From IMG/VR virus record IMGVR_UViG_3300000292_000047: a DNA stretch of 48,335 nt; one strand, written 5' to 3'. Below the pieces are notes generated by a model. The model was not told the DNA's origin and searched no databases. It saw nothing but the letters and a program-made list of their open reading frames with translations. The stretch comes from a virus. Lineage: Duplodnaviria; Heunggongvirae; Uroviricota; Caudoviricetes. The translations under genes were made by a program, and so were the position numbers. Shown here piece after piece: positions 1 to 48,335 of this stretch. Each line of letters opens with the position of its first letter. Position 1 is the first letter of the stretch.

Positions 1-118
1 ATCAGATTTCTCCGGTTTAACCAGGGCGGGTATCGCTCGGTTTCGGGTATAACCTTAGGAAATTTTTTCCCACCTGTAAAGCGCTTTTTATATAAATCTA
101 TAATTATATAATTCTATG
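1..118. repeat. Copy A of ~105-bp conserved promoter/5'-leader repeat (minus-strand sense); first 54 bp identical to window end
   Basis: Near-identical to 7517-7640 and 16999-17108; contains ccggagaaatctgATG (SD + start) in minus sense and AT-rich tatataaatctataattatata block. Confidence 0.8.
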
Positions 119-701
119 CCACTTGCCAGAGAGCATCATGCAACTGGATACCTCCATTGCACTGGTTGCCCCAGCCATGCCAACCATCAGGTAAATCACC
201 GCGAGCAAACAGCTCAATACGAGGAACATCACCTAACAGCCTTACCAGCTTGTCACGAACCACATCAGGCTTCCGAGAATGCTCCAGACGAGGCGATGTA
301 AACGACTGAATGATCCCCGCATCAAGGCGGGTCGGCAATTTGCCTTTTACCGCAAACAAGCAATCTTCACTGTTTGCACGAGTCATATGCCCCATCCCCA
401 TCACCAGCTTATCTGGTTGTCGGCTACCACATTTGTTCCATGTGAAGCCCTTCATGGTCATAAGCCTGAATCCCCATGCTTTCACCACCAGCAACGCTTC
501 TTCTGGCTGAGTCGGAACCCACCACATGGCCAACAAACACGATTCAGGATTAGCAAGCTGCCAGACAGGAATACGAGCAATATCCTCAGCTTTCATCGTT
601 GGATACTTAAAACCAGCTCCACGATTCCCATCCTTACACTTATCTTTGTATTCCCAGGGGGGATCTGCATAAATCAGATTAAACAATGCAATTGCCTCCA
701 T
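114..701 (-). CDS. MT-A70 family DNA N6-adenine methyltransferase
   Basis: 195 aa; N-terminal DPPW motif (LIYADPPWEY); ATG at 699-701 checked, GGAGG upstream. Confidence 0.7.
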   Translation of the reverse strand: MEAIALFNLIYADPPWEYKDKCKDGNRGAGFKYPTMKAEDIARIPVWQLANPESCLLAMWWVPTQPEEALLVVKAWGFRLMTMKGFTWNKCGSRQPDKLVMGMGHMTRANSEDCLFAVKGKLPTRLDAGIIQSFTSPRLEHSRKPDVVRDKLVRLLGDVPRIELFARGDLPDGWHGWGNQCNGGIQLHDALWQVA

Positions 702-1008
702 GTTAGTTGTGCCTCCGGCGCTTATCTCCGGCAGTCATAACGCTGACCAGCTCTACAGCAGACACAACGAAAAGGGCACTAACCAGACTGATTAATGCCC
801 TTGCCTGTTGTGTGCCGGATATCGCCCGACAACGCTGTTTTGGTAACACGGCTACAGTTCCGTGCCGCTCCAGCTTTTACCCCTTTGCGGATAACAGGCC
901 CTGCCTGTAACTTAGCCCCACGTTCGCCCGAAATGCGCACCAGGCACGCATAAAGATGAGCACGAAGAAGTAACTCCACCGCGCTTATCTTTATGTGTGA
1001 GGGTGAAT

Positions 1009-1084
1009 TGGTGGCCCCTACCGGATTTGAACCGATGACCGTGCGATTATGAGTCGCCTGCTCTAACCACTAAGCTAAGGGGCC
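1009..1084 (-). tRNA. tRNA with CAT anticodon (Met or Ile2), CCA encoded
   Basis: Minus-strand reading GGCCCCT..CTCATAA..GGTTCAAATCC..AGGGGCCACCA; 7-bp acceptor stem, T-arm ATCGG/CCGGT, anticodon loop CTCATAA. Confidence 0.8.
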
Positions 1085-1092
1085 ATATTTGA

Positions 1093-1168
1093 TTTGTTTG
1101 TCTGGTGTGGCGCCGCGCACGAAAATCCCAGCCAATAAATTCAGGATTTTTGGGCGCGGCGGCATATC
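1093..1168. other. Long near-perfect inverted repeat / extended hairpin next to the tRNA
   Basis: tgtttgtctg...gcgccgcgc...aaaatcc // ggatttt...gcgcggcgg...cagacaaaca; three nested stem segments. Confidence 0.6.
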
Positions 1169-1253
1169 AGACAAACATGGTTGATGCGTGCGCCCATGAG
1201 AAAAGCGCATAGAATGTTGTAACTATATATTTATATAATTATAGAAATATATA

Positions 1254-1463
1254 TTACTTTCGGCAGTTGATTTCCCATGCCCTGTTATGAGCCAGAATAT
1301 CTTTCTTTGTCTGGCGGTCCATAACATCGATGTCGTGATCAGTCAGGTAGATGGGCTTTACCCAATCACAGGCGGTATCAACCACCACCGGGACGCTTCC
1401 ACGACTCCCGCAGCTCGCGATCAACATCGTCATCAGCCATATGGTTAACACTCTGCTGTACAT
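1254..1463 (-). CDS. Rz1-like outer-membrane spanin lipoprotein (overlaps Rz-like gene)
   Basis: 69 aa; signal sequence with lipobox LIAS-C; overlaps 3' end of upstream ORF in another frame; last gene of lysis cassette. Confidence 0.5.
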   Translation of the reverse strand: MYSRVLTIWLMTMLIASCGSRGSVPVVVDTACDWVKPIYLTDHDIDVMDRQTKKDILAHNRAWEINCRK

Positions 1464-1656
1464 TCCCCGCCTCTTTTGTCACTTCTATACGCCGCTCCGC
1501 AGTGGCTTTTACGGCGGCTGCATTCTCATTAATGCGCTGCTTTTCAGCTTCATCTTCGGCCTTTTCTCGCCCCTTCATACGACCAAAACCAAACGCGCCG
1601 AATGCAACCAATATAATTGTGCCAATAAATGACAAAACGGCCTTCAAACCAGTCAT
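1378..1656 (-). CDS. Rz-like inner-membrane spanin
   Basis: 92 aa; N-terminal TM helix then charged coiled-coil-like region; ATGA start/stop overlap with endolysin. Confidence 0.55.
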   Translation of the reverse strand: MTGLKAVLSFIGTIILVAFGAFGFGRMKGREKAEDEAEKQRINENAAAVKATAERRIEVTKEAGNVQQSVNHMADDDVDRELRESWKRPGGG

Positions 1657-2195
1657 ACCACCACTCGCTCTTTCATCCAGCCGTAGACAAACGACTCATT
1701 CGCCTCGCGCTTCTCCGCCAACTCCAGATAGCGTTCGCCCTGCGTACAGTTCAGCGACGTCAGCATCACCCGTTCGCCGTCTTTTCCCCGATTCCCAAGA
1801 TAAGCACGCAGCGCATTAATGGTACGTGGACCGATTCGTCCATCTGCATCCAAATCGGGATACAGCTTCCCACGCAGATTGAACACATTCAGCCAGCGTT
1901 GAAGCATTTTGGACGCCACTGTTGGCCCCATATTCACACCGGTATCACACAGCTCTGCGGCAATATCAGAGGATAATGCGGCCACCTGATCAAAGCGTGG
2001 TCCGTACCAGTAATCAGCCTCAAGGATTTCTAGTGCCTGTTCGCGGGTTAAATCGCGCATATCGCCACGGTATCCATGAGCACGGGCAGTGTTCTGAGTA
2101 ATGCCCCACTTTGTTGGGCCTCCCTTGTCGTCAGGGTGATCCACATAGCCGCCCTCTTTTCCAAGAATGCTGTTAAAAATCTCATCTTTGGTCAT
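1653..2195 (-). CDS. Endolysin, GH108-type muramidase with peptidoglycan-binding domain
   Basis: 180 aa; EGGYVDHPDDKGGPTKWGIT motif typical of GH108 lysozymes. Confidence 0.8.
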   Translation of the reverse strand: MTKDEIFNSILGKEGGYVDHPDDKGGPTKWGITQNTARAHGYRGDMRDLTREQALEILEADYWYGPRFDQVAALSSDIAAELCDTGVNMGPTVASKMLQRWLNVFNLRGKLYPDLDADGRIGPRTINALRAYLGNRGKDGERVMLTSLNCTQGERYLELAEKREANESFVYGWMKERVVV

Positions 2196-2478
2196 GATTA
2201 AATCCTAATGCGTCAACTATCCGCGCCAGATTGCCCCTGAAATACAGAACAACGATGCAGATAATCAGATTTCCAATAACCACCAGCCAGTGGGATTCTT
2301 GATAAAGACCGAACACATAACGGAAGGGAACATTGGCGTATACAATGACGTAGATATAAGCCAGAAAGGAAACAAATGGACGATGCCTGGAGTCTTTCCG
2401 TCGATAAAGCATCAGCGCCATTACTATTACTGTGCAAAGCACCGCATTAATCAGTGCTGACGGGTCACTGCTTACCAT
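2182..2478 (-). CDS. Small multi-pass membrane protein, lysis-associated (holin/antiholin-like)
   Basis: Track start at 2514 is TTG; ATG at 2476-2478 has GGAGGGGG SD; about 3 hydrophobic helices. Confidence 0.45.
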   Translation of the reverse strand: MVSSDPSALINAVLCTVIVMALMLYRRKDSRHRPFVSFLAYIYVIVYANVPFRYVFGLYQESHWLVVIGNLIICIVVLYFRGNLARIVDALGFNHDQR

Positions 2479-2860
2479 TTGAACCCCCTCCACGTAAGCG
2501 GGAAAGTATTCCAAAGATGCTACCGAGATCCTGGCTGTTTACGAACGTGAGGATTTTAATTGTCAATGCAGCCACAATAACCGCACCAAGCGCATCAAGA
2601 GGTCGATCGTTGTAGCTGGTCCATTTGGCAAGAAATGAGCCAACTAACGGCGCTCCAATCACTCCAACAATGAACGATGTAAAGAAATAGCCAATCAGCT
2701 TGAGACGGCTAATATTCACCGCTGTAGCAACATAGAAAACAGCGCCAGCAAATGCCCCGAATACAACGCCGTAATCAATACCAGTTGCAATACCAAAAAC
2801 GCTGGCACCCATCAGGCCACCAGCAGCAACGGCCGTACCGGAAATTGGTTCTGCTGACAT
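2465..2860 (-). CDS. Holin-like membrane protein
   Basis: 131 aa; multiple Gly/Ala-rich TM helices; GAGGA SD; first gene of lysis cassette. Confidence 0.5.
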   Translation of the reverse strand: MSAEPISGTAVAAGGLMGASVFGIATGIDYGVVFGAFAGAVFYVATAVNISRLKLIGYFFTSFIVGVIGAPLVGSFLAKWTSYNDRPLDALGAVIVAALTIKILTFVNSQDLGSIFGILSRLRGGGSNGKQ

Positions 2861-2873
2861 TGAAATCCTCGTT

Positions 2874-2906
2874 AAAAAAAAAGCCCCGCCGAAAAAGGCA
2901 GGGCTT
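2874..2906 (-). terminator. Candidate intrinsic terminator (hairpin + U-run on minus strand)
   Basis: agccccgcc-gaaaaa-ggcagggct hairpin followed on minus strand by T-run (plus-strand A9). Confidence 0.5.
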
Positions 2907-3050
2907 CATAAAGCAACAAATTACGCGGTAATCGCTTAACGCAGTTTTACTACGTTAAATGAAACACTACACCCAGTTACCACCTAAAACAAGGTTTCCC
3001 CATAAAAAAACCTTCAAAATGTGGTTAATCGATCAATAAAAAAACAATAC

Positions 3051-3326
3051 TCACAGTAGTGCAGAAAAGAATAGCGGCTTAACTGCTTTCCTCACCTCAC
3101 TAGCGTACATCCCCGCAGCTATCTCAGTTGTGAACAAACGCCCTCCAACTAGCCATGCAACAGGTGCAGATGCCAGGGATGCCAGTGCAATTTCATCTGT
3201 AGCAAGCTCTCTTTCAAGATATTCACGAAATCCGGGGTTAATAGTTACCGTATCCAACATTCTCTGGCGCGCTTCCTTACGTTCACGAATATGGGCAATC
3301 AATTGCTCTTTGGTAAAAGTAGCCAT
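3051..3326 (-). CDS. Hypothetical protein, member of tandem paralogous family
   Basis: Internal ATG at 3324-3326 gives MATFTKEQLI N-terminus shared with 3328-3741 and 4017-4466; IALASL motif. Confidence 0.45.
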   Translation of the reverse strand: MATFTKEQLIAHIRERKEARQRMLDTVTINPGFREYLERELATDEIALASLASAPVAWLVGGRLFTTEIAAGMYASEVRKAVKPLFFSALL

Positions 3327-3327
3327 A

Positions 3328-3741
3328 TCACTTCCCTTTCCCCTGAAGCATGGCGGCGCGGCAGGCATTCCAGCCTGTAGCGTATGCAGCCGCTTTGCTG
3401 CTGCCTTCAACTGGCGCATCCTGCCAATACATTTCTTCCGGCACTACCGGCGCTGGCAAGGCAGCGTGATAGTAGAGTGGCATAGTTTTGTACAGTGGTT
3501 CGCCAGGACTTCCGTCAACCTGATTCCATTCTTCAACCCAGGCATCAACAACCGCTTTGCTGGTTGATACATGTTCTTCTGAATCTACATTTTGTCCTGA
3601 TATACAGAACATAACTGCCTCTGCTTCCAGCGATGCCAGAGCAATTTCATAAGCCCGACGCTCAATATTGTCTCGGACGTCCAGGCTGCCTATGCGCTCT
3701 TTGATTTCTTTAATCAGTTCTTTGTCGGTAAAAGTAGTCAT
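3328..3741 (-). CDS. Hypothetical protein, paralogous family member
   Basis: 137 aa; MTTFTDKELI N-terminus, IALASLEAEAV motif, Pro-rich C-terminal region similar to 4017-4466. Confidence 0.5.
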   Translation of the reverse strand: MTTFTDKELIKEIKERIGSLDVRDNIERRAYEIALASLEAEAVMFCISGQNVDSEEHVSTSKAVVDAWVEEWNQVDGSPGEPLYKTMPLYYHAALPAPVVPEEMYWQDAPVEGSSKAAAYATGWNACRAAMLQGKGK

Positions 3742-3751
3742 GTGTTAGTCC

Positions 3752-4015
3752 TTATCCTGCTGTGCTTTCAACTGATGAGGGGAACAAAATCTTTTCATCA
3801 AACCCTGCATTCATATCATGGACAGCAACACACCAATCCATTGACGAACGATTATCAAGAGCCTCCATGATTTCATCCATGCGGCGCAGGTCATACAGGT
3901 AAATGCTTTTATCGCCAATGGTGTAAAAACCAATTTTTTTCGGTGATGGGCAGCGATCAAGAACGTCCTGTAATTCGTTCAACCATGCCCGTTCTTTTTT
4001 TGTTAAAGTTGCCAT
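3752..4015 (-). CDS. Hypothetical protein (shares MATLTKKE N-terminal motif)
   Basis: 87 aa ORF; start context gccatatcactctcctttga shared with neighbours. Confidence 0.45.
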   Translation of the reverse strand: MATLTKKERAWLNELQDVLDRCPSPKKIGFYTIGDKSIYLYDLRRMDEIMEALDNRSSMDWCVAVHDMNAGFDEKILFPSSVESTAG

Positions 4016-4016
4016 A

Positions 4017-4466
4017 TCACTCTCCTTTGATGCGAATGTTTACAGCCTGACAAGCCTCTTCGAGAACCCAGTCAACAGCGTCTTTCCATGCTCCGGTTTC
4101 GACTGGCGGATTTTCACGCTTAACCTGTTCATAGAAGCGCACTGCTTTAATCAATCCTTCTGGTATCAGTGGCACAGGCGGGGGAGTGAATAACGCCTGA
4201 ATTTCATAGCTCGGCCTGTCGTTGCAATCCTCTTTTGTCGGTACATATTTCCAGTCACCAACCCACGGCTCCCCCTGAGAGTCCGTAACGCCTTTTTTCA
4301 CGTAGCGATATCGCCACGCGACTGGCTCTGCTTCCAACGATGCCAGTGCGATACGAAACACATTGGCAAGCAGACTGCTTGAAGATTGGTTATCGTGCGC
4401 CGGGTCGCTCAGGAAGCCTGTGATGAATGATTTAATCTCCGCACGTTCTTTGGTAATAGTGGTCAT
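4017..4466 (-). CDS. Hypothetical protein, paralogous family member
   Basis: 149 aa; MTTITKERAEI, IALASLEAEPVAW motifs. Confidence 0.5.
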   Translation of the reverse strand: MTTITKERAEIKSFITGFLSDPAHDNQSSSSLLANVFRIALASLEAEPVAWRYRYVKKGVTDSQGEPWVGDWKYVPTKEDCNDRPSYEIQALFTPPPVPLIPEGLIKAVRFYEQVKRENPPVETGAWKDAVDWVLEEACQAVNIRIKGE

Positions 4467-4672
4467 TTATTAATCCTCAAAACTTTATGCCCGGGCGCAA
4501 AAGCACGCGTTTTGTCTTTGCTTATTCGCCAGCCATCCTTGCGCGCCTCTTTTGCACAGCCTGCCCATGACGTACCGATATACTCACCGAAGTCTGGCGA
4601 CTGATATTTACCATTTGTACACTGACGACAATCACAGTAGAGATGCATGGTGTAACTTGCGGCAACAGCCAT
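4463..4672 (-). CDS. Small Cys-rich hypothetical protein
   Basis: ATG at 4670-4672 with AGGAGA SD; 69 aa, HLYCDCRQC...AGC pattern. Confidence 0.4.
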   Translation of the reverse strand: MAVAASYTMHLYCDCRQCTNGKYQSPDFGEYIGTSWAGCAKEARKDGWRISKDKTRAFAPGHKVLRINK

Positions 4673-4673
4673 A

Positions 4674-4865
4674 TCACTCTCCTTTAGTACGCAAGTGGTT
4701 TTTCCAGCGGTTTTGCGCCGCGCTGCGCTTATCTTTGACTCCCTCTCTGGCAATTCCAGAAAATGAAAACAACACCACACGGCGATTGCTAACTCTCAAC
4801 CACTGGCTGGGGTAGCAAAGTCTGTATACACGGGAAATAAGCATCTTTGCTTTACGGTTTTTCAT
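4674..4865 (-). CDS. Small basic hypothetical protein
   Basis: ATG at 4863-4865 with GGGGG SD; stop forms TGATATG junction with next gene. Confidence 0.3.
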   Translation of the reverse strand: MKNRKAKMLISRVYRLCYPSQWLRVSNRRVVLFSFSGIAREGVKDKRSAAQNRWKNHLRTKGE

Positions 4866-5101
4866 CGTTTGCCCCCTGCTTTTCTGCCCTTAACACCATG
4901 CGAGAACCATCATCCAGCTCCCAATTGATTTCACCGCCTTCTGCCATGACAAGATGCCAAACGAGTTGTGCGGCCTCGTTGGTTACATCACAACCGCGAT
5001 CATTGCCTACACGGCGTTTTGTTCCGTCACCTAAATCGCGCATTTTGGCCAACACGATGGTTTTTGATAGCGGTGAAAAACCAAGCTGTAGCCGTGCGGA
5101 A

Positions 5102-5731
5102 TTACTCACTGGTTGCCCCCTGAATACGTTTAAACTCAATTACCCATACCCACGGGTTAGATAGCCAGTTCTCTTGCCCGTAAATACCGCGCCAGATATC
5201 ACCAAAGCCAACGCGATAAACAGCTTCCGGCGGTGTAATCTTGTACGTCGCCGGAGATGCGCCTTCCGCTTTAGCATCTGCCTCGCTCATGTCATGCAGC
5301 CGTTCCACACGCACGTCGGTAATTTCCAGCAAAATACGTGAAGCCCAGCGCGGCATGTGAATCGACGGGGTCCAGCCCTCAGCTGGCTTGCTACTATCTG
5401 AGTAATCAGCCTTGTAATCACACAGTTCAGAAGCCAGAGAGACACCATCTTTGATTTCCTGAATGACATCGTTATCCAGCCAAAAAGCGTTGAATGTTTC
5501 ACGGACCCATATGCGATCACCAACGTTACCGAACGGGCATAAACCATGTTCCGGTGCATCCATAACGTGGGTATAGACACCATTGCGTTTCTTTGTCGGT
5601 TTACGGATAACCAGGCAGTTATCGGCCCTGACATTTTTTACAGGTCGACGAGTCTGCGTCTTCCTGCCTTCGAGGATGGCCCTGACCATCGCATCATTAA
5701 AAATCATGCCGCGCTCTTTCATCTTGCTCAC
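5102..5731 (-). CDS. Hypothetical protein, ASCH-like (start uncertain: GTG 5731 / ATG 5722 / ATG 5707)
   Basis: MIFNDAMVRAILEGRKTQTRR and GDRIWVRETF motifs recalled from ASCH-domain proteins. Confidence 0.45.
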   Translation of the reverse strand: MSKMKERGMIFNDAMVRAILEGRKTQTRRPVKNVRADNCLVIRKPTKKRNGVYTHVMDAPEHGLCPFGNVGDRIWVRETFNAFWLDNDVIQEIKDGVSLASELCDYKADYSDSSKPAEGWTPSIHMPRWASRILLEITDVRVERLHDMSEADAKAEGASPATYKITPPEAVYRVGFGDIWRGIYGQENWLSNPWVWVIEFKRIQGATSE

Positions 5732-6093
5732 TTCAACTCCTCCCGACGACGTTCCTGAAGCTCTAGCATTGCGGCTCGGAAATCCTGCCACCATTCCTCA
5801 TCGGCTACTGGGGTGTTCCGCTCCAGCACCTTGTCCGCATCGGCGATCAGGTTTGCCAGACTCTTGTCTGAAATCTTCGTTACCGGAGTCGTTGGTTGCT
5901 CAACCTGCCCGATAGGTTTTATCGTGCTCAAAAGGAGGCGACGGCGGGAAAGTGGTGCCCCACAACGACGGCCATCTTCCTTGCGATATGTTTCTTTCGG
6001 ACCAACACACCAGGTTGTCGGCGTCTCGCGCAACTTCACTTTTTTCTCACCATCATTGGTAATGATTATTCCGGTATGTGTTTTGATGCTCAT
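5728..6093 (-). CDS. Hypothetical protein
   Basis: 121 aa; ATG 6091-6093; ATGA overlap with upstream gene. Confidence 0.45.
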   Translation of the reverse strand: MSIKTHTGIIITNDGEKKVKLRETPTTWCVGPKETYRKEDGRRCGAPLSRRRLLLSTIKPIGQVEQPTTPVTKISDKSLANLIADADKVLERNTPVADEEWWQDFRAAMLELQERRREELK

Positions 6094-6371
6094 GCCACAG
6101 CCCCTCTCAACGGCTTAACTTTGGCTAATAAGGTGTTAAACAACATGGAGTTAGGATTCATGCCAAATGGCAATTCCGGTTTAGCGGAGTAGTACAGGCA
6201 ACCATTTATTTTCCTGGTTGTTATCTGTCCTTCGGCAACCATGCTTCTCAGTCTGCAACGCATAGAGTTCTGCGACACACCAATGTGCTCCGCGATTACG
6301 TCCACTTTTGAACATGGGTGATCGGTCAGGAAATTAATCACATCTTGGGGGTTAATAATTTTGCGTTTCAT
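6090..6371 (-). CDS. Putative winged-helix DNA-binding protein
   Basis: 93 aa from ATG 6369-6371; HTH-like segment VDVIAEHIGVSQNSMRCRLRSMVAEGQI. Confidence 0.4.
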   Translation of the reverse strand: MKRKIINPQDVINFLTDHPCSKVDVIAEHIGVSQNSMRCRLRSMVAEGQITTRKINGCLYYSAKPELPFGMNPNSMLFNTLLAKVKPLRGAVA

Positions 6372-6416
6372 TGTCGAGGCGTCCTTATACATTTATATAA
6401 ATATATAATTCTATAT

Positions 6417-6438
6417 ACGGCGGGAGACATCCCGCCGT
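6417..6438 (-). terminator. Hairpin downstream of 6449-7516 gene (candidate terminator)
   Basis: acggcggga-gaca-tcccgccgt, 9-bp stem, followed on minus strand by AT-rich tract. Confidence 0.45.
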
Positions 6439-6448
6439 AGGCTTACTG

Positions 6449-7516
6449 TCAGGCTTTCAATAGCGATTCTTTCAGATATCGGGCATCAGCCAGGGCGTTT
6501 GGCGTAATCTTGCGAACCCATGCATTACGGGTTGGACTCCACTTAAAGGCGCGTGATTTAAGCAGCGAACGAATGTTTGCCTCTGGTTTGCCAGGGAAAT
6601 AAAACAGGATGCGGTTATCCTCTGGATCTATCTCCATAGAAAAGCCGTCGTATTCTTCGCGCTGTGCTCCTGTTACAGACTTGACCGATTCAAGCTCCTT
6701 AATACGGCTCTGTAGTCGTTTGATTTCGGCGTTATTGTTGCTCAGTGCGTATGAAGGGAATCCGATGCGCCCACAGAAATCTCCGGCCAGTAACTCTTTG
6801 GCTTCGCTTTCTGTAAACCTGAGATCGATTAATGCAGAAAGCTGCTGTATTTGGTCTTTTTTGTATTTGCGAATGGCCTTATTTGCGGCCTTCATTTTGA
6901 CGTGTGACTTCATGCAGCCTTGCAGCTTACGAAGCAACTTAAATAGCGCATCAGGATCATCAGACGAAATTCCATTACGACCAACACCTGCGGCTTTGCT
7001 CTCGTAGTGTGATGCTTTACTTTCGCATTCAACAAACGCTTTTCTGAATAACGCATCAGCTTTAGACAAACGGCGGCGATGGCCTTTCGCGCTATAATGG
7101 TCAACTAAAATCGGCTGGCCTAACGGGATCACATCCAACAGGTCATGCGCTCGCTTATGCGCTACCGCACCTTCTTTTCTGGCTTTTTCTGCACGAGCAA
7201 TATATCGGGCAAGACGCGCGTTCTGGCGTTCCTGATAGGTGTTTACGTAATCATCTCCGCGCTGCTGCTGTTCAAGCCATGCTTTGCGCAGATCTTCTGT
7301 TACGTCCACCAGCTCCGCAGGGATACAACCAGTTTGGGCTTCATAAGAGTAACCATCCTCATAGATACGCCCATCGTCTTCAACAAAGAAAAAGGTTTCG
7401 TGCTCATCGCTTTTGACCATACGACCATTAACATGGCGTAATAGGTAGCCAGTATCAGTGCTTAACAGGCTGTTAGGGTTGTTGATCCAGTCAGAAATAA
7501 TTACTTGTTTATTCAT
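6449..7516 (-). CDS. Conserved hypothetical protein driven by leader copy B (possibly DUF3560-like)
   Basis: 355 aa from ATG 7514-7516 (MNKQVIISDW) immediately after leader SD ccggagaaatctg; family assignment from memory only. Confidence 0.55.
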   Translation of the reverse strand: MNKQVIISDWINNPNSLLSTDTGYLLRHVNGRMVKSDEHETFFFVEDDGRIYEDGYSYEAQTGCIPAELVDVTEDLRKAWLEQQQRGDDYVNTYQERQNARLARYIARAEKARKEGAVAHKRAHDLLDVIPLGQPILVDHYSAKGHRRRLSKADALFRKAFVECESKASHYESKAAGVGRNGISSDDPDALFKLLRKLQGCMKSHVKMKAANKAIRKYKKDQIQQLSALIDLRFTESEAKELLAGDFCGRIGFPSYALSNNNAEIKRLQSRIKELESVKSVTGAQREEYDGFSMEIDPEDNRILFYFPGKPEANIRSLLKSRAFKWSPTRNAWVRKITPNALADARYLKESLLKA

Positions 7517-7640
7517 CAGATTTCTCCGGTTTAACCAGGGCGGGTATCGCTCGGTTTCGGGTATAACCATAGGAAATTTTTTCCCACCTGTAAAGCACTT
7601 TTTATATAAATCTATAATTATATATTTATAGATTTTCGAT
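7517..7640. repeat. Copy B of ~105-bp promoter/5'-leader repeat
   Basis: Near-identical to 1-118 and 16999-17108. Confidence 0.85.
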
Positions 7641-7685
7641 GTTCCCGATGTCTACACACCATCAAAACAGCTCAAAATGACACTT

Positions 7686-8063
7686 TTACTCTCTTCGCTT
7701 TTTCAAATAGTCGACAACATACGCCCTGGCTTTTGCCAGCTTCCGGCGATACTGTCTGAGGCTAAGAGAAAGGGCGTGGGCTTTATCAATATGCGGTGCA
7801 TTTATGTCGAGGCCCCGAATCTCCCACGCCCCGTATTCAATTCGGACAACCAGCGCCGCAGTCTCATCAACTACCGTGAGGGCCGTCACCGCTCCCTCTA
7901 TACTGGTTTCCAGTGAGTCATTTGGTGCGCCGCCCCCTCCGGTAAACTGGCAGCGCGTAACCATCATCATTTCTAACATCGACGCGAAACCGCTACGGGC
8001 GTTGCAGCCATTGCGCACCCACAGCGCCCATAGCTCAAACAAGCTATCCAGATCGCGTCTCAC
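7686..8063 (-). CDS. Hypothetical protein; possible Q-like antiterminator (weak)
   Basis: 125 aa, GTG start; LFELWALW motif loosely resembles Q-family N-termini; sits immediately upstream of leader copy B. Confidence 0.3.
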   Translation of the reverse strand: MRRDLDSLFELWALWVRNGCNARSGFASMLEMMMVTRCQFTGGGGAPNDSLETSIEGAVTALTVVDETAALVVRIEYGAWEIRGLDINAPHIDKAHALSLSLRQYRRKLAKARAYVVDYLKKRRE

Positions 8064-8066
8064 TGT

Positions 8067-8399
8067 TCAGATCTCCCGTATCGTGACGGGATAAAGCGCC
8101 TCTACCTGCTTTTTCTTCATGATGTAGACGTCTGTTCGCACACCTTTAGTGTCGACACAATCAATCGTCCCATCGTCATAAAACACCATGAAATCAAGTT
8201 TATAAACGACACCACCTGGCAGATGAAAAGGCACCTGCATAAGAAACGTCACAACGCGGCCAGCTTTTCTCAGTAGCTTCAGTTCGCAGTAGTAATCAGC
8301 CTCTTTTTTGCTATCAAAAGCGATATCATCGACAACCGTTTTTTTATTGCCGTATTTGCTTTTCCTGGTCGCTGGTTTGCGAAAGCCGGTATATCTCAT
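8067..8399 (-). CDS. DUF1064-like phage protein
   Basis: 110 aa; SKYGNKKTVVDDIAFDSKKEADYYCELKLL motif typical of this lambdoid nin-region family. Confidence 0.55.
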   Translation of the reverse strand: MRYTGFRKPATRKSKYGNKKTVVDDIAFDSKKEADYYCELKLLRKAGRVVTFLMQVPFHLPGGVVYKLDFMVFYDDGTIDCVDTKGVRTDVYIMKKKQVEALYPVTIREI

Positions 8400-8800
8400 T
8401 TGGTATCCCCTGGTACTTCACCAAGACTAAGATCAAACCCAATTTCGTCTTTAACTGACTGCGGCAACAGCTCCCACGTCTGCGCACACAAAAATTCATC
8501 TGTGCCATAACGCTCAACAAAGCGAGCACAATTACTCAGGGGAGGGTGACGAACGGCAATATGCGGAGGCACACGCCCACCACCAGGCACAACACCGCGA
8601 TGATGTGGTGCGCACAACCCAAAGCTATGGAAGTGGCAATTCTCATCAACGCTGCCGTAATCAGGATCGTGATGTAGCTCCGTCCACAGCTCTGGATTCT
8701 CAATTTCACGGCCATCAATAATGCAAGCTATGCAACCCACGTGAGTGAGCACCGCTTGTATATAAAGTTTCTCTTTCTTCGTTGGTGTACGTCCGTTCAT
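8396..8800 (-). CDS. Cys/His-rich putative zinc-binding protein
   Basis: 134 aa; CIACIIDG...ELHHDP...HFHSFGLCAPHHRG. Confidence 0.45.
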   Translation of the reverse strand: MNGRTPTKKEKLYIQAVLTHVGCIACIIDGREIENPELWTELHHDPDYGSVDENCHFHSFGLCAPHHRGVVPGGGRVPPHIAVRHPPLSNCARFVERYGTDEFLCAQTWELLPQSVKDEIGFDLSLGEVPGDTK

Positions 8801-9033
8801 CAGCGCCCCTTACCATTGATAAAGAGGTTGAACTCGTTGATTAACTGGACATACATGCTTCTGGCCGCGTAGTTCTTTGCCAGCTCTTTACGGGATGAGA
8901 TCCCGCAAAACTCACGCAGAATCACAGAGGCCTCAGAACTGTTTGAAACGTTCTTCCCTGTTTTACTGGTCAGAAAGCGCCAGAATTGGGGATTCTGGCA
9001 ATGCATCGCAGCACCGCGAACATAACTACTCAT
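8800..9033 (-). CDS. Hypothetical protein
   Basis: 77 aa, ATG verified, operon context. Confidence 0.4.
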   Translation of the reverse strand: MSSYVRGAAMHCQNPQFWRFLTSKTGKNVSNSSEASVILREFCGISSRKELAKNYAARSMYVQLINEFNLFINGKGR

Positions 9034-9545
9034 TGATGGCCCCCGTCATTTCTGGTGCTTTTCACCGTGCGGCTTCTTAAAAACCTGCCATCACGAACAA
9101 CAGACACTTCTCGTTTACCCAACCTCATTTCACGGCGGTAACATTCAGAAAATGCCTCGTCCGGCATCATATAAATGCGACGCTTCGCCTCCGTATCCAG
9201 AAGGGAACGGCTTGGGGTTACATATAAGAACGACTCATCAATAGGGACAAAACCACGAGCAAGAATTGCTGGCAGAATACCAGGAAGAACGCAGAAAACA
9301 GCTCCACGATGCAGCAACATCTGGTACTCCATGACCTCCGTAATCCCCGTAACGACTGTTACGGTGTCACGTCTGTTACGGCTGGCAACCAGTCGCTGCA
9401 CACCTCCAATTTTCTGCTCTACAGATAGACGTTTGCTATCGTTATCAATATGATCGATAACAAATCCTTTAATCGTTTGATCAAGGTAGTGCACCACCTG
9501 CGATTGAATCTGGTGATTATCACCAAAGAAGGCCAGAATCATCAT
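9030..9545 (-). CDS. Hypothetical protein
   Basis: 171 aa, ATG verified, ATGA coupling with upstream gene. Confidence 0.45.
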   Translation of the reverse strand: MMILAFFGDNHQIQSQVVHYLDQTIKGFVIDHIDNDSKRLSVEQKIGGVQRLVASRNRRDTVTVVTGITEVMEYQMLLHRGAVFCVLPGILPAILARGFVPIDESFLYVTPSRSLLDTEAKRRIYMMPDEAFSECYRREMRLGKREVSVVRDGRFLRSRTVKSTRNDGGHQ

Positions 9546-10036
9546 TCCTCAAGCCTCCCAAGTGCTGAACGCCGGGCGTTGCTAATCTCCTTATGAATCA
9601 GCTCGATATCGCTGGAATCTTTATTCTTAAGCTCCAGCACGGTAATCGCATCACGAACCTCTGAAACGGTTACGTGTGAGTGTTTCCAGCGAGCAATGAA
9701 TCGCGGACCGCGTAGATTGCAACGCTCCGCAGGCATCCCCAGCTCAGAGAAAACCGCTTTCAGCCTTGATAAGCAGTTAACAGGGAGATTCCCTTTGATC
9801 TTGTTCTGCCGAACCGATGTGCCATCGCTACGCTGGCGCTGACGTTCGGCAAAATCTGCCGCCCATTGCTGGACGTTAATCCGGCCTTCCGAATACGCCA
9901 CCAGCAGCGTCAGGTTATCCGCACGAGGGAATCTCTCGAAGCGATACCAGGCACCAATCAGTGATGACGTAAAGCCAAACTTTCTGGCAACACCAATTTG
10001 GCCTCCATTTTCGTCAACCCACTCCTGAAAGGTCAT
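9542..10036 (-). CDS. Putative early regulator (first gene divergent from repressor; Cro/CII position)
   Basis: 164 aa; ATG 10034-10036 with GGAG SD; N-terminal HTH-like GVARKFGFTSSLIGAW. Confidence 0.35.
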   Translation of the reverse strand: MTFQEWVDENGGQIGVARKFGFTSSLIGAWYRFERFPRADNLTLLVAYSEGRINVQQWAADFAERQRQRSDGTSVRQNKIKGNLPVNCLSRLKAVFSELGMPAERCNLRGPRFIARWKHSHVTVSEVRDAITVLELKNKDSSDIELIHKEISNARRSALGRLEE

Positions 10037-10054
10037 TTAACGAACTCCAGTTAA

Positions 10055-10172
10055 ACCACGATATGTGGTATTAAAACCACATATCGTGAGTTTTTCAATG
10101 GGCGAAACAAAAAATAACCTTCTATTTGTGGTCCACCTCTCGTCTTACCATGTGAAAACCACTAAATGTGGT
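10055..10172. promoter_or_regulatory. Immunity operator region with three ACCAC-N5-GTGGT-type sites between divergent genes
   Basis: accacgatatgtggt (10055-10069), accacatatcgtgag (10076-10090), accactaaatgtggt (10158-10172). Confidence 0.6.
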
Positions 10173-10209
10173 AATGTATAAATAACCCACCATTCACGAT
10201 TGATGAGAC

Positions 10210-10866
10210 ATGAAAAGCAACGACGAGAACATCAAGAAAGAAATAGGTCTGCGCATTCAGACTCTACGGAAACAATCCGGCATGACTGCCGGAGATCTCC
10301 AGCAAGTCACTGGAATAGGCTTAAGCACCTTGCAGAACTATGAGGCCGGATTAAGACAACCATCTATACCTGCCATCAAGAAAATCGCGCACGCCCTGAA
10401 AGCATCAGCGCCTTATATCGCGTGCTTAACAGATAACCCGTTCCCACCCCAGAATACTAACGCTCCTGTTATTCCTGGGCTTGTAGCTATAAAAAATGAC
10501 ATAGCATCGCACGCCGGAGAAAAGCCAGTGCTGGCGATAGAACAGGAGATTCTACGAAGCAAGAACATCAACCCATCGTCTCTGTCAGTTCTCCAGAGCA
10601 ACGATGAGTTAATGTCACCAACAATATCCCCTGGCTCCCAAGTCCTGATTAATACAGACGATACAGAGATTCATGAGGGGATCTATGCCCTTGAAGACAG
10701 AAATGGCCTGGTTGTTTTGAGGCACTGTAGAGTCATACCGGGTGACAATGCTGTTATGCTGTCAACCGAAAGGGATGCTGAAATGAACACTAAGCATCTG
10801 AATAACGAGGAATTTAAGCGTTATAAAGTTCTTGGCCGCGTAGTTAGTGTTGTCAACTGGTTATGA
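10210..10866 (+). CDS. CI-type phage repressor (XRE HTH + S24 LexA-like peptidase domain)
   Basis: 218 aa; N-terminal HTH (LQQVTGIGLSTLQNYEAG), C-terminal S24-like region; divergent from early operon. Confidence 0.75.
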   Translation: MKSNDENIKKEIGLRIQTLRKQSGMTAGDLQQVTGIGLSTLQNYEAGLRQPSIPAIKKIAHALKASAPYIACLTDNPFPPQNTNAPVIPGLVAIKNDIASHAGEKPVLAIEQEILRSKNINPSSLSVLQSNDELMSPTISPGSQVLINTDDTEIHEGIYALEDRNGLVVLRHCRVIPGDNAVMLSTERDAEMNTKHLNNEEFKRYKVLGRVVSVVNWL

Positions 10867-10908
10867 TACACAGCACGGCGAAAGCCGTGCATTTCTACGC
10901 TCAAAAAA

Positions 10909-10923
10909 ACCACATTTTGTGGT
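10909..10923. promoter_or_regulatory. Fourth operator-like palindrome downstream of repressor gene
   Basis: accacattttgtggt, same ACCAC-N5-GTGGT architecture; preceded by GNRA-loop hairpin 10872-10889. Confidence 0.5.
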
Positions 10924-10958
10924 TTTGACAACATGTAAAAGTATAAAAGAGGCTACGC

Positions 10959-11333
10959 ATGGAATTACATACAGCCAATAAAAACGAAACTCTGATCACT
11001 GCTGGAATCGAAATCCAAGCGTTGAACATAGCGATTGAGTGTATGTTATGCCAAATCATTGATAATGAGAAAGATATCGACTGGATAGAATCTATCCTTC
11101 ATCTGGCATCAGAACAAAAAGTCTGCCTCAAAACGGCCTTACAATACGATGTGCCAGCGATATCGAAGCTGTGCCAGCCATTGATGGCATATAACAGGGC
11201 TATTATTTCTGTATGCCTCATGATTCTTGATGAAAACACCCCTCTTAGCGACCGCTCAGAAGCTGCTCTCACCCTCTCACGTAAACAGCGACAGCTAGCA
11301 AATCAACTGATATCAACGATAGCTGACCTCTGA
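10959..11333 (+). CDS. Hypothetical protein
   Basis: 124 aa; AAGAGG SD; followed by hairpin aagcgggc-taac-gcccgctt. Confidence 0.45.
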   Translation: MELHTANKNETLITAGIEIQALNIAIECMLCQIIDNEKDIDWIESILHLASEQKVCLKTALQYDVPAISKLCQPLMAYNRAIISVCLMILDENTPLSDRSEAALTLSRKQRQLANQLISTIADL

Positions 11334-11360
11334 CTGAAAGCGGGCTAACGCCCGCTTACA

Positions 11361-11460
11361 TGATTATAGATTTATATAATTATATAAAACGCTTTTCATC
11401 CGCCAAAAAGTTGGTTATGCTTACCTCGTTCTATAAATATAGATTTATAGAATTATATAA
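11361..11460. promoter_or_regulatory. AT-rich repeat block upstream of parA (candidate centromere/operator)
   Basis: ttatagatttatataattatataa and ctataaatatagatttatagaattatataa; same motif as in leader repeats. Confidence 0.55.
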
Positions 11461-11483
11461 CCAAACACATGGAGTCTCGACAA

Positions 11484-12137
11484 ATGACTATCTCTGTAGG
11501 TATTTTCAACGGAAAAGGCGGCGTAACCAAATCAACAATTGCCCGTGCTTTAGCAGTTGCTTATGCAAAGGCCGGCTGGAATGTATGCCTGATCGATATG
11601 GATGTGCTTAACGGAACGGTAACGCGTTGGGTACAACGCAGAATGGCCAACAATATCGAACCTGCAATCGCGGCGCAGCCGTGCGGCACGCCATCACAAG
11701 TCCAGAAAATCATCGAATCAGAAGTATACGACCTGGTTATCGTCGATGGCGGTGCCTACGCATCTGAATCAGTACCGAAGCTCTCTGAATTTCTGGATAT
11801 GGTTATTTTGCCAACCAGATTCTCTACCGATGACCTAGAAACCACCGTTAACACAGCTCACGGCATCGTTAAAAAGGGTGTGCCAATCAAGAAAATTTGC
11901 ATGGTGTTCTCAGGCGCGGCTGAAAACGAAGCCGACTACATTGAAGCCCAAGAGTACCTAGCTAATACGCCATACTTTGTTGTCGATAAGTACATTCCCC
12001 ACAAGCCAGCTCTGAGCAAAGCTCAGGATAAGGGCTTAAGCCTCATTGAATGCTCATACGTTGCGCCACGCAAAAAGGCAGACGACGTTATTCAGGGGAT
12101 TATCAACCAGCTTGAGGCTCTGACTACTGCCGCGTAA
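11484..12137 (+). CDS. parA: ParA/ParF-type partition ATPase (alternative ATG at 11469)
   Basis: Deviant Walker A GKGGVTKST; MinD/ParA fold; GGAG SD before ATG 11484. Confidence 0.8.
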   Translation: MTISVGIFNGKGGVTKSTIARALAVAYAKAGWNVCLIDMDVLNGTVTRWVQRRMANNIEPAIAAQPCGTPSQVQKIIESEVYDLVIVDGGAYASESVPKLSEFLDMVILPTRFSTDDLETTVNTAHGIVKKGVPIKKICMVFSGAAENEADYIEAQEYLANTPYFVVDKYIPHKPALSKAQDKGLSLIECSYVAPRKKADDVIQGIINQLEALTTAA

Positions 12138-12168
12138 TATATAATTATAGTTTTATAGATTTATATAA
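12136..12168. promoter_or_regulatory. AT-rich repeat block between parA and parG-like gene
   Basis: atataattatagttttatagatttatata. Confidence 0.5.
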
Positions 12169-12180
12169 GAGGGGATACAC

Positions 12181-12429
12181 ATGGCCGGACCATCAAAACC
12201 ACCAAAGAAGAACAGCAAAGGCGTACCGCCATCGATCGAACAACCGCAGGTTTTCGACCCGACTGAAACGCCAACCAGAACCAAATCAGGTGGGGCACAA
12301 ATGGCGTTTAACGTCGACCCTGAATTTAAACGCGAGTACAAAACGTTCGCCAGCTCAATGGATATGTCATTGAAAGAAGTGCTGACAAAATCTTTTGAGT
12401 TACTCAAGGCTCAATACAACCAGAAGTAA
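12181..12429 (+). CDS. ParG-like ribbon-helix-helix centromere-binding protein
   Basis: 82 aa immediately after ParA; basic unstructured N-terminus then predicted beta-strand/helix segment; AGAGGGG SD. Confidence 0.55.
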   Translation: MAGPSKPPKKNSKGVPPSIEQPQVFDPTETPTRTKSGGAQMAFNVDPEFKREYKTFASSMDMSLKEVLTKSFELLKAQYNQK

Positions 12430-12491
12430 GAGAAGGTGACGGCCTCCAGCGCCAACTGTTGGCCGTCGCGACACAACAAGGGGAATTTGTT

Positions 12492-12641
12492 ATGTCCGAG
12501 CAACAATATACACGGTTACTGAAAGCTCGTCTAACCGACCTCAAACGGCTGCAAGCTGGTCGCTTATTTGCCCTGCTATCCACCAGGCCAGAATGGGTAC
12601 GTGAAGCAGTTCTGAAAGGCTTAATGCGCTCCAGCGTTTAA
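12492..12641 (+). CDS. Small hypothetical protein
   Basis: 49 aa from ATG 12492 with AAGGGGAA SD. Confidence 0.3.
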   Translation: MSEQQYTRLLKARLTDLKRLQAGRLFALLSTRPEWVREAVLKGLMRSSV

Positions 12642-12650
12642 ATTCAACCA

Positions 12651-12674
12651 TAAAAAAGGCCCCCGAAGGGGCCT
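12651..12674. terminator. Hairpin terminator, usable on minus strand (bidirectional candidate)
   Basis: aggcccc-cgaa-ggggcct perfect stem; A-run on plus gives U-run on minus. Confidence 0.6.
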
Positions 12675-12679
12675 AATCG

Positions 12680-12802
12680 CTACTTGCTGCTAATGTTTAT
12701 CGTCACATTCAGAGCGTTATCAGTAATCTTCCAACCCTCCCCATGTGGCGTAAACAAAGCCCCAGTAACAACGATAAAAATACACATACAGTATTTTTTC
12801 AT
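12680..12802 (-). CDS. Small hydrophobic peptide (40 aa), candidate type I toxin-like or exported peptide
   Basis: MKKYCMCIFIVVTGALFTPHGEGWKITDNALNVTINISSK; ATG inside track ORF 12680-12862; terminator immediately downstream. Confidence 0.3.
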   Translation of the reverse strand: MKKYCMCIFIVVTGALFTPHGEGWKITDNALNVTINISSK

Positions 12803-13200
12803 TGTATGGCCCTTACAGGCCGTTTCACGGCATCCCCACCGACGAAAACAACGCGAGAGCAAGCACGGCTGCTTGTGCTTGCATGTACGGCAACGGAGAA
12901 TCCTCCCCTAAAGTCGGTGCCCGGGTGCGAATCGGCGGGAAGGTCCACAGGTATTTTACGATTATTTTAAGATTAGTAATAGGAAAGAAATTAAACGAAA
13001 AAACTCGTTTATTTTCACAAAATCAGTAACCTACCCACAATCTGTGAGTTTGCAGGCACAACAAGAATCACAATTTTTTGAAGCATAATAGTGGACTATT
13101 ATTACCTTTTGGGTAAAATTAACTTGCTGCTTGTGCTTGCGTGGTTGTTTATACAACGACGTTATGCTGAAAGGACCGCGAATCCGATCAGCACGAAAGA

Positions 13201-13227
13201 ACCGTCCTCAATAGGGCGGTTTTTTTG
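13201..13227 (+). terminator. Intrinsic terminator (plus)
   Basis: accgtcc-tcaata-gggcggt then T7. Confidence 0.6.
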
Positions 13228-13309
13228 TTTCTGCCTACCAATAAACCCACGCTATGTGGTTGTCTCTGTTAAAATCCCGCCGTATTGACATGAATGCGCC
13301 ATTGGTGGA

Positions 13310-13392
13310 CACTTTCCGAGCCGTAGCAAAATCTACGGTCGGGATTGGAACCCCGTAGACACAATGGCGCATACCGCGTTAGCGGTTTTTTT
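13310..13392 (+). ncRNA. Candidate small structured RNA ending at intrinsic terminator, upstream of antirepressor operon
   Basis: TTGACA at 13285-13290; hairpins ccgtag/ctacgg; terminator accgc-gtta-gcggt + T7 (13373-13392); no ORF. Confidence 0.3.
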
Positions 13393-13558
13393 ATGCGTAA
13401 AGCACTGCTACACCCAAATTATGGTGGGGCGTGCGGGGGAGTCGTAAGACTCGCCGGTTCGTCATTGTGTCCGGTAGTTCCAACCCTGCACGTCTCACCA
13501 CCCAATGATTGGAACCTGACGGTGGTGAGTATCCTTAACCTTTAAGGGAATCATCACA

Positions 13559-13750
13559 ATGACAAACCTACCCCATGACTATTACGTCAACCTCGTAAAG
13601 ATCCTTCTCAAGAAAGCCTCATACGCCGATAAATTCCGCCTGGCTGAAATCATCGAGCGCGAAGCTATGCGCATCGCCAGCAACGATAACGCTGTTTCTG
13701 ACGCAAAAATCTCCCTCGTAACCAAAGTTGTTATGGGAGGTGCAAAATGA
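13559..13750 (+). CDS. Small protein translationally coupled to antirepressor
   Basis: 63 aa; stop overlaps ant start (ATGA). Confidence 0.45.
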   Translation: MTNLPHDYYVNLVKILLKKASYADKFRLAEIIEREAMRIASNDNAVSDAKISLVTKVVMGGAK

Positions 13751-14898
13751 AAACGCTTCCGATCGTTAACACCCTACAGCCTATCCTGCATAATCAGATT
13801 CCAGTAATCACAACTGAGCTACTCGCCCGCCTTTATGGAACAGAAGCAATCCGTATACAGCAAAATCACCATGAAAATAAAACTCGGTTCATTGAGGGGA
13901 AGCACTTCTTTAAAGCTGTTGGTGATGAACTCAAAAATTTGCGACTAGTTTTAAACGAGTCACAAAATGAGGTGCAAATTTCCCCCAAAACTCGCTCTCT
14001 CATCCTCTGGACAGAACGCGGGGCTGCACGTCACGCCAAAATGCTTGAAACTAACCAAGCGTGGGATGTGTTCGAACGGCTGGAAGACTGCTATTTCAAC
14101 CAGAACGCGCAAACGGCCGCGACCGTTACCGTCTCGCCAAACAATCCTCGTGAGGTTGTCGATACGCTCAACGCCAAACCGATGTTTTACATTAAGGTGT
14201 GCAACAACGAGCCACTCACAACCTCAGCCGATGTTGCCCAGGCATTCAGCACCACAAACAATTCCATCGTTATGGCCATCGATGCGTTACGCATTCCTCG
14301 TACAGCTGCGGCACGTCATTTCTTTAAAGAGCAACGACCGCTGGAAGGAAGCGACCGCGAAATAACAATCTATCGCATGACAAAAGACGGATTTACCTTG
14401 CTCATGGAAAGTATCGACGGTCCAGGCGTGAAAGATATCAAGCTGGCCTACATTGAAGCCTTTAACGCTATCAGCAGCGTGTTAAAAACACAGTACGAGC
14501 GTGATCTGGCTAAACGACTGTACCAGGAAAAAACGATTATCCGCGCGGCAACAGAGCATAATCGGCTATTAACAGAACCGAAATACAGGAAGGAACTAAT
14601 CAAGGAGTTTGACAAGGCAACAGGGAAAACCAAAGCGGCGCTAAATCTGCCAGCAATGACTCAGGAAAATGTGATATCAGCCTTACTTCTTGATCTGCTC
14701 AGAAACGCCAGAGCACTTATCAGCTTTGACGAAAACCTGAATCCTCAGCTCAAGCTACTACCACCGACAGGCAAAGTAGTCGACCAGGCTGATCACAACA
14801 GCATACTCAGCGTACTGGATGCAAACCTGCCAGCCAGGACACTACAGGATCTGATAAAAACATGTGCTGATAAGCTGGCACAGAAGAGCAGACCATAA
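13747..14898 (+). CDS. Antirepressor-type regulatory protein (ORF6N-like N-terminus + Rha domain)
   Basis: 383 aa; ITIYRMTKDGFTLLMESIDGPGVKDIKLAYIEAFN matches Rha pattern; GGAGG SD. Confidence 0.7.
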   Translation: MKTLPIVNTLQPILHNQIPVITTELLARLYGTEAIRIQQNHHENKTRFIEGKHFFKAVGDELKNLRLVLNESQNEVQISPKTRSLILWTERGAARHAKMLETNQAWDVFERLEDCYFNQNAQTAATVTVSPNNPREVVDTLNAKPMFYIKVCNNEPLTTSADVAQAFSTTNNSIVMAIDALRIPRTAAARHFFKEQRPLEGSDREITIYRMTKDGFTLLMESIDGPGVKDIKLAYIEAFNAISSVLKTQYERDLAKRLYQEKTIIRAATEHNRLLTEPKYRKELIKEFDKATGKTKAALNLPAMTQENVISALLLDLLRNARALISFDENLNPQLKLLPPTGKVVDQADHNSILSVLDANLPARTLQDLIKTCADKLAQKSRP

Positions 14899-14902
14899 CT
14901 AC

Positions 14903-14930
14903 AAGGGGCTACGGCCCCTTACTCTTTTCT
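14903..14930 (+). terminator. Intrinsic terminator after antirepressor gene
   Basis: aaggggc-tacg-gcccctt followed by actcttttctc. Confidence 0.65.
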
Positions 14931-15636
14931 CTCTTATCAACGCCAGAGACTTTCTGAAAATCCTTTCGAATAGCGTCAGCATCACGCGCTAAGCCCATAC
15001 TGGAACGTGTCGCCATATGACGAAAATGATCAACTGCCGGAAACAAAGAAATAATGGACCCAATAGCTTGCAGCAAACTCGCTTTTCTACGCATCATAAT
15101 TCCACCATAACCGATAACCACCCTTCAGACACAACCCCCCCTCCCCCCATACAGGGTGCCCTTTACCGGAGTTCCGGCCCCTTCTCAAAAGCATCAAAAA
15201 AAGCTCGAGATCGAGTACCGGAACTCATGCCACCAGATAGCTCCACATCGTTTCCAATGCTTCGCCGCCGTGTGCGCCCTGTGGCCCACAATCATGCCAT
15301 TGGTCGTCTGATATACCTTCTTCTGCTCATAGAGCACAGGCGAGTTGTCGCACTCCTACCTTTCTCAGACTCGACTTAGTTTAGATCGCTGTTCCTGGCT
15401 TGCGTCAGCACACTTTCCCCTTGTACGCATACCCGCGCGCCACTTCGCCCAAAAACACCGAACCCAACGAAGTGGCAAAGACAACGACGCGAGCGTGAGT
15501 CTGAAATGGGCACCAGTAAAAAAGGGGTTGCAGGCGCAAAAAGATTTGATTATCTTTAGACGCAAGAAAGCCGCCCCAATCAAGAGGTGTCTTTTTAAAT
15601 CCAGCCTACCAAGCAAGATTTAAATTTCAGACTGAA

Positions 15637-15660
15637 AACCGCCCGGCAAGGCGGTTTTTG
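15637..15660 (+). terminator. Intrinsic terminator closing an ORF-poor region
   Basis: ccgcc-cggcaa-ggcgg + TTTTT. Confidence 0.55.
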
Positions 15661-15719
15661 TCTTTCTGGCGCTTACATTACACCACCATAAAACGATCCG
15701 TAAAGGATCATTTGATCCC

Positions 15720-15980
15720 TTATTCCAATTCTGACGACACTTTAACCTTTTCCCATACAAGGGTTTGCAGCCTTAACAGAATCGCATCTTTATCAAGGTG
15801 TGAAAGATCCTTAACCATATCGTCAAACGACAGAACGCGAATGGCCATCTCAATGACCCTCGGCGGCTCACCCTTCTCATATCGCTTATATGTAGCCAAC
15901 GATATCCCAAACTCTTCGGCGGCTCGCTCCTGCGTCCAGTTCATCCCACGACGCCATAATTTCAATTCGTAACCCGTCAT
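15720..15980 (-). CDS. XRE-family HTH transcriptional regulator
   Basis: 86 aa; LKLWRRGMNWTQERAAEEFGISLATYKRYEKG; GAGGA SD. Confidence 0.65.
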   Translation of the reverse strand: MTGYELKLWRRGMNWTQERAAEEFGISLATYKRYEKGEPPRVIEMAIRVLSFDDMVKDLSHLDKDAILLRLQTLVWEKVKVSSELE

Positions 15981-16081
15981 TACATCCTCTACCTTTCCCT
16001 AGATATTCAATAAATTAGACATAGCCACTCACGACAAAATAAGATGTATTAACAATCCAATCTTTAGGCTTTAGGTAAAAA

Positions 16082-16507
16082 ATGAGTTCATCTGCTTTTG
16101 TCACCGTGGTCACTGGTGTAAGTGTTTTTGTTCTAGGCCAACTCATCGTCAAAGGAGCTATTGAGCCTTACATTTCATTCAGGGAACAACTAGGGAAAAT
16201 ATCCAATCTGTTATTGTGTAACCAAGCAAAAATAGTGAATCCTGGCTCGAACTTAAAGCCAGAAATCATTCATGATCTAAAAGATTCCGCAGCACAGTTA
16301 ATGGCGAAATATTCCACTTTACCTTTCTATATCAAAAAGTTACATATCGGCTTTCGTCTTGTTCCATCAGCCACCGAGATTCTTGGAGCAGCTCGAAATT
16401 TGAACTATATAGCGTCAATACATGAAGGTAAGACTGGGGAGAATCCATCTAGGCATCTCGAAGAGATTGGCCATATGCTCAAAATACCAACTACCTATTC
16501 AAGCTAA
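16082..16507 (+). CDS. Membrane-anchored hypothetical protein (N-terminal TM helix)
   Basis: 141 aa; AFVTVVTGVSVFVLGQLIV helix; divergent from HTH gene; AT-rich. Confidence 0.5.
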   Translation: MSSSAFVTVVTGVSVFVLGQLIVKGAIEPYISFREQLGKISNLLLCNQAKIVNPGSNLKPEIIHDLKDSAAQLMAKYSTLPFYIKKLHIGFRLVPSATEILGAARNLNYIASIHEGKTGENPSRHLEEIGHMLKIPTTYSS

Positions 16508-16575
16508 CCCAATGTAAGTTATCGGCTTGCCCCACAATAAGTTATCTATCTTCAAACGCCCCCTATATTAACACT

Positions 16576-16602
16576 CGCAAAGTGTCAAAATGACACTTTG
16601 CG
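16576..16602. terminator. Perfect 12-bp-arm palindrome between convergent genes (bidirectional terminator candidate)
   Basis: cgcaaagtgtca-aaa-tgacactttgcg. Confidence 0.55.
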
Positions 16603-16610
16603 CATTGTGT

Positions 16611-16991
16611 TTACTTAACGAGGAATAAAAATGGTTTATCGTTCGGCGGTGTAATCGGGGCTGGCTCGCTTTTGCTCATGCGATCAGTGTACCAGGCCAA
16701 CTCCTTGTCAAAGTAAGCCTGATTAAAATAGGCCATGAATGTGGTTTCAAATCCATAACGACCGCTAATACGCAGCATCTGATTGCCGTTCTCTGTTTCC
16801 AGATATACCTGGGCACGTTCCTGATTCTCCTTCAGCCAGGTTAAAGCCTCATCGCACGAGGACAAACGATACTCATCATCGTAGCCGTCATCGATGCGGC
16901 TTGAAGAAGAACGGCAAATCACGCCAACAGAACCAGCCAGGATAGTTTGAATTTTAAGGAAAGCGTTTTTGCGGATTTTAATCATGCTCAT
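16611..16991 (-). CDS. Hypothetical protein driven by leader copy C
   Basis: 126 aa; ATG 16989-16991 directly after leader. Confidence 0.55.
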   Translation of the reverse strand: MSMIKIRKNAFLKIQTILAGSVGVICRSSSSRIDDGYDDEYRLSSCDEALTWLKENQERAQVYLETENGNQMLRISGRYGFETTFMAYFNQAYFDKELAWYTDRMSKSEPAPITPPNDKPFLFLVK

Positions 16992-16998
16992 CGGGTTA

Positions 16999-17108
16999 TC
17001 TCCGGTTTAACCAGGGCGAGTATCGCTCGGTTTCGGGCATAACCTTAGGAAATTTTTTCCCACCTGTAAAGCACTTTTTATATAAATCTATAATTATATA
17101 ATTCTATG
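16999..17108. repeat. Copy C of ~105-bp promoter/5'-leader repeat
   Basis: 3 substitutions relative to copy A; SD-proximal end diverged. Confidence 0.85.
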
Positions 17109-17112
17109 ATCA

Positions 17113-17140
17113 CAAAAAAGCCCCTTTGCAACAGGGGCTT
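17113..17140 (-). terminator. Intrinsic terminator of higBA operon
   Basis: Minus strand: aagcccct-gttgcaaa-ggggctt + T6. Confidence 0.65.
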
Positions 17141-17154
17141 ATCATTCGTTCTGA

Positions 17155-17454
17155 TCAGATGTTAAACGCTATTCGTTTTCCTGTGGGAAGCTCAACATCC
17201 AGGCTTAATTTGCCTCCCATAGCTTCAACGTAACGCTTTAATGTCGCCAGCTTTAAATCATTTCCGCGCTGCTCCAGCTTTGTTACTGCTGGCTGGCTTA
17301 TACCCATCGCCTCAGCAACCTGTTTTTGTGATAACTGGAGTTCTTCACGCATCATCTGCAAGCCGACCTCAAGAATCATCTCATCTGCCATTTCTTTAAT
17401 TCGCGCCTGGCTTTCAGGTGAACGGCTGGCAATCACCTCATCTAATGTTCTCAT
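17155..17454 (-). CDS. higA: HigA-like antitoxin (XRE HTH)
   Basis: 99 aa; LSQKQVAEAMGISQPAVTKLE HTH; directly downstream of toxin gene. Confidence 0.65.
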   Translation of the reverse strand: MRTLDEVIASRSPESQARIKEMADEMILEVGLQMMREELQLSQKQVAEAMGISQPAVTKLEQRGNDLKLATLKRYVEAMGGKLSLDVELPTGKRIAFNI

Positions 17455-17801
17455 TACTTGCTCTCCAGTGTGTTCAGATGTGCTGCAAACTCATCCTCAG
17501 CTATACGCACCAGTTTTTCATAAAACCGTTTATCGTTACTTTTGTCTCCTGCACAAAGAACGATGGCCCGGCGAATCGGATCGAACGCATAAAAGGCTCT
17601 TATCGGACGGCCAGAAAACTGAACGCGAAGCTCTTTCATATTTTTGTACCGAGAACCTTTTACGGTATCGGCATATGGCCTGGGTAACTCAGGTCCGTAA
17701 ACCTGTAGCTTTTTCAAATCAGCCAAAACCTTTTCCTGAAGAGCGTCTTCTTGCTCATTTAGCCAGTCGTCAAATCGCTGGCTAAAAAGTACCGTCCACA
17801 T
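17454..17801 (-). CDS. higB: HigB / Gp49-family (RelE/ParE superfamily) toxin
   Basis: Track start is TTG; ATG 17799-17801 with AGGA SD; ELRVQFSGRPIRAFYAF...LCAGDKSNDKRFYEKLVRIAEDE pattern. Confidence 0.65.
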   Translation of the reverse strand: MWTVLFSQRFDDWLNEQEDALQEKVLADLKKLQVYGPELPRPYADTVKGSRYKNMKELRVQFSGRPIRAFYAFDPIRRAIVLCAGDKSNDKRFYEKLVRIAEDEFAAHLNTLESK

Positions 17802-17810
17802 GCTCAATCC

Positions 17811-17856
17811 TATAACCTGTAGTTTATATCACTAACTATATAACCTGTGGGTTATA
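17811..17856. promoter_or_regulatory. higBA promoter/operator with palindrome
   Basis: tataacctgt direct repeat and tataacc-tgtg-ggttata inverted repeat. Confidence 0.45.
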
Positions 17857-18045
17857 ATTTCAAGAAAAACGGGGCTATTTAACATAATGGACGTTATCGG
17901 CACCACCGGATCACCGTTCATTGTCGGATCTAAAAAATCCGCTCAAAAGATCATGTTTTCCTGGGCGTTTTCCACCGTTTTTTATGTTGCTTATTTGTTA
18001 ATGAAATCTCGTTTTCAGTTTCGCCTCATTTTCGACGCGAAAGCC

Positions 18046-18309
18046 CTATTTTTGTGACTTTACTCCTGGCATATGGACTTCCCAGCGACGAATCCCCATA
18101 GCTGCGCAAAAATCAGCCACATAATTCAATCCCGCCCATTCGCGGATACCACCACGGGCTTTTTCAATGAAAACGGCAATCCCTTTTTTATTGAGAGCAA
18201 AAAGCCGCCAGCTTTTTGTCACTTCGTCCTGGGTAGCCACAACACAAGTGAAAGCTCCCATGCGATACAGGTCCAAGAACTCTTTGCGTGTTTTGCGTAC
18301 AAGTTCCAT
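18046..18309 (-). CDS. Hypothetical protein (start uncertain)
   Basis: Track start TTG; ATG 18307-18309 has GAGG SD. Confidence 0.35.
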   Translation of the reverse strand: MELVRKTRKEFLDLYRMGAFTCVVATQDEVTKSWRLFALNKKGIAVFIEKARGGIREWAGLNYVADFCAAMGIRRWEVHMPGVKSQK

Positions 18310-18332
18310 AACAAACCTCATTTTTGCATGTT

Positions 18333-18620
18333 TCAAACATCTGTTTTGTTATCAATGAAGATTAACCCTAACCCAGCGAAGTAACACAGCAGCGCCCAGG
18401 CTGCATACGGAATGCTGGATCTGGATGTGGACTCCTTTAACATCTGCCAGTTGCGAACATTGCGACTATCTTTTAAGCCTAGTTTTTTGGCCAACTGCGA
18501 GCCGCTCATTCCGGTCAGGCCAATGACTGCCCGAACTTCTCCACATGTAGGAGATTCCCATTCATCCGCTTTTTTTAAACAAGCCGGATTCAACATTTTT
18601 AAAACAGTATCTTTATCCAT
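18333..18620 (-). CDS. Putative HTH DNA-binding protein
   Basis: ATG 18618-18620 with GGAGA SD; GLTGMSGSQLAKKLGL..RNVRNWQ. Confidence 0.4.
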   Translation of the reverse strand: MDKDTVLKMLNPACLKKADEWESPTCGEVRAVIGLTGMSGSQLAKKLGLKDSRNVRNWQMLKESTSRSSIPYAAWALLCYFAGLGLIFIDNKTDV

Positions 18621-18999
18621 AACCATCTCCATTTATTATATCTACGATGGTAGGAAATCTTTTCCTATGTGGCAATAGAAATTTACTACATTGCGTATAA
18701 GACAAGTTTTCTATGTCTAATAGGAAATGATGTTTCTTACATTTTATCGCGTTCTGATGGCTACTGTGTGCGTATTTATCGACGTTTATTGATAAGGCTC
18801 GCCCCTTCCTCCTGCAAAGCCCGGCCGTAGGCCTTATTTCGGCCTTATATAAATTGATTTTGTATAGTTCGAAACGTGCCGTTTCGAAAAGGATGATCAG
18901 GCTGCTCCATGCCTCCGGCAAGTGCCGGAGGAGGTATATTTGAGCGTAGCGACTCGAACCGGCGCGAGCTTTAGCTCGCTGCAAGGGCGAACATATTCA

Positions 19000-19260
19000 C
19001 AGGCAAAGCCTGCGTAAGTTAAATAAAGAAAGTCTTAATAAAAGAAAGTGATTTTGCATTTATTTGTTTAGTGCATCTATTATAAAAAACCATTTGCATA
19101 TACATATCAGAACTGTGGATAACTTTATTAGCCGATGCCTGTAAAGGCGATATTTTTGCTGTGTTCAGGTTTAGAGAAAATTAATTTAGATTGTTTTTTG
19201 AACAGATATTTTATTGCGACGTAGATAATCCTCCGGTAAAACCGGATTCATCATTCAGGT
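19000..19260. promoter_or_regulatory. Candidate replication origin downstream of repA (AT-rich, DnaA box)
   Basis: Perfect DnaA box TTATCCACA on minus strand at 19114-19122; AT-rich flanks. Confidence 0.5.
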
Positions 19261-19263
19261 GGG

Positions 19264-20112
19264 TTAATGTTGGAGTGATTTCCAGGTCTTTCTTAACCTG
19301 TTATAACGCTGCTCAACGAGGGATCGTAAATATGCAAGGTCAGCACCAGGATACATGCCATCAGCAAATTCCTGACTAACCTCTCTGGTGATTTGATGAC
19401 GAAGTTCGGCCTCTCCCTTTTCCCGAACAAGACGCGCAGCTCTCTCCGCTGCTTTCTGTTTTGCCTTTATCTCTCTGGCCGTCTTCCTCTGACGCCATAC
19501 ATTCTCCATCTGCTCCTGAATAACAATACGCTTATAATCAGCCTCCGTTATCGCTTTTTTAAGCCGTTCGCTATTCTTCGCATTGAAGTAATTAAGTTTC
19601 TGGCTAACCGCACGTCTCCATGCTTGTTCAGTAATACCAACGGTTTCCAGCAGTTGATCACGAATCTCTATTTTCGCTGGCCAATACTGTTTATTCACCC
19701 GATCCCAGCGACGTTCATAATCAATAAAACCTAACGCTTTCAGTTGCGACAACGCCCTTGTACAGCGCGTTATAGACTTGTTCCCAGCTTCGGATACGGT
19801 AGACAGGCCGCAAAAATCAGCCAACGCCTCAGCACTAGCCAGAACCCGCTTAGAAATGATGTTTACATGGTGCAAAATCGCAGCGATCACAGCATTAATC
19901 GCCCGACGACGATGCTCGTTTATCCGGCGCTTCCGCTCTGACGGTTGATTAACGTAGAACGCAACCTCACACGTAAGATCACGCCCATTAATGCGCTGTA
20001 AAGCATCAGATAACACCAGCGGCAGCTTGTGCGTATGGTGCTTTGGAGGCTGGAACTCCGGCGACAAATTACAAACGTAAGCTGAACGTAGAGACGGCAT
20101 TGGTCTATCCAT
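19264..20112 (-). CDS. repA: IncFII-type (RepFIIA-like) replication initiator RepA; in-frame upstream ATG at 20244 possible
   Basis: RRRAINAVI and GLSTVSEAGNKSITRCTRALSQLKALGFIDYE align by eye with R100 RepA1 (RRRAIDALL, GLATESAAGKLSITRATRALTFLSELGLITYQ); ATG 20110-20112. Confidence 0.7.
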   Translation of the reverse strand: MDRPMPSLRSAYVCNLSPEFQPPKHHTHKLPLVLSDALQRINGRDLTCEVAFYVNQPSERKRRINEHRRRAINAVIAAILHHVNIISKRVLASAEALADFCGLSTVSEAGNKSITRCTRALSQLKALGFIDYERRWDRVNKQYWPAKIEIRDQLLETVGITEQAWRRAVSQKLNYFNAKNSERLKKAITEADYKRIVIQEQMENVWRQRKTAREIKAKQKAAERAARLVREKGEAELRHQITREVSQEFADGMYPGADLAYLRSLVEQRYNRLRKTWKSLQH

Positions 20113-20156
20113 ATGTTCGCTCTTGCGTCCACGGAAAACCAACGTATAATGGGAGT

Positions 20157-20237
20157 TGTCGAGGCGCCCATGGATTGTTGTTGTTGGTTTTCCGTGGATG
20201 TCGCAAGAAGCCCGCAGATTTATCTGCGGGCTTTTTG
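20157..20237 (+). ncRNA. CopA-like antisense RNA countertranscript to repA leader
   Basis: TTGCGT-N16-TATAAT at 20123-20150; strong terminator gcccgcaga-ttta-tctgcgggc + T5 at 20210-20236. Confidence 0.55.
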
Positions 20238-20710
20238 TTTCCATATCTGGTCACTTTCCAACCAGACACCCACAATCATAACCACGTTACGTGGTTTTAA
20301 GAGAACTCTACCACAACACTTTCGGTCATGCACGAAGTCTCTCACTGATCGAACGATAATCCACCAGTAAAAGGATCTAAATTGGATCTCGTTTTGCGAG
20401 CATCATACTACTGGCCTAACTCCAGTCAATGATTCCCAGCCAGAAACCTGCGGTAAACTCATCGTTCAGCAATATGCTGTCCGGCTTCAAAGATAAGGTG
20501 ACATCATCCCTTAACAGCGCGGCCAGTTCAGTTAAAGGGCTGTTCTGATTTAATGCTGGCCACTCATACCTGGTAATAAGTGGTCAGTCTTAACACTCAC
20601 CATTTGATTGCACCCGTGTTGACGATTTGTTACTGGATATCAGACACGCTGGATAGCCAGTAGAAACATACCATTAAAATTATTACAATAATTGGTCACA
20701 TGATTATCTT

Positions 20711-21274
20711 ATGCTGAATAATAAAGATATGAATATTAATGAACTTAAAGACTGTATTCACTATGAAGTAATCGGTAGCGAGCGTCCTTTCTCCTGGCGA
20801 AAGGCAATTGTTCGCGCAATAAAACATAGAAGGGTTCGTTATTTATTTTGGTGGCGCATAGCCAAATACCTTTTTGATAAAGGCGGATACTGTCGGAAGA
20901 TTGCGGGAAAAATAGAACGTTTCATTCTTGATAAATATAATGTAACAGTCCCTTTAACTGTAAATATAGGGAAAGGCTTTGATATTTCTTATCTCAACAG
21001 TGTTGTTATCGGTCACAAAGTAACAATCGGTGAAAATTGTTCAATTAAGCCCGGAGTAACTATTGGACTTCGCGGGGAATTTAATGATATGGATATTGTT
21101 ATAGGGCATAATGTGACCATTGGTTGTAATGCCACCATTCTTGGTGGCAAAGTGCGTATAGGAAACAATGTCACAATAGGTGCTCATGCATTGGTATTGC
21201 ATGATATTCCTGATGATTCAACATTCATCACTAAATTTCAGTCTGAAGTTATCTGCTCGTCCTCCCGAACATAA
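20711..21274 (+). CDS. Hexapeptide-repeat (left-handed beta-helix) acetyltransferase, moron
   Basis: 187 aa; repeated [LIV]-G-x-x-x-x hexapeptides; AT-rich relative to neighbours; 3' end overlaps convergent Tfa gene. Confidence 0.7.
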
Positions 21275-21855
21275 CCCTGATTCATCAGCTCTGGCCATAC
21301 GATATCCGGAGCTGTACTGGTGTCAATTCTACTCACTAATACTCTGTATTTTCTCCAGGAATCCAGTTGTGAATTTTCCTCGTTTGTTGCTATTTCAAGA
21401 TTAACTGCATCCTGCAGAATTGCGATGTTATCTGTTGCTTCCTGGATCAACCTTGCCTTTTTCTCTTCCGCTTCCCGTATCCGAAACAGTTTTTCTGCTT
21501 CCTCATCATTCACCCAGGATACGCCGTCCCACTTCTGATACTCCCCTGCTGGCGACAACCAGGTGACATTCTCTGGTAGCGGTCCGAGTTCAGAAATAAA
21601 CAATGCGTCCCCCGACGCCACGTCATAGACCGTTTTACCACGATGGTCTTCAACAATATTCCACGATTCATTTTCACTGTTAAAAACTGCCACAAAGCCA
21701 GCAGGAATTTCCGGTGGGGCGATATCTGTAGAATTAGCTGGCAGCCCTGTATGAGGTGGAATATATGCGTCACCTTCACCAATAAACTCATTAGTTCCGG
21801 CCAGCAGGTTATAAATTTTTACGGTACGTGATTGTTCACTCATTCTGAATGCCAT
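21238..21855 (-). CDS. Tail fibre assembly protein (Tfa)
   Basis: 205 aa; [42 protein letters not shown] typical enterobacterial Tfa N-terminus. Confidence 0.8.
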
Positions 21856-24701
21856 TATGCAAGCCTCACAATATAATTAAATGCGATGTTTTTAACGGTG
21901 TTTTCCGCGTTACCAGCAGCGTTAACGGTGATGGTGTGTCCATGTGAACCAATCGCAACAGAGTGCGTATGAGCGCCAATACCAACAGTGTGTGCATGTG
22001 CCCCAGCACTTGTAGCGGTACCTGATACTGAGTGGGTATGTGCGCCAGAAGAAGGCACAGTTCCATTCCCCACCACCGTGCCACTTGATGAACCATCCAG
22101 CCAGTCGAAATTCATACCGCCACTGTTTGGTCTCCTTAATGGAACGGTATGAGTATGTGCGCCAGCACTATTTGCAGTACCAGATACATTATGGGTATGT
22201 GCACCTGTGTTATTCGTTGATTTAGTACCGTAATCAAACGACGATGTGGTTTTCGTACCCAAATCCGTATTGGATGCGCTGGCACTGTGGGTGTGCGATT
22301 TAATGCCATCCTGTTCCTGAGACAATACGGCCCGACCACTGGCGGGTTTGCCCTTGATTGTCCAGCCGCGCATATCTGGAATAACACCAGAAGGATAGGC
22401 AATAGCCAGTTTCGGATATGCTGCCTTATCAAACGTCTGCCCCTGCATGATTGCATAACCTGCAGGTGGCGTATCTGATGGCCACGGCAGCGGAACACCT
22501 GGCGGAAACGCTTCAATATTTGCCGAGCCGTCAAATTTTACGCCGTTAATTGTCCTTGCCGTTTTCAGCTTTGTTGCTGTAGCAGCATTGCCGGATAGTT
22601 CGCCTGAAAGACCACCGCTGAATGTCTGTTTCGCCATCCATGTCTGAGCTTCGTCGATAATTGGCACACGTCTTGTCGTGATCGTGCGGCTTCCCGGATT
22701 TCCTGAAATGCGAACCATAAAAAAGCGGTAGTTGGCTTTACTTACAGTGCTGCGCCATACATGCATTGAGCGTCCCGAACCAGAATCATCACTCGGACCG
22801 ACTGAGATGTTTATCAGGTTGCCATCAATGACGCCCCAGTCCATACCGTCGGGAATATTGGTCATGTTATCAAGCCGAACGGTTATCAGACTGCCCGGCA
22901 CAAAATCGTAGGTCTGCCAGTCCAGGCTGGTGAGCTTTGCCACAGCACCGCCGATACCCAGATTCAGGGGAAGTGAATACGAGGTGTAGACTTCCCGCCA
23001 TTCGCTCCATGAGCTGCCGGTAAAGACGCGCTCAAAGGTGCGGCCTTTAAGGGTTGTACCTGTTCCGGCAGTTGTATAACGCTGCCATACATTAACACCA
23101 TCAAACCGCCTCAACACTTCCAGAATGCCGAGTACAGTCACGCCGTTTCCGTCCAGTACTGGACCGTTGGTCGCTTTACCTGTAACGCTGTAAATACCTG
23201 GTGAGGTTACATCATTCAAATCACCTTCGTAATAACGACTCTCTGACTGATGACCGACTCTTAACCACGGTTCCCACTGCGGATTTGATGCATCCCAGCT
23301 TGCCGCAAGACAGCGGACATACATATTTCCACGGCGAGTGGTATAACGTTGCGTTCTTCCATAATTTCCGCCTTCGAGGATCTCAAGCATCCCCTGAGCA
23401 AAGCCGCCTTCCTCTGGATAATTGCGTTCATATGAAGCTATAGCTGAGCTACTGTTACGCCATAAACCAAGATGCTCGGCGGCTCCAAGCGTATTCAGGT
23501 CTATAGTCGTACTCAAAGGGCGGGTAGCAGATTGAGTGTGACGCCATACGCCCCACGGACCATCAGTGCCATTCCACTTATTGGCGAGTTTACGCATGTA
23601 TACATTGCCGTCTCTCGTGGTAAAGCGTTGCGTACCTGCAAAATTGCCGGCAGCAAAAACCTCAAGCACACCGACAGCATTATCTTCCGGGAAATTTTTC
23701 TCCAGTGTTGCGTTGGTGGATGTTGCTTTAGACCAGATACCTGAATAAGCCTTAACAGGACCAAACGTATTCAGATCAGCATCAAGCGGCATTTCGCCAT
23801 TGTTTTTCATAAACGTCAGGCTGGTAACGCCAACATTGTCCAGAAAAGCTGATTTATCCTGGATATCTGCACCGTTCTGATTTTTCGCCAGACGTGAATT
23901 TGCGTTGTCATTTGCTGCCTTGACCGCTTTTGGCGTTGCCGCCTGCGTTTCAGACGTACTGTTAGTGGCACTACTGAGCTGAACTATCCCTTTTTGTGCC
24001 GTGGTGGCATTCTGGGCGGTATATTTTCCGTCAGCCAGGTCATATGCAGCCTTAACAGCCTTAGGCGTCGCTGCGAGCTTTTCAGACGTGCTATTGGTGG
24101 CATTACTGAGTTGAACAATGCCTTTTGATGTTAAAGTTGCATCAGGATGATTACGTGATTGCTCATGTTTTACAATAGCTTGCTTAAGCCGCTTTGCTGA
24201 AACAGCCAGGGAATCATCTGTACCTGCATCAATTTCTTGTTCATTAGCAAATCTTGCTACTCCAACAACAGTTTCGGTTGCGGGAGGGTTAATAAACTCA
24301 ACATCACCAAATGTAATGTTTTTAGTATCAAGATTTTTAATTGCTATATCACTTGATATTAAAGCAATTGTAGAAGATGCTTTATTTATTATTACTTGTT
24401 CTTGCGAGTATACAGCAAACAATGTTCCTTTATTTGTATACAACCCTATTGTATGGACAACATACTCATCTTTACTATCATCCTTCGCAGTTACATGAAT
24501 GGTATCAGGAGAAACGACTTTGCCTCCTATTGTGGTAAGTCGCTTTATTTCATCTGTTATTTTTGTTTGTGTGGTTGATGTGGCATAATATCTACTACCT
24601 AAACCAACAGAAACGATCTCAACTTTATTTGTTCCAGTCTTGTTGGCATTAACCAGCGCCTTACGCCCGGCGTCAGTCATCGTAAATAATAATTTACTCA
24701 C
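21855..24701 (-). CDS. Tail fibre protein (P2 H-like N-terminal/central region, His-rich C-terminal repeats)
   Basis: 948 aa, GTG start with AAGGA SD; [28 protein letters not shown] repeats like P2 gpH; C-terminal GAHTH(S/N/T)V repeats. Confidence 0.85.
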
Positions 24702-24731
24702 GCTTAATTCCTTGGATTAACAAATCGCAAA

Positions 24732-25313
24732 TTAGCACTCACCAATTAATCGTACATAAGACACAGGCTGGAAAGCACCGACAATACCAACACCACCTGA
24801 AACATTGGTTGCTTGCGAAAATGTAAATAGTGTTCTTGCCGACTTTGCACTCTTGATACTTCTTAACGTATCCTCCAACATCTCTTTCGAAGGAACAGCA
24901 CCATCAAAAGAGTTAATCGAAGCAACAATTGAGGCTGTATATGGTTCGCCAGGTGGTGATGTTTCAAACCATTCTGTTATGTTTACCTCTCCACCCAAGC
25001 TATTTACTACATCTTCAACCGCTGCCCTTGTACCCTTTATTCGCTTTGTTCGTATTATTGATTTAAAAACAGAACGCTTTAACGATACAGGCCAACTATC
25101 CCTCCATGTATCAGCATTCCATTGCCAAGCTAAATGATCGAGAACAACTGAGTCCAGGTTATCAACAACGCTATATATTTCTGTCTTATATATTAAATTG
25201 TTAATTGCTTGTAGTTCATCATCAATAGCTTTCGACATAGCTATCACGTTGGGATCGCTAGCTAAGTTAGGAGGTAAAACATCCAACAAGCTAACATTAA
25301 AGATATCAGCCAT
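24732..25313 (-). CDS. Tail/baseplate protein, P2 gpI-like
   Basis: 193 aa, position between J-like gene and fibre; RTKRIKGTRAAVEDVV motif. Confidence 0.65.
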   Translation of the reverse strand: MADIFNVSLLDVLPPNLASDPNVIAMSKAIDDELQAINNLIYKTEIYSVVDNLDSVVLDHLAWQWNADTWRDSWPVSLKRSVFKSIIRTKRIKGTRAAVEDVVNSLGGEVNITEWFETSPPGEPYTASIVASINSFDGAVPSKEMLEDTLRSIKSAKSARTLFTFSQATNVSGGVGIVGAFQPVSYVRLIGEC

Positions 25314-26430
25314 CCTCTAACCCCGCATACTGGCAATTTATATTTCTCTCTCTGGCGACCTGTGTCTCTCCAACCACATTAAAAACAGGACTTGATATTT
25401 CTAATCTTTTAGCCCCAGCATTTTTTAAACGTTGAATAATTTCATCTGGATTTATATCTCTTCCCATAACCGAACGTTGCCATTGTTTATACTCATCAAT
25501 AGCTTTCTCAACCTCACTTTGAATTAAAGTTGTTCTGTTTTTGTCCGATGAGTTAATCCAGTATTTAATTATTATATCGTATTCAATGCTCTCTGGTTTC
25601 TTAACAAGAACTTTATCTGTGAATGGTCGAATATTAGTTGCAGAGAGAACGCTATTTATCTGCTCTAATAGTTCATCAGAAGGTATATCTCCGTTCTCTA
25701 ACAAAGAACGGATTTCTACAATTCCGGGCGATGGTGTATATACATTCACATCTTTTATATTCTGATTGGCTGTTCTTGTCCAATATTTATAAGAATCCTC
25801 CGGCCCTGCTGTAGACAGTTTTTCCGGCGACAGTTTTATTCTTTCAGCATAATTATCATCTGACTCCGTATCAGCACCAGAATTAGATGTTGTTACATTC
25901 CTTACGCTGGAAACATACGGCAACGGAGTCACCAACTCATTTATTTGCCCTGGTAAAAAGCCATTCCCAGATAAACCAGGTATAACAGCATATCCTGAGA
26001 CTGTACCAACTGTTTTCCCAGCAGGTATTTCCAACAAAATATCTGTTTGGAAAATAACACCATTTCCAGTTGAAACTTGAGTGCCAGCAGGTATTGTATA
26101 TATCCCCGATAATTTTGTTGACAGATTAAACTCAAATGTAGTCAAGGCAGATTGAGCTTCCAGCCTAGGCGTATCCGTCAGATAGCCTATATGGTCGAGA
26201 TATTCACCTTCACCATATGTAAGAAGGTTTTGTTTTGCAGAAAAATCGATAGCTTTTCTTTGCTGTATAATAATCTCACACAATGATAAGATGAATAATC
26301 TACGTGGATCAGCAGGTGCTAATGTTTCACCTGTTATACTCTCAAAAGCCCTGATTGAACGAGTTGTTATATCAGTCGGGTTAGAATCTGCGAAAGTAAT
26401 ATCTGGCAAACCACCACGCGGCAACGTCAT
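25306..26430 (-). CDS. Baseplate J-like protein
   Basis: 374 aa; size, order W-J-I-H. Confidence 0.7.
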   Translation of the reverse strand: MTLPRGGLPDITFADSNPTDITTRSIRAFESITGETLAPADPRRLFILSLCEIIIQQRKAIDFSAKQNLLTYGEGEYLDHIGYLTDTPRLEAQSALTTFEFNLSTKLSGIYTIPAGTQVSTGNGVIFQTDILLEIPAGKTVGTVSGYAVIPGLSGNGFLPGQINELVTPLPYVSSVRNVTTSNSGADTESDDNYAERIKLSPEKLSTAGPEDSYKYWTRTANQNIKDVNVYTPSPGIVEIRSLLENGDIPSDELLEQINSVLSATNIRPFTDKVLVKKPESIEYDIIIKYWINSSDKNRTTLIQSEVEKAIDEYKQWQRSVMGRDINPDEIIQRLKNAGAKRLEISSPVFNVVGETQVARERNINCQYAGLEDG

Positions 26431-26747
26431 TCTCTAACTCCTATCACAAGTTTTGGCCTAATAAAACCATCAGAAACGTCCGTTCTTTCAAAAGTAACAG
26501 AATGGATAATCGCTCTAGGCTCAAACTCACTAATTTTTTGAATTATTTCTCGTGTTGCTGTAGCAATAAAAATTGGACTAGGGCTATCAACAAGACTTGA
26601 ATTAATTCCTAATTTTCTGGCATATGGTACAGTGCCAATTTGAGTATTAATAATAGTAGAGACATTTTGCAAAACTTCTTCTACAACTGTTTTGGGCGAC
26701 CAATCAATCGAGTAAGAAGGTGATGATATGGTAAACGTATTATTCAT
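26427..26747 (-). CDS. Baseplate assembly protein W (gp25-like)
   Basis: 106 aa; position upstream of J. Confidence 0.65.
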   Translation of the reverse strand: MNNTFTISSPSYSIDWSPKTVVEEVLQNVSTIINTQIGTVPYARKLGINSSLVDSPSPIFIATATREIIQKISEFEPRAIIHSVTFERTDVSDGFIRPKLVIGVRE

Positions 26748-27211
26748 AATAATTTACCTAACGCACTTCTAGTTTTTGACTCTATATTGCCAGCAATATC
26801 AACTAATGCTTCTTTCAGAGAGGTCTGTCCGACTTCCTGTAATTTAATGCCGACGATAATCACTCGTGGATTCCCAGTTGGACCGAAATAAGTCCATGAT
26901 TCCTCTATATCTGTAATTATAAAATTACCAAAATACTGAATACCAATTACAACAGGATTTACTTCCTGAATTGATTGCATTGTCCTAAGTAATGAAAGCG
27001 CAGCCAATGGAACAATGCCAAGTGTTGTATCCAACCGCATATTAAAACTAACTTCATCCAGATCTGGACCTATATCCTCCAGAACAGGTTTAAGCCCAAT
27101 AACATCATGGCGCGCTACACGACGCTTTGACGTCCTTTTAAAATTGTTGAACGTATTCACCACTATTGATGAGGCAACAAAAGGCATTGTACCAAGCATA
27201 CCCACAATCAT
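26744..27211 (-). CDS. Putative baseplate/tail protein
   Basis: 155 aa between V-like and W-like genes. Confidence 0.4.
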   Translation of the reverse strand: MIVGMLGTMPFVASSIVVNTFNNFKRTSKRRVARHDVIGLKPVLEDIGPDLDEVSFNMRLDTTLGIVPLAALSLLRTMQSIQEVNPVVIGIQYFGNFIITDIEESWTYFGPTGNPRVIIVGIKLQEVGQTSLKEALVDIAGNIESKTRSALGKLL

Positions 27212-27828
27212 GCCTGAGCCTCCGTTGTCGGAGCGTATTCCCCCTGAGCTGTGTGATGGTGGCCTTTAGATTTAATCCCATCAACATCTATATCACCACC
27301 AACAACCTTAACATTCCCAGAAATTGTAGCTGCAACACCTCCAGCAGAAGATCCTTTCATTCCACCTTTGAAGGTTAGTAATCCTTCAACTGTAGCATTT
27401 CCGGTAATGATGGTTTCTGGAGCATCAATAGTTACGGTTCCTGTAGCCTTAATGGTTACATCTCCGACAGCATCAACAAGGAGTAAATTAGATTCTCTGT
27501 CTATCTCAATACGAGTTCCGTTATTAAATCTAATGACGCGTTTATTAACAGTATTAGATGGCGGCTTCTGTGTTTCATCATAAAAACTACCAAGAATAAA
27601 ACCTTGTTGCGGCCCCGCGGGATGAAAGATACACAAAACTTGCTCACCAATATCTGGCATCCAGTAATCAGCATTCTTATCTGTATTTTTCACAATAACT
27701 GATAACTTTGCCGAAGTGACGTTATCCTGATCATCGAAAGTAACTCTTGCTGTAACATCACCATCATCAATATCAGAAACAACGCCAACTCTTATAGTCT
27801 GACGTAATAATGTTTCTAAATCATTCAT
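27208..27828 (-). CDS. Baseplate spike/assembly protein V-like
   Basis: 206 aa; N-terminal OB-like region, C-terminal Gly/Val-rich beta-helix-like repeats. Confidence 0.65.
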   Translation of the reverse strand: MNDLETLLRQTIRVGVVSDIDDGDVTARVTFDDQDNVTSAKLSVIVKNTDKNADYWMPDIGEQVLCIFHPAGPQQGFILGSFYDETQKPPSNTVNKRVIRFNNGTRIEIDRESNLLLVDAVGDVTIKATGTVTIDAPETIITGNATVEGLLTFKGGMKGSSAGGVAATISGNVKVVGGDIDVDGIKSKGHHHTAQGEYAPTTEAQA

Positions 27829-27830
27829 AA

Positions 27831-28832
27831 TTAATACCCATTAATTACTCTTCGGACATCAATCGAGGTGGTATAACCACTAGTCCCAATTGAATGCACA
27901 GCTTTCGATATAAGATATTTTCCAGAAAATGAACCGAATCCCTCCAGATTTATAGTTACACCAGCTACCAATCTGGTGTCTCCAACCAATACTAAAGATC
28001 CGGTATTTTGATATCTATTTTTAAGCCGCAAAGCAGCCTTTGCCTTACGTTTTGCTTCATCTAAATTAGCTACCAGTTTTCTTATCTTAAGATTCGACCC
28101 TTCTTCTACGGATGGATCTACCCAAGTATACGAAAGCGACTTTCTTTTTTTAGGTACGCGATATTTGCACGTGCAACTTTTATACAAATCTGTAGATTGT
28201 GTGCTAAAGCTATATCTGATTATCTCATCAATACCTAACGTAAGCGTAGCGATAGGATCTTTTTGCTCAAACATCTCTTGAGCAAATATTATTAATTGGC
28301 TATCAGTGACCTTTAACGACAACCCTTCATCCTGGCAAAGTCGATGGAGAAATTTTAAATCGCTTTCCTCCATTTGATCTTCACGCGCATAATATGGATT
28401 ACTATCACCATCAATAAGAAACAACAGTTCAAGGTTAGCTAATTTAGCTATAGAAGTTGCTATATCTTTAAGAGTTGTTTTTTCCCATGCATTACTTTTT
28501 AAATCACGTCTAATGCCTGATGAAACAGGAACAGAAACAGCAGTTACCTCAACCACAGAAGGTGGTCCAGAGCAAGTTATGCCATCTACCTGGAATTTCC
28601 CGCACTCAAGGACGATTTGATTTATAGGCTTAAAGCTCAAATCAATAAAATCACCCTTTTTAGGTGTCCAGTCTCCAGACCATTTCCCATCATCATTTTT
28701 TAATATAATAGAAATATCATCGACCTGACCATCTTCATTATCTGTATAAGACATTGACAAAACATCAGGTGACATATGAGCGGTAATATTTACATTCTGA
28801 TATATAACATCAAAAAGCGTTTTACGTAACAC
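27831..28832 (-). CDS. Late control D-like tail/baseplate hub protein
   Basis: 333 aa following tape measure and X-like gene. Confidence 0.6.
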   Translation of the reverse strand: MLRKTLFDVIYQNVNITAHMSPDVLSMSYTDNEDGQVDDISIILKNDDGKWSGDWTPKKGDFIDLSFKPINQIVLECGKFQVDGITCSGPPSVVEVTAVSVPVSSGIRRDLKSNAWEKTTLKDIATSIAKLANLELLFLIDGDSNPYYAREDQMEESDLKFLHRLCQDEGLSLKVTDSQLIIFAQEMFEQKDPIATLTLGIDEIIRYSFSTQSTDLYKSCTCKYRVPKKRKSLSYTWVDPSVEEGSNLKIRKLVANLDEAKRKAKAALRLKNRYQNTGSLVLVGDTRLVAGVTINLEGFGSFSGKYLISKAVHSIGTSGYTTSIDVRRVINGY

Positions 28833-29040
28833 TATTGCGTCTCCACGGAGGAAAATTGTTTACTGATATTGGCATAACCGGAGCATCAGGAACTTTAAGA
28901 ATAATTCCCGCAGAAAAAAGCACCGTAAAGCGGTGCTCAGTATTAGCATCAATAAGAAGATAAGACAGGTACTCATTACCATACAACTTTAAAGCGATAC
29001 TATCCCATGAGTCCCCTTGAACCGTTCTATAATCATCCAA
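28822..29040 (-). CDS. Tail protein X-like (LysM-like)
   Basis: 72 aa; DSWDSIALKLYGNEYLSYLLIDAN LysM-like. Confidence 0.55.
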   Translation of the reverse strand: MDDYRTVQGDSWDSIALKLYGNEYLSYLLIDANTEHRFTVLFSAGIILKVPDAPVMPISVNNFPPWRRNSVT

Positions 29041-31825
29041 AACTTAATCTCCGTTGTTGGAACATATGAGCACTCAATTTCTTCTCAAAATCAGAATATC
29101 CCGCATCTAATGCTCTTTTAGCTGCTGCCTCAGTTTCCTTTGGTGAACCAGCCGGAAGATTGATTACAGGTGAATAGGTTATTCCACCAGTCACAGCGTT
29201 AACGTTCTGGCGAGGTCCAGAAGTCCCAGCGGCAGATATCCCGTGAGGTGATAAATTTGATTGCCCGAACTTGCTTGCTATTGCATTCTGTAAGCTGTTA
29301 TTCCTGCTAACACCTGATGCCAGAGTAGTCATTATTGCACCACCTGACTTTGTTAGCTGTGAGAATGGACCTTTTTTCGCGTCAGAGAACGGTAAATACT
29401 CACGTACAGAAGAAAAAACGCCTTTCACTTCATTAATTAAAGCATTTGCTTTTGATTTTATCCCAGTGATTAACGTCTCAATTATTTTTGCGCCTGACTC
29501 ACTCCAGTTTATTCCAGATAAATAAGTCGTTACAGATTGGAATGCTCTTATAAAGAGTCCAACTGGTGAAAAACGCATAAAAACAGATACCAGTGTATCT
29601 ATGATTTTCTTTCCTGTTTCGCTCCAGTTAATGCCAGAAAGGTAATTTGTTGTAATTTTAAATGCTTTAATTAAGAACGGAAGCGGAGACATCCATTTAA
29701 AAGCACTAATTAATGTACTGTAAATTCTTACTCCTGCCGAACTCCAGTTTATGTTGGAAAGATAATCCCATGCTTTACCAAACATAGATATAATCCATCC
29801 ATTGAGGTCAAAGTTTAAGATAAAGTTTTTTATAGCCTCAAATGATTTAACTGTATATTCCTTAACAGAAGGCCAAACTCTGACAGCATAATCTCTGATC
29901 TTATCCCAATTCTGATAGAGCAATATTCCTGCGGCAACCAGCGCAGATATAGCCATCTGAATCCACCCGAAGGGTGTTAGCTTTGTCGCTACAGATAAAG
30001 CCAGCATAGCTACCCTACACGCTATAACCACACTTTTCATGGTTAGAAACGCACCTGCCGCCATCACTATCTGAGACACAAAATTGGGGTTGTTAGCTAC
30101 AAATTCACTAATTTTTGTAATCAGCGGAACCAAAACACTAAGCGCGGCATTCAAAGCAGGTTGCAAGGCCTGACCAAAACTTAATGATGCATTGCTAGCC
30201 TGAATACGTAATTGTTTCAATCGCTCCGCATTATCTTTCGTTATGTTGGCAAAATCGCGGTCAATAACAGCACTTCCAGCTCCAAGAGATGTTGCTTTGA
30301 TTCTCTGGTATTCCTTCCAGTTTTGAATCATCGGACGAACAAAGTTCTGAACCTGCATATCGCCAAATAGTTCACCAAGTAACTTCTGATCTCCGTTCTT
30401 AGTCATTTTCATGACAGAATGCATTGCAGCTTCGAATGGATTCTTCCCTTTTTTCTGCGCTGTTGTAACAATTTTATATAAATCTACACCGAAATTTTTC
30501 TTTGCTTTTTTTAGTGTTTCAGGGGAAAGTATTTTTGCCAAAAAGTTGTTCATATTATTAGCAGCCTCATCCGAAGTTGCAGCCCCCTTGCGAGCTATCT
30601 GCAAAGCTGCACCCATCGTCGCGGCTGCTTCTTTACCTCCCATTTTTAATGCCTGGAACTGAGCACCAAGCACAGGAAGATTTTTGGCCATATCTTTAAA
30701 TTCAAAGTTCCCCTCTTTCCCTGCCTGAACCAGAATCCCCATTGCAGACTTCATTTGAGATGGATCAATCTTCAATGAGTCACTTAATGTAAATGATGCT
30801 TTCGAGACATCGAGGATATCAGAGCCAGTAGCTGTAGCTGTTCGCCCAATAGTTAGTAGATTCGCCTGAGCCTCTTTATAATCCTGCCCAGCAGCGACGA
30901 GAAAACCCTGAGCGGCCTGAATATCAGATGCAAACTGGTTGGTAGCCGTTCCGGTAACAAGCATCGCCTGCCCCATCGCCTGAACTTCTTCCGGCTTCAT
31001 ATCTGCCGTAAGACCAATCATTTTGTTTTCACGATTGAAATTTGCTGCATTGTTAGCAGCAGCAAATGCACCAGCCGCTACAGCACCAGTTTGTAATCCT
31101 GACCTTACAAGTTGACTCTTTGCCTCACCAAGATGCTCTCGCTTCAATTCACGCTGCCTTTCCAACGCGCGGTTTAACTCCTCCTGAGCACGTTTTACTG
31201 CAAGAACATTTTTCCGTGCTTCAGCCAACGCATTTTTATAGCTGTTAATTTTATCAATACGTTGTTTTTCTAATGCCCGGTTAAGTTCCTCCTGCTGTTT
31301 TTTCACTTGCTGAACATTTGCTCTGGCTAAAGCCAAAGCCGTTCTGTAGCGGTTAACCTGCTCAACGCTACGGGCCTGAGCCTCACGATTACGATCAATG
31401 CTGGCTTTAAGCTCTTTCTCTCTTGAGGCCAAAGCTCTGGCAGATGTATCAGCTCCCTGATAGGCAGACTTTAAAGCGGCCAGTTCTTCACGCTGAGAAC
31501 GTAGTGATGCTCGTAAATTTGATGAATGTGTTTTTGCCTTCTCAAAGTCACGAAGCATCGCTCTGGTTGGATTGGCCGTGTTTTTTATTTGCTTCTGTAA
31601 CTCTTCAACGCGAGCGGCAGCTTTATGATATTCGAGGGCAGTCTGTCCAACCTTTACTTTTACAGATTGTAGCTTTTGAATTTCCCCATGTTCTTTCGTT
31701 AATCCAGCAAGCTCTGCATTTAATTTAGCAACAGCCTGATTAGCTGTAGTAAAACTTTTGGGGAGAGAGGCGGCAACTTTGCCGCCAATTTCAAAAGCCA
31801 GCTTAAAGTTCTTATTGCTGGCCAT
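29033..31825 (-). CDS. Tail tape measure protein
   Basis: 930 aa, coiled-coil rich, hydrophobic central segments. Confidence 0.85.
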   Translation of the reverse strand: MASNKNFKLAFEIGGKVAASLPKSFTTANQAVAKLNAELAGLTKEHGEIQKLQSVKVKVGQTALEYHKAAARVEELQKQIKNTANPTRAMLRDFEKAKTHSSNLRASLRSQREELAALKSAYQGADTSARALASREKELKASIDRNREAQARSVEQVNRYRTALALARANVQQVKKQQEELNRALEKQRIDKINSYKNALAEARKNVLAVKRAQEELNRALERQRELKREHLGEAKSQLVRSGLQTGAVAAGAFAAANNAANFNRENKMIGLTADMKPEEVQAMGQAMLVTGTATNQFASDIQAAQGFLVAAGQDYKEAQANLLTIGRTATATGSDILDVSKASFTLSDSLKIDPSQMKSAMGILVQAGKEGNFEFKDMAKNLPVLGAQFQALKMGGKEAAATMGAALQIARKGAATSDEAANNMNNFLAKILSPETLKKAKKNFGVDLYKIVTTAQKKGKNPFEAAMHSVMKMTKNGDQKLLGELFGDMQVQNFVRPMIQNWKEYQRIKATSLGAGSAVIDRDFANITKDNAERLKQLRIQASNASLSFGQALQPALNAALSVLVPLITKISEFVANNPNFVSQIVMAAGAFLTMKSVVIACRVAMLALSVATKLTPFGWIQMAISALVAAGILLYQNWDKIRDYAVRVWPSVKEYTVKSFEAIKNFILNFDLNGWIISMFGKAWDYLSNINWSSAGVRIYSTLISAFKWMSPLPFLIKAFKITTNYLSGINWSETGKKIIDTLVSVFMRFSPVGLFIRAFQSVTTYLSGINWSESGAKIIETLITGIKSKANALINEVKGVFSSVREYLPFSDAKKGPFSQLTKSGGAIMTTLASGVSRNNSLQNAIASKFGQSNLSPHGISAAGTSGPRQNVNAVTGGITYSPVINLPAGSPKETEAAAKRALDAGYSDFEKKLSAHMFQQRRLSFG

Positions 31826-31830
31826 TAGTA

Positions 31831-32261
31831 TTAATCCTCATTAAACACGTCAATCCATGCGACGATTCGCCTCAACCGAAGCGAAAGCCAGTAGGATATA
31901 GGTGTTGATTGAGATGATTGAGATAGAGAACTCGCGGCCCTCATTATTTGCTTATCAATAGGTTTTTGTTCATCAAAACCTACGAGAGCAAAAAATTCTG
32001 TACCTTTTGACAAACTTTAACAAAGTCTTTCGCTGGTAATCCATTCAGATACTCTATTGGACGACCAATACAGCGAGCAGCCAAGGCTGCATGGACTTTA
32101 TTATCAAGTGATGTTTGAACTGAAACATGCCCTTGAGATTGCAGTAAGTCAGATACCTCTAAAATATCACTGCCTTTTAGGTTGTCTAAATCAAGGTTGA
32201 GTTCAGTCACCGGCTCAAAGTCTTCAAAACGATATTCTTTACTTAATTTAACGGTTTCCAT
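31831..32261 (-). CDS. Tail assembly chaperone pair (E-like 31980-32261; E+E'-like fusion via -1 frameshift extending to 31831)
   Basis: Slippery TTTTTTG (minus strand; plus 31989-31995) just before E-frame stop; overlapping downstream ORF in -1 frame. Confidence 0.6.
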
Positions 32262-32270
32262 TTTGTCACC

Positions 32271-32792
32271 TTATAAACCTAAATCATCACGAACGCTTTT
32301 TAATATATCTTCACCATCAAAGATACAAATAAAGTTCAACTTATCAATTTCCAGGACTTCTTTTCCATCAATAAATAATTTGATATAGAGAACTTCAAAT
32401 TCATTCTCTGAATCAGTAGCCTTTGCCACCTGTAGCGAACCTAAATCCAGTTTTTTAGGGTTTAGCTTCATTGAAGCCCGAATAGGAACCGTTTTATATT
32501 TTCCTGTTCCTGCATCATAAACCTGCTGGCTACCGCGAAAATCTACCTGATGCGATGAGGATAGAAATAATTTTGTACCAGCAGAGGTCAGAGTTCGCCA
32601 TTTAAGAGAGACAGTCATTGGTTTGAAATGCCCCAGCGTTCCGCTCTCAAGCTCTCCAGCGATACCTGCACCACTAACAGTTTCTGTCATCATCTCAATT
32701 GATGGCAGCTTTGCGTCAGCAACACCGATAATACGGTTTCCTTCACCGTATACTGTAAAGTTAATAAGTCTCTCAGGAATTTGATTGCTCAA
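32271..32792 (-). CDS. Tail tube protein (FII-like)
   Basis: 173 aa; TTG start with AGGAGG SD; between sheath and chaperones. Confidence 0.7.
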   Translation of the reverse strand: MSNQIPERLINFTVYGEGNRIIGVADAKLPSIEMMTETVSGAGIAGELESGTLGHFKPMTVSLKWRTLTSAGTKLFLSSSHQVDFRGSQQVYDAGTGKYKTVPIRASMKLNPKKLDLGSLQVAKATDSENEFEVLYIKLFIDGKEVLEIDKLNFICIFDGEDILKSVRDDLGL

Positions 32793-32808
32793 AGCAACCT
32801 CCTATTAT

Positions 32809-34272
32809 TTATTCAGAAAACAAGTTCAGCAGATAATCAGGATTATATTCCATGACGAACTCTATATCTCTGGCAGGTGAGAATGGTGTCATTTTCACAT
32901 GGAATTTAACAATCCCGTCCATCAATGACGTAATCGTGTTTTCAGACTGATCAAAGGTAACAACACCACCTGCAATATCCTGATTACCAGTGAGGCCGTT
33001 AAGCCAAATATTCGCACTAGTAACAATCGATTCAATTAATCGACGGTTTGCAGGATTGTCTATTTTTGACCAATGCGAAAGAATTAACGTATTACCCACC
33101 CAGTTAAACATACGTCGGCAAACACGAAATGCGTCTTTGGGGTCTGTAGATGTTGGATAAATAGCATTACGGTTTCCCCATGATTTCCAACCATCAAAAT
33201 TAAGGCTTGTTACAATCCCCTGTCCATTTAAGTAGTTTGCCTGGCTAATGTTAAGCCATACCTCACTGCCATCTTTACGTACAGCACCGTCCATCTGTAG
33301 TTTTATATTTGACGGAGAACGTGATGGAATATCACCATACTGACTATCCAGCAAGCATGTTGCTGCCGCTAAATGGGTTGAGTGATGGTAAATATTGTCA
33401 CCAAGTTTCACCATCGGCCAGCACACTGTCTGGTTAGCTGCCATATGATTATTGTTCTGCTTCCATTCAGGAACAGCAGAATAATCACTGATAGTAGATT
33501 TATCAGTCGGCGCATCGGTGATAGCTTCTGCTTTGAACAATTCACTAATCAGCGCAGCTTTAGCCGCCATTAGCTGGCCAACTTCACTATCAGAACTAAA
33601 TCCAGGCGCAATCACTTGTCCTGGAACTAGTTTGAAGCGGGGATAAACATCCGACAGTAACTCAAGCCCCGTATTCGCTTTAGTGTTGGAATCCACACCA
33701 CCAATAATATCGTTTTTAGTTACAGCCCCGGGATCAAGATGCGTATAACTAACCTTAAGAGTGGCGTCTTTTTCAGTAATTTTTCCTCCGCTAATAGCGG
33801 TAATGACCGTATAGCCATTATCATCCAGCGCCAGTACATAATCTGTATCAACCGTTAACCCTGGAGAATCACCATCTGCTTTTTTCACAACAACAGATTT
33901 ATATAAGACACCATCGTTAGAGAGCGTACCTTTCCCGCCAGAAAGTTTTACTACCTCATCAGTTACGTCTTTCTTATGCTTTGCTGGATCAAGCACATTG
34001 ATAAATACAACTGGCGCAACACCATATATTCCAAATGCGACTTTAATTACTTCGCTTAAAGTATATTTCTCGAAGTTTGTGCTATATCCTATTTTAGATA
34101 CGGCCTCTGCGTATGTATAAGCAATGATAGGTTTATTTACCGCTGAGGCTGGATCTTCTAACTGATTAACAGGAGTTGTACCAAATGCGACAATCAACCC
34201 AGCACTAACTTGTACTGGAGGAGTTATAGATGTAGCCAGCTCAGATATATAAATACCGTGGCGATATCCCAT
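32809..34272 (-). CDS. Contractile tail sheath protein (FI-like)
   Basis: 487 aa; position and size. Confidence 0.8.
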   Translation of the reverse strand: MGYRHGIYISELATSITPPVQVSAGLIVAFGTTPVNQLEDPASAVNKPIIAYTYAEAVSKIGYSTNFEKYTLSEVIKVAFGIYGVAPVVFINVLDPAKHKKDVTDEVVKLSGGKGTLSNDGVLYKSVVVKKADGDSPGLTVDTDYVLALDDNGYTVITAISGGKITEKDATLKVSYTHLDPGAVTKNDIIGGVDSNTKANTGLELLSDVYPRFKLVPGQVIAPGFSSDSEVGQLMAAKAALISELFKAEAITDAPTDKSTISDYSAVPEWKQNNNHMAANQTVCWPMVKLGDNIYHHSTHLAAATCLLDSQYGDIPSRSPSNIKLQMDGAVRKDGSEVWLNISQANYLNGQGIVTSLNFDGWKSWGNRNAIYPTSTDPKDAFRVCRRMFNWVGNTLILSHWSKIDNPANRRLIESIVTSANIWLNGLTGNQDIAGGVVTFDQSENTITSLMDGIVKFHVKMTPFSPARDIEFVMEYNPDYLLNLFSE

Positions 34273-34562
34273 TATTTAATCTCCATGATAGAAGAAGAAA
34301 CTCTAGAGTACATTACATACTCGACACTGGTTTTATCAGAAAGTCTTTTTTCTGCATCTGAAAAATCACTGGTTGCCACAAACAAACACTTTGCACCAGG
34401 AATATGTGATATTAATTTTTCACACTCTGGAGATAAGCCATTCTTAAATAGTTTATGCTTCAAAATTGAGAGTTGAGGGATTGTTGGCCCTATATATACA
34501 AATGTTTGAGCAACATCTTCCTTCTTTTCTATATCTTCTTTACTACTTTTCTTATTAGCCAT
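34272..34562 (-). CDS. Hypothetical structural-module protein
   Basis: 96 aa between neck genes and sheath. Confidence 0.4.
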   Translation of the reverse strand: MANKKSSKEDIEKKEDVAQTFVYIGPTIPQLSILKHKLFKNGLSPECEKLISHIPGAKCLFVATSDFSDAEKRLSDKTSVEYVMYSRVSSSIMEIK

Positions 34563-35048
34563 TTAGATAAACTCCTGAGACTGAATATTCTGAGGCTTTA
34601 ATACTAGCCACGTTCCAGTTGCTTCCGTTATCCAATATGGATATGGTTGATCATCAAACATTCGCCATCTGATATCACCCTGAAAGAGAAATTTCTCTTC
34701 AAGTAAAGGCTTCTCCTGAAAATGAAACATCATCCTTTCAAGAAGAGCCATTACCCATTCATATCCAGTATGGTCCTCACAAAAACCACCTAGAAGAAAC
34801 TTAACCTTAACTTCATCCGTTTCAGGCTGCATTCCTCCTTCCGTGGGCCTGATAATCACATGAGGAAATTCTGGCGGTTTATCTGGAGATGGTTGTGATT
34901 TAGGAGGCAAGTACCCTTTAAATATTGTTGGAACAAACAATTTAATATCGCTGTCTGTTTCATCATAAGGAGGCCCCTGCACTAATAAATCATGGAAAAC
35001 CTCATGTTCCAACCGATTTTTTATTGCATCTATCAAAAGATTAATCAA
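34563..35048 (-). CDS. Putative tail completion/neck protein
   Basis: 161 aa; position. Confidence 0.4.
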   Translation of the reverse strand: MINLLIDAIKNRLEHEVFHDLLVQGPPYDETDSDIKLFVPTIFKGYLPPKSQPSPDKPPEFPHVIIRPTEGGMQPETDEVKVKFLLGGFCEDHTGYEWVMALLERMMFHFQEKPLLEEKFLFQGDIRWRMFDDQPYPYWITEATGTWLVLKPQNIQSQEFI

Positions 35049-35389
35049 ATCGGCATTCCTCTGTTAGTATTAACAGTGAGAGTTATTTCCAATACACCAA
35101 CATTATCTGATACTTCATCAACAATATAATTTTTACCGTTGATTTTCATTGACTGGTCTTTGACAGGGAGAACAGGAAAATCTTTTCTTGAAACAAATAA
35201 TATTATTTGCCCCTGATTTATTCCCTCTGCAAACTCAGCATATGAGCGTTTATTCCGCTCATGAATAAGGTCTGTATCAATAACGGCAAGGATATCCTTG
35301 CCGTCTATGTTATATGTATCGGCAAACTCTTTTTCATTGAGGAATATTGCAGAAATATCTTGCGCTATAACCTCTTTGAAGGAGTTCAT
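35045..35389 (-). CDS. Putative head-tail connector/head completion protein
   Basis: 114 aa; position after capsid genes. Confidence 0.4.
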   Translation of the reverse strand: MNSFKEVIAQDISAIFLNEKEFADTYNIDGKDILAVIDTDLIHERNKRSYAEFAEGINQGQIILFVSRKDFPVLPVKDQSMKINGKNYIVDEVSDNVGVLEITLTVNTNRGMPI

Positions 35390-35781
35390 TACTTCTTATT
35401 ACCTTTTTTTTGCGTTGATTTTTTCGCATTACTGGTATCAGAAGTAGCTACAGATTCAGATGAATCATCAGCAACCATTTCCTCATTGCCGCCATCATCC
35501 TCAAACTCAACCTCGAATACACAGCTACCCGCCTCCGTTCGCGTAATCAACCCCGCGTCCACAGCATCATTAACAGCAGATGCGTATCCATGCTCAAAAG
35601 CTAACTTAGCAGCATCATAGCCCCCAGCCGATGCCAAATCACCATCCTCTTCGGTGGCAATAGCATGTCCTGACGCAATCAGTTCGGCAATTCTGGAGTT
35701 ATCCATTAGCCCATTAAGCAAACGGCCCGCTTTTAGCGAGCCGTGGCTTATCGTATCAATGTTTTTAATCAGTCTGGCCAT
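35389..35781 (-). CDS. Hypothetical head-module protein with acidic C-terminus
   Basis: 130 aa immediately after major capsid gene. Confidence 0.4.
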   Translation of the reverse strand: MARLIKNIDTISHGSLKAGRLLNGLMDNSRIAELIASGHAIATEEDGDLASAGGYDAAKLAFEHGYASAVNDAVDAGLITRTEAGSCVFEVEFEDDGGNEEMVADDSSESVATSDTSNAKKSTQKKGNKK

Positions 35782-36825
35782 TTAAACCACCTTAGCCACC
35801 AGATAGGCATCAGCCACACCAGGATTAGGCAGTGGAGATGACTTCATGGCAACATAACGGCCAGCCGGCTTACGAGTTACCCAAGTGTCTGGAACTCGTG
35901 GTGACTCAACAATCGTTAGAGTCTTTTCGGCGTCATCTACAAGCTCTACAGCACCATACAGCATCGTTCCTCGACCAGGAGAGCCAAAGAGGATCTTATC
36001 TTCCGGTACTAATGGTTCAGGTTTTCCTGTTTTATCATTGCGAATAAGTTCGTCGTAACCATAAAAATCGACACCTTCAAGATTGCCATAATGAGTTACG
36101 CCTTCTTCTAACTCTTTAGGCTCAATATACCCAAGCTCTTTTCGGCGATTATCAAGATATTTAGTTACTGCTTCATTTTTAACGAAGGCATCAACAACTT
36201 TTGCGCCCATTACGGCAACACGAGGTGTAAAACCTGAAGTTAGTGATACCCGACGTTTCCAGTTGCGAACATTGACTAACGGATCTGATTTTGCTGCACT
36301 CCATAAATCATCACCTGTCAGTTCAAGATATGGTTTATCTCCTTCCTCTTCAGGCCAAAAATAAACTGTGTCATCCACTCCTTCACCAACAATATCAACC
36401 TGCCCCGTAAACAAGACTTGTGCACACATCCATTCTTCACGGCGGTTAACCATTTCATCAAGCTCAAGCAAATCTTTACCTAATTGCTCGGCGGCTCGTT
36501 CTGCTGGCGATTTTGCGTTGTAAATATTCTCACCCGGAAGCCTGTTTAAAAGCAGCTCGGCTGTTGTTACCAAATCAGGTGCAACAAGTGGTGGCTCCAG
36601 AGTTCTCGTTACAAAGCCGCGTCGCTCAACGGTTTTTGAGCCAAAACCTTTACCAACAAACGGAGCCATAGTACGGCCACCGCGAACAAAATCCAGATCA
36701 ACTTTCTTTGTATTAAAGGTCTGAACACCAGGAAAAAAGGTACGAAGAAGAAAACGACGAGCCTTGAAATTCTGAATAACAGGCTCAAGCATCGTACGTC
36801 GTTCAAAAATATCAATATTCGGCAT
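35782..36825 (-). CDS. Major capsid protein (lambda gpE-like)
   Basis: 347 aa; position after protease and decoration genes. Confidence 0.8.
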   Translation of the reverse strand: MPNIDIFERRTMLEPVIQNFKARRFLLRTFFPGVQTFNTKKVDLDFVRGGRTMAPFVGKGFGSKTVERRGFVTRTLEPPLVAPDLVTTAELLLNRLPGENIYNAKSPAERAAEQLGKDLLELDEMVNRREEWMCAQVLFTGQVDIVGEGVDDTVYFWPEEEGDKPYLELTGDDLWSAAKSDPLVNVRNWKRRVSLTSGFTPRVAVMGAKVVDAFVKNEAVTKYLDNRRKELGYIEPKELEEGVTHYGNLEGVDFYGYDELIRNDKTGKPEPLVPEDKILFGSPGRGTMLYGAVELVDDAEKTLTIVESPRVPDTWVTRKPAGRYVAMKSSPLPNPGVADAYLVAKVV

Positions 36826-36845
36826 AAAAATACGACCTCTTTATA

Positions 36846-37229
36846 TTATGCAGATGGATTTTGTTGTGCGGTATTAAGGAATATTCCAACCTTCCGGCAA
36901 GCCAGATATACATCGGCAACTTTTGCTGATTCAGGAAGGATAACCGCATGTGCATTGAACATTCCGGTCAGCCATGCTGTTCCGACTTGCGCTGAATCAG
37001 TCGCATCAATATTGTGTTGAGCGATACAATACGGTTCTTTTGCCTCCCCTTCACCAGAGAGATTTATTGGCGCCACAGTGACAACATTTGTTGTCTGATC
37101 AATACTGACAAAAGCAAGTAACTCACCCCGTTTTACTTTACCGCTGGCAAGTTTAATACTTGTCGGAATTGCTGGCATACCACCAGAAATAATCAGATTA
37201 TCTGGTTCAAATGAAAAAGACTCTCGCAT
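36846..37229 (-). CDS. Head decoration-like protein
   Basis: 127 aa between protease/scaffold and major capsid. Confidence 0.45.
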   Translation of the reverse strand: MRESFSFEPDNLIISGGMPAIPTSIKLASGKVKRGELLAFVSIDQTTNVVTVAPINLSGEGEAKEPYCIAQHNIDATDSAQVGTAWLTGMFNAHAVILPESAKVADVYLACRKVGIFLNTAQQNPSA

Positions 37230-37238
37230 AAACTCACC

Positions 37239-38327
37239 TTAATTTTTATCGCGGTTTTTAAATACTGACCCAATAACATTTTTTACTGCTTCAGCCTGTT
37301 TGTTGCCGTTGTTTTCTGGTTGATTAACATCAACTGAATCATTCACCTCACTTGCGTCTTCTTGCCGTTGATTAAGAAAGTTTTTGTTACGCGCTCGCTC
37401 TGCATTCATAATTTCCAAAGCAAGTTCAGCCGCAGAAACTCCTGTTTTGAATTTTGCATTCTTAACCAGGTCGTCATGACCAGGAATCACGCTATTCTCG
37501 ATTGTTTCAATGCGCTCGCGTTCTGATTTAACGCCCTCGTCTTTACCAGCATTAAAAACCTGATTGTATAATTCTGGATATTTATTTTTTAATTCATCAA
37601 GAGTCACAATATCGTCCTCATTTTGTTCATTTGATTCAGTAGATAACTCATTTTTATTTTGCGGCAACTTTGCGAGTGAATCAGGTAATTTTGAAAACCT
37701 TGATGCTTCAAAAGTTATTCCATTAAGCGAAAGCATCCCTTCCTTTATAGAAGCGGATAAGCGTATTGGTTTTTCAACTTCGTCAGCAAATCCAAGCTCT
37801 ACAGCCTCTTCTGCATTTAGCCATGTTTCCTGATCCATTAGTTCAATTAATTTATCCTCAGAAAGCCCTGTTTTCTCCTTATATGCAGATAAAATACTAT
37901 TGCGTATCTTATCCATCATCTCAGCAATATCACGCAATTCATCCGCATCGCCAGCAGCAAATATCCACGGATTATGGATCATCATCATAGCATTAGATGG
38001 GATAATAATTTTATCACCCGCCATTGCAATAATAGTTGCAGCCGATGCAGCAATCCCGTCGATATAAACCGTAATATTCGCCTTATGACGCTTTAATGAT
38101 GAAAGAATAGCTTGAGCAGTAAAAACAGAACCACCATAACTATTAATTTTTACGTTGATAGTATTTGATGAAATATCCTTTAATTTATTAACTATGTCAG
38201 AAGAAGAAACCTCATCAAATTCACCAATATACCCGTAAATTAAAAGTTCAGCCGGAGAGTCATCTTCACCCGTGCTATTTTTTATTTCCCACCAATTAGG
38301 CATCATCAGTCTCCATATTTTGTTCAT
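37239..38327 (-). CDS. Head maturation protease (ClpP/S49 fold) with C-terminal scaffold-like domain
   Basis: SYGGSVFTAQAILSSL..GIAASAATIIAMAGDKIIIPSNAMMMIHNP; acidic coiled-coil C-terminus. Confidence 0.8.
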   Translation of the reverse strand: MNKIWRLMMPNWWEIKNSTGEDDSPAELLIYGYIGEFDEVSSSDIVNKLKDISSNTINVKINSYGGSVFTAQAILSSLKRHKANITVYIDGIAASAATIIAMAGDKIIIPSNAMMMIHNPWIFAAGDADELRDIAEMMDKIRNSILSAYKEKTGLSEDKLIELMDQETWLNAEEAVELGFADEVEKPIRLSASIKEGMLSLNGITFEASRFSKLPDSLAKLPQNKNELSTESNEQNEDDIVTLDELKNKYPELYNQVFNAGKDEGVKSERERIETIENSVIPGHDDLVKNAKFKTGVSAAELALEIMNAERARNKNFLNQRQEDASEVNDSVDVNQPENNGNKQAEAVKNVIGSVFKNRDKN

Positions 38328-39870
38328 TTACCTCAGAAACAGGAGGTGTAATAAGCCCCAACTCACGGCGAGCATTCTCTTCTCTGCCACAGATTTGTGC
38401 GGTTTCTTCCCAGTTAAGACCTGACATTTCAGCCGCTTCTTTTTCACGGGTAGAGAATGTTTCCTCAACACGCAGTTTTGCAGCTTTGACTTCTTTAAGG
38501 GGATCTAATTGGCCTTGTGATGGGCCATACCATTGAGCGCCACTCCATGCAGCGCGATATTCAGGCCCATAAAAAAAACCAGGGGCAATAACACGACCTT
38601 TAGCAACGGCTTCGGCCAACCATTCCTCATAGATCGGTTGGCAAAATGACTGAACCATCCAGTCACGTCGCATACGGAACATTTTCCAGGCTTCAAGTAA
38701 TGCGGCCCTGCTTGCGCTATAACTTGCTGTAAAATGCTTTACCAAGAGTTCGTAAGGGAGTTCTAAAGCAGCCCCAATTTGACGGCATATGGCGACAACA
38801 AAACCATCAAATGCCGTATTTGGTCGCCCGGGATTTGCTGTATCTATCGACTCACCTTCACCCAAACTTACTATGGAGCCATTCCCCATTTCTTGGGTGT
38901 TATTATCATGGTTATCGATCTGCTCGTACTGAGGGATACCCGATTCACCGACTGGCCCATCAGGAGCGTCTGTTTTAATAAAGACAGTAAACATCCCTGA
39001 CACAACCGCAGCAACCAATTCAGCATCGGTGTATCGTCCTAACTGCTTCAATGCTTCAATTACAGGAGCAAGGACAGGAACGCCACGGCGTTGCCCAGGC
39101 CTTTCAAAATCCTGCATGACATGCAGAATATTTCTTCTTCCTGTTTTACTCCCATATGCGGGAATACGTTCCCACTTGCGGGTTACAAAACCAGAAGTCC
39201 CGGCTGGGTGATGTTTTGCAACCCAGTACGCCACAGGCTCGCTAAATTCACCAACCTCTACGCCACCGTAAAGATTTGGTATAAAACGATCCTCTGGATT
39301 GCAAACACGATCACCTTCAATTAAATAGACGCACAAATCATATATAACACCCTTACGCTTAATAACTGGTAGCGCAGCAAATATATCGCCAGATGTTAAC
39401 GCAGATATTTGGACCAATGATTGCAATTGTCCAAAAGTACACATTCTTGATGCATCACAATTTGGAGAATCAGCCCATAATCTAAACTCACGCTCAACAT
39501 GCTTTTCCCATGCTCGCGCTTCTTCCTGCGTCATCCCCAAGAAATCGGCATCAATGTTCGCATTTAGTTTTAAACCGGAACCAACAACGTTTGTCCTGAT
39601 AGTTTTTATTGCGCCAACAGATAGCGGGTTTCCCATGAAGAGATCACGAGAACGCTCACGCAATTTATCTATATTTTTAACAATATCATCATCAGGAGAA
39701 CCAGCTTTACTAAACCAACCCCTTAATGATTTTTTATGAGTGCTTGCACCATGACGTGAATATCCAAGGTTATTAATACCTTCAAGTGCTTCTAACCGTT
39801 TTCTTGCCAAAGCTCGATTTAATGCCCTCTGAGGTGAAAACGGCGCAATAACTCGATCAAGAATATTCAT
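38296..39870 (-). CDS. Portal protein
   Basis: 524 aa between gpW-like gene and protease. Confidence 0.8.
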   Translation of the reverse strand: MNILDRVIAPFSPQRALNRALARKRLEALEGINNLGYSRHGASTHKKSLRGWFSKAGSPDDDIVKNIDKLRERSRDLFMGNPLSVGAIKTIRTNVVGSGLKLNANIDADFLGMTQEEARAWEKHVEREFRLWADSPNCDASRMCTFGQLQSLVQISALTSGDIFAALPVIKRKGVIYDLCVYLIEGDRVCNPEDRFIPNLYGGVEVGEFSEPVAYWVAKHHPAGTSGFVTRKWERIPAYGSKTGRRNILHVMQDFERPGQRRGVPVLAPVIEALKQLGRYTDAELVAAVVSGMFTVFIKTDAPDGPVGESGIPQYEQIDNHDNNTQEMGNGSIVSLGEGESIDTANPGRPNTAFDGFVVAICRQIGAALELPYELLVKHFTASYSASRAALLEAWKMFRMRRDWMVQSFCQPIYEEWLAEAVAKGRVIAPGFFYGPEYRAAWSGAQWYGPSQGQLDPLKEVKAAKLRVEETFSTREKEAAEMSGLNWEETAQICGREENARRELGLITPPVSEVNEQNMETDDA

Positions 39871-40106
39871 AAATCTCTTATCACCACTCGTTTAATTCGT
39901 GGGCCTCGGCGTACACCTGCTGATAATCTTTCTACTTCATTACGCCAGTAATCCATCTCTTTTCTGACTTCTGATAAATCCGCACGAGTTAACTGCCGCG
40001 TACCAAATTTATATGACTGACCGCCAATAGCAATAGCGCGATATGCTTCCCGCCAGACAGATAACATCTCTCTGGCTTCAGTCAGAGAAAATGCTTCATT
40101 GTTCAT
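39867..40106 (-). CDS. Head-tail joining protein (lambda gpW-like)
   Basis: 79 aa between terminase large subunit and portal. Confidence 0.55.
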   Translation of the reverse strand: MNNEAFSLTEAREMLSVWREAYRAIAIGGQSYKFGTRQLTRADLSEVRKEMDYWRNEVERLSAGVRRGPRIKRVVIRDL

Positions 40107-40117
40107 TTATATTTCCT

Positions 40118-41974
40118 CTATATGGTTACGCCTTTACTTATAACTCTACGGCGTCTTCTACGTATACCTGACGAGTTCTGCACATACACATTACCTCGCA
40201 TTTCCTGTTCGGCAAGCCAGTTAAAATTAGGGTTCAGAATTTCCATCGCGGCAGTTGCATAGTTACGGCAATCAAGAGGCTCGTTACGCTCGTAGACTTT
40301 CACCCACTTTTCTTTTGTCTGCCCATTTTTATATTCAAATATTTTTTTCTCTGATAATAATCCTTTAAAGTATTCGGTATCATATCCTCTGTCAGAATCT
40401 AATGGGAAATGCATATAACCAGGACCAGGATCATGTAGTTTAATTCTTGCCATGATGGTCCCTTTACCATCATCAACCCCCAAATTAAACAACATAGCAC
40501 CCACACGGTTATTATTACTTGGCTTTCCTATAAATGGTAAACCTACCCCACCACGCCCCCTGATAGAGTATATTCGCCTTGATTCTCTCGGCTTAGTAAA
40601 GCGATATACCTCTGTCGTAAAATGCCCACCAGAGTCAATACAAACGGAAGAAATCTGTAATTTTCGACCGTCACGGAATGACCAGCTACGGAGTAAGTAT
40701 TCATCAAGTTGTTTCCAGACAACATCTTGTGCGGGATCACCTGGGAATATTTTATATTCTATCCCCCATGACTCCTTACCTTTTCCCCAACCGACCAATT
40801 CACAAACTAAATACGTGTCCTGTACGTCAACACCAGCACTTAACAATAAAACATCATCTGGTAAAAACTCTTCAAACCTTATTCTGCGTTGCAACAAGTA
40901 TTCAGGATCGATATCGTCTTTAGCATCCTCTTTCCATGGCTCACCCAGCTTAAGGTTAATAAACTCCATTAATCCATTTTTATCGCGGTTTCTGGTTGCT
41001 TCCGTAAATTCTTCAACCAGCTCTGACAATGCAACCCACGGGGAGTAAAGACTGTTAATATGAAAACCAACAATACCTTTAACTCCAGTATGTTCAGCTA
41101 TCCATACCCCCTTCGCCAACCAATCAACGTCTGGTTTACCAGATCCGCGCATAATCCCGCCGCACTCACAGCACTCATATCTGGCCGTTTCCGGTAACGC
41201 CTCACCTGAATCGCTCTTATCCCATCTGACTTGCGACCATTTCATCACCTGCATGGTGCCACAACATGGGCAAGGAACATGGTAGTAACGCTGATCGGAG
41301 AGCTTAAACCACTTGTGGATTTTGCTTGTTTCCTCCAAAACAGGAGTAGAAACAAAAACTTTCTTACGATTATGAAAGTTGGTAGTACGCTGAATACCTA
41401 GTTTTAGTGGGTCGCCCTCCTGCGTCACACCGTAACGATCAATCTCATCAGCTAACAGTATTCGAATTGGCCTGGATGCAAGACCTGCTGGGGAATTAGC
41501 ACCAACAAGTGCTATATATCCACCAGCGTAATGCTTCATACGTATAGTCGTGCTGGACTTTTTGGCTGCACCGCGCCCCTCTTTCCCTTCATGCAGCTTG
41601 TGTTTCAAACCAGGGGAATATTTGAACGTCGGATCAATACGCTCTTTTGAAAAAGCCTCAGCCGCCTCTACCGTTGGATAAATCATCAACTGAGGAGATG
41701 GCTCCTGATCTGCAAAGTAACCCATAACATTTAGCTGTAATTCGGATTTACCAATTTGCGAGCTACATTGCATCACTACTGTTTCTGTATCAGCGTCACC
41801 AATAACATCCATTGGTTCACGCAAATATGGCACTCGGCTTGTACGCCACGGCCCTGGCTCTGGAGACGTTCCCGGCGCTACATGACGATACTTATCAGCC
41901 CATTCGGAAACAGTTAGCCGTGATTTAGGGCGAAGCGCACGGAAAAAAGCGGTGCTCCATACTGTTTCGCCCAT
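40118..41974 (-). CDS. Terminase large subunit
   Basis: 618 aa; ATPase N-terminal region and nuclease C-terminal region; position. Confidence 0.85.
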   Translation of the reverse strand: MGETVWSTAFFRALRPKSRLTVSEWADKYRHVAPGTSPEPGPWRTSRVPYLREPMDVIGDADTETVVMQCSSQIGKSELQLNVMGYFADQEPSPQLMIYPTVEAAEAFSKERIDPTFKYSPGLKHKLHEGKEGRGAAKKSSTTIRMKHYAGGYIALVGANSPAGLASRPIRILLADEIDRYGVTQEGDPLKLGIQRTTNFHNRKKVFVSTPVLEETSKIHKWFKLSDQRYYHVPCPCCGTMQVMKWSQVRWDKSDSGEALPETARYECCECGGIMRGSGKPDVDWLAKGVWIAEHTGVKGIVGFHINSLYSPWVALSELVEEFTEATRNRDKNGLMEFINLKLGEPWKEDAKDDIDPEYLLQRRIRFEEFLPDDVLLLSAGVDVQDTYLVCELVGWGKGKESWGIEYKIFPGDPAQDVVWKQLDEYLLRSWSFRDGRKLQISSVCIDSGGHFTTEVYRFTKPRESRRIYSIRGRGGVGLPFIGKPSNNNRVGAMLFNLGVDDGKGTIMARIKLHDPGPGYMHFPLDSDRGYDTEYFKGLLSEKKIFEYKNGQTKEKWVKVYERNEPLDCRNYATAAMEILNPNFNWLAEQEMRGNVYVQNSSGIRRRRRRVISKGVTI

Positions 41975-41979
41975 GAGGT

Positions 41980-42531
41980 TTATTCTTCCTGCTTAATAAA
42001 TCGGGATTCCTGGAGCGCCTGAAGCGCAAAATTAATCTCGTCTTCAATAATGCGCTCGATCTCCCTGGCTGTTTTGCCTTCACAACGGGGAGCTGCTCTT
42101 GGAGCAATACTAAATAAGCGGCTACGCAATTCATTAGCTGCCAGAAATGCATCATCCCTGACCGCATCTTTAGCGATGAGAGAGCCTTCCTTTTCTTCAA
42201 ATTCAAGGCGTTTCAGCTTTGCCTGATAAATTTTTTCTGCGGTCTTAGCCTTGTTGAATTGCACCGCAACACCGGAAGTACCACCAGCTAATCCGGCATC
42301 ATCAGCGGGTAACTCTGGTTGTTCCGAAGATATCCCATGCCCTCTTTTTCCATTTTCAGCAGATACCTCACGACCAACCTGTCGGCTCGCTTCATAAGCC
42401 GCACTGGCTTTATCAAAATCCAGCTTGCCGCTTTTCAGCACTGGAATGCGACCGGAACGACAGAGCTTCGTAACCATTGCCGGAGAAATACCTTTCCGGC
42501 GGGCAAACTCTGACTTACTGACGATGGCCAT
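41980..42531 (-). CDS. Terminase small subunit (HTH)
   Basis: Track start TTG; ATG at 42529-42531; N-terminal HTH SKSEFARRKGISPAMVTKL. Confidence 0.55.
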   Translation of the reverse strand: MAIVSKSEFARRKGISPAMVTKLCRSGRIPVLKSGKLDFDKASAAYEASRQVGREVSAENGKRGHGISSEQPELPADDAGLAGGTSGVAVQFNKAKTAEKIYQAKLKRLEFEEKEGSLIAKDAVRDDAFLAANELRSRLFSIAPRAAPRCEGKTAREIERIIEDEINFALQALQESRFIKQEE

Positions 42532-43121
42532 TACTTGCAACCATTAGCAAGATACTGAACAAATCCCTCATGCGTTTCATGCGCGTCGTGGTACTGACGA
42601 TAAACATCCAGCAACAATGCAATTTCCATATCCGTCGCGGGAATACGTTCTTTATCAATAGCCAGGTACTTAATTTGAACAACAGGGGAAGAATTATCGT
42701 CTTCTTCCTGCGGCTGTTCATCGCTTAACATTTCGTCAAGCTCTGCATCATTAAACCCAAGCAGATCAATATCAAAATCATCATCCATTAACTCTTTGAC
42801 TTCTTCGGCCAGAAGCTGCATATCCCAGCCAGCATTTAAGGCCAGCTTGTTATCTGCAATCCTGTAAGCCTTCTTCTGTTTTTCAGAAAGGTTACTCAAC
42901 CGAATCGCCGGAACTTTATCCATTTCCAGAATTTCGGCTGCTGCAAGCCGACCATGCCCCGCAATCAGTTCATTCTTTTCATCGATCAGCACAGGATTAG
43001 TGAAACCGAACTCACGGATACTGTTCACCAACTGTTCAACTTGCTCATCTGAATGAGTCCGTGAATTTTTGGCATATCTGAGCAGCTTACCGACTGGTAA
43101 ATATTCGATTTTTAGAGTCAT
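42531..43121 (-). CDS. ParB-like nuclease domain protein
   Basis: 196 aa; ParB N-terminal fold motifs (LIAGHGRLAAA); paralog of 45788-46411. Confidence 0.7.
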   Translation of the reverse strand: MTLKIEYLPVGKLLRYAKNSRTHSDEQVEQLVNSIREFGFTNPVLIDEKNELIAGHGRLAAAEILEMDKVPAIRLSNLSEKQKKAYRIADNKLALNAGWDMQLLAEEVKELMDDDFDIDLLGFNDAELDEMLSDEQPQEEDDNSSPVVQIKYLAIDKERIPATDMEIALLLDVYRQYHDAHETHEGFVQYLANGCK

Positions 43122-43678
43122 TTTTTAACCACCATAACACAACAGGTTAAAGAAAACTGTTTAACTTATTGATACTAAAAGAGAAAAATGACGATCTTTT
43201 TACTCATAAAAAATCACACAAACCAGCATAATTATCTGATTTTATTAAGTTTTTATAAGTAAAAAGGATCTTGCGATGGTGTTTTGGTTAAAAGATTGGA
43301 TGTATTTGCATGATTTATAACGATTTTTATCAGAACAACATCACATTGGTTAAAGATCTGCGCGTATCTTGATGATCTAAAAGAAAATTTTCTACTTTCT
43401 TTTTACCAGCACAAATACAGCAAAAAATCACGTTTTCCCGATATTTTTCAATGAGATGAGTAAATTTCTTTTACCGCAACTTTTAACCTAACTTTTTTCA
43501 CGTTTAGCTAGCCGAACATCGGGGTTCGAATGACCCGCATCCAACGCTTTTGGCCAGAAGGACCCAATTCTGCCGGACGATGAAACGATGCTCGTGCTCA
43601 CCCACAGACAGCCAGCGAGCGACGCTACAGAACACAGTGAATACACCCTGCATAACAACACCATCAACCACACGATGA

Positions 43679-44398
43679 TTAACGAGAGAACGTCTTAGAA
43701 AGAATGTCATCAATAGCCTTTGTGACTTCATCAGCAAACGCATCCTCACCAGCACGTAGCGCCACGCCATGCCAATCAAGACGCTGCGAATAGTTAGGTT
43801 GCTGGATAAACGTAAGGATCAACGTAGGACGCCGCCCAACGCGCTGCCAGACGCCTGGTTGAAGCGGGTTACTTGTACCAGGTCGAACAACAAAAAACTC
43901 CGTAGGCTTGCCCTGACGGCGATTTTGATGCGCATCTCGCTGAACTCTTAGGCCAGATAAGACCTGCTGTAATTGCCCCCGCGAAATATTCCCGTATTTG
44001 TCCAGCTTTGCGCCGGGACCAGGAGCAAGCTGCCAGCCGTTAGGCAAATATCCACCAGCCCTTAGCGCCCCTTCTGAGCGTTTGTACTGTCGTTGGCCAC
44101 CTTCGATTTGCGGAGTCAACGTTACAGGGGCTGGCGTTCCTCCCCATTCACGAGCATACACAATGGCTGTAGGATCACTCTTCTTTGCGGCCAAAACGTA
44201 AGTAGAGTTCTGAATCCACGGCGTGGGCCTGTCAAATACCCGATTAATTTCATTCTTAATCGCAGCCTGAGAAGCCTTTGCCGTTCTGGTTGCCGCAAGC
44301 GCCATTGCGAATGGCAATTCACGTTCTTCAAGGCGCTGGAGTTGTCGTTGAATATCCTGAGAAGAAAAATCCATCTTTATCTCAATTCTGTCAGCCAC
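43679..44398 (-). CDS. Hypothetical protein
   Basis: 239 aa; GTG start with AGGAGG SD. Confidence 0.45.
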   Translation of the reverse strand: MADRIEIKMDFSSQDIQRQLQRLEERELPFAMALAATRTAKASQAAIKNEINRVFDRPTPWIQNSTYVLAAKKSDPTAIVYAREWGGTPAPVTLTPQIEGGQRQYKRSEGALRAGGYLPNGWQLAPGPGAKLDKYGNISRGQLQQVLSGLRVQRDAHQNRRQGKPTEFFVVRPGTSNPLQPGVWQRVGRRPTLILTFIQQPNYSQRLDWHGVALRAGEDAFADEVTKAIDDILSKTFSR

Positions 44399-44414
44399 CA
44401 GCGCCTCCTACACA

Positions 44415-45788
44415 CTACTTAATCAACGGCCGGAAAGCCGCCAGCACATCATCAGATCGTCCGATTGTTGAACCACCAGGCAACGGCAACTCAAACTCAA
44501 AACGAACAGCTTTCTCCAGACTCTCCCAGCGAAGAGAATCATCGTTAATAACGTGCAAATACCAGCTCTTACAGTTGAATATTGACCGCTTAATCCTGAA
44601 ACCATGTACACGACACAACTGCTTCACTTCATCATCAGAGTGAAACTTCTGGTAAAACCAGTGCCCCTTCCGGTACAACGCGGTAAAACCGTTATGATCA
44701 ATAAAATAAAGCCGGCTTTTGGAACTCGCCGCTTGTGTTTGCTTCAGGACTGTTTCCAGCTCTCCACGGCTACGACCAGAAAAGAATATTGACCCACCAG
44801 CTTTACACAGGCCTTTCAGAACCGTCAGAACAGACCATTCAGCCTCGACACTATCGACCGAGTTCAAAACGCTATCGCAAATCACGTAGTCGTAACGCCC
44901 TCGCGTTTTTAAGTCGTCCACCAGCGTATCAATCATCCGGTTTGTTGCGGTCCTATCCAGAGTGTTTCCAGCGCCCTTACGGCGGAAAAGCTCGAGATCA
45001 TGCAGGTTATATCCCTTTGCCCTGAGCATTCGCGCGTAGTCTCCCTGCCCCGAACCAAAATCAATTCCTCTTGGCGTCTTGGCAATGATCGGGAGGATCA
45101 ACGACTCATACAGGTTTGATTTCAGGCTGCCACCATTACGCAACCGCATAAGCTGCGCATACGTCTGGATGTATGTTGTTTTCTCCAGATGAGAATACTC
45201 AAATACACCATAAGTTTTATTCAGATAACTTTGGTATTTTTCCTTCTCAACATCAGGGATCACAAACACCGTTAGCGGTGTGCGCGTCATTTTCGCTGCT
45301 AATGCATACTGAGCACAGTGAATAACCTCACCAGACTGAGTAGCAACACAACCACCCCACGGACCATACTTGATAACCAGTTCCGCTATGTTCTTTCGAA
45401 CATATGCCATTTTCGCGCGCATATTGCCTGAGATCTGGCTTGCCGATACCTGAACAAAACCATGCTTATCTTCCAGACCGGACACCCTGCAACGCTCATC
45501 TCCGCTATCAAAATCCGTTCCGTTATGCAGTTGGTTAAACCGTACTTCGTCGTATACCGTCGTTTCACAGGGCAACACATACACCGCAGCACGCGTTATT
45601 CCCAACTTACGTAGCGCCTTCGTCCTTTGGTGTCCCGCCACCAGCAAATCGCCGCGCACTATCAATGGCTTCACAAGCCCCAGCTCCCTGACGCTTTCCG
45701 CCAGCCTCGCAAGATCATCCTCACCGATAAAACGCGGGTTATATTCCGCGCCGCGTAGGTGCGTTATGTCGTAATTCAGGTGAAGCAT
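44415..45788 (-). CDS. ParB-like domain fused to class I SAM-dependent methyltransferase
   Basis: N-terminal ParB-like region (LVAGHQRTKAL); C-terminal GIDFGSGQGDYA motif I; ATG 45786-45788 with GGAGG SD, TGATG coupling to upstream gene. Confidence 0.7.
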   Translation of the reverse strand: MLHLNYDITHLRGAEYNPRFIGEDDLARLAESVRELGLVKPLIVRGDLLVAGHQRTKALRKLGITRAAVYVLPCETTVYDEVRFNQLHNGTDFDSGDERCRVSGLEDKHGFVQVSASQISGNMRAKMAYVRKNIAELVIKYGPWGGCVATQSGEVIHCAQYALAAKMTRTPLTVFVIPDVEKEKYQSYLNKTYGVFEYSHLEKTTYIQTYAQLMRLRNGGSLKSNLYESLILPIIAKTPRGIDFGSGQGDYARMLRAKGYNLHDLELFRRKGAGNTLDRTATNRMIDTLVDDLKTRGRYDYVICDSVLNSVDSVEAEWSVLTVLKGLCKAGGSIFFSGRSRGELETVLKQTQAASSKSRLYFIDHNGFTALYRKGHWFYQKFHSDDEVKQLCRVHGFRIKRSIFNCKSWYLHVINDDSLRWESLEKAVRFEFELPLPGGSTIGRSDDVLAAFRPLIK

Positions 45789-46411
45789 CAGCACACCTCC
45801 CCAGCCAGCAATGCGGATACAAATCCGATATAGCTGCCATTATCATCAACATAACGAGACACCGCGCAGTCAAAACGATCCGCTTCCTCATCCGTTGCCG
45901 GGATTTTATGACCTCCAAATGACAGGTACTGAACTTTTACGCCTGATTTGGCCTCATCCTTCTCAAATGGGATATCCATACCCTCTGTGTCATCGTAGAC
46001 CGCCGCACTCAATAAGTTATCCAGTTCGCGCTGAGTAAAACCAATTGAGTCCAGAGCAAAATCATCGGCCGCAAGATCTGCAAGCTCCGCGCTTAACAAC
46101 TCTTCATCCCAACCAGCATTCAGCGGAATACGGTTGTCGGCCAGACGATATGCCTTCTTCTGATTCTCCGTTAGCCCAGCCAGAACAATGCAGGGAACAT
46201 CATCCATCCCCAACTGAGTGGCCGCAGCAATTCGACCATGACCAGCAATTACAACGTTGTTCTCGTCTATCAGGATCGGATTAGTCCATCCGTACTCCTG
46301 TATGCTGGCAACAATCTGATCTACCTGCTCCACGGAGTGTGTGCGAGCGTTCTTTTCATAACCAATCAACACAGAAAGTGGTAAAGAAACCACATTAAGA
46401 TGTTTTGTCAT
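45788..46411 (-). CDS. ParB-like nuclease domain protein
   Basis: 207 aa; VIAGHGRIAAA; shares C-terminal region with 42531-43121. Confidence 0.7.
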   Translation of the reverse strand: MTKHLNVVSLPLSVLIGYEKNARTHSVEQVDQIVASIQEYGWTNPILIDENNVVIAGHGRIAAATQLGMDDVPCIVLAGLTENQKKAYRLADNRIPLNAGWDEELLSAELADLAADDFALDSIGFTQRELDNLLSAAVYDDTEGMDIPFEKDEAKSGVKVQYLSFGGHKIPATDEEADRFDCAVSRYVDDNGSYIGFVSALLAGEVC

Positions 46412-46645
46412 GCCGTTTATCCGCTAAAATCCCCTCGCTTGTGCAAGCAAGTGGGCCTCGGTTTGTATCCACGGCACCCTGTGGGTATGAATGACTGTCG
46501 TCAGGTCGCAACTGACGGCGGTCGCCCACCTTCCAGTAATAAAAAAGCCACCAGCATTAACTCCACAGCGAGCTGGAGTTAATGAGGCAGCTTTGGTTTG
46601 CGCATTATCGCAGCCCCTGGTAAGCACAAGAGCTGCTGTAATGCG

Positions 46646-47056
46646 TTACGCAGGGATCAAACGGATGCGGCCGTTATTTACCTCAATACGAGAGTATTCC
46701 GGCTTACCATCAACGATTCCAGTAATGACAAGTTCGCCATCAGACGAGCATTCTTCTTTGTCGTCTTCAAGTACCGCGCCTTCTGGCAAATCAACACAGG
46801 CAAAAACAGGGCAGCCTGGATAACGATCATCTTCCATCGCAATCAACATCGATTCACCGAACCACTCTGTGGTAGCACGACCATCAGCCGCCTGATAGTG
46901 AATCAAATACTGGTTTTCGCCATTTGCATACTGAGCACGGGCTTGAACTTCTCCCCACTCTTCACTGATACGCATTGTTACCAGTTGGGATAATTCAAAC
47001 TTAAACGGAACAGACTCTGCACCAATGGCAATCGGTTTATCTTCTTTCTTTTCCAT
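46646..47056 (-). CDS. Hypothetical protein (internally duplicated domain?)
   Basis: 136 aa, ATG verified. Confidence 0.45.
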   Translation of the reverse strand: MEKKEDKPIAIGAESVPFKFELSQLVTMRISEEWGEVQARAQYANGENQYLIHYQAADGRATTEWFGESMLIAMEDDRYPGCPVFACVDLPEGAVLEDDKEECSSDGELVITGIVDGKPEYSRIEVNNGRIRLIPA

Positions 47057-47103
47057 AACATCACCTGAAAATAAAAGCCCCGCGACACGCGAGGCTGTAA
47101 GAG

Positions 47104-47256
47104 TTACTTTCGATAGAAATCAAGGCGCATTTGCTCCCGCTTAAGCCGAAAAGCTCTCTGCGCCACTAAGATGCGCCACAGGACACCAGCAATAACCACC
47201 AGCGAGATACAAAAACACACAGCCACAACCATCAGAAAAATGCCAAGACCATTCAT
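47104..47256 (-). CDS. Unannotated small membrane peptide (50 aa)
   Basis: Hand translation: MNGLGIFLMVVAVCFCISLVVIAGVLWRILVAQRAFRLKREQMRLDFYRK; ATGA overlap with stop of 47253-47465; below track size cut-off. Confidence 0.4.
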   Translation of the reverse strand: MNGLGIFLMVVAVCFCISLVVIAGVLWRILVAQRAFRLKREQMRLDFYRK

Positions 47257-47465
47257 GAAACTATCCATTTTTCAATGAATACCTCCAGTAATATCAAGAG
47301 ATACGCCGTACCCAGCGCGGTTCCTACCGATATAGCTAAGACAAACCTCAAAGATAACGAGGTATCTTTCGCTTTTCTCCAGACGTAAGCGCCAGCCAGA
47401 AATACCAACAAATCTCTTATTGGAAGCGGAAACCAGAACAAATCACTCGGCATAAGCACGATCAT
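47253..47465 (-). CDS. Small two-helix membrane protein
   Basis: 70 aa, hydrophobic. Confidence 0.4.
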   Translation of the reverse strand: MIVLMPSDLFWFPLPIRDLLVFLAGAYVWRKAKDTSLSLRFVLAISVGTALGTAYLLILLEVFIEKWIVS

Positions 47466-47742
47466 CTTCCGCTGCTGATTTACACGCCGCAGTTACTGAT
47501 ATATTGATAACCGGTGCGCTAATCGTGATGGACGACTCTGTCGGTTGACGCGATATAACTGAACGATGGTTATCAATGAAGTCCACAATCTCATTCAGGC
47601 ATTCTTTAGCTGCCTCATCGTGACTTTTTCCGTATGCTTCACGGAGGACTTTCATCCTCATCATTGCTCCGTCACATATAGTCGAAAGCGCGTAAAGCAC
47701 ATCACTAACCGCCATTTCTTTTTTGGTGCTTGTCGAAGGCAT
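47443..47742 (-). CDS. Hypothetical protein
   Basis: 99 aa; AGGAGA SD. Confidence 0.45.
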   Translation of the reverse strand: MPSTSTKKEMAVSDVLYALSTICDGAMMRMKVLREAYGKSHDEAAKECLNEIVDFIDNHRSVISRQPTESSITISAPVINISVTAACKSAAEDDRAYAE

Positions 47743-47816
47743 CCCATGTTCTCCTTTGTCTGGATGTAAAAAAGCCCCGGCAATTGCCGAGGCTCGTTGT
47801 TCGTTATCGTTACGGT

Positions 47817-48014
47817 TTAATGCTCGCGTCGTCCGGCGACAACTTCGGATTTGTATTTCAGGTCGCCCAGCAAGAATTGCAGTTTAAGCATCTTTGCCGC
47901 CGTGTAGTTCCCTGATTCCACAACCTCTTTCATGAGGTCATAAACGGCCGCTACATCATCAGCCAGGAACTCTTTGCGTTGCTGCTCAGTCGCACGTTTG
48001 AAGGAAATACGCAT
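47817..48014 (-). CDS. Hypothetical protein
   Basis: 65 aa from ATG 48012-48014; TGATG coupling to upstream gene. Confidence 0.4.
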   Translation of the reverse strand: MRISFKRATEQQRKEFLADDVAAVYDLMKEVVESGNYTAAKMLKLQFLLGDLKYKSEVVAGRREH

Positions 48015-48283
48015 CACTCATCATCTCCTGCCGCACATACAACCTCACAAAAAAAATCAGCAGAATGTTTCTCCTTGAACGAATGACGCTCAAAACCGCA
48101 CTCAATATCAGGCGCAAAAACATCCACCACATACGGTCTTTCAGAATGTTTGTTTTCCCAACGATAAACCGTAGTGACGTTGAAATGTTTTAACGCTTCA
48201 CGGAACTCAACGCTGCCCGTCAGGTTTTTTGAGGTCAGGTATTGCAGGAGGTTTTTTACTACTTCACGGTCTTGTACTTTCAT
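48014..48283 (-). CDS. Hypothetical protein, first gene behind leader copy A/D
   Basis: 89 aa; ATG 48281-48283 directly after ccggagaaatctg. Confidence 0.5.
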   Translation of the reverse strand: MKVQDREVVKNLLQYLTSKNLTGSVEFREALKHFNVTTVYRWENKHSERPYVVDVFAPDIECGFERHSFKEKHSADFFCEVVCAAGDDE

Positions 48284-48335
48284 CAGATTTCTCCGGTTTA
48301 ACCAGGGCGGGTATCGCTCGGTTTCGGGTATAACC
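48282..48335. repeat. Copy D of leader repeat, identical to window positions 1-54
   Basis: 54/54 identity with window start. Confidence 0.9.

Follow-up and report, generated by a model that had tools for sequence, protein, structure and literature searches.

In phage lambda, the cos site is laid out in the order cosQ - cosN - I2 (an AT-rich static bend) - R3 - I1 (the IHF site) - R2 - R1, the small terminase subunit (TerS) binding the R repeats and IHF bending I1 with R3 facing R2 (PMC4856287). The lambda terminase cuts at 47 ± 2 bp from an R site, and plasmid inserts place the end of cosB roughly 180 bp from the nick (PMC4856287). In the Serratia phage vB_SspM_BZS1, 12-nt 5' cohesive ends were established by PhageTerm and by PCR across the joined site (PMC7556043). 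For a group of Vibrio myoviruses comprising X29, phi 2, Rostov 7, vB_VpaM_XM1, PVP-XSN, R19R and R20L, the name 'Weiviridae' has been proposed (PMC11432961). Defined DNA ends were published for phage X29, as opposed to phage 24, which is permuted; X29 was also described with integrases, and neither plasmid genes nor a plasmid stage are reported for these Vibrio phages. In the literature on the X29 and XM1 Vibrio phages, no statement on a cos site was found, and neither the XM1 paper nor the one in which vB_EcoM-613R2 is named contains anything on termini.

The region analysed here is an intergenic gap of 557 bp in a viral sequence of 48,335 nt (IMGVR_UViG_3300000292_000047), the whole of which is referred to as the window. 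The gap is very probably the cos site of a temperate myovirus living as a plasmid of about 48 kb, read on the minus strand. Such a lambda-style cos site is of a known kind, the long repeat-rich cosB and the conserved ParB_N gene being mildly unusual. Of 5426 complete E. coli genomes, 72 match the gap with 97–99.8% identity, and in 71 of these 72 it lies on a plasmid of 47–57 kb, among them the plasmid of strain ATCC 25922, for which the RefSeq annotation gives a full myovirus gene set together with RepA, ParA and a toxin-antitoxin pair. These plasmid matches and this annotation show that the window is a phage-plasmid.

All the genes around the gap are encoded on the minus strand, in the order 239-aa gene, gap, ParB_N gene, TerS, TerL, and then a small DUF6148 gene and a portal-sized gene beyond TerL in the direction of the operon (coordinates in the table below). 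The limits of the gap in the original prediction are exact, the ParB_N gene starting at 43121 and the 239-aa gene stopping at 43679, and its location ahead of a ParB-terminase operon is likewise correct. The TerS gene overlaps the stop codon of the ParB_N gene by 1 nt; its product shows helix-turn-helix-like matches in its N-terminal part (residues 5–39), and sequence searches with TerS against the Pfam Phage_Nu1 family and the PDB Nu1 domain gave no match. The identity of the two terminase genes is supported by the data, TerS matching phrog_57 and TerL carrying the ATPase and nuclease domains of lambda GpA in Pfam. The 239-aa gene matches PHROG 1924 'minor tail protein' (E=2.5e-97) and, despite this label, lies across the cos from the tail module. 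Three ParB_N-domain genes bracket the cos, all on the minus strand: a 207-aa paralogue (45788–46411), a 459-aa ParB_N-methyltransferase fusion (44415–45794) and the 196-aa gene that follows the gap, the 207-aa and 196-aa proteins both matching phrog_620 strongly. In a relative (locus L028, 6260–6600, on the same contig as L099), the ParB_N gene behind the cos keeps its first ~60 codons and continues into unrelated sequence, which suggests a recombination joint within the gene.

Table. Features of the gap and of the adjacent genes. Positions from the nick are numbered with 43535 as +1 and read on the minus strand; functional names are proposed assignments.
Feature	Coordinates	Position from nick	Strand	Remark
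239-aa gene, upstream of gap	43679–44398		-	without Pfam domain
Whole intergenic gap	43122–43678		- (operon direction)	between 239-aa gene and ParB_N gene
Putative cosQ-like box TTGGGTCCT	43559–43567	-24 to -32	-	conserved; placed like lambda cosQ, suggesting the same function
Putative cosN core GCG^GGTCATTCGAAC^CCCG	43520–43538		-	unique in window
Proposed nick, minus strand	43536/43535		-	
Probable 12-nt cohesive end GGTCATTCGAAC	43524–43535		-	Yersinia record openings; XM1 12-nt terminal repeat
Proposed nick, plus strand	43523/43524		+	
Spacer, cosN to first repeat	43489–43523		-	resembles lambda I2; alignment of relatives
Repeat S1, GGTTAAAA	43481–43488	+48 to +55	-	invariant in all enteric relatives
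Repeat S2, GGTAAAAG	43468–43475	+61 to +68	-	conserved
Repeat S3, GGTAAAAA	43400–43407	+129 to +136	-	conserved in most relatives
Repeat S4, GGTTAAAG	43348–43355	+181	+ (inverted)	conserved as TTTAACC or TTTTACC
Repeat S5, GGTTAAAA	43286–43293	+243	+ (inverted)	poorly conserved (TTTTTACTC in relatives)
Repeat S6	43258–43265	+271	+ (inverted)	outer end of palindrome
Imperfect palindrome, 71 bp, ends GATCCTTTTTAC...GTAAAAAGATC (S6, S7)	43196–43266			31-nt arms, 77% complementary
IHF consensus site 1, AATCAGATAATTA (consensus WATCARNNNNTTR)	43229–43241	+295 to +307	-	inside palindrome
Repeat S7	43197–43204	+332	-	outer end of palindrome
IHF consensus site 2, TATCAATAAGTTA	43162–43174	+362 to +374	-	kept in one related lineage, lost in another
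Repeat S8, GGTTAAAG	43145–43152	+384	+ (inverted)	conserved as TTTAACC or TTTTACC
Repeat S9, GGTTAAAA	43123–43130	+406	-	not conserved
ParB_N-domain protein, 196 aa, first gene after cos	42531–43121		-	59% identical to first gene of Vibrio phage X29
Small terminase subunit TerS, 183 aa from ATG at 42531	41980–42531		-	PHROGs phrog_57, E=7e-42
Large terminase subunit TerL, 618 aa, lambda gpA type	40118–41974		-	PF05876, E=7e-76; PF20454, E=1e-84

The evidence for the virion DNA ends comes from the deposited records of virion-derived relatives rather than from raw reads of this element. Three phages isolated on Y. pestis EV76 (vB_YpM_39, vB_YpM_41 and vB_YpM_44) have a TerL 100% identical to that of the window and a gap 97–99% identical. 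The records of vB_YpM_39 and vB_YpM_41 end with ...GGATGCG and start with GGTCATTCGAAC..., which corresponds to an opening at 43536|43535, and the record of vB_YpM_44 ends with ...GCGGGTCATTCGAAC and starts with CCCGATG..., which corresponds to an opening at 43524|43523. The two points are exactly 12 nt apart and lie at the centre of a conserved island. The Yersinia records carry the label circular, and no account of how they were opened was found in a paper; a literature search gave neither a paper for these three phages nor a description of this cos site. An arbitrary opening is unlikely, given that the three Yersinia records and six Vibrio records agree, and both the two end positions and their 12-nt spacing are supported by these data.

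The nearest other isolated phages are the Vibrio myoviruses, which have a homologous packaging module with the same ParB_N-TerS-TerL order behind the cos (63–65% identity to the window for TerL, 59% for ParB and 43% for TerS). Their cos region can be aligned with that of the window over the cosQ-like GGGTCCT, the cut region GCG^GGT...C^CCCG and TCGTCTAGCT, whereas the cohesive end itself (GGTGCTCGCGAC) differs. The record of Rostov 7 reads through the aligned site (...TTTGGGTCCT...GAGCGGGTGCTCTCGACCCCGCCTTTCGTCTAGCT...). With GGTGCTCGCGAC at its start and ...GGTGCTCGCGACA at its end, that of XM1 carries at the homologous place a terminal repeat of 12 nt, such as the filling-in of cohesive ends would produce. 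The left nick is the opening point of the PVP-XSN and R20L records; the opening lies 11 nt further in for X29 and phi 2, and 10 nt further in for R19R. The Vibrio overhang length is uncertain by 1–2 nt when taken from the Vibrio records alone.

The original prediction had considered the gap as a candidate pac or cos site. The second term is retained, the record ends lying inside the gap at 12 nt from each other and the Vibrio ends being homologous, and the first is abandoned: a cos rather than a pac site is indicated by the fixed record ends and by a large terminase of the lambda gpA type, and a headful site was also rejected on account of the defined ends of X29. Phage BZS1 likewise combines a gpA-type TerL (37.5% identical) with 12-nt cohesive ends; it differs by an unrelated overhang (GCATTGCGCGCC), by an integrated prophage and by a ParB-like gene that is not described as adjacent to its cos. 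Since TerL is of the gpA type and the BZS1 ends are 5' ends, the overhangs of the window element, of sequence GGTCATTCGAAC, would be 5' overhangs.

The conservation around these ends was followed in an alignment of 16 distinct upstream regions (~69% nucleotide identity) from relatives gathered via the ParB_N protein. The data support a single long conserved block in the gap, a nearly invariant island of ~90 bp at 43568–43478 (minus strand: TTGGGTCCTTCTGGCCAAAAGCGTTGGATGCGGGTCATTCGAACCCCGATGTTCGGCTAGCTAAACGTGAAAAAAGTTAGGTTAAAAGT), which spans the cut, the rest of the gap drifting. Within it, the cosN core is invariant across the 16 relatives save for one substitution in one of them. The cut site is located in the GC-richer and most conserved part of the gap (43520–43538), and not in its AT-rich part. 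The window contains the 18-mer GCGGGTCATTCGAACCCC only once, and a 13-mer taken from it recurs on a distant metagenome contig upstream of a ParB_N-methylase fusion gene. The GGGTCCT of the cosQ-like box is invariant in the enteric and Vibrio relatives with a constant spacing of 22–23 nt to the nick and, together with GGGT....CG.AC, is kept in the Vibrio phages and in the distant metagenome contig L032. The spacer that follows cosN holds a conserved box, TCGnCTAGCT (43515–43506), and an A6 tract (43498–43493), which together span +21 to +43. The twofold symmetry of cosN is weak, ~5 of 9 mirrored positions being complementary around the 12-mer when scored by eye, and complementary G/C pairs are found at ±6, 7 and 9 in both the enteric and the Vibrio sequences. 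An overhang of 13–14 nt, deduced from this symmetry, was dropped as the record ends give 12.

Metagenome contig ends were also considered. IMG/VR was scanned by exact pattern for contigs that begin with GGTCATTCGAACCC; of the 35 matches, none is at a contig end and seven are chance matches within unrelated coding DNA. The scan is uninformative either way because the close relatives in this database are isolate genomes with the cos joined. Among 24 metagenome-derived ParB_N loci, 10 have a contig end at most about 520 bp upstream of the gene; unrelated sequence stands at most of these ends and coding DNA in some of the flanks, and this enrichment gives weak support to a cos. A high-GC metagenome contig (L089, 1130–1220) contains the arrangement GGGTCCTCC...CG|GGTCATTCGAACCC, that is, the same 15-mer core with a cosQ-like GGGTCCT box. 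It was discounted as evidence, the next gene being a Clp-protease/capsid fusion and a gpA terminase being absent, and could be either a chance match or a cos core common to an unrelated head module.

Between the conserved island and the ParB_N gene, the gap has a very different composition. The earlier description of the whole gap as AT-rich is valid for 43122–43505 (28.4% GC), which is the lowest-GC 384-bp stretch of the window (mean 44.5% GC), and is not valid for 43506–43678 (54.3% GC). The A-tracts reported at the same time are confirmed: they comprise 11 runs of at least five A or T, the maximum of the window (median 2), and are phased, with autocorrelation peaks at ~11, 21 and 32 bp. The ggttaaa(g/a) motif is also truly enriched, but the positions first given for it (43136, 43290 and 43339) are off by 4–9 bp. 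GGTTAAAR is found on the plus strand at 43145, 43286 and 43348, and on the minus strand at 43123 and 43481, the latter two having escaped the original prediction. The gap thus holds 5 of the 7 copies of the whole window, and in its AT-rich part these 5 copies compare with 0.07 expected, a number reached in none of 2000 dinucleotide shuffles. The looser form RGTWAAAR gives nine sites (S1 to S9) against 0.5 expected, all on the gene side of the nick, the last of which directly precedes the ParB_N start codon (+415) and overlaps the ribosome-binding region. In an unbiased count, the most frequent 7-mer between cosN and ParB differs from one lineage to another (GGTTAAA here, GGTAAAA in a sister lineage and GTTAACA in the Vibrio phages), which fits a binding site changing along with its protein.

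The IHF consensus WATCARNNNNTTR is observed twice in the gap for 0.12 expected (P ~0.01). In the relatives, the consensus letters of site 1 are kept and its four N positions vary (ATAA, ACAA, TGTA, TCAA or TCGA), as expected for a real IHF site. Four GATC sites lie in the AT-rich arm (43193, 43267, 43355 and 43374; ~1 expected, P ~0.016), three of them at most 2 nt away from a repeat (S4, S6 and S7), and the pair found at the palindrome ends is conserved in relatives; the element encodes an MT-A70 methyltransferase as well as the ParB_N-methyltransferase fusion. In IMG/VR, a contig from an isolate genome (IMGVR_UViG_2657245570_000004, locus L005, position 1) breaks 115 nt upstream of the ParB_N start, at the equivalent of ~43236 near the centre of the palindrome, where the inverted repeat has probably interrupted the assembly.

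Because of the repeats, the first of which is at +48, the IHF consensus sites, the phased A-tracts and a layout similar to that of lambda, we infer that the AT-rich arm is cosB, a candidate terminase-binding and bending arm; the GGTTAAAR repeats and the A-tracts would fit such an arm and not the cut site. The likeness to lambda comprises a large terminase of the gpA family and 12-nt cohesive ends, a conserved box ~25–30 nt before the nick on the last-packaged side, an A-tract spacer after the nick, a first repeat at a distance of ~47–48 nt from it, inverted repeats with an IHF consensus between them, and terminase genes directly downstream. In contrast, the two cos sites are without sequence similarity, nine candidate repeats spread over ~370 bp replace the three R sites of lambda, a ParB_N gene separates cosB from the small-subunit gene, TerS falls outside Pfam Phage_Nu1, the symmetry of cosN is weak, and the host replicon is a plasmid prophage. 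The cosB arm is also longer, ~415 bp against roughly 180 bp in lambda (PMC4856287). The Vibrio phages have a short arm of ~140 nt, in which GTTAACA is repeated five or six times, always in the same orientation, from about +50 onwards; the enteric arm exceeds the Vibrio arm by ~260 bp.

By analogy with lambda, TerS, probably with the help of host IHF and of the intrinsic bends, would bind the repeat array (cosB, 43122 to about 43488), and this binding would place the large subunit, of the gpA type, at a distance of 47 nt on cosN. The large subunit would then nick the two strands 12 nt apart, at 43536/43535 on the minus strand and at 43523/43524 on the plus strand, and the separation of the strands would leave virion ends with complementary 12-nt overhangs, GGTCATTCGAAC and GTTCGAATGACC. 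Packaging would begin at the cosB end and take up ParB, TerS and TerL ahead of the head and tail genes, moving towards decreasing window coordinates, and would halt at the next cos of the concatemer, where the box TTGGGTCCT (43567–43559) may act like lambda cosQ.

The original prediction had also proposed a late promoter, for which the scans gave no positive evidence. The AT-rich arm could in principle be an activator-dependent late promoter of the ParB-TerS-TerL-head operon, the palindrome and IHF serving as operator and architecture, and such a function would be compatible with a cos. The arm lies directly upstream of the packaging operon, it is the most AT-rich DNA of the window and is bent, it contains a conserved palindrome around an IHF consensus, and its excess of ~260 bp over the Vibrio arm may carry an additional function. 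However, no sigma-70-like site (-35/-10 with 16–18 nt spacing) occurs on either strand of 42900–43900, where shuffled sequences have 2.1 on average, no TGT-N12-ACA dyad of the P2/186 type occurs in 43100–43700, and no -10-like element is conserved in the alignment of the 16 relatives. Moreover, the scan for intrinsic terminators found none ending the upstream genes of the same strand, so that read-through across the cos, as in lambda late transcription, would suffice. A late promoter in the arm is consequently considered unlikely.

The proximity of the ParB_N genes raises the question of which protein occupies the repeats. Instead of TerS, the downstream ParB_N protein or its two upstream paralogues could load on them in a parS-like manner, for packaging or for segregation. 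Three genes of this type flank the gap, their domain is related to the N-terminal domains of ParB, Noc and Spo0J, and the cos-ParB-TerS-TerL order is kept from the enteric to the Vibrio phages. In Pfam, the 196-aa protein nevertheless shows the ParB_N domain only, with no recognised helix-turn-helix for DNA binding, whereas TerS has one (residues 5–39). In addition, ParA (11469–12137) and the IncFII-type RepA (19264–20244) are both more than 23 kb from the gap, and the same kind of array is present in the Vibrio phages, which are described with integrases and for which no plasmid stage is reported. We therefore regard ParB_N loading as rather improbable, and TerS as the probable ligand of the repeats.

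A related and equally speculative proposal, to which we also give little credit, is that the ParB_N protein is a part of the packaging machine, for example a nucleotide-dependent clamp or a nuclease that loads on the GGTTAAAR-type array and aids the gpA-type terminase in recognising, cutting or holding the cos. HK97-type cos phages encode HNH accessory nucleases beside their terminase genes, and the present case is similar in that a small gene of a nuclease superfamily is conserved beside the terminase genes of a cos phage; it differs by its ParB_N/sulfiredoxin-fold domain and by the gpA-type terminase. The gpA-type terminase of lambda is not known to need such a helper, and a literature search on ParB-like proteins in packaging returned nothing relevant. 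If the proposal were true, the long cosB arm would be a loading platform for the ParB_N protein, a ParB-fold accessory factor with a role like that of the HNH helpers.

On a plasmid prophage, an AT-rich region with short repeats could also be a replication origin, with iterons and an unwinding region, or a centromere. Short repeats, AT-richness, IHF sites and an excess of GATC (four for ~1 expected) are indeed common to many origins. This reading is however very improbable here: no initiator gene is nearby, RepA and ParA being encoded elsewhere, GGTTAAAR is not clustered near the rep and par genes, the ends of the virion DNA coincide with the element, and the same architecture is found in the Vibrio relatives, for which no plasmid stage is reported.

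An unannotated small gene, a tRNA-like element or a small RNA is in our view extremely improbable. Small ORFs of 33–91 aa are present inside the gap, two of which (61 and 91 aa) overlap 43488–43779, but they cross the GC-rich segment next to the upstream gene, in which indels of lengths not divisible by 3 distinguish the relatives and break these ORFs. In agreement with the initial claim that the gap is free of ORFs, RefSeq annotates a feature (a 'hypothetical protein') in only one homologue among the E. coli matches listed. The string GGTTCGAAT (43523–43531) is a classic tRNA T-arm sequence. The tRNA-like reading was rejected, as ARAGORN detects neither a tRNA nor a tmRNA in the gap, the Rfam search of the gap gives no match at E ≤ 1, and the string belongs to the cohesive end itself.

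Outside the packaging region, the accessory half of the element is mosaic, only 62–64% of window positions 1–25000 being common to the Yersinia phages with ~97.5% identity. A hexapeptide acetyltransferase gene (20711–21274, plus strand) lies between repA and the tail-fibre genes, and the tail-fibre region matches phage P2 in part, with ~94% identity. In Rfam, isrK (13320–13392, plus) and C4 antisense RNA (13417–13505, plus) are found directly upstream of an ORF6N/Rha-domain gene (13747–14898, plus), an order which resembles the c4-ant module of P1/P7 immI, and a full-length match to ryfA (12652–12948, minus) adjoins this region. ARAGORN detects a tRNA-Met (CAT) at 1009–1084 on the minus strand; at what is apparently the corresponding position of the ATCC 25922 plasmid, RefSeq calls a tRNA-Ile, a label that would fit a lysidine-modified CAT anticodon.

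The location of the cos fixes the ends of the virion chromosome for a phage-plasmid that occurs in 72 of the 5426 complete E. coli genomes, that of the quality-control strain ATCC 25922 among them, and that forms infectious particles plating on Yersinia pestis; with the ends fixed, the natural gene order and the packaging direction would follow. A short segment at ~43450–43600, with cosN, the first repeats and the cosQ-like box, is indicated as what another replicon would require in order to be packaged and transduced by this phage, perhaps along with a larger share of the ~450-bp region. The deposited relatives, now opened at several points, could be annotated consistently. The cos module appears common to the enteric phage-plasmids and to the Vibrio X29 group, the ParB_N gene always standing between the cos and the terminase genes.

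What the first reader, a model, noticed from the sequence alone, without database searches (positions are those of the whole stretch)
47104..47465. Unannotated 50-aa membrane peptide coupled to a 70-aa membrane protein in the leader-driven operon
Hand translation of the minus strand from the ATG overlapping the stop of 47253-47465 (ATGA) gives a 50-aa peptide with one TM helix and a basic C-terminus, missed by the 60-aa track cut-off. It is preceded by another small hydrophobic protein and followed by a hairpin at 47070-47092. Small membrane-protein pairs in phage accessory operons are often Kil-like, exclusion or toxin functions.
Basis: seen in the sequence. Interest (0 to 1): 0.5.

Follow-up and report, generated by a model that had tools for sequence, protein, structure and literature searches.

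The report
Coupled small membrane proteins, phage-plasmid late operon
Two tiny overlapping genes for membrane proteins are real and conserved in a family of about 48-kb phage-plasmids of Escherichia and Salmonella, but they match no known protein family, so this is an ordinary orphan accessory module whose function is unknown.

Summary
On the minus strand, a 70-aa ORF (A, 47465-47253) overlaps a 50-aa ORF (B, 47256-47104) at ATGA, and an intrinsic terminator follows (47096-47076 plus a T-tract).

Both are genuine genes:
- A shows purifying selection: 18 of 39 changes are synonymous, p=0.002, and dN/dS is about 0.2 between clades.
- B keeps one transmembrane helix (17 of 17 replacements hydrophobic) and an RRI(L/F)VxQR...R(K/R)RE basic tail in Salmonella relatives only 28-43% identical.

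Refinements:
- The start of B conserved across clades is the ATG at 47268, giving 54 aa.
- RefSeq already annotates B (WP_001013684.1) but not A.
- A and B, with the upstream 99-aa gene X, form an overlapping three-gene cassette bracketed by terminators in every clade. It lies between the lysis cassette and the terminase genes of a RepA/ParA phage-plasmid.
- The cassette is core to the family (69 versus 70 E. coli records). Even so, B is broken by independent frameshifts, including in plaque-forming Yersinia phages, and A is deleted in one Salmonella plasmid. Neither is essential.

No Pfam, PHROG, NCBIfam, PADLOC or PDB match was found, and no homologues exist outside this lineage. My best guess, which is inferred, is a late-expressed module acting on the inner membrane. 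Interest is low to moderate.

The parts
47443..47742 (-). Gene X (99 aa). It is the first gene of the cassette and its stop overlaps the start of A by 23 nt. It has a conserved N-terminal domain of about 65 aa and a variable C-terminal part, giving 99, 151, 201, 251, 260 or 323 aa in relatives.
   Evidence: (phrog_8319 and phrog_14707, unknown function). The AlphaFold2 single-sequence model shows a helical hairpin at residues 12-58, pLDDT about 80 there and 65 overall.
47253..47465 (-). ORF A, 66-70 aa depending on the start used (ATG 47465, GTG 47459 or ATG 47453). It is a small membrane protein with an acidic N-terminus, a weakly hydrophobic helix 1 that contains R/K plus D/N, a basic loop RKAKD, and a long hydrophobic helix 2 with small-xxx-small motifs. 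It is not annotated in RefSeq.
   Evidence: 18 synonymous of 39 changes against 23.7% expected, p=0.0018; remote homologues P0027 and P0028; dN/dS 0.18-0.25.
47104..47268 (-). ORF B, 54 aa from the conserved ATG at 47268, or 50 aa from the ATGA-overlap ATG at 47256. It is a single-pass membrane peptide, predicted N-out/C-in, with a basic cytoplasmic tail. Its last 8 aa or so are mosaic, with three alternative tails.
   Evidence: (all TM replacements hydrophobic, p about 1e-4).
47253..47268 (-). A/B overlap. The ATG-GAT of B lies inside the conserved Trp-Ile codons of A, and the second ATG overlaps the stop of A (ATGA). This arrangement fits translational coupling.
   Evidence: (junction sequences of three clades). 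The overlap is 16 nt in the window, 13 nt in L025 and 28 nt in L026.
47766..47795 (-). Intrinsic terminator immediately upstream of gene X. The end of its T-tract lies 24 nt from the ATG of X.
   Evidence: 10 pairs, 7 G-C, T6. The same hairpin is conserved in Salmonella relatives.
47067..47096 (-).
   Evidence: Terminators with a different stem sequence sit at the same place in L025/L046, L026 and L047.
2880..2907 (-). Context only: a strong terminator in the leader just upstream of the first holin gene. It suggests that late transcription depends on antitermination and would therefore read through the two terminators around the cassette.
   Evidence: No antiterminator homologue was identified, so this step is inferred.

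Best explanation
A and B are two real, lineage-restricted small inner-membrane proteins.

Shown:
- With gene X they form a three-gene cassette (X-A-B) with overlapping start and stop codons, bracketed by intrinsic terminators.
- The cassette lies between the lysis cassette and the packaging genes, in the late region of a roughly 48-kb P2-tailed phage-plasmid of Escherichia and Salmonella.
- Both frames are under coding constraint across three clades, and the order and overlap are conserved.
- Neither gene is essential.

Inferred:
- The cassette has no promoter of its own. It is transcribed only when late, antiterminated transcription reads through the upstream terminator.
- B is translated by coupling to A.
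- A inserts as a helical hairpin (N-out/C-out, basic loop inside). B inserts N-out/C-in with its basic tail in the cytoplasm.
- Together they would give the three-helix, charged-C-tail topology of a class I holin. Most likely they associate in the cytoplasmic membrane late in lytic growth and perturb or tune it, as a holin-like lysis-timing accessory, rather than serving morphogenesis.

The biochemical function is not established.
For: - Coding constraint: A has excess synonymous changes in its own frame only and dN/dS of 0.18-0.25 between clades.
- B: all 17 genuine TM replacements are hydrophobic, against 58% expected. The motifs FL..AV and RI.V.QR...RE are invariant at 28-43% identity. Both frames are intact in nearly all of about 34 distinct Escherichia-clade loci.
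- Conserved layout: the order X-A-B, the overlaps and both terminators are conserved in Salmonella clades.
- Core to the family: found in 69 E. coli records, against 70 for the neighbouring ParB/Srx gene.
- No sigma-70-like promoter lies between the terminator and X. A leader terminator sits upstream of the holin gene.
- Topology and charge.
- Dispensability: B carries a 1-nt deletion in plaque-forming Yersinia phages vB_YpM_41 and 44 and a 13-nt duplication in at least 24 contigs. A is deleted in CP053324.1.
- Precedent: a two-TM plus one-TM holin-like pair that jointly times lysis, each individually non-essential, is known from mycobacteriophage Ms6 Gp4/Gp5 (PMC6116114).
Against: - The phage already has a complete canonical lysis cassette about 1.8 kb upstream: two holins, a GH108 endolysin and an Rz-like spanin.
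- A and B match no holin model and are not paralogues of the phage's own holins.
- They are not adjacent to the endolysin.
- No antiterminator was identified, so the timing of expression is inferred only.
- A and B can each occur without an intact partner, which argues against an obligate heterocomplex.
- The tail of B is not significantly amphipathic.
- There is no experimental evidence of any kind.
Confidence: 0.4

Rival explanations
1. Prophage-state (plasmid-state) membrane factors. A and/or B would be made at a low level in the lysogen. They would bind a host inner-membrane protein, in the way small regulators such as AcrZ do, or would block DNA entry by superinfecting phages, as T4 Imm or HK97 gp15 do.
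For: - The architecture is small single-pass plus hairpin membrane proteins.
- The cassette is insulated by terminators, like lambdoid morons.
- The A-B segment is more polymorphic than the neighbouring ParB/Srx gene: 47 of 69 records fall in the 95-99% band against 1 of 70.
- B changes fast within the Escherichia clade, with only 4 synonymous of 18 changes. This would fit an arms race.
Against: - No promoter was detected for the cassette, and a strong terminator lies 24 nt upstream of X.
- There is no PADLOC or PHROG match to exclusion proteins.
- The cassette is core rather than variably present.
- The replacements in B are confined to hydrophobic swaps, which fits relaxed TM constraint as well as it fits diversifying selection.
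Confidence: 0.2
2. A toxin module of the type I or Hok kind. B would be a small membrane-depolarising toxin whose translation is gated by the overlapping upstream frame A (as mok gates hok). It would contribute to plasmid addiction or abortive infection.
For: - B resembles type I toxins in size and shape: about 50 aa, an N-terminal TM helix and a charged tail.
- The upstream frame overlaps it.
- B has been inactivated repeatedly and independently while A stays intact, which suggests B is costly.
Against: - No antisense RNA or Rfam family lies at the locus.
- The only plus-strand promoter-like site (46965-46994) lies in a downstream gene that is replaced in many relatives, and there are fewer promoter-like sites than in shuffled sequence.
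- The cassette has no promoter of its own.
- A is itself under amino-acid constraint, so it is not a mere leader.
- In L047, B follows X directly and has its own GGAG.
- There is no Pfam or NCBIfam toxin match.
- The plasmid already carries RelE/ParE and a ryfA-family locus.
Confidence: 0.07
3. One or both ORFs are not functional genes. They would be chance frames or decaying remnants, kept only because the family is young.
For: - Within the Escherichia clade the DNA is 91-100% identical, so open frames there prove little.
- B shows no excess of synonymous changes in that clade.
- Several frameshifted alleles of B circulate.
- PGAP does not call A.
Against: - Both frames stay open, in the same order and overlap, in Salmonella clades where synonymous sites of A are saturated.
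- The conserved motifs and the hydrophobicity pattern persist at 28-43% identity.
- A has a frame-specific excess of synonymous changes.
- The indel in A in L017 is in frame, 30 nt.
- B is the most hydrophobic of 172 comparable ORFs in the window.
Confidence: 0.03

Closest known systems
Mycobacteriophage Ms6 Gp4/Gp5 holin-like pair (PMC6116114)
   Same: A small two-TM protein is immediately followed by a one-TM protein with a charged tail. In Ms6 the two interact and together set lysis timing, and each is individually dispensable for viability. Here A and B have the same order and topology classes, and each is likewise dispensable.
   Different: There is no sequence similarity. Ms6 gp4 and gp5 sit inside the lysis cassette next to the lysins, whereas A and B lie about 1.8 kb downstream of a complete holin-holin-endolysin-spanin cassette. 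An A-B interaction and any lysis phenotype are untested.
Class I holins (lambda S105 type; my own knowledge)
   Same: A (N-out hairpin) and B (N-out/C-in with a basic cytoplasmic tail) together reproduce the three-TM, N-out/C-in, charged-C-tail topology within about 120 aa. Helix 2 of A has small-xxx-small motifs. The Escherichia clade has two in-frame ATGs four codons apart at the start of B.
   Different: The topology is split over two polypeptides. There is no match to any holin family in Pfam or PHROGs. The extra N-terminal residues are acidic rather than basic, and the second ATG is absent in the Salmonella clades. No programmed frameshift is plausible, because the A-run at the junction is not conserved (GAAAAATGG against GAAGAATGG, CAATGG and GAATGG).
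hok/mok-type type I toxin loci (my own knowledge)
   Same: Both have a hydrophobic peptide of about 50 aa whose start is overlapped by an upstream reading frame.
   Different: No antisense RNA, no promoter of its own and no family match were found. The upstream frame A is itself a conserved membrane protein. The locus is embedded in a phage late region.
Lambdoid morons (genes inserted in late operons with their own promoter and terminator; my own knowledge)
   Same: The cassette is a small accessory-looking gene block ending in an intrinsic terminator inside a late region, and it has mosaic flanks.
   Different: No promoter was found. The block is present in essentially all family members rather than in some only.

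Membership tests
Holins (any Pfam or PHROG holin family) | Sequence match to a described holin family | tested here: not met
   A and B gave no hits in Pfam, PHROGs or NCBIfam. hhalign against the phage's own two holins gave probability below 1%.
Holins (any Pfam or PHROG holin family) | At least one TM domain and a highly charged cytoplasmic C-terminus | tested here: met
   B has one TM segment and a tail of net charge +5. A has two hydrophobic segments. The feature is met only by B alone, or by A and B taken together.
Holins (any Pfam or PHROG holin family) | Location in the lysis cassette next to the endolysin | tested here: not met
   Holin, holin, GH108 endolysin and Rz-like spanin lie at about 2860-1378 (-). 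A and B are separated from them by a tRNA, an MT-A70 methyltransferase, two small genes and two terminators.
Holins (any Pfam or PHROG holin family) | Lethal, timed hole formation; complementation of a lambda S-defective phage | not testable with these tools
   This needs an experiment.
Type I toxin-antitoxin (hok/sok-like) | Small hydrophobic toxin peptide | tested here: met
   B is 50-54 aa with max KD19 of 3.11.
Type I toxin-antitoxin (hok/sok-like) | Cis-encoded antisense RNA antitoxin with its own promoter | tested here: not met
   There is no Rfam family at the locus. The only plus-strand promoter-like site lies in a non-conserved downstream gene and does not exceed chance. A simple consensus scan cannot exclude a weak promoter.
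Type I toxin-antitoxin (hok/sok-like) | Match to a known toxin family (Hok/Gef, Ldr, TisB, Ibs and others) | tested here: not met
   The only matches fall below the curated threshold (CcmD, E=0.0037, 17.3 bits against a cut-off of 25.95).
Moron (lambdoid late-operon insertion) | Own promoter upstream and terminator downstream | tested here: inconclusive
   The terminator is present. No promoter was found between 47795 and 47742 or across the junction.
Moron (lambdoid late-operon insertion) | Present in some relatives and absent in others | tested here: not met
   The A-B segment is in 69 E. coli records, against 70 for the adjacent ParB/Srx gene. It is also present in the Salmonella clades.
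Known superinfection-exclusion or defence proteins | Match to PADLOC or PHROG exclusion or defence models | tested here: not met
   Searches gave zero families at E up to 10 in PADLOC.
Kil-type cell-division inhibitors | Sequence match to a Kil, DicB or related family | tested here: not met
   No Pfam, PHROG or NCBIfam hit. Inhibition of division cannot be tested here.
Spanins / lipoproteins | Lipobox or a periplasmic domain long enough to span the envelope | tested here: not met
   By reading the sequence, there is no L-[AS]-[GA]-C lipobox. The cysteines of B are replaced by W, G or L in relatives. The predicted periplasmic parts are under 10 aa. An Rz-like spanin exists elsewhere in the genome.

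The most novel reading that the evidence does not exclude
A and B are a two-component, 'split class I holin-like' membrane-permeabilising system, specific to this phage-plasmid lineage and expressed from the late transcript. It would act as a second lysis clock independent of the canonical one, or as a suicide or exclusion device. The cost of the B subunit would explain its recurrent inactivation.
Probability: 0.12. Interest if true: 0.5.

Novelty: new member of a known kind. Interest (0 to 1): 0.28.

Why it matters
The practical value is mostly for annotation:
- A conserved 66-70-aa membrane protein gene (A) is missing from RefSeq annotation of about 70 complete E. coli phage-plasmids.
- The start codon of its partner B is probably called 4 codons too short.

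Biologically, X-A-B is a compact, terminator-insulated cassette that is core to a clinically widespread family of E. coli and Salmonella phage-plasmids, present for example in ATCC 25922. Small phage membrane proteins are a poorly charted class, and they often turn out to control lysis timing, exclusion or host physiology.

The natural knock-outs make a phenotype easy to look for. These are the B frameshifts in plaque-forming Yersinia phages and an A deletion in a Salmonella plasmid. Nothing found here suggests a new kind of mechanism.

Tried and rejected
- **Family searches.** A, B and their neighbours were searched against Pfam, PHROGs, NCBIfam and PADLOC. A and B gave nothing.
- **Solved structures.** PDB sequence searches with profiles of A and B and with the long form of X gave only chance-level hits.
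- **Large protein searches.** Word-indexed searches of 5.8 billion proteins, with single sequences and with a B profile, returned only the same lineage.
- **Exhaustive HMMER search.** An A profile run against 1.84 billion representatives gave two useful remote homologues, P0027 and P0028, both from the same kind of element.
- **GTDB species representatives.** The A profile found nothing. A ParB/Srx profile found only unrelated Myxococcota and Terriglobales MAGs.
- **Structure prediction.** AlphaFold2 on X (single sequence, pLDDT 65) and on A (4 sequences, pLDDT 59) gave helices only. The models were too weak for a fold search, so none was run.
- **Amphipathic tail in B.** Rejected, because the hydrophobic moment is no higher than in shuffles.
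- **Programmed -1 frameshift fusing A to B at GAAAAAT.** Rejected, because the A-run is not conserved.
- **Paralogy with the phage's own holins.** Rejected.
- **Ogr-type late promoter (TGT-N12-ACA) upstream of X.** None was seen on reading.
- **Literature.** Searches for the RefSeq accession, for Ribo-seq in ATCC 25922 and for this phage-plasmid family found nothing on these genes. I could not establish that the vB_YpM_HQ103 paper concerns the same family.

Full report
**What the window is.** The finding region is 100% identical to a 48,488-bp plasmid of E. coli ATCC 25922. It matches 69 complete E. coli genome records, almost all on plasmids of 46-51 kb. It also matches 58 PLSDB plasmids, all non-mobilizable, from Escherichia species plus one Klebsiella aerogenes. 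Three plaque-forming Yersinia pestis myophages, vB_YpM_39, 41 and 44, match as well.

The RefSeq annotation of the ATCC 25922 plasmid shows a phage-plasmid. It has RepA, ParA, RelE/ParE and an XRE repressor, together with a lysis cassette, terminase, portal, capsid, and a P2-like sheath, tube and baseplate. The window carries a 54-bp exact terminal overlap, so it is an untrimmed circular contig of about 48,281 bp.

**The observation.** On the minus strand, ORF A (47465-47253, 70 aa) ends in a TGA that overlaps the ATG at 47256 of a 50-aa ORF B ending at 47104. An in-frame ATG at 47268 gives 54 aa. Directly after B lies a textbook intrinsic terminator, 47096-47076 plus TTTATTTT. A second one lies at 47795-47772, 24 nt upstream of the 99-aa gene X (47742-47443), whose stop overlaps the start of A.

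By hydropathy, B has one TM segment and a basic tail. A has two hydrophobic segments around a basic loop. Among 172 ORFs of 45-80 aa in all six frames, B is the most hydrophobic and A ranks 8th.

**Are they genes?** I compared 22 Escherichia-clade loci first, and about 34 distinct loci after adding metagenome and IMG/VR contigs.
- A is open in every complete locus; one, L017, has an in-frame 30-nt deletion. B is open in all but one.
- In A, 18 of 39 distinct substitutions are synonymous against 23.7% expected (p=0.0018). The excess is specific to A's own frame.
- In B, only 4 of 18 are synonymous, so there is no signal of that kind. However, second codon positions are depleted. All 17 genuine replacements in the TM segment keep a hydrophobic or small residue, against 58% expected (p about 1e-4). 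The stretch WRILVAQRAFRxKREQ barely varies.

The decisive evidence comes from distant relatives. An exhaustive profile search with A found P0027 and P0028. Their contigs, together with IMG/VR contig L046 and the Salmonella plasmids NZ_LN890526.1 and CP053324.1, carry the same layout. The order is X homologue, A homologue, an overlapping B homologue, a terminator, a homologue of the downstream 136-aa gene, ParB/Srx, ParB-methyltransferase and terminase.
- A is 40-43% identical to these relatives and B is 28-43% identical.
- Synonymous sites of A are saturated, while dN/dS among clades is 0.18-0.25 for A and 0.3-0.8 for B.
- B keeps FL..AV in the helix and RRI(L/F)VxQR...R(K/R)RE...(D/E)(W/F)F in the tail.
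- A keeps LL.(F/I)LA.AYVW.K and (T/S)LS..F, plus small-xxx-small positions in helix 2.

Both are real coding genes.

**Refinements.**
- **Start of B.** In all three clades an ATG-GAT lies inside the conserved Trp-Ile codons of A. In CP053324.1, where A is deleted, the same ATG-GAT follows the stop of X with GGAG 6 nt upstream. In E. fergusonii L011, the stop of A has moved so that the ATGA overlap falls on this first ATG. The second ATG (47256) exists only in the Escherichia clade. The conserved start is therefore 47268 (54 aa), though the 50-aa form may also be made.
- **Start of A.** This is ambiguous. GTG 47459 has GGAAG 6 nt upstream and is the start shared with the variants that follow a 151-aa X.
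- **Public annotation.** RefSeq calls B (WP_001013684.1) but leaves A as a 187-nt gap.
- **Mosaic ends.** The recombination breakpoints lie a few codons inside A and about 8 codons before the end of B. As a result B has three alternative tails, each travelling with a different downstream gene.

**Dispensability.** The cassette is core: 69 E. coli records against 70 for the adjacent ParB/Srx gene. Even so, B is broken independently at least four times, while A stays intact in the two alleles I checked at DNA level:
- a 1-nt deletion in the viable Yersinia phages vB_YpM_41 and 44;
- a 13-nt tandem duplication seen in at least 24 contigs;
- two further frameshift alleles, P0015 and P0016.

Conversely, one Salmonella salamae plasmid has lost A and kept B. 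Neither protein is essential, and they are not strictly interdependent.

**Expression (inferred).** No sigma-70-like promoter lies between the upstream terminator and X, nor anywhere in the cassette. The only candidate nearby (129-103, CTGGCA-15-TATAAT) sits upstream of the preceding two-gene block and is separated from X by the terminator. A strong terminator also sits in the leader just upstream of the first holin gene, with another before the MT-A70 gene.

A chain of terminators inside a co-oriented late region is what antitermination-dependent late transcription looks like. I could not identify the antiterminator, so this step is an inference. On this reading X-A-B is made late in lytic growth.

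**Function.** Nothing known matches:
- Pfam, PHROGs, NCBIfam, PADLOC and the PDB gave no match.
- Rfam gave nothing at the locus.
- There are no homologues outside this lineage among 5.8 billion and 1.84 billion proteins.

The canonical lysis set is complete elsewhere in the genome, and A and B are not paralogues of those holins.

By the positive-inside rule (my own knowledge), A is N-out/C-out and B is N-out/C-in with a cytoplasmic basic tail. Together they mimic the topology of a class I holin. The closest functional precedent I could document is the Ms6 Gp4 (two-TM) and Gp5 (one-TM) pair, which interact to time lysis and are individually non-essential (PMC6116114).

I therefore rank the readings as follows:
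- a late, inner-membrane-acting, holin-like accessory, about 0.4;
- prophage-expressed exclusion or modulation of a host membrane protein, about 0.2;
- a Hok-like toxin, about 0.07;
- non-functional ORFs, about 0.03.

The remaining probability belongs to functions I cannot name. The recurrent loss of B hints that it is costly, which fits any membrane-perturbing role.

**Verdict.** This is an orphan family within a familiar class, small phage membrane proteins, with modest interest.

Noticed in passing
window 12652-12948 (-): A full-length match to Rfam ryfA RNA (RF00126, 141.8 bits, E=1.8e-36) on the phage-plasmid. To my knowledge, ryfA-family transcripts encode a small type I toxin, so this may be a second addiction-type locus besides RelE/ParE.
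   Followed up: no
window 13320-13505 (+): isrK (RF01394) and C4 antisense RNA (RF01695) lie side by side, just upstream of a 383-aa ORF (13747-14898). PGAP calls that ORF an ORF6N-domain protein in the ATCC 25922 plasmid. The arrangement looks like a P1/P7 immI-type c4-ant immunity module.
   Followed up: no
window 2880-2907 (-), 772-802 (-), 47772-47795 (-), 47076-47096 (-): A series of strong intrinsic terminators lies inside the co-oriented late region. The first sits in the leader just upstream of the holin gene. This implies antitermination-dependent late transcription, yet no Q-like or other antiterminator was recognisable among the upstream ORFs.
   Followed up: partly
window 1-54 and 48282-48335: The two ends of the window are an exact 54-bp repeat. 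It is an untrimmed circular assembly, with a true length of about 48,281 bp. The start of the 89-aa gene (48283) sits at this junction.
   Followed up: yes
L047 (CP053324.1, Salmonella enterica subsp. salamae plasmid) 1749-2672: This is a natural deletion of gene A. The stop of X is followed directly by the ATG of B, which has its own GGAG. The record has no annotation at all.
   Followed up: yes
L046 1931-2175 and L026 559-805: The Salmonella-clade relatives carry an extra non-coding stretch of about 245 nt between two terminators upstream of X. The window lacks it. No Rfam match and no promoter-like site were found there.
   Followed up: partly
window 1012-1084 (-): A phage-plasmid tRNA with anticodon CAU lies between the lysis cassette and the MT-A70 gene. 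RefSeq calls it tRNA-Ile, while the GenBank Yersinia phage records call it tRNA-Met.
   Followed up: no
window 44415-46411 (-) and 43679-44398 (-): A ParB/Srx-domain protein is followed by a ParB-N plus methyltransferase fusion, just upstream of the packaging genes. In the ATCC 25922 plasmid a third ParB/Srx protein lies next to the terminase. The ParB/Srx gene is at least 99% identical in 69 of 70 E. coli records, whereas the adjacent small-gene region is mosaic.
   Followed up: no
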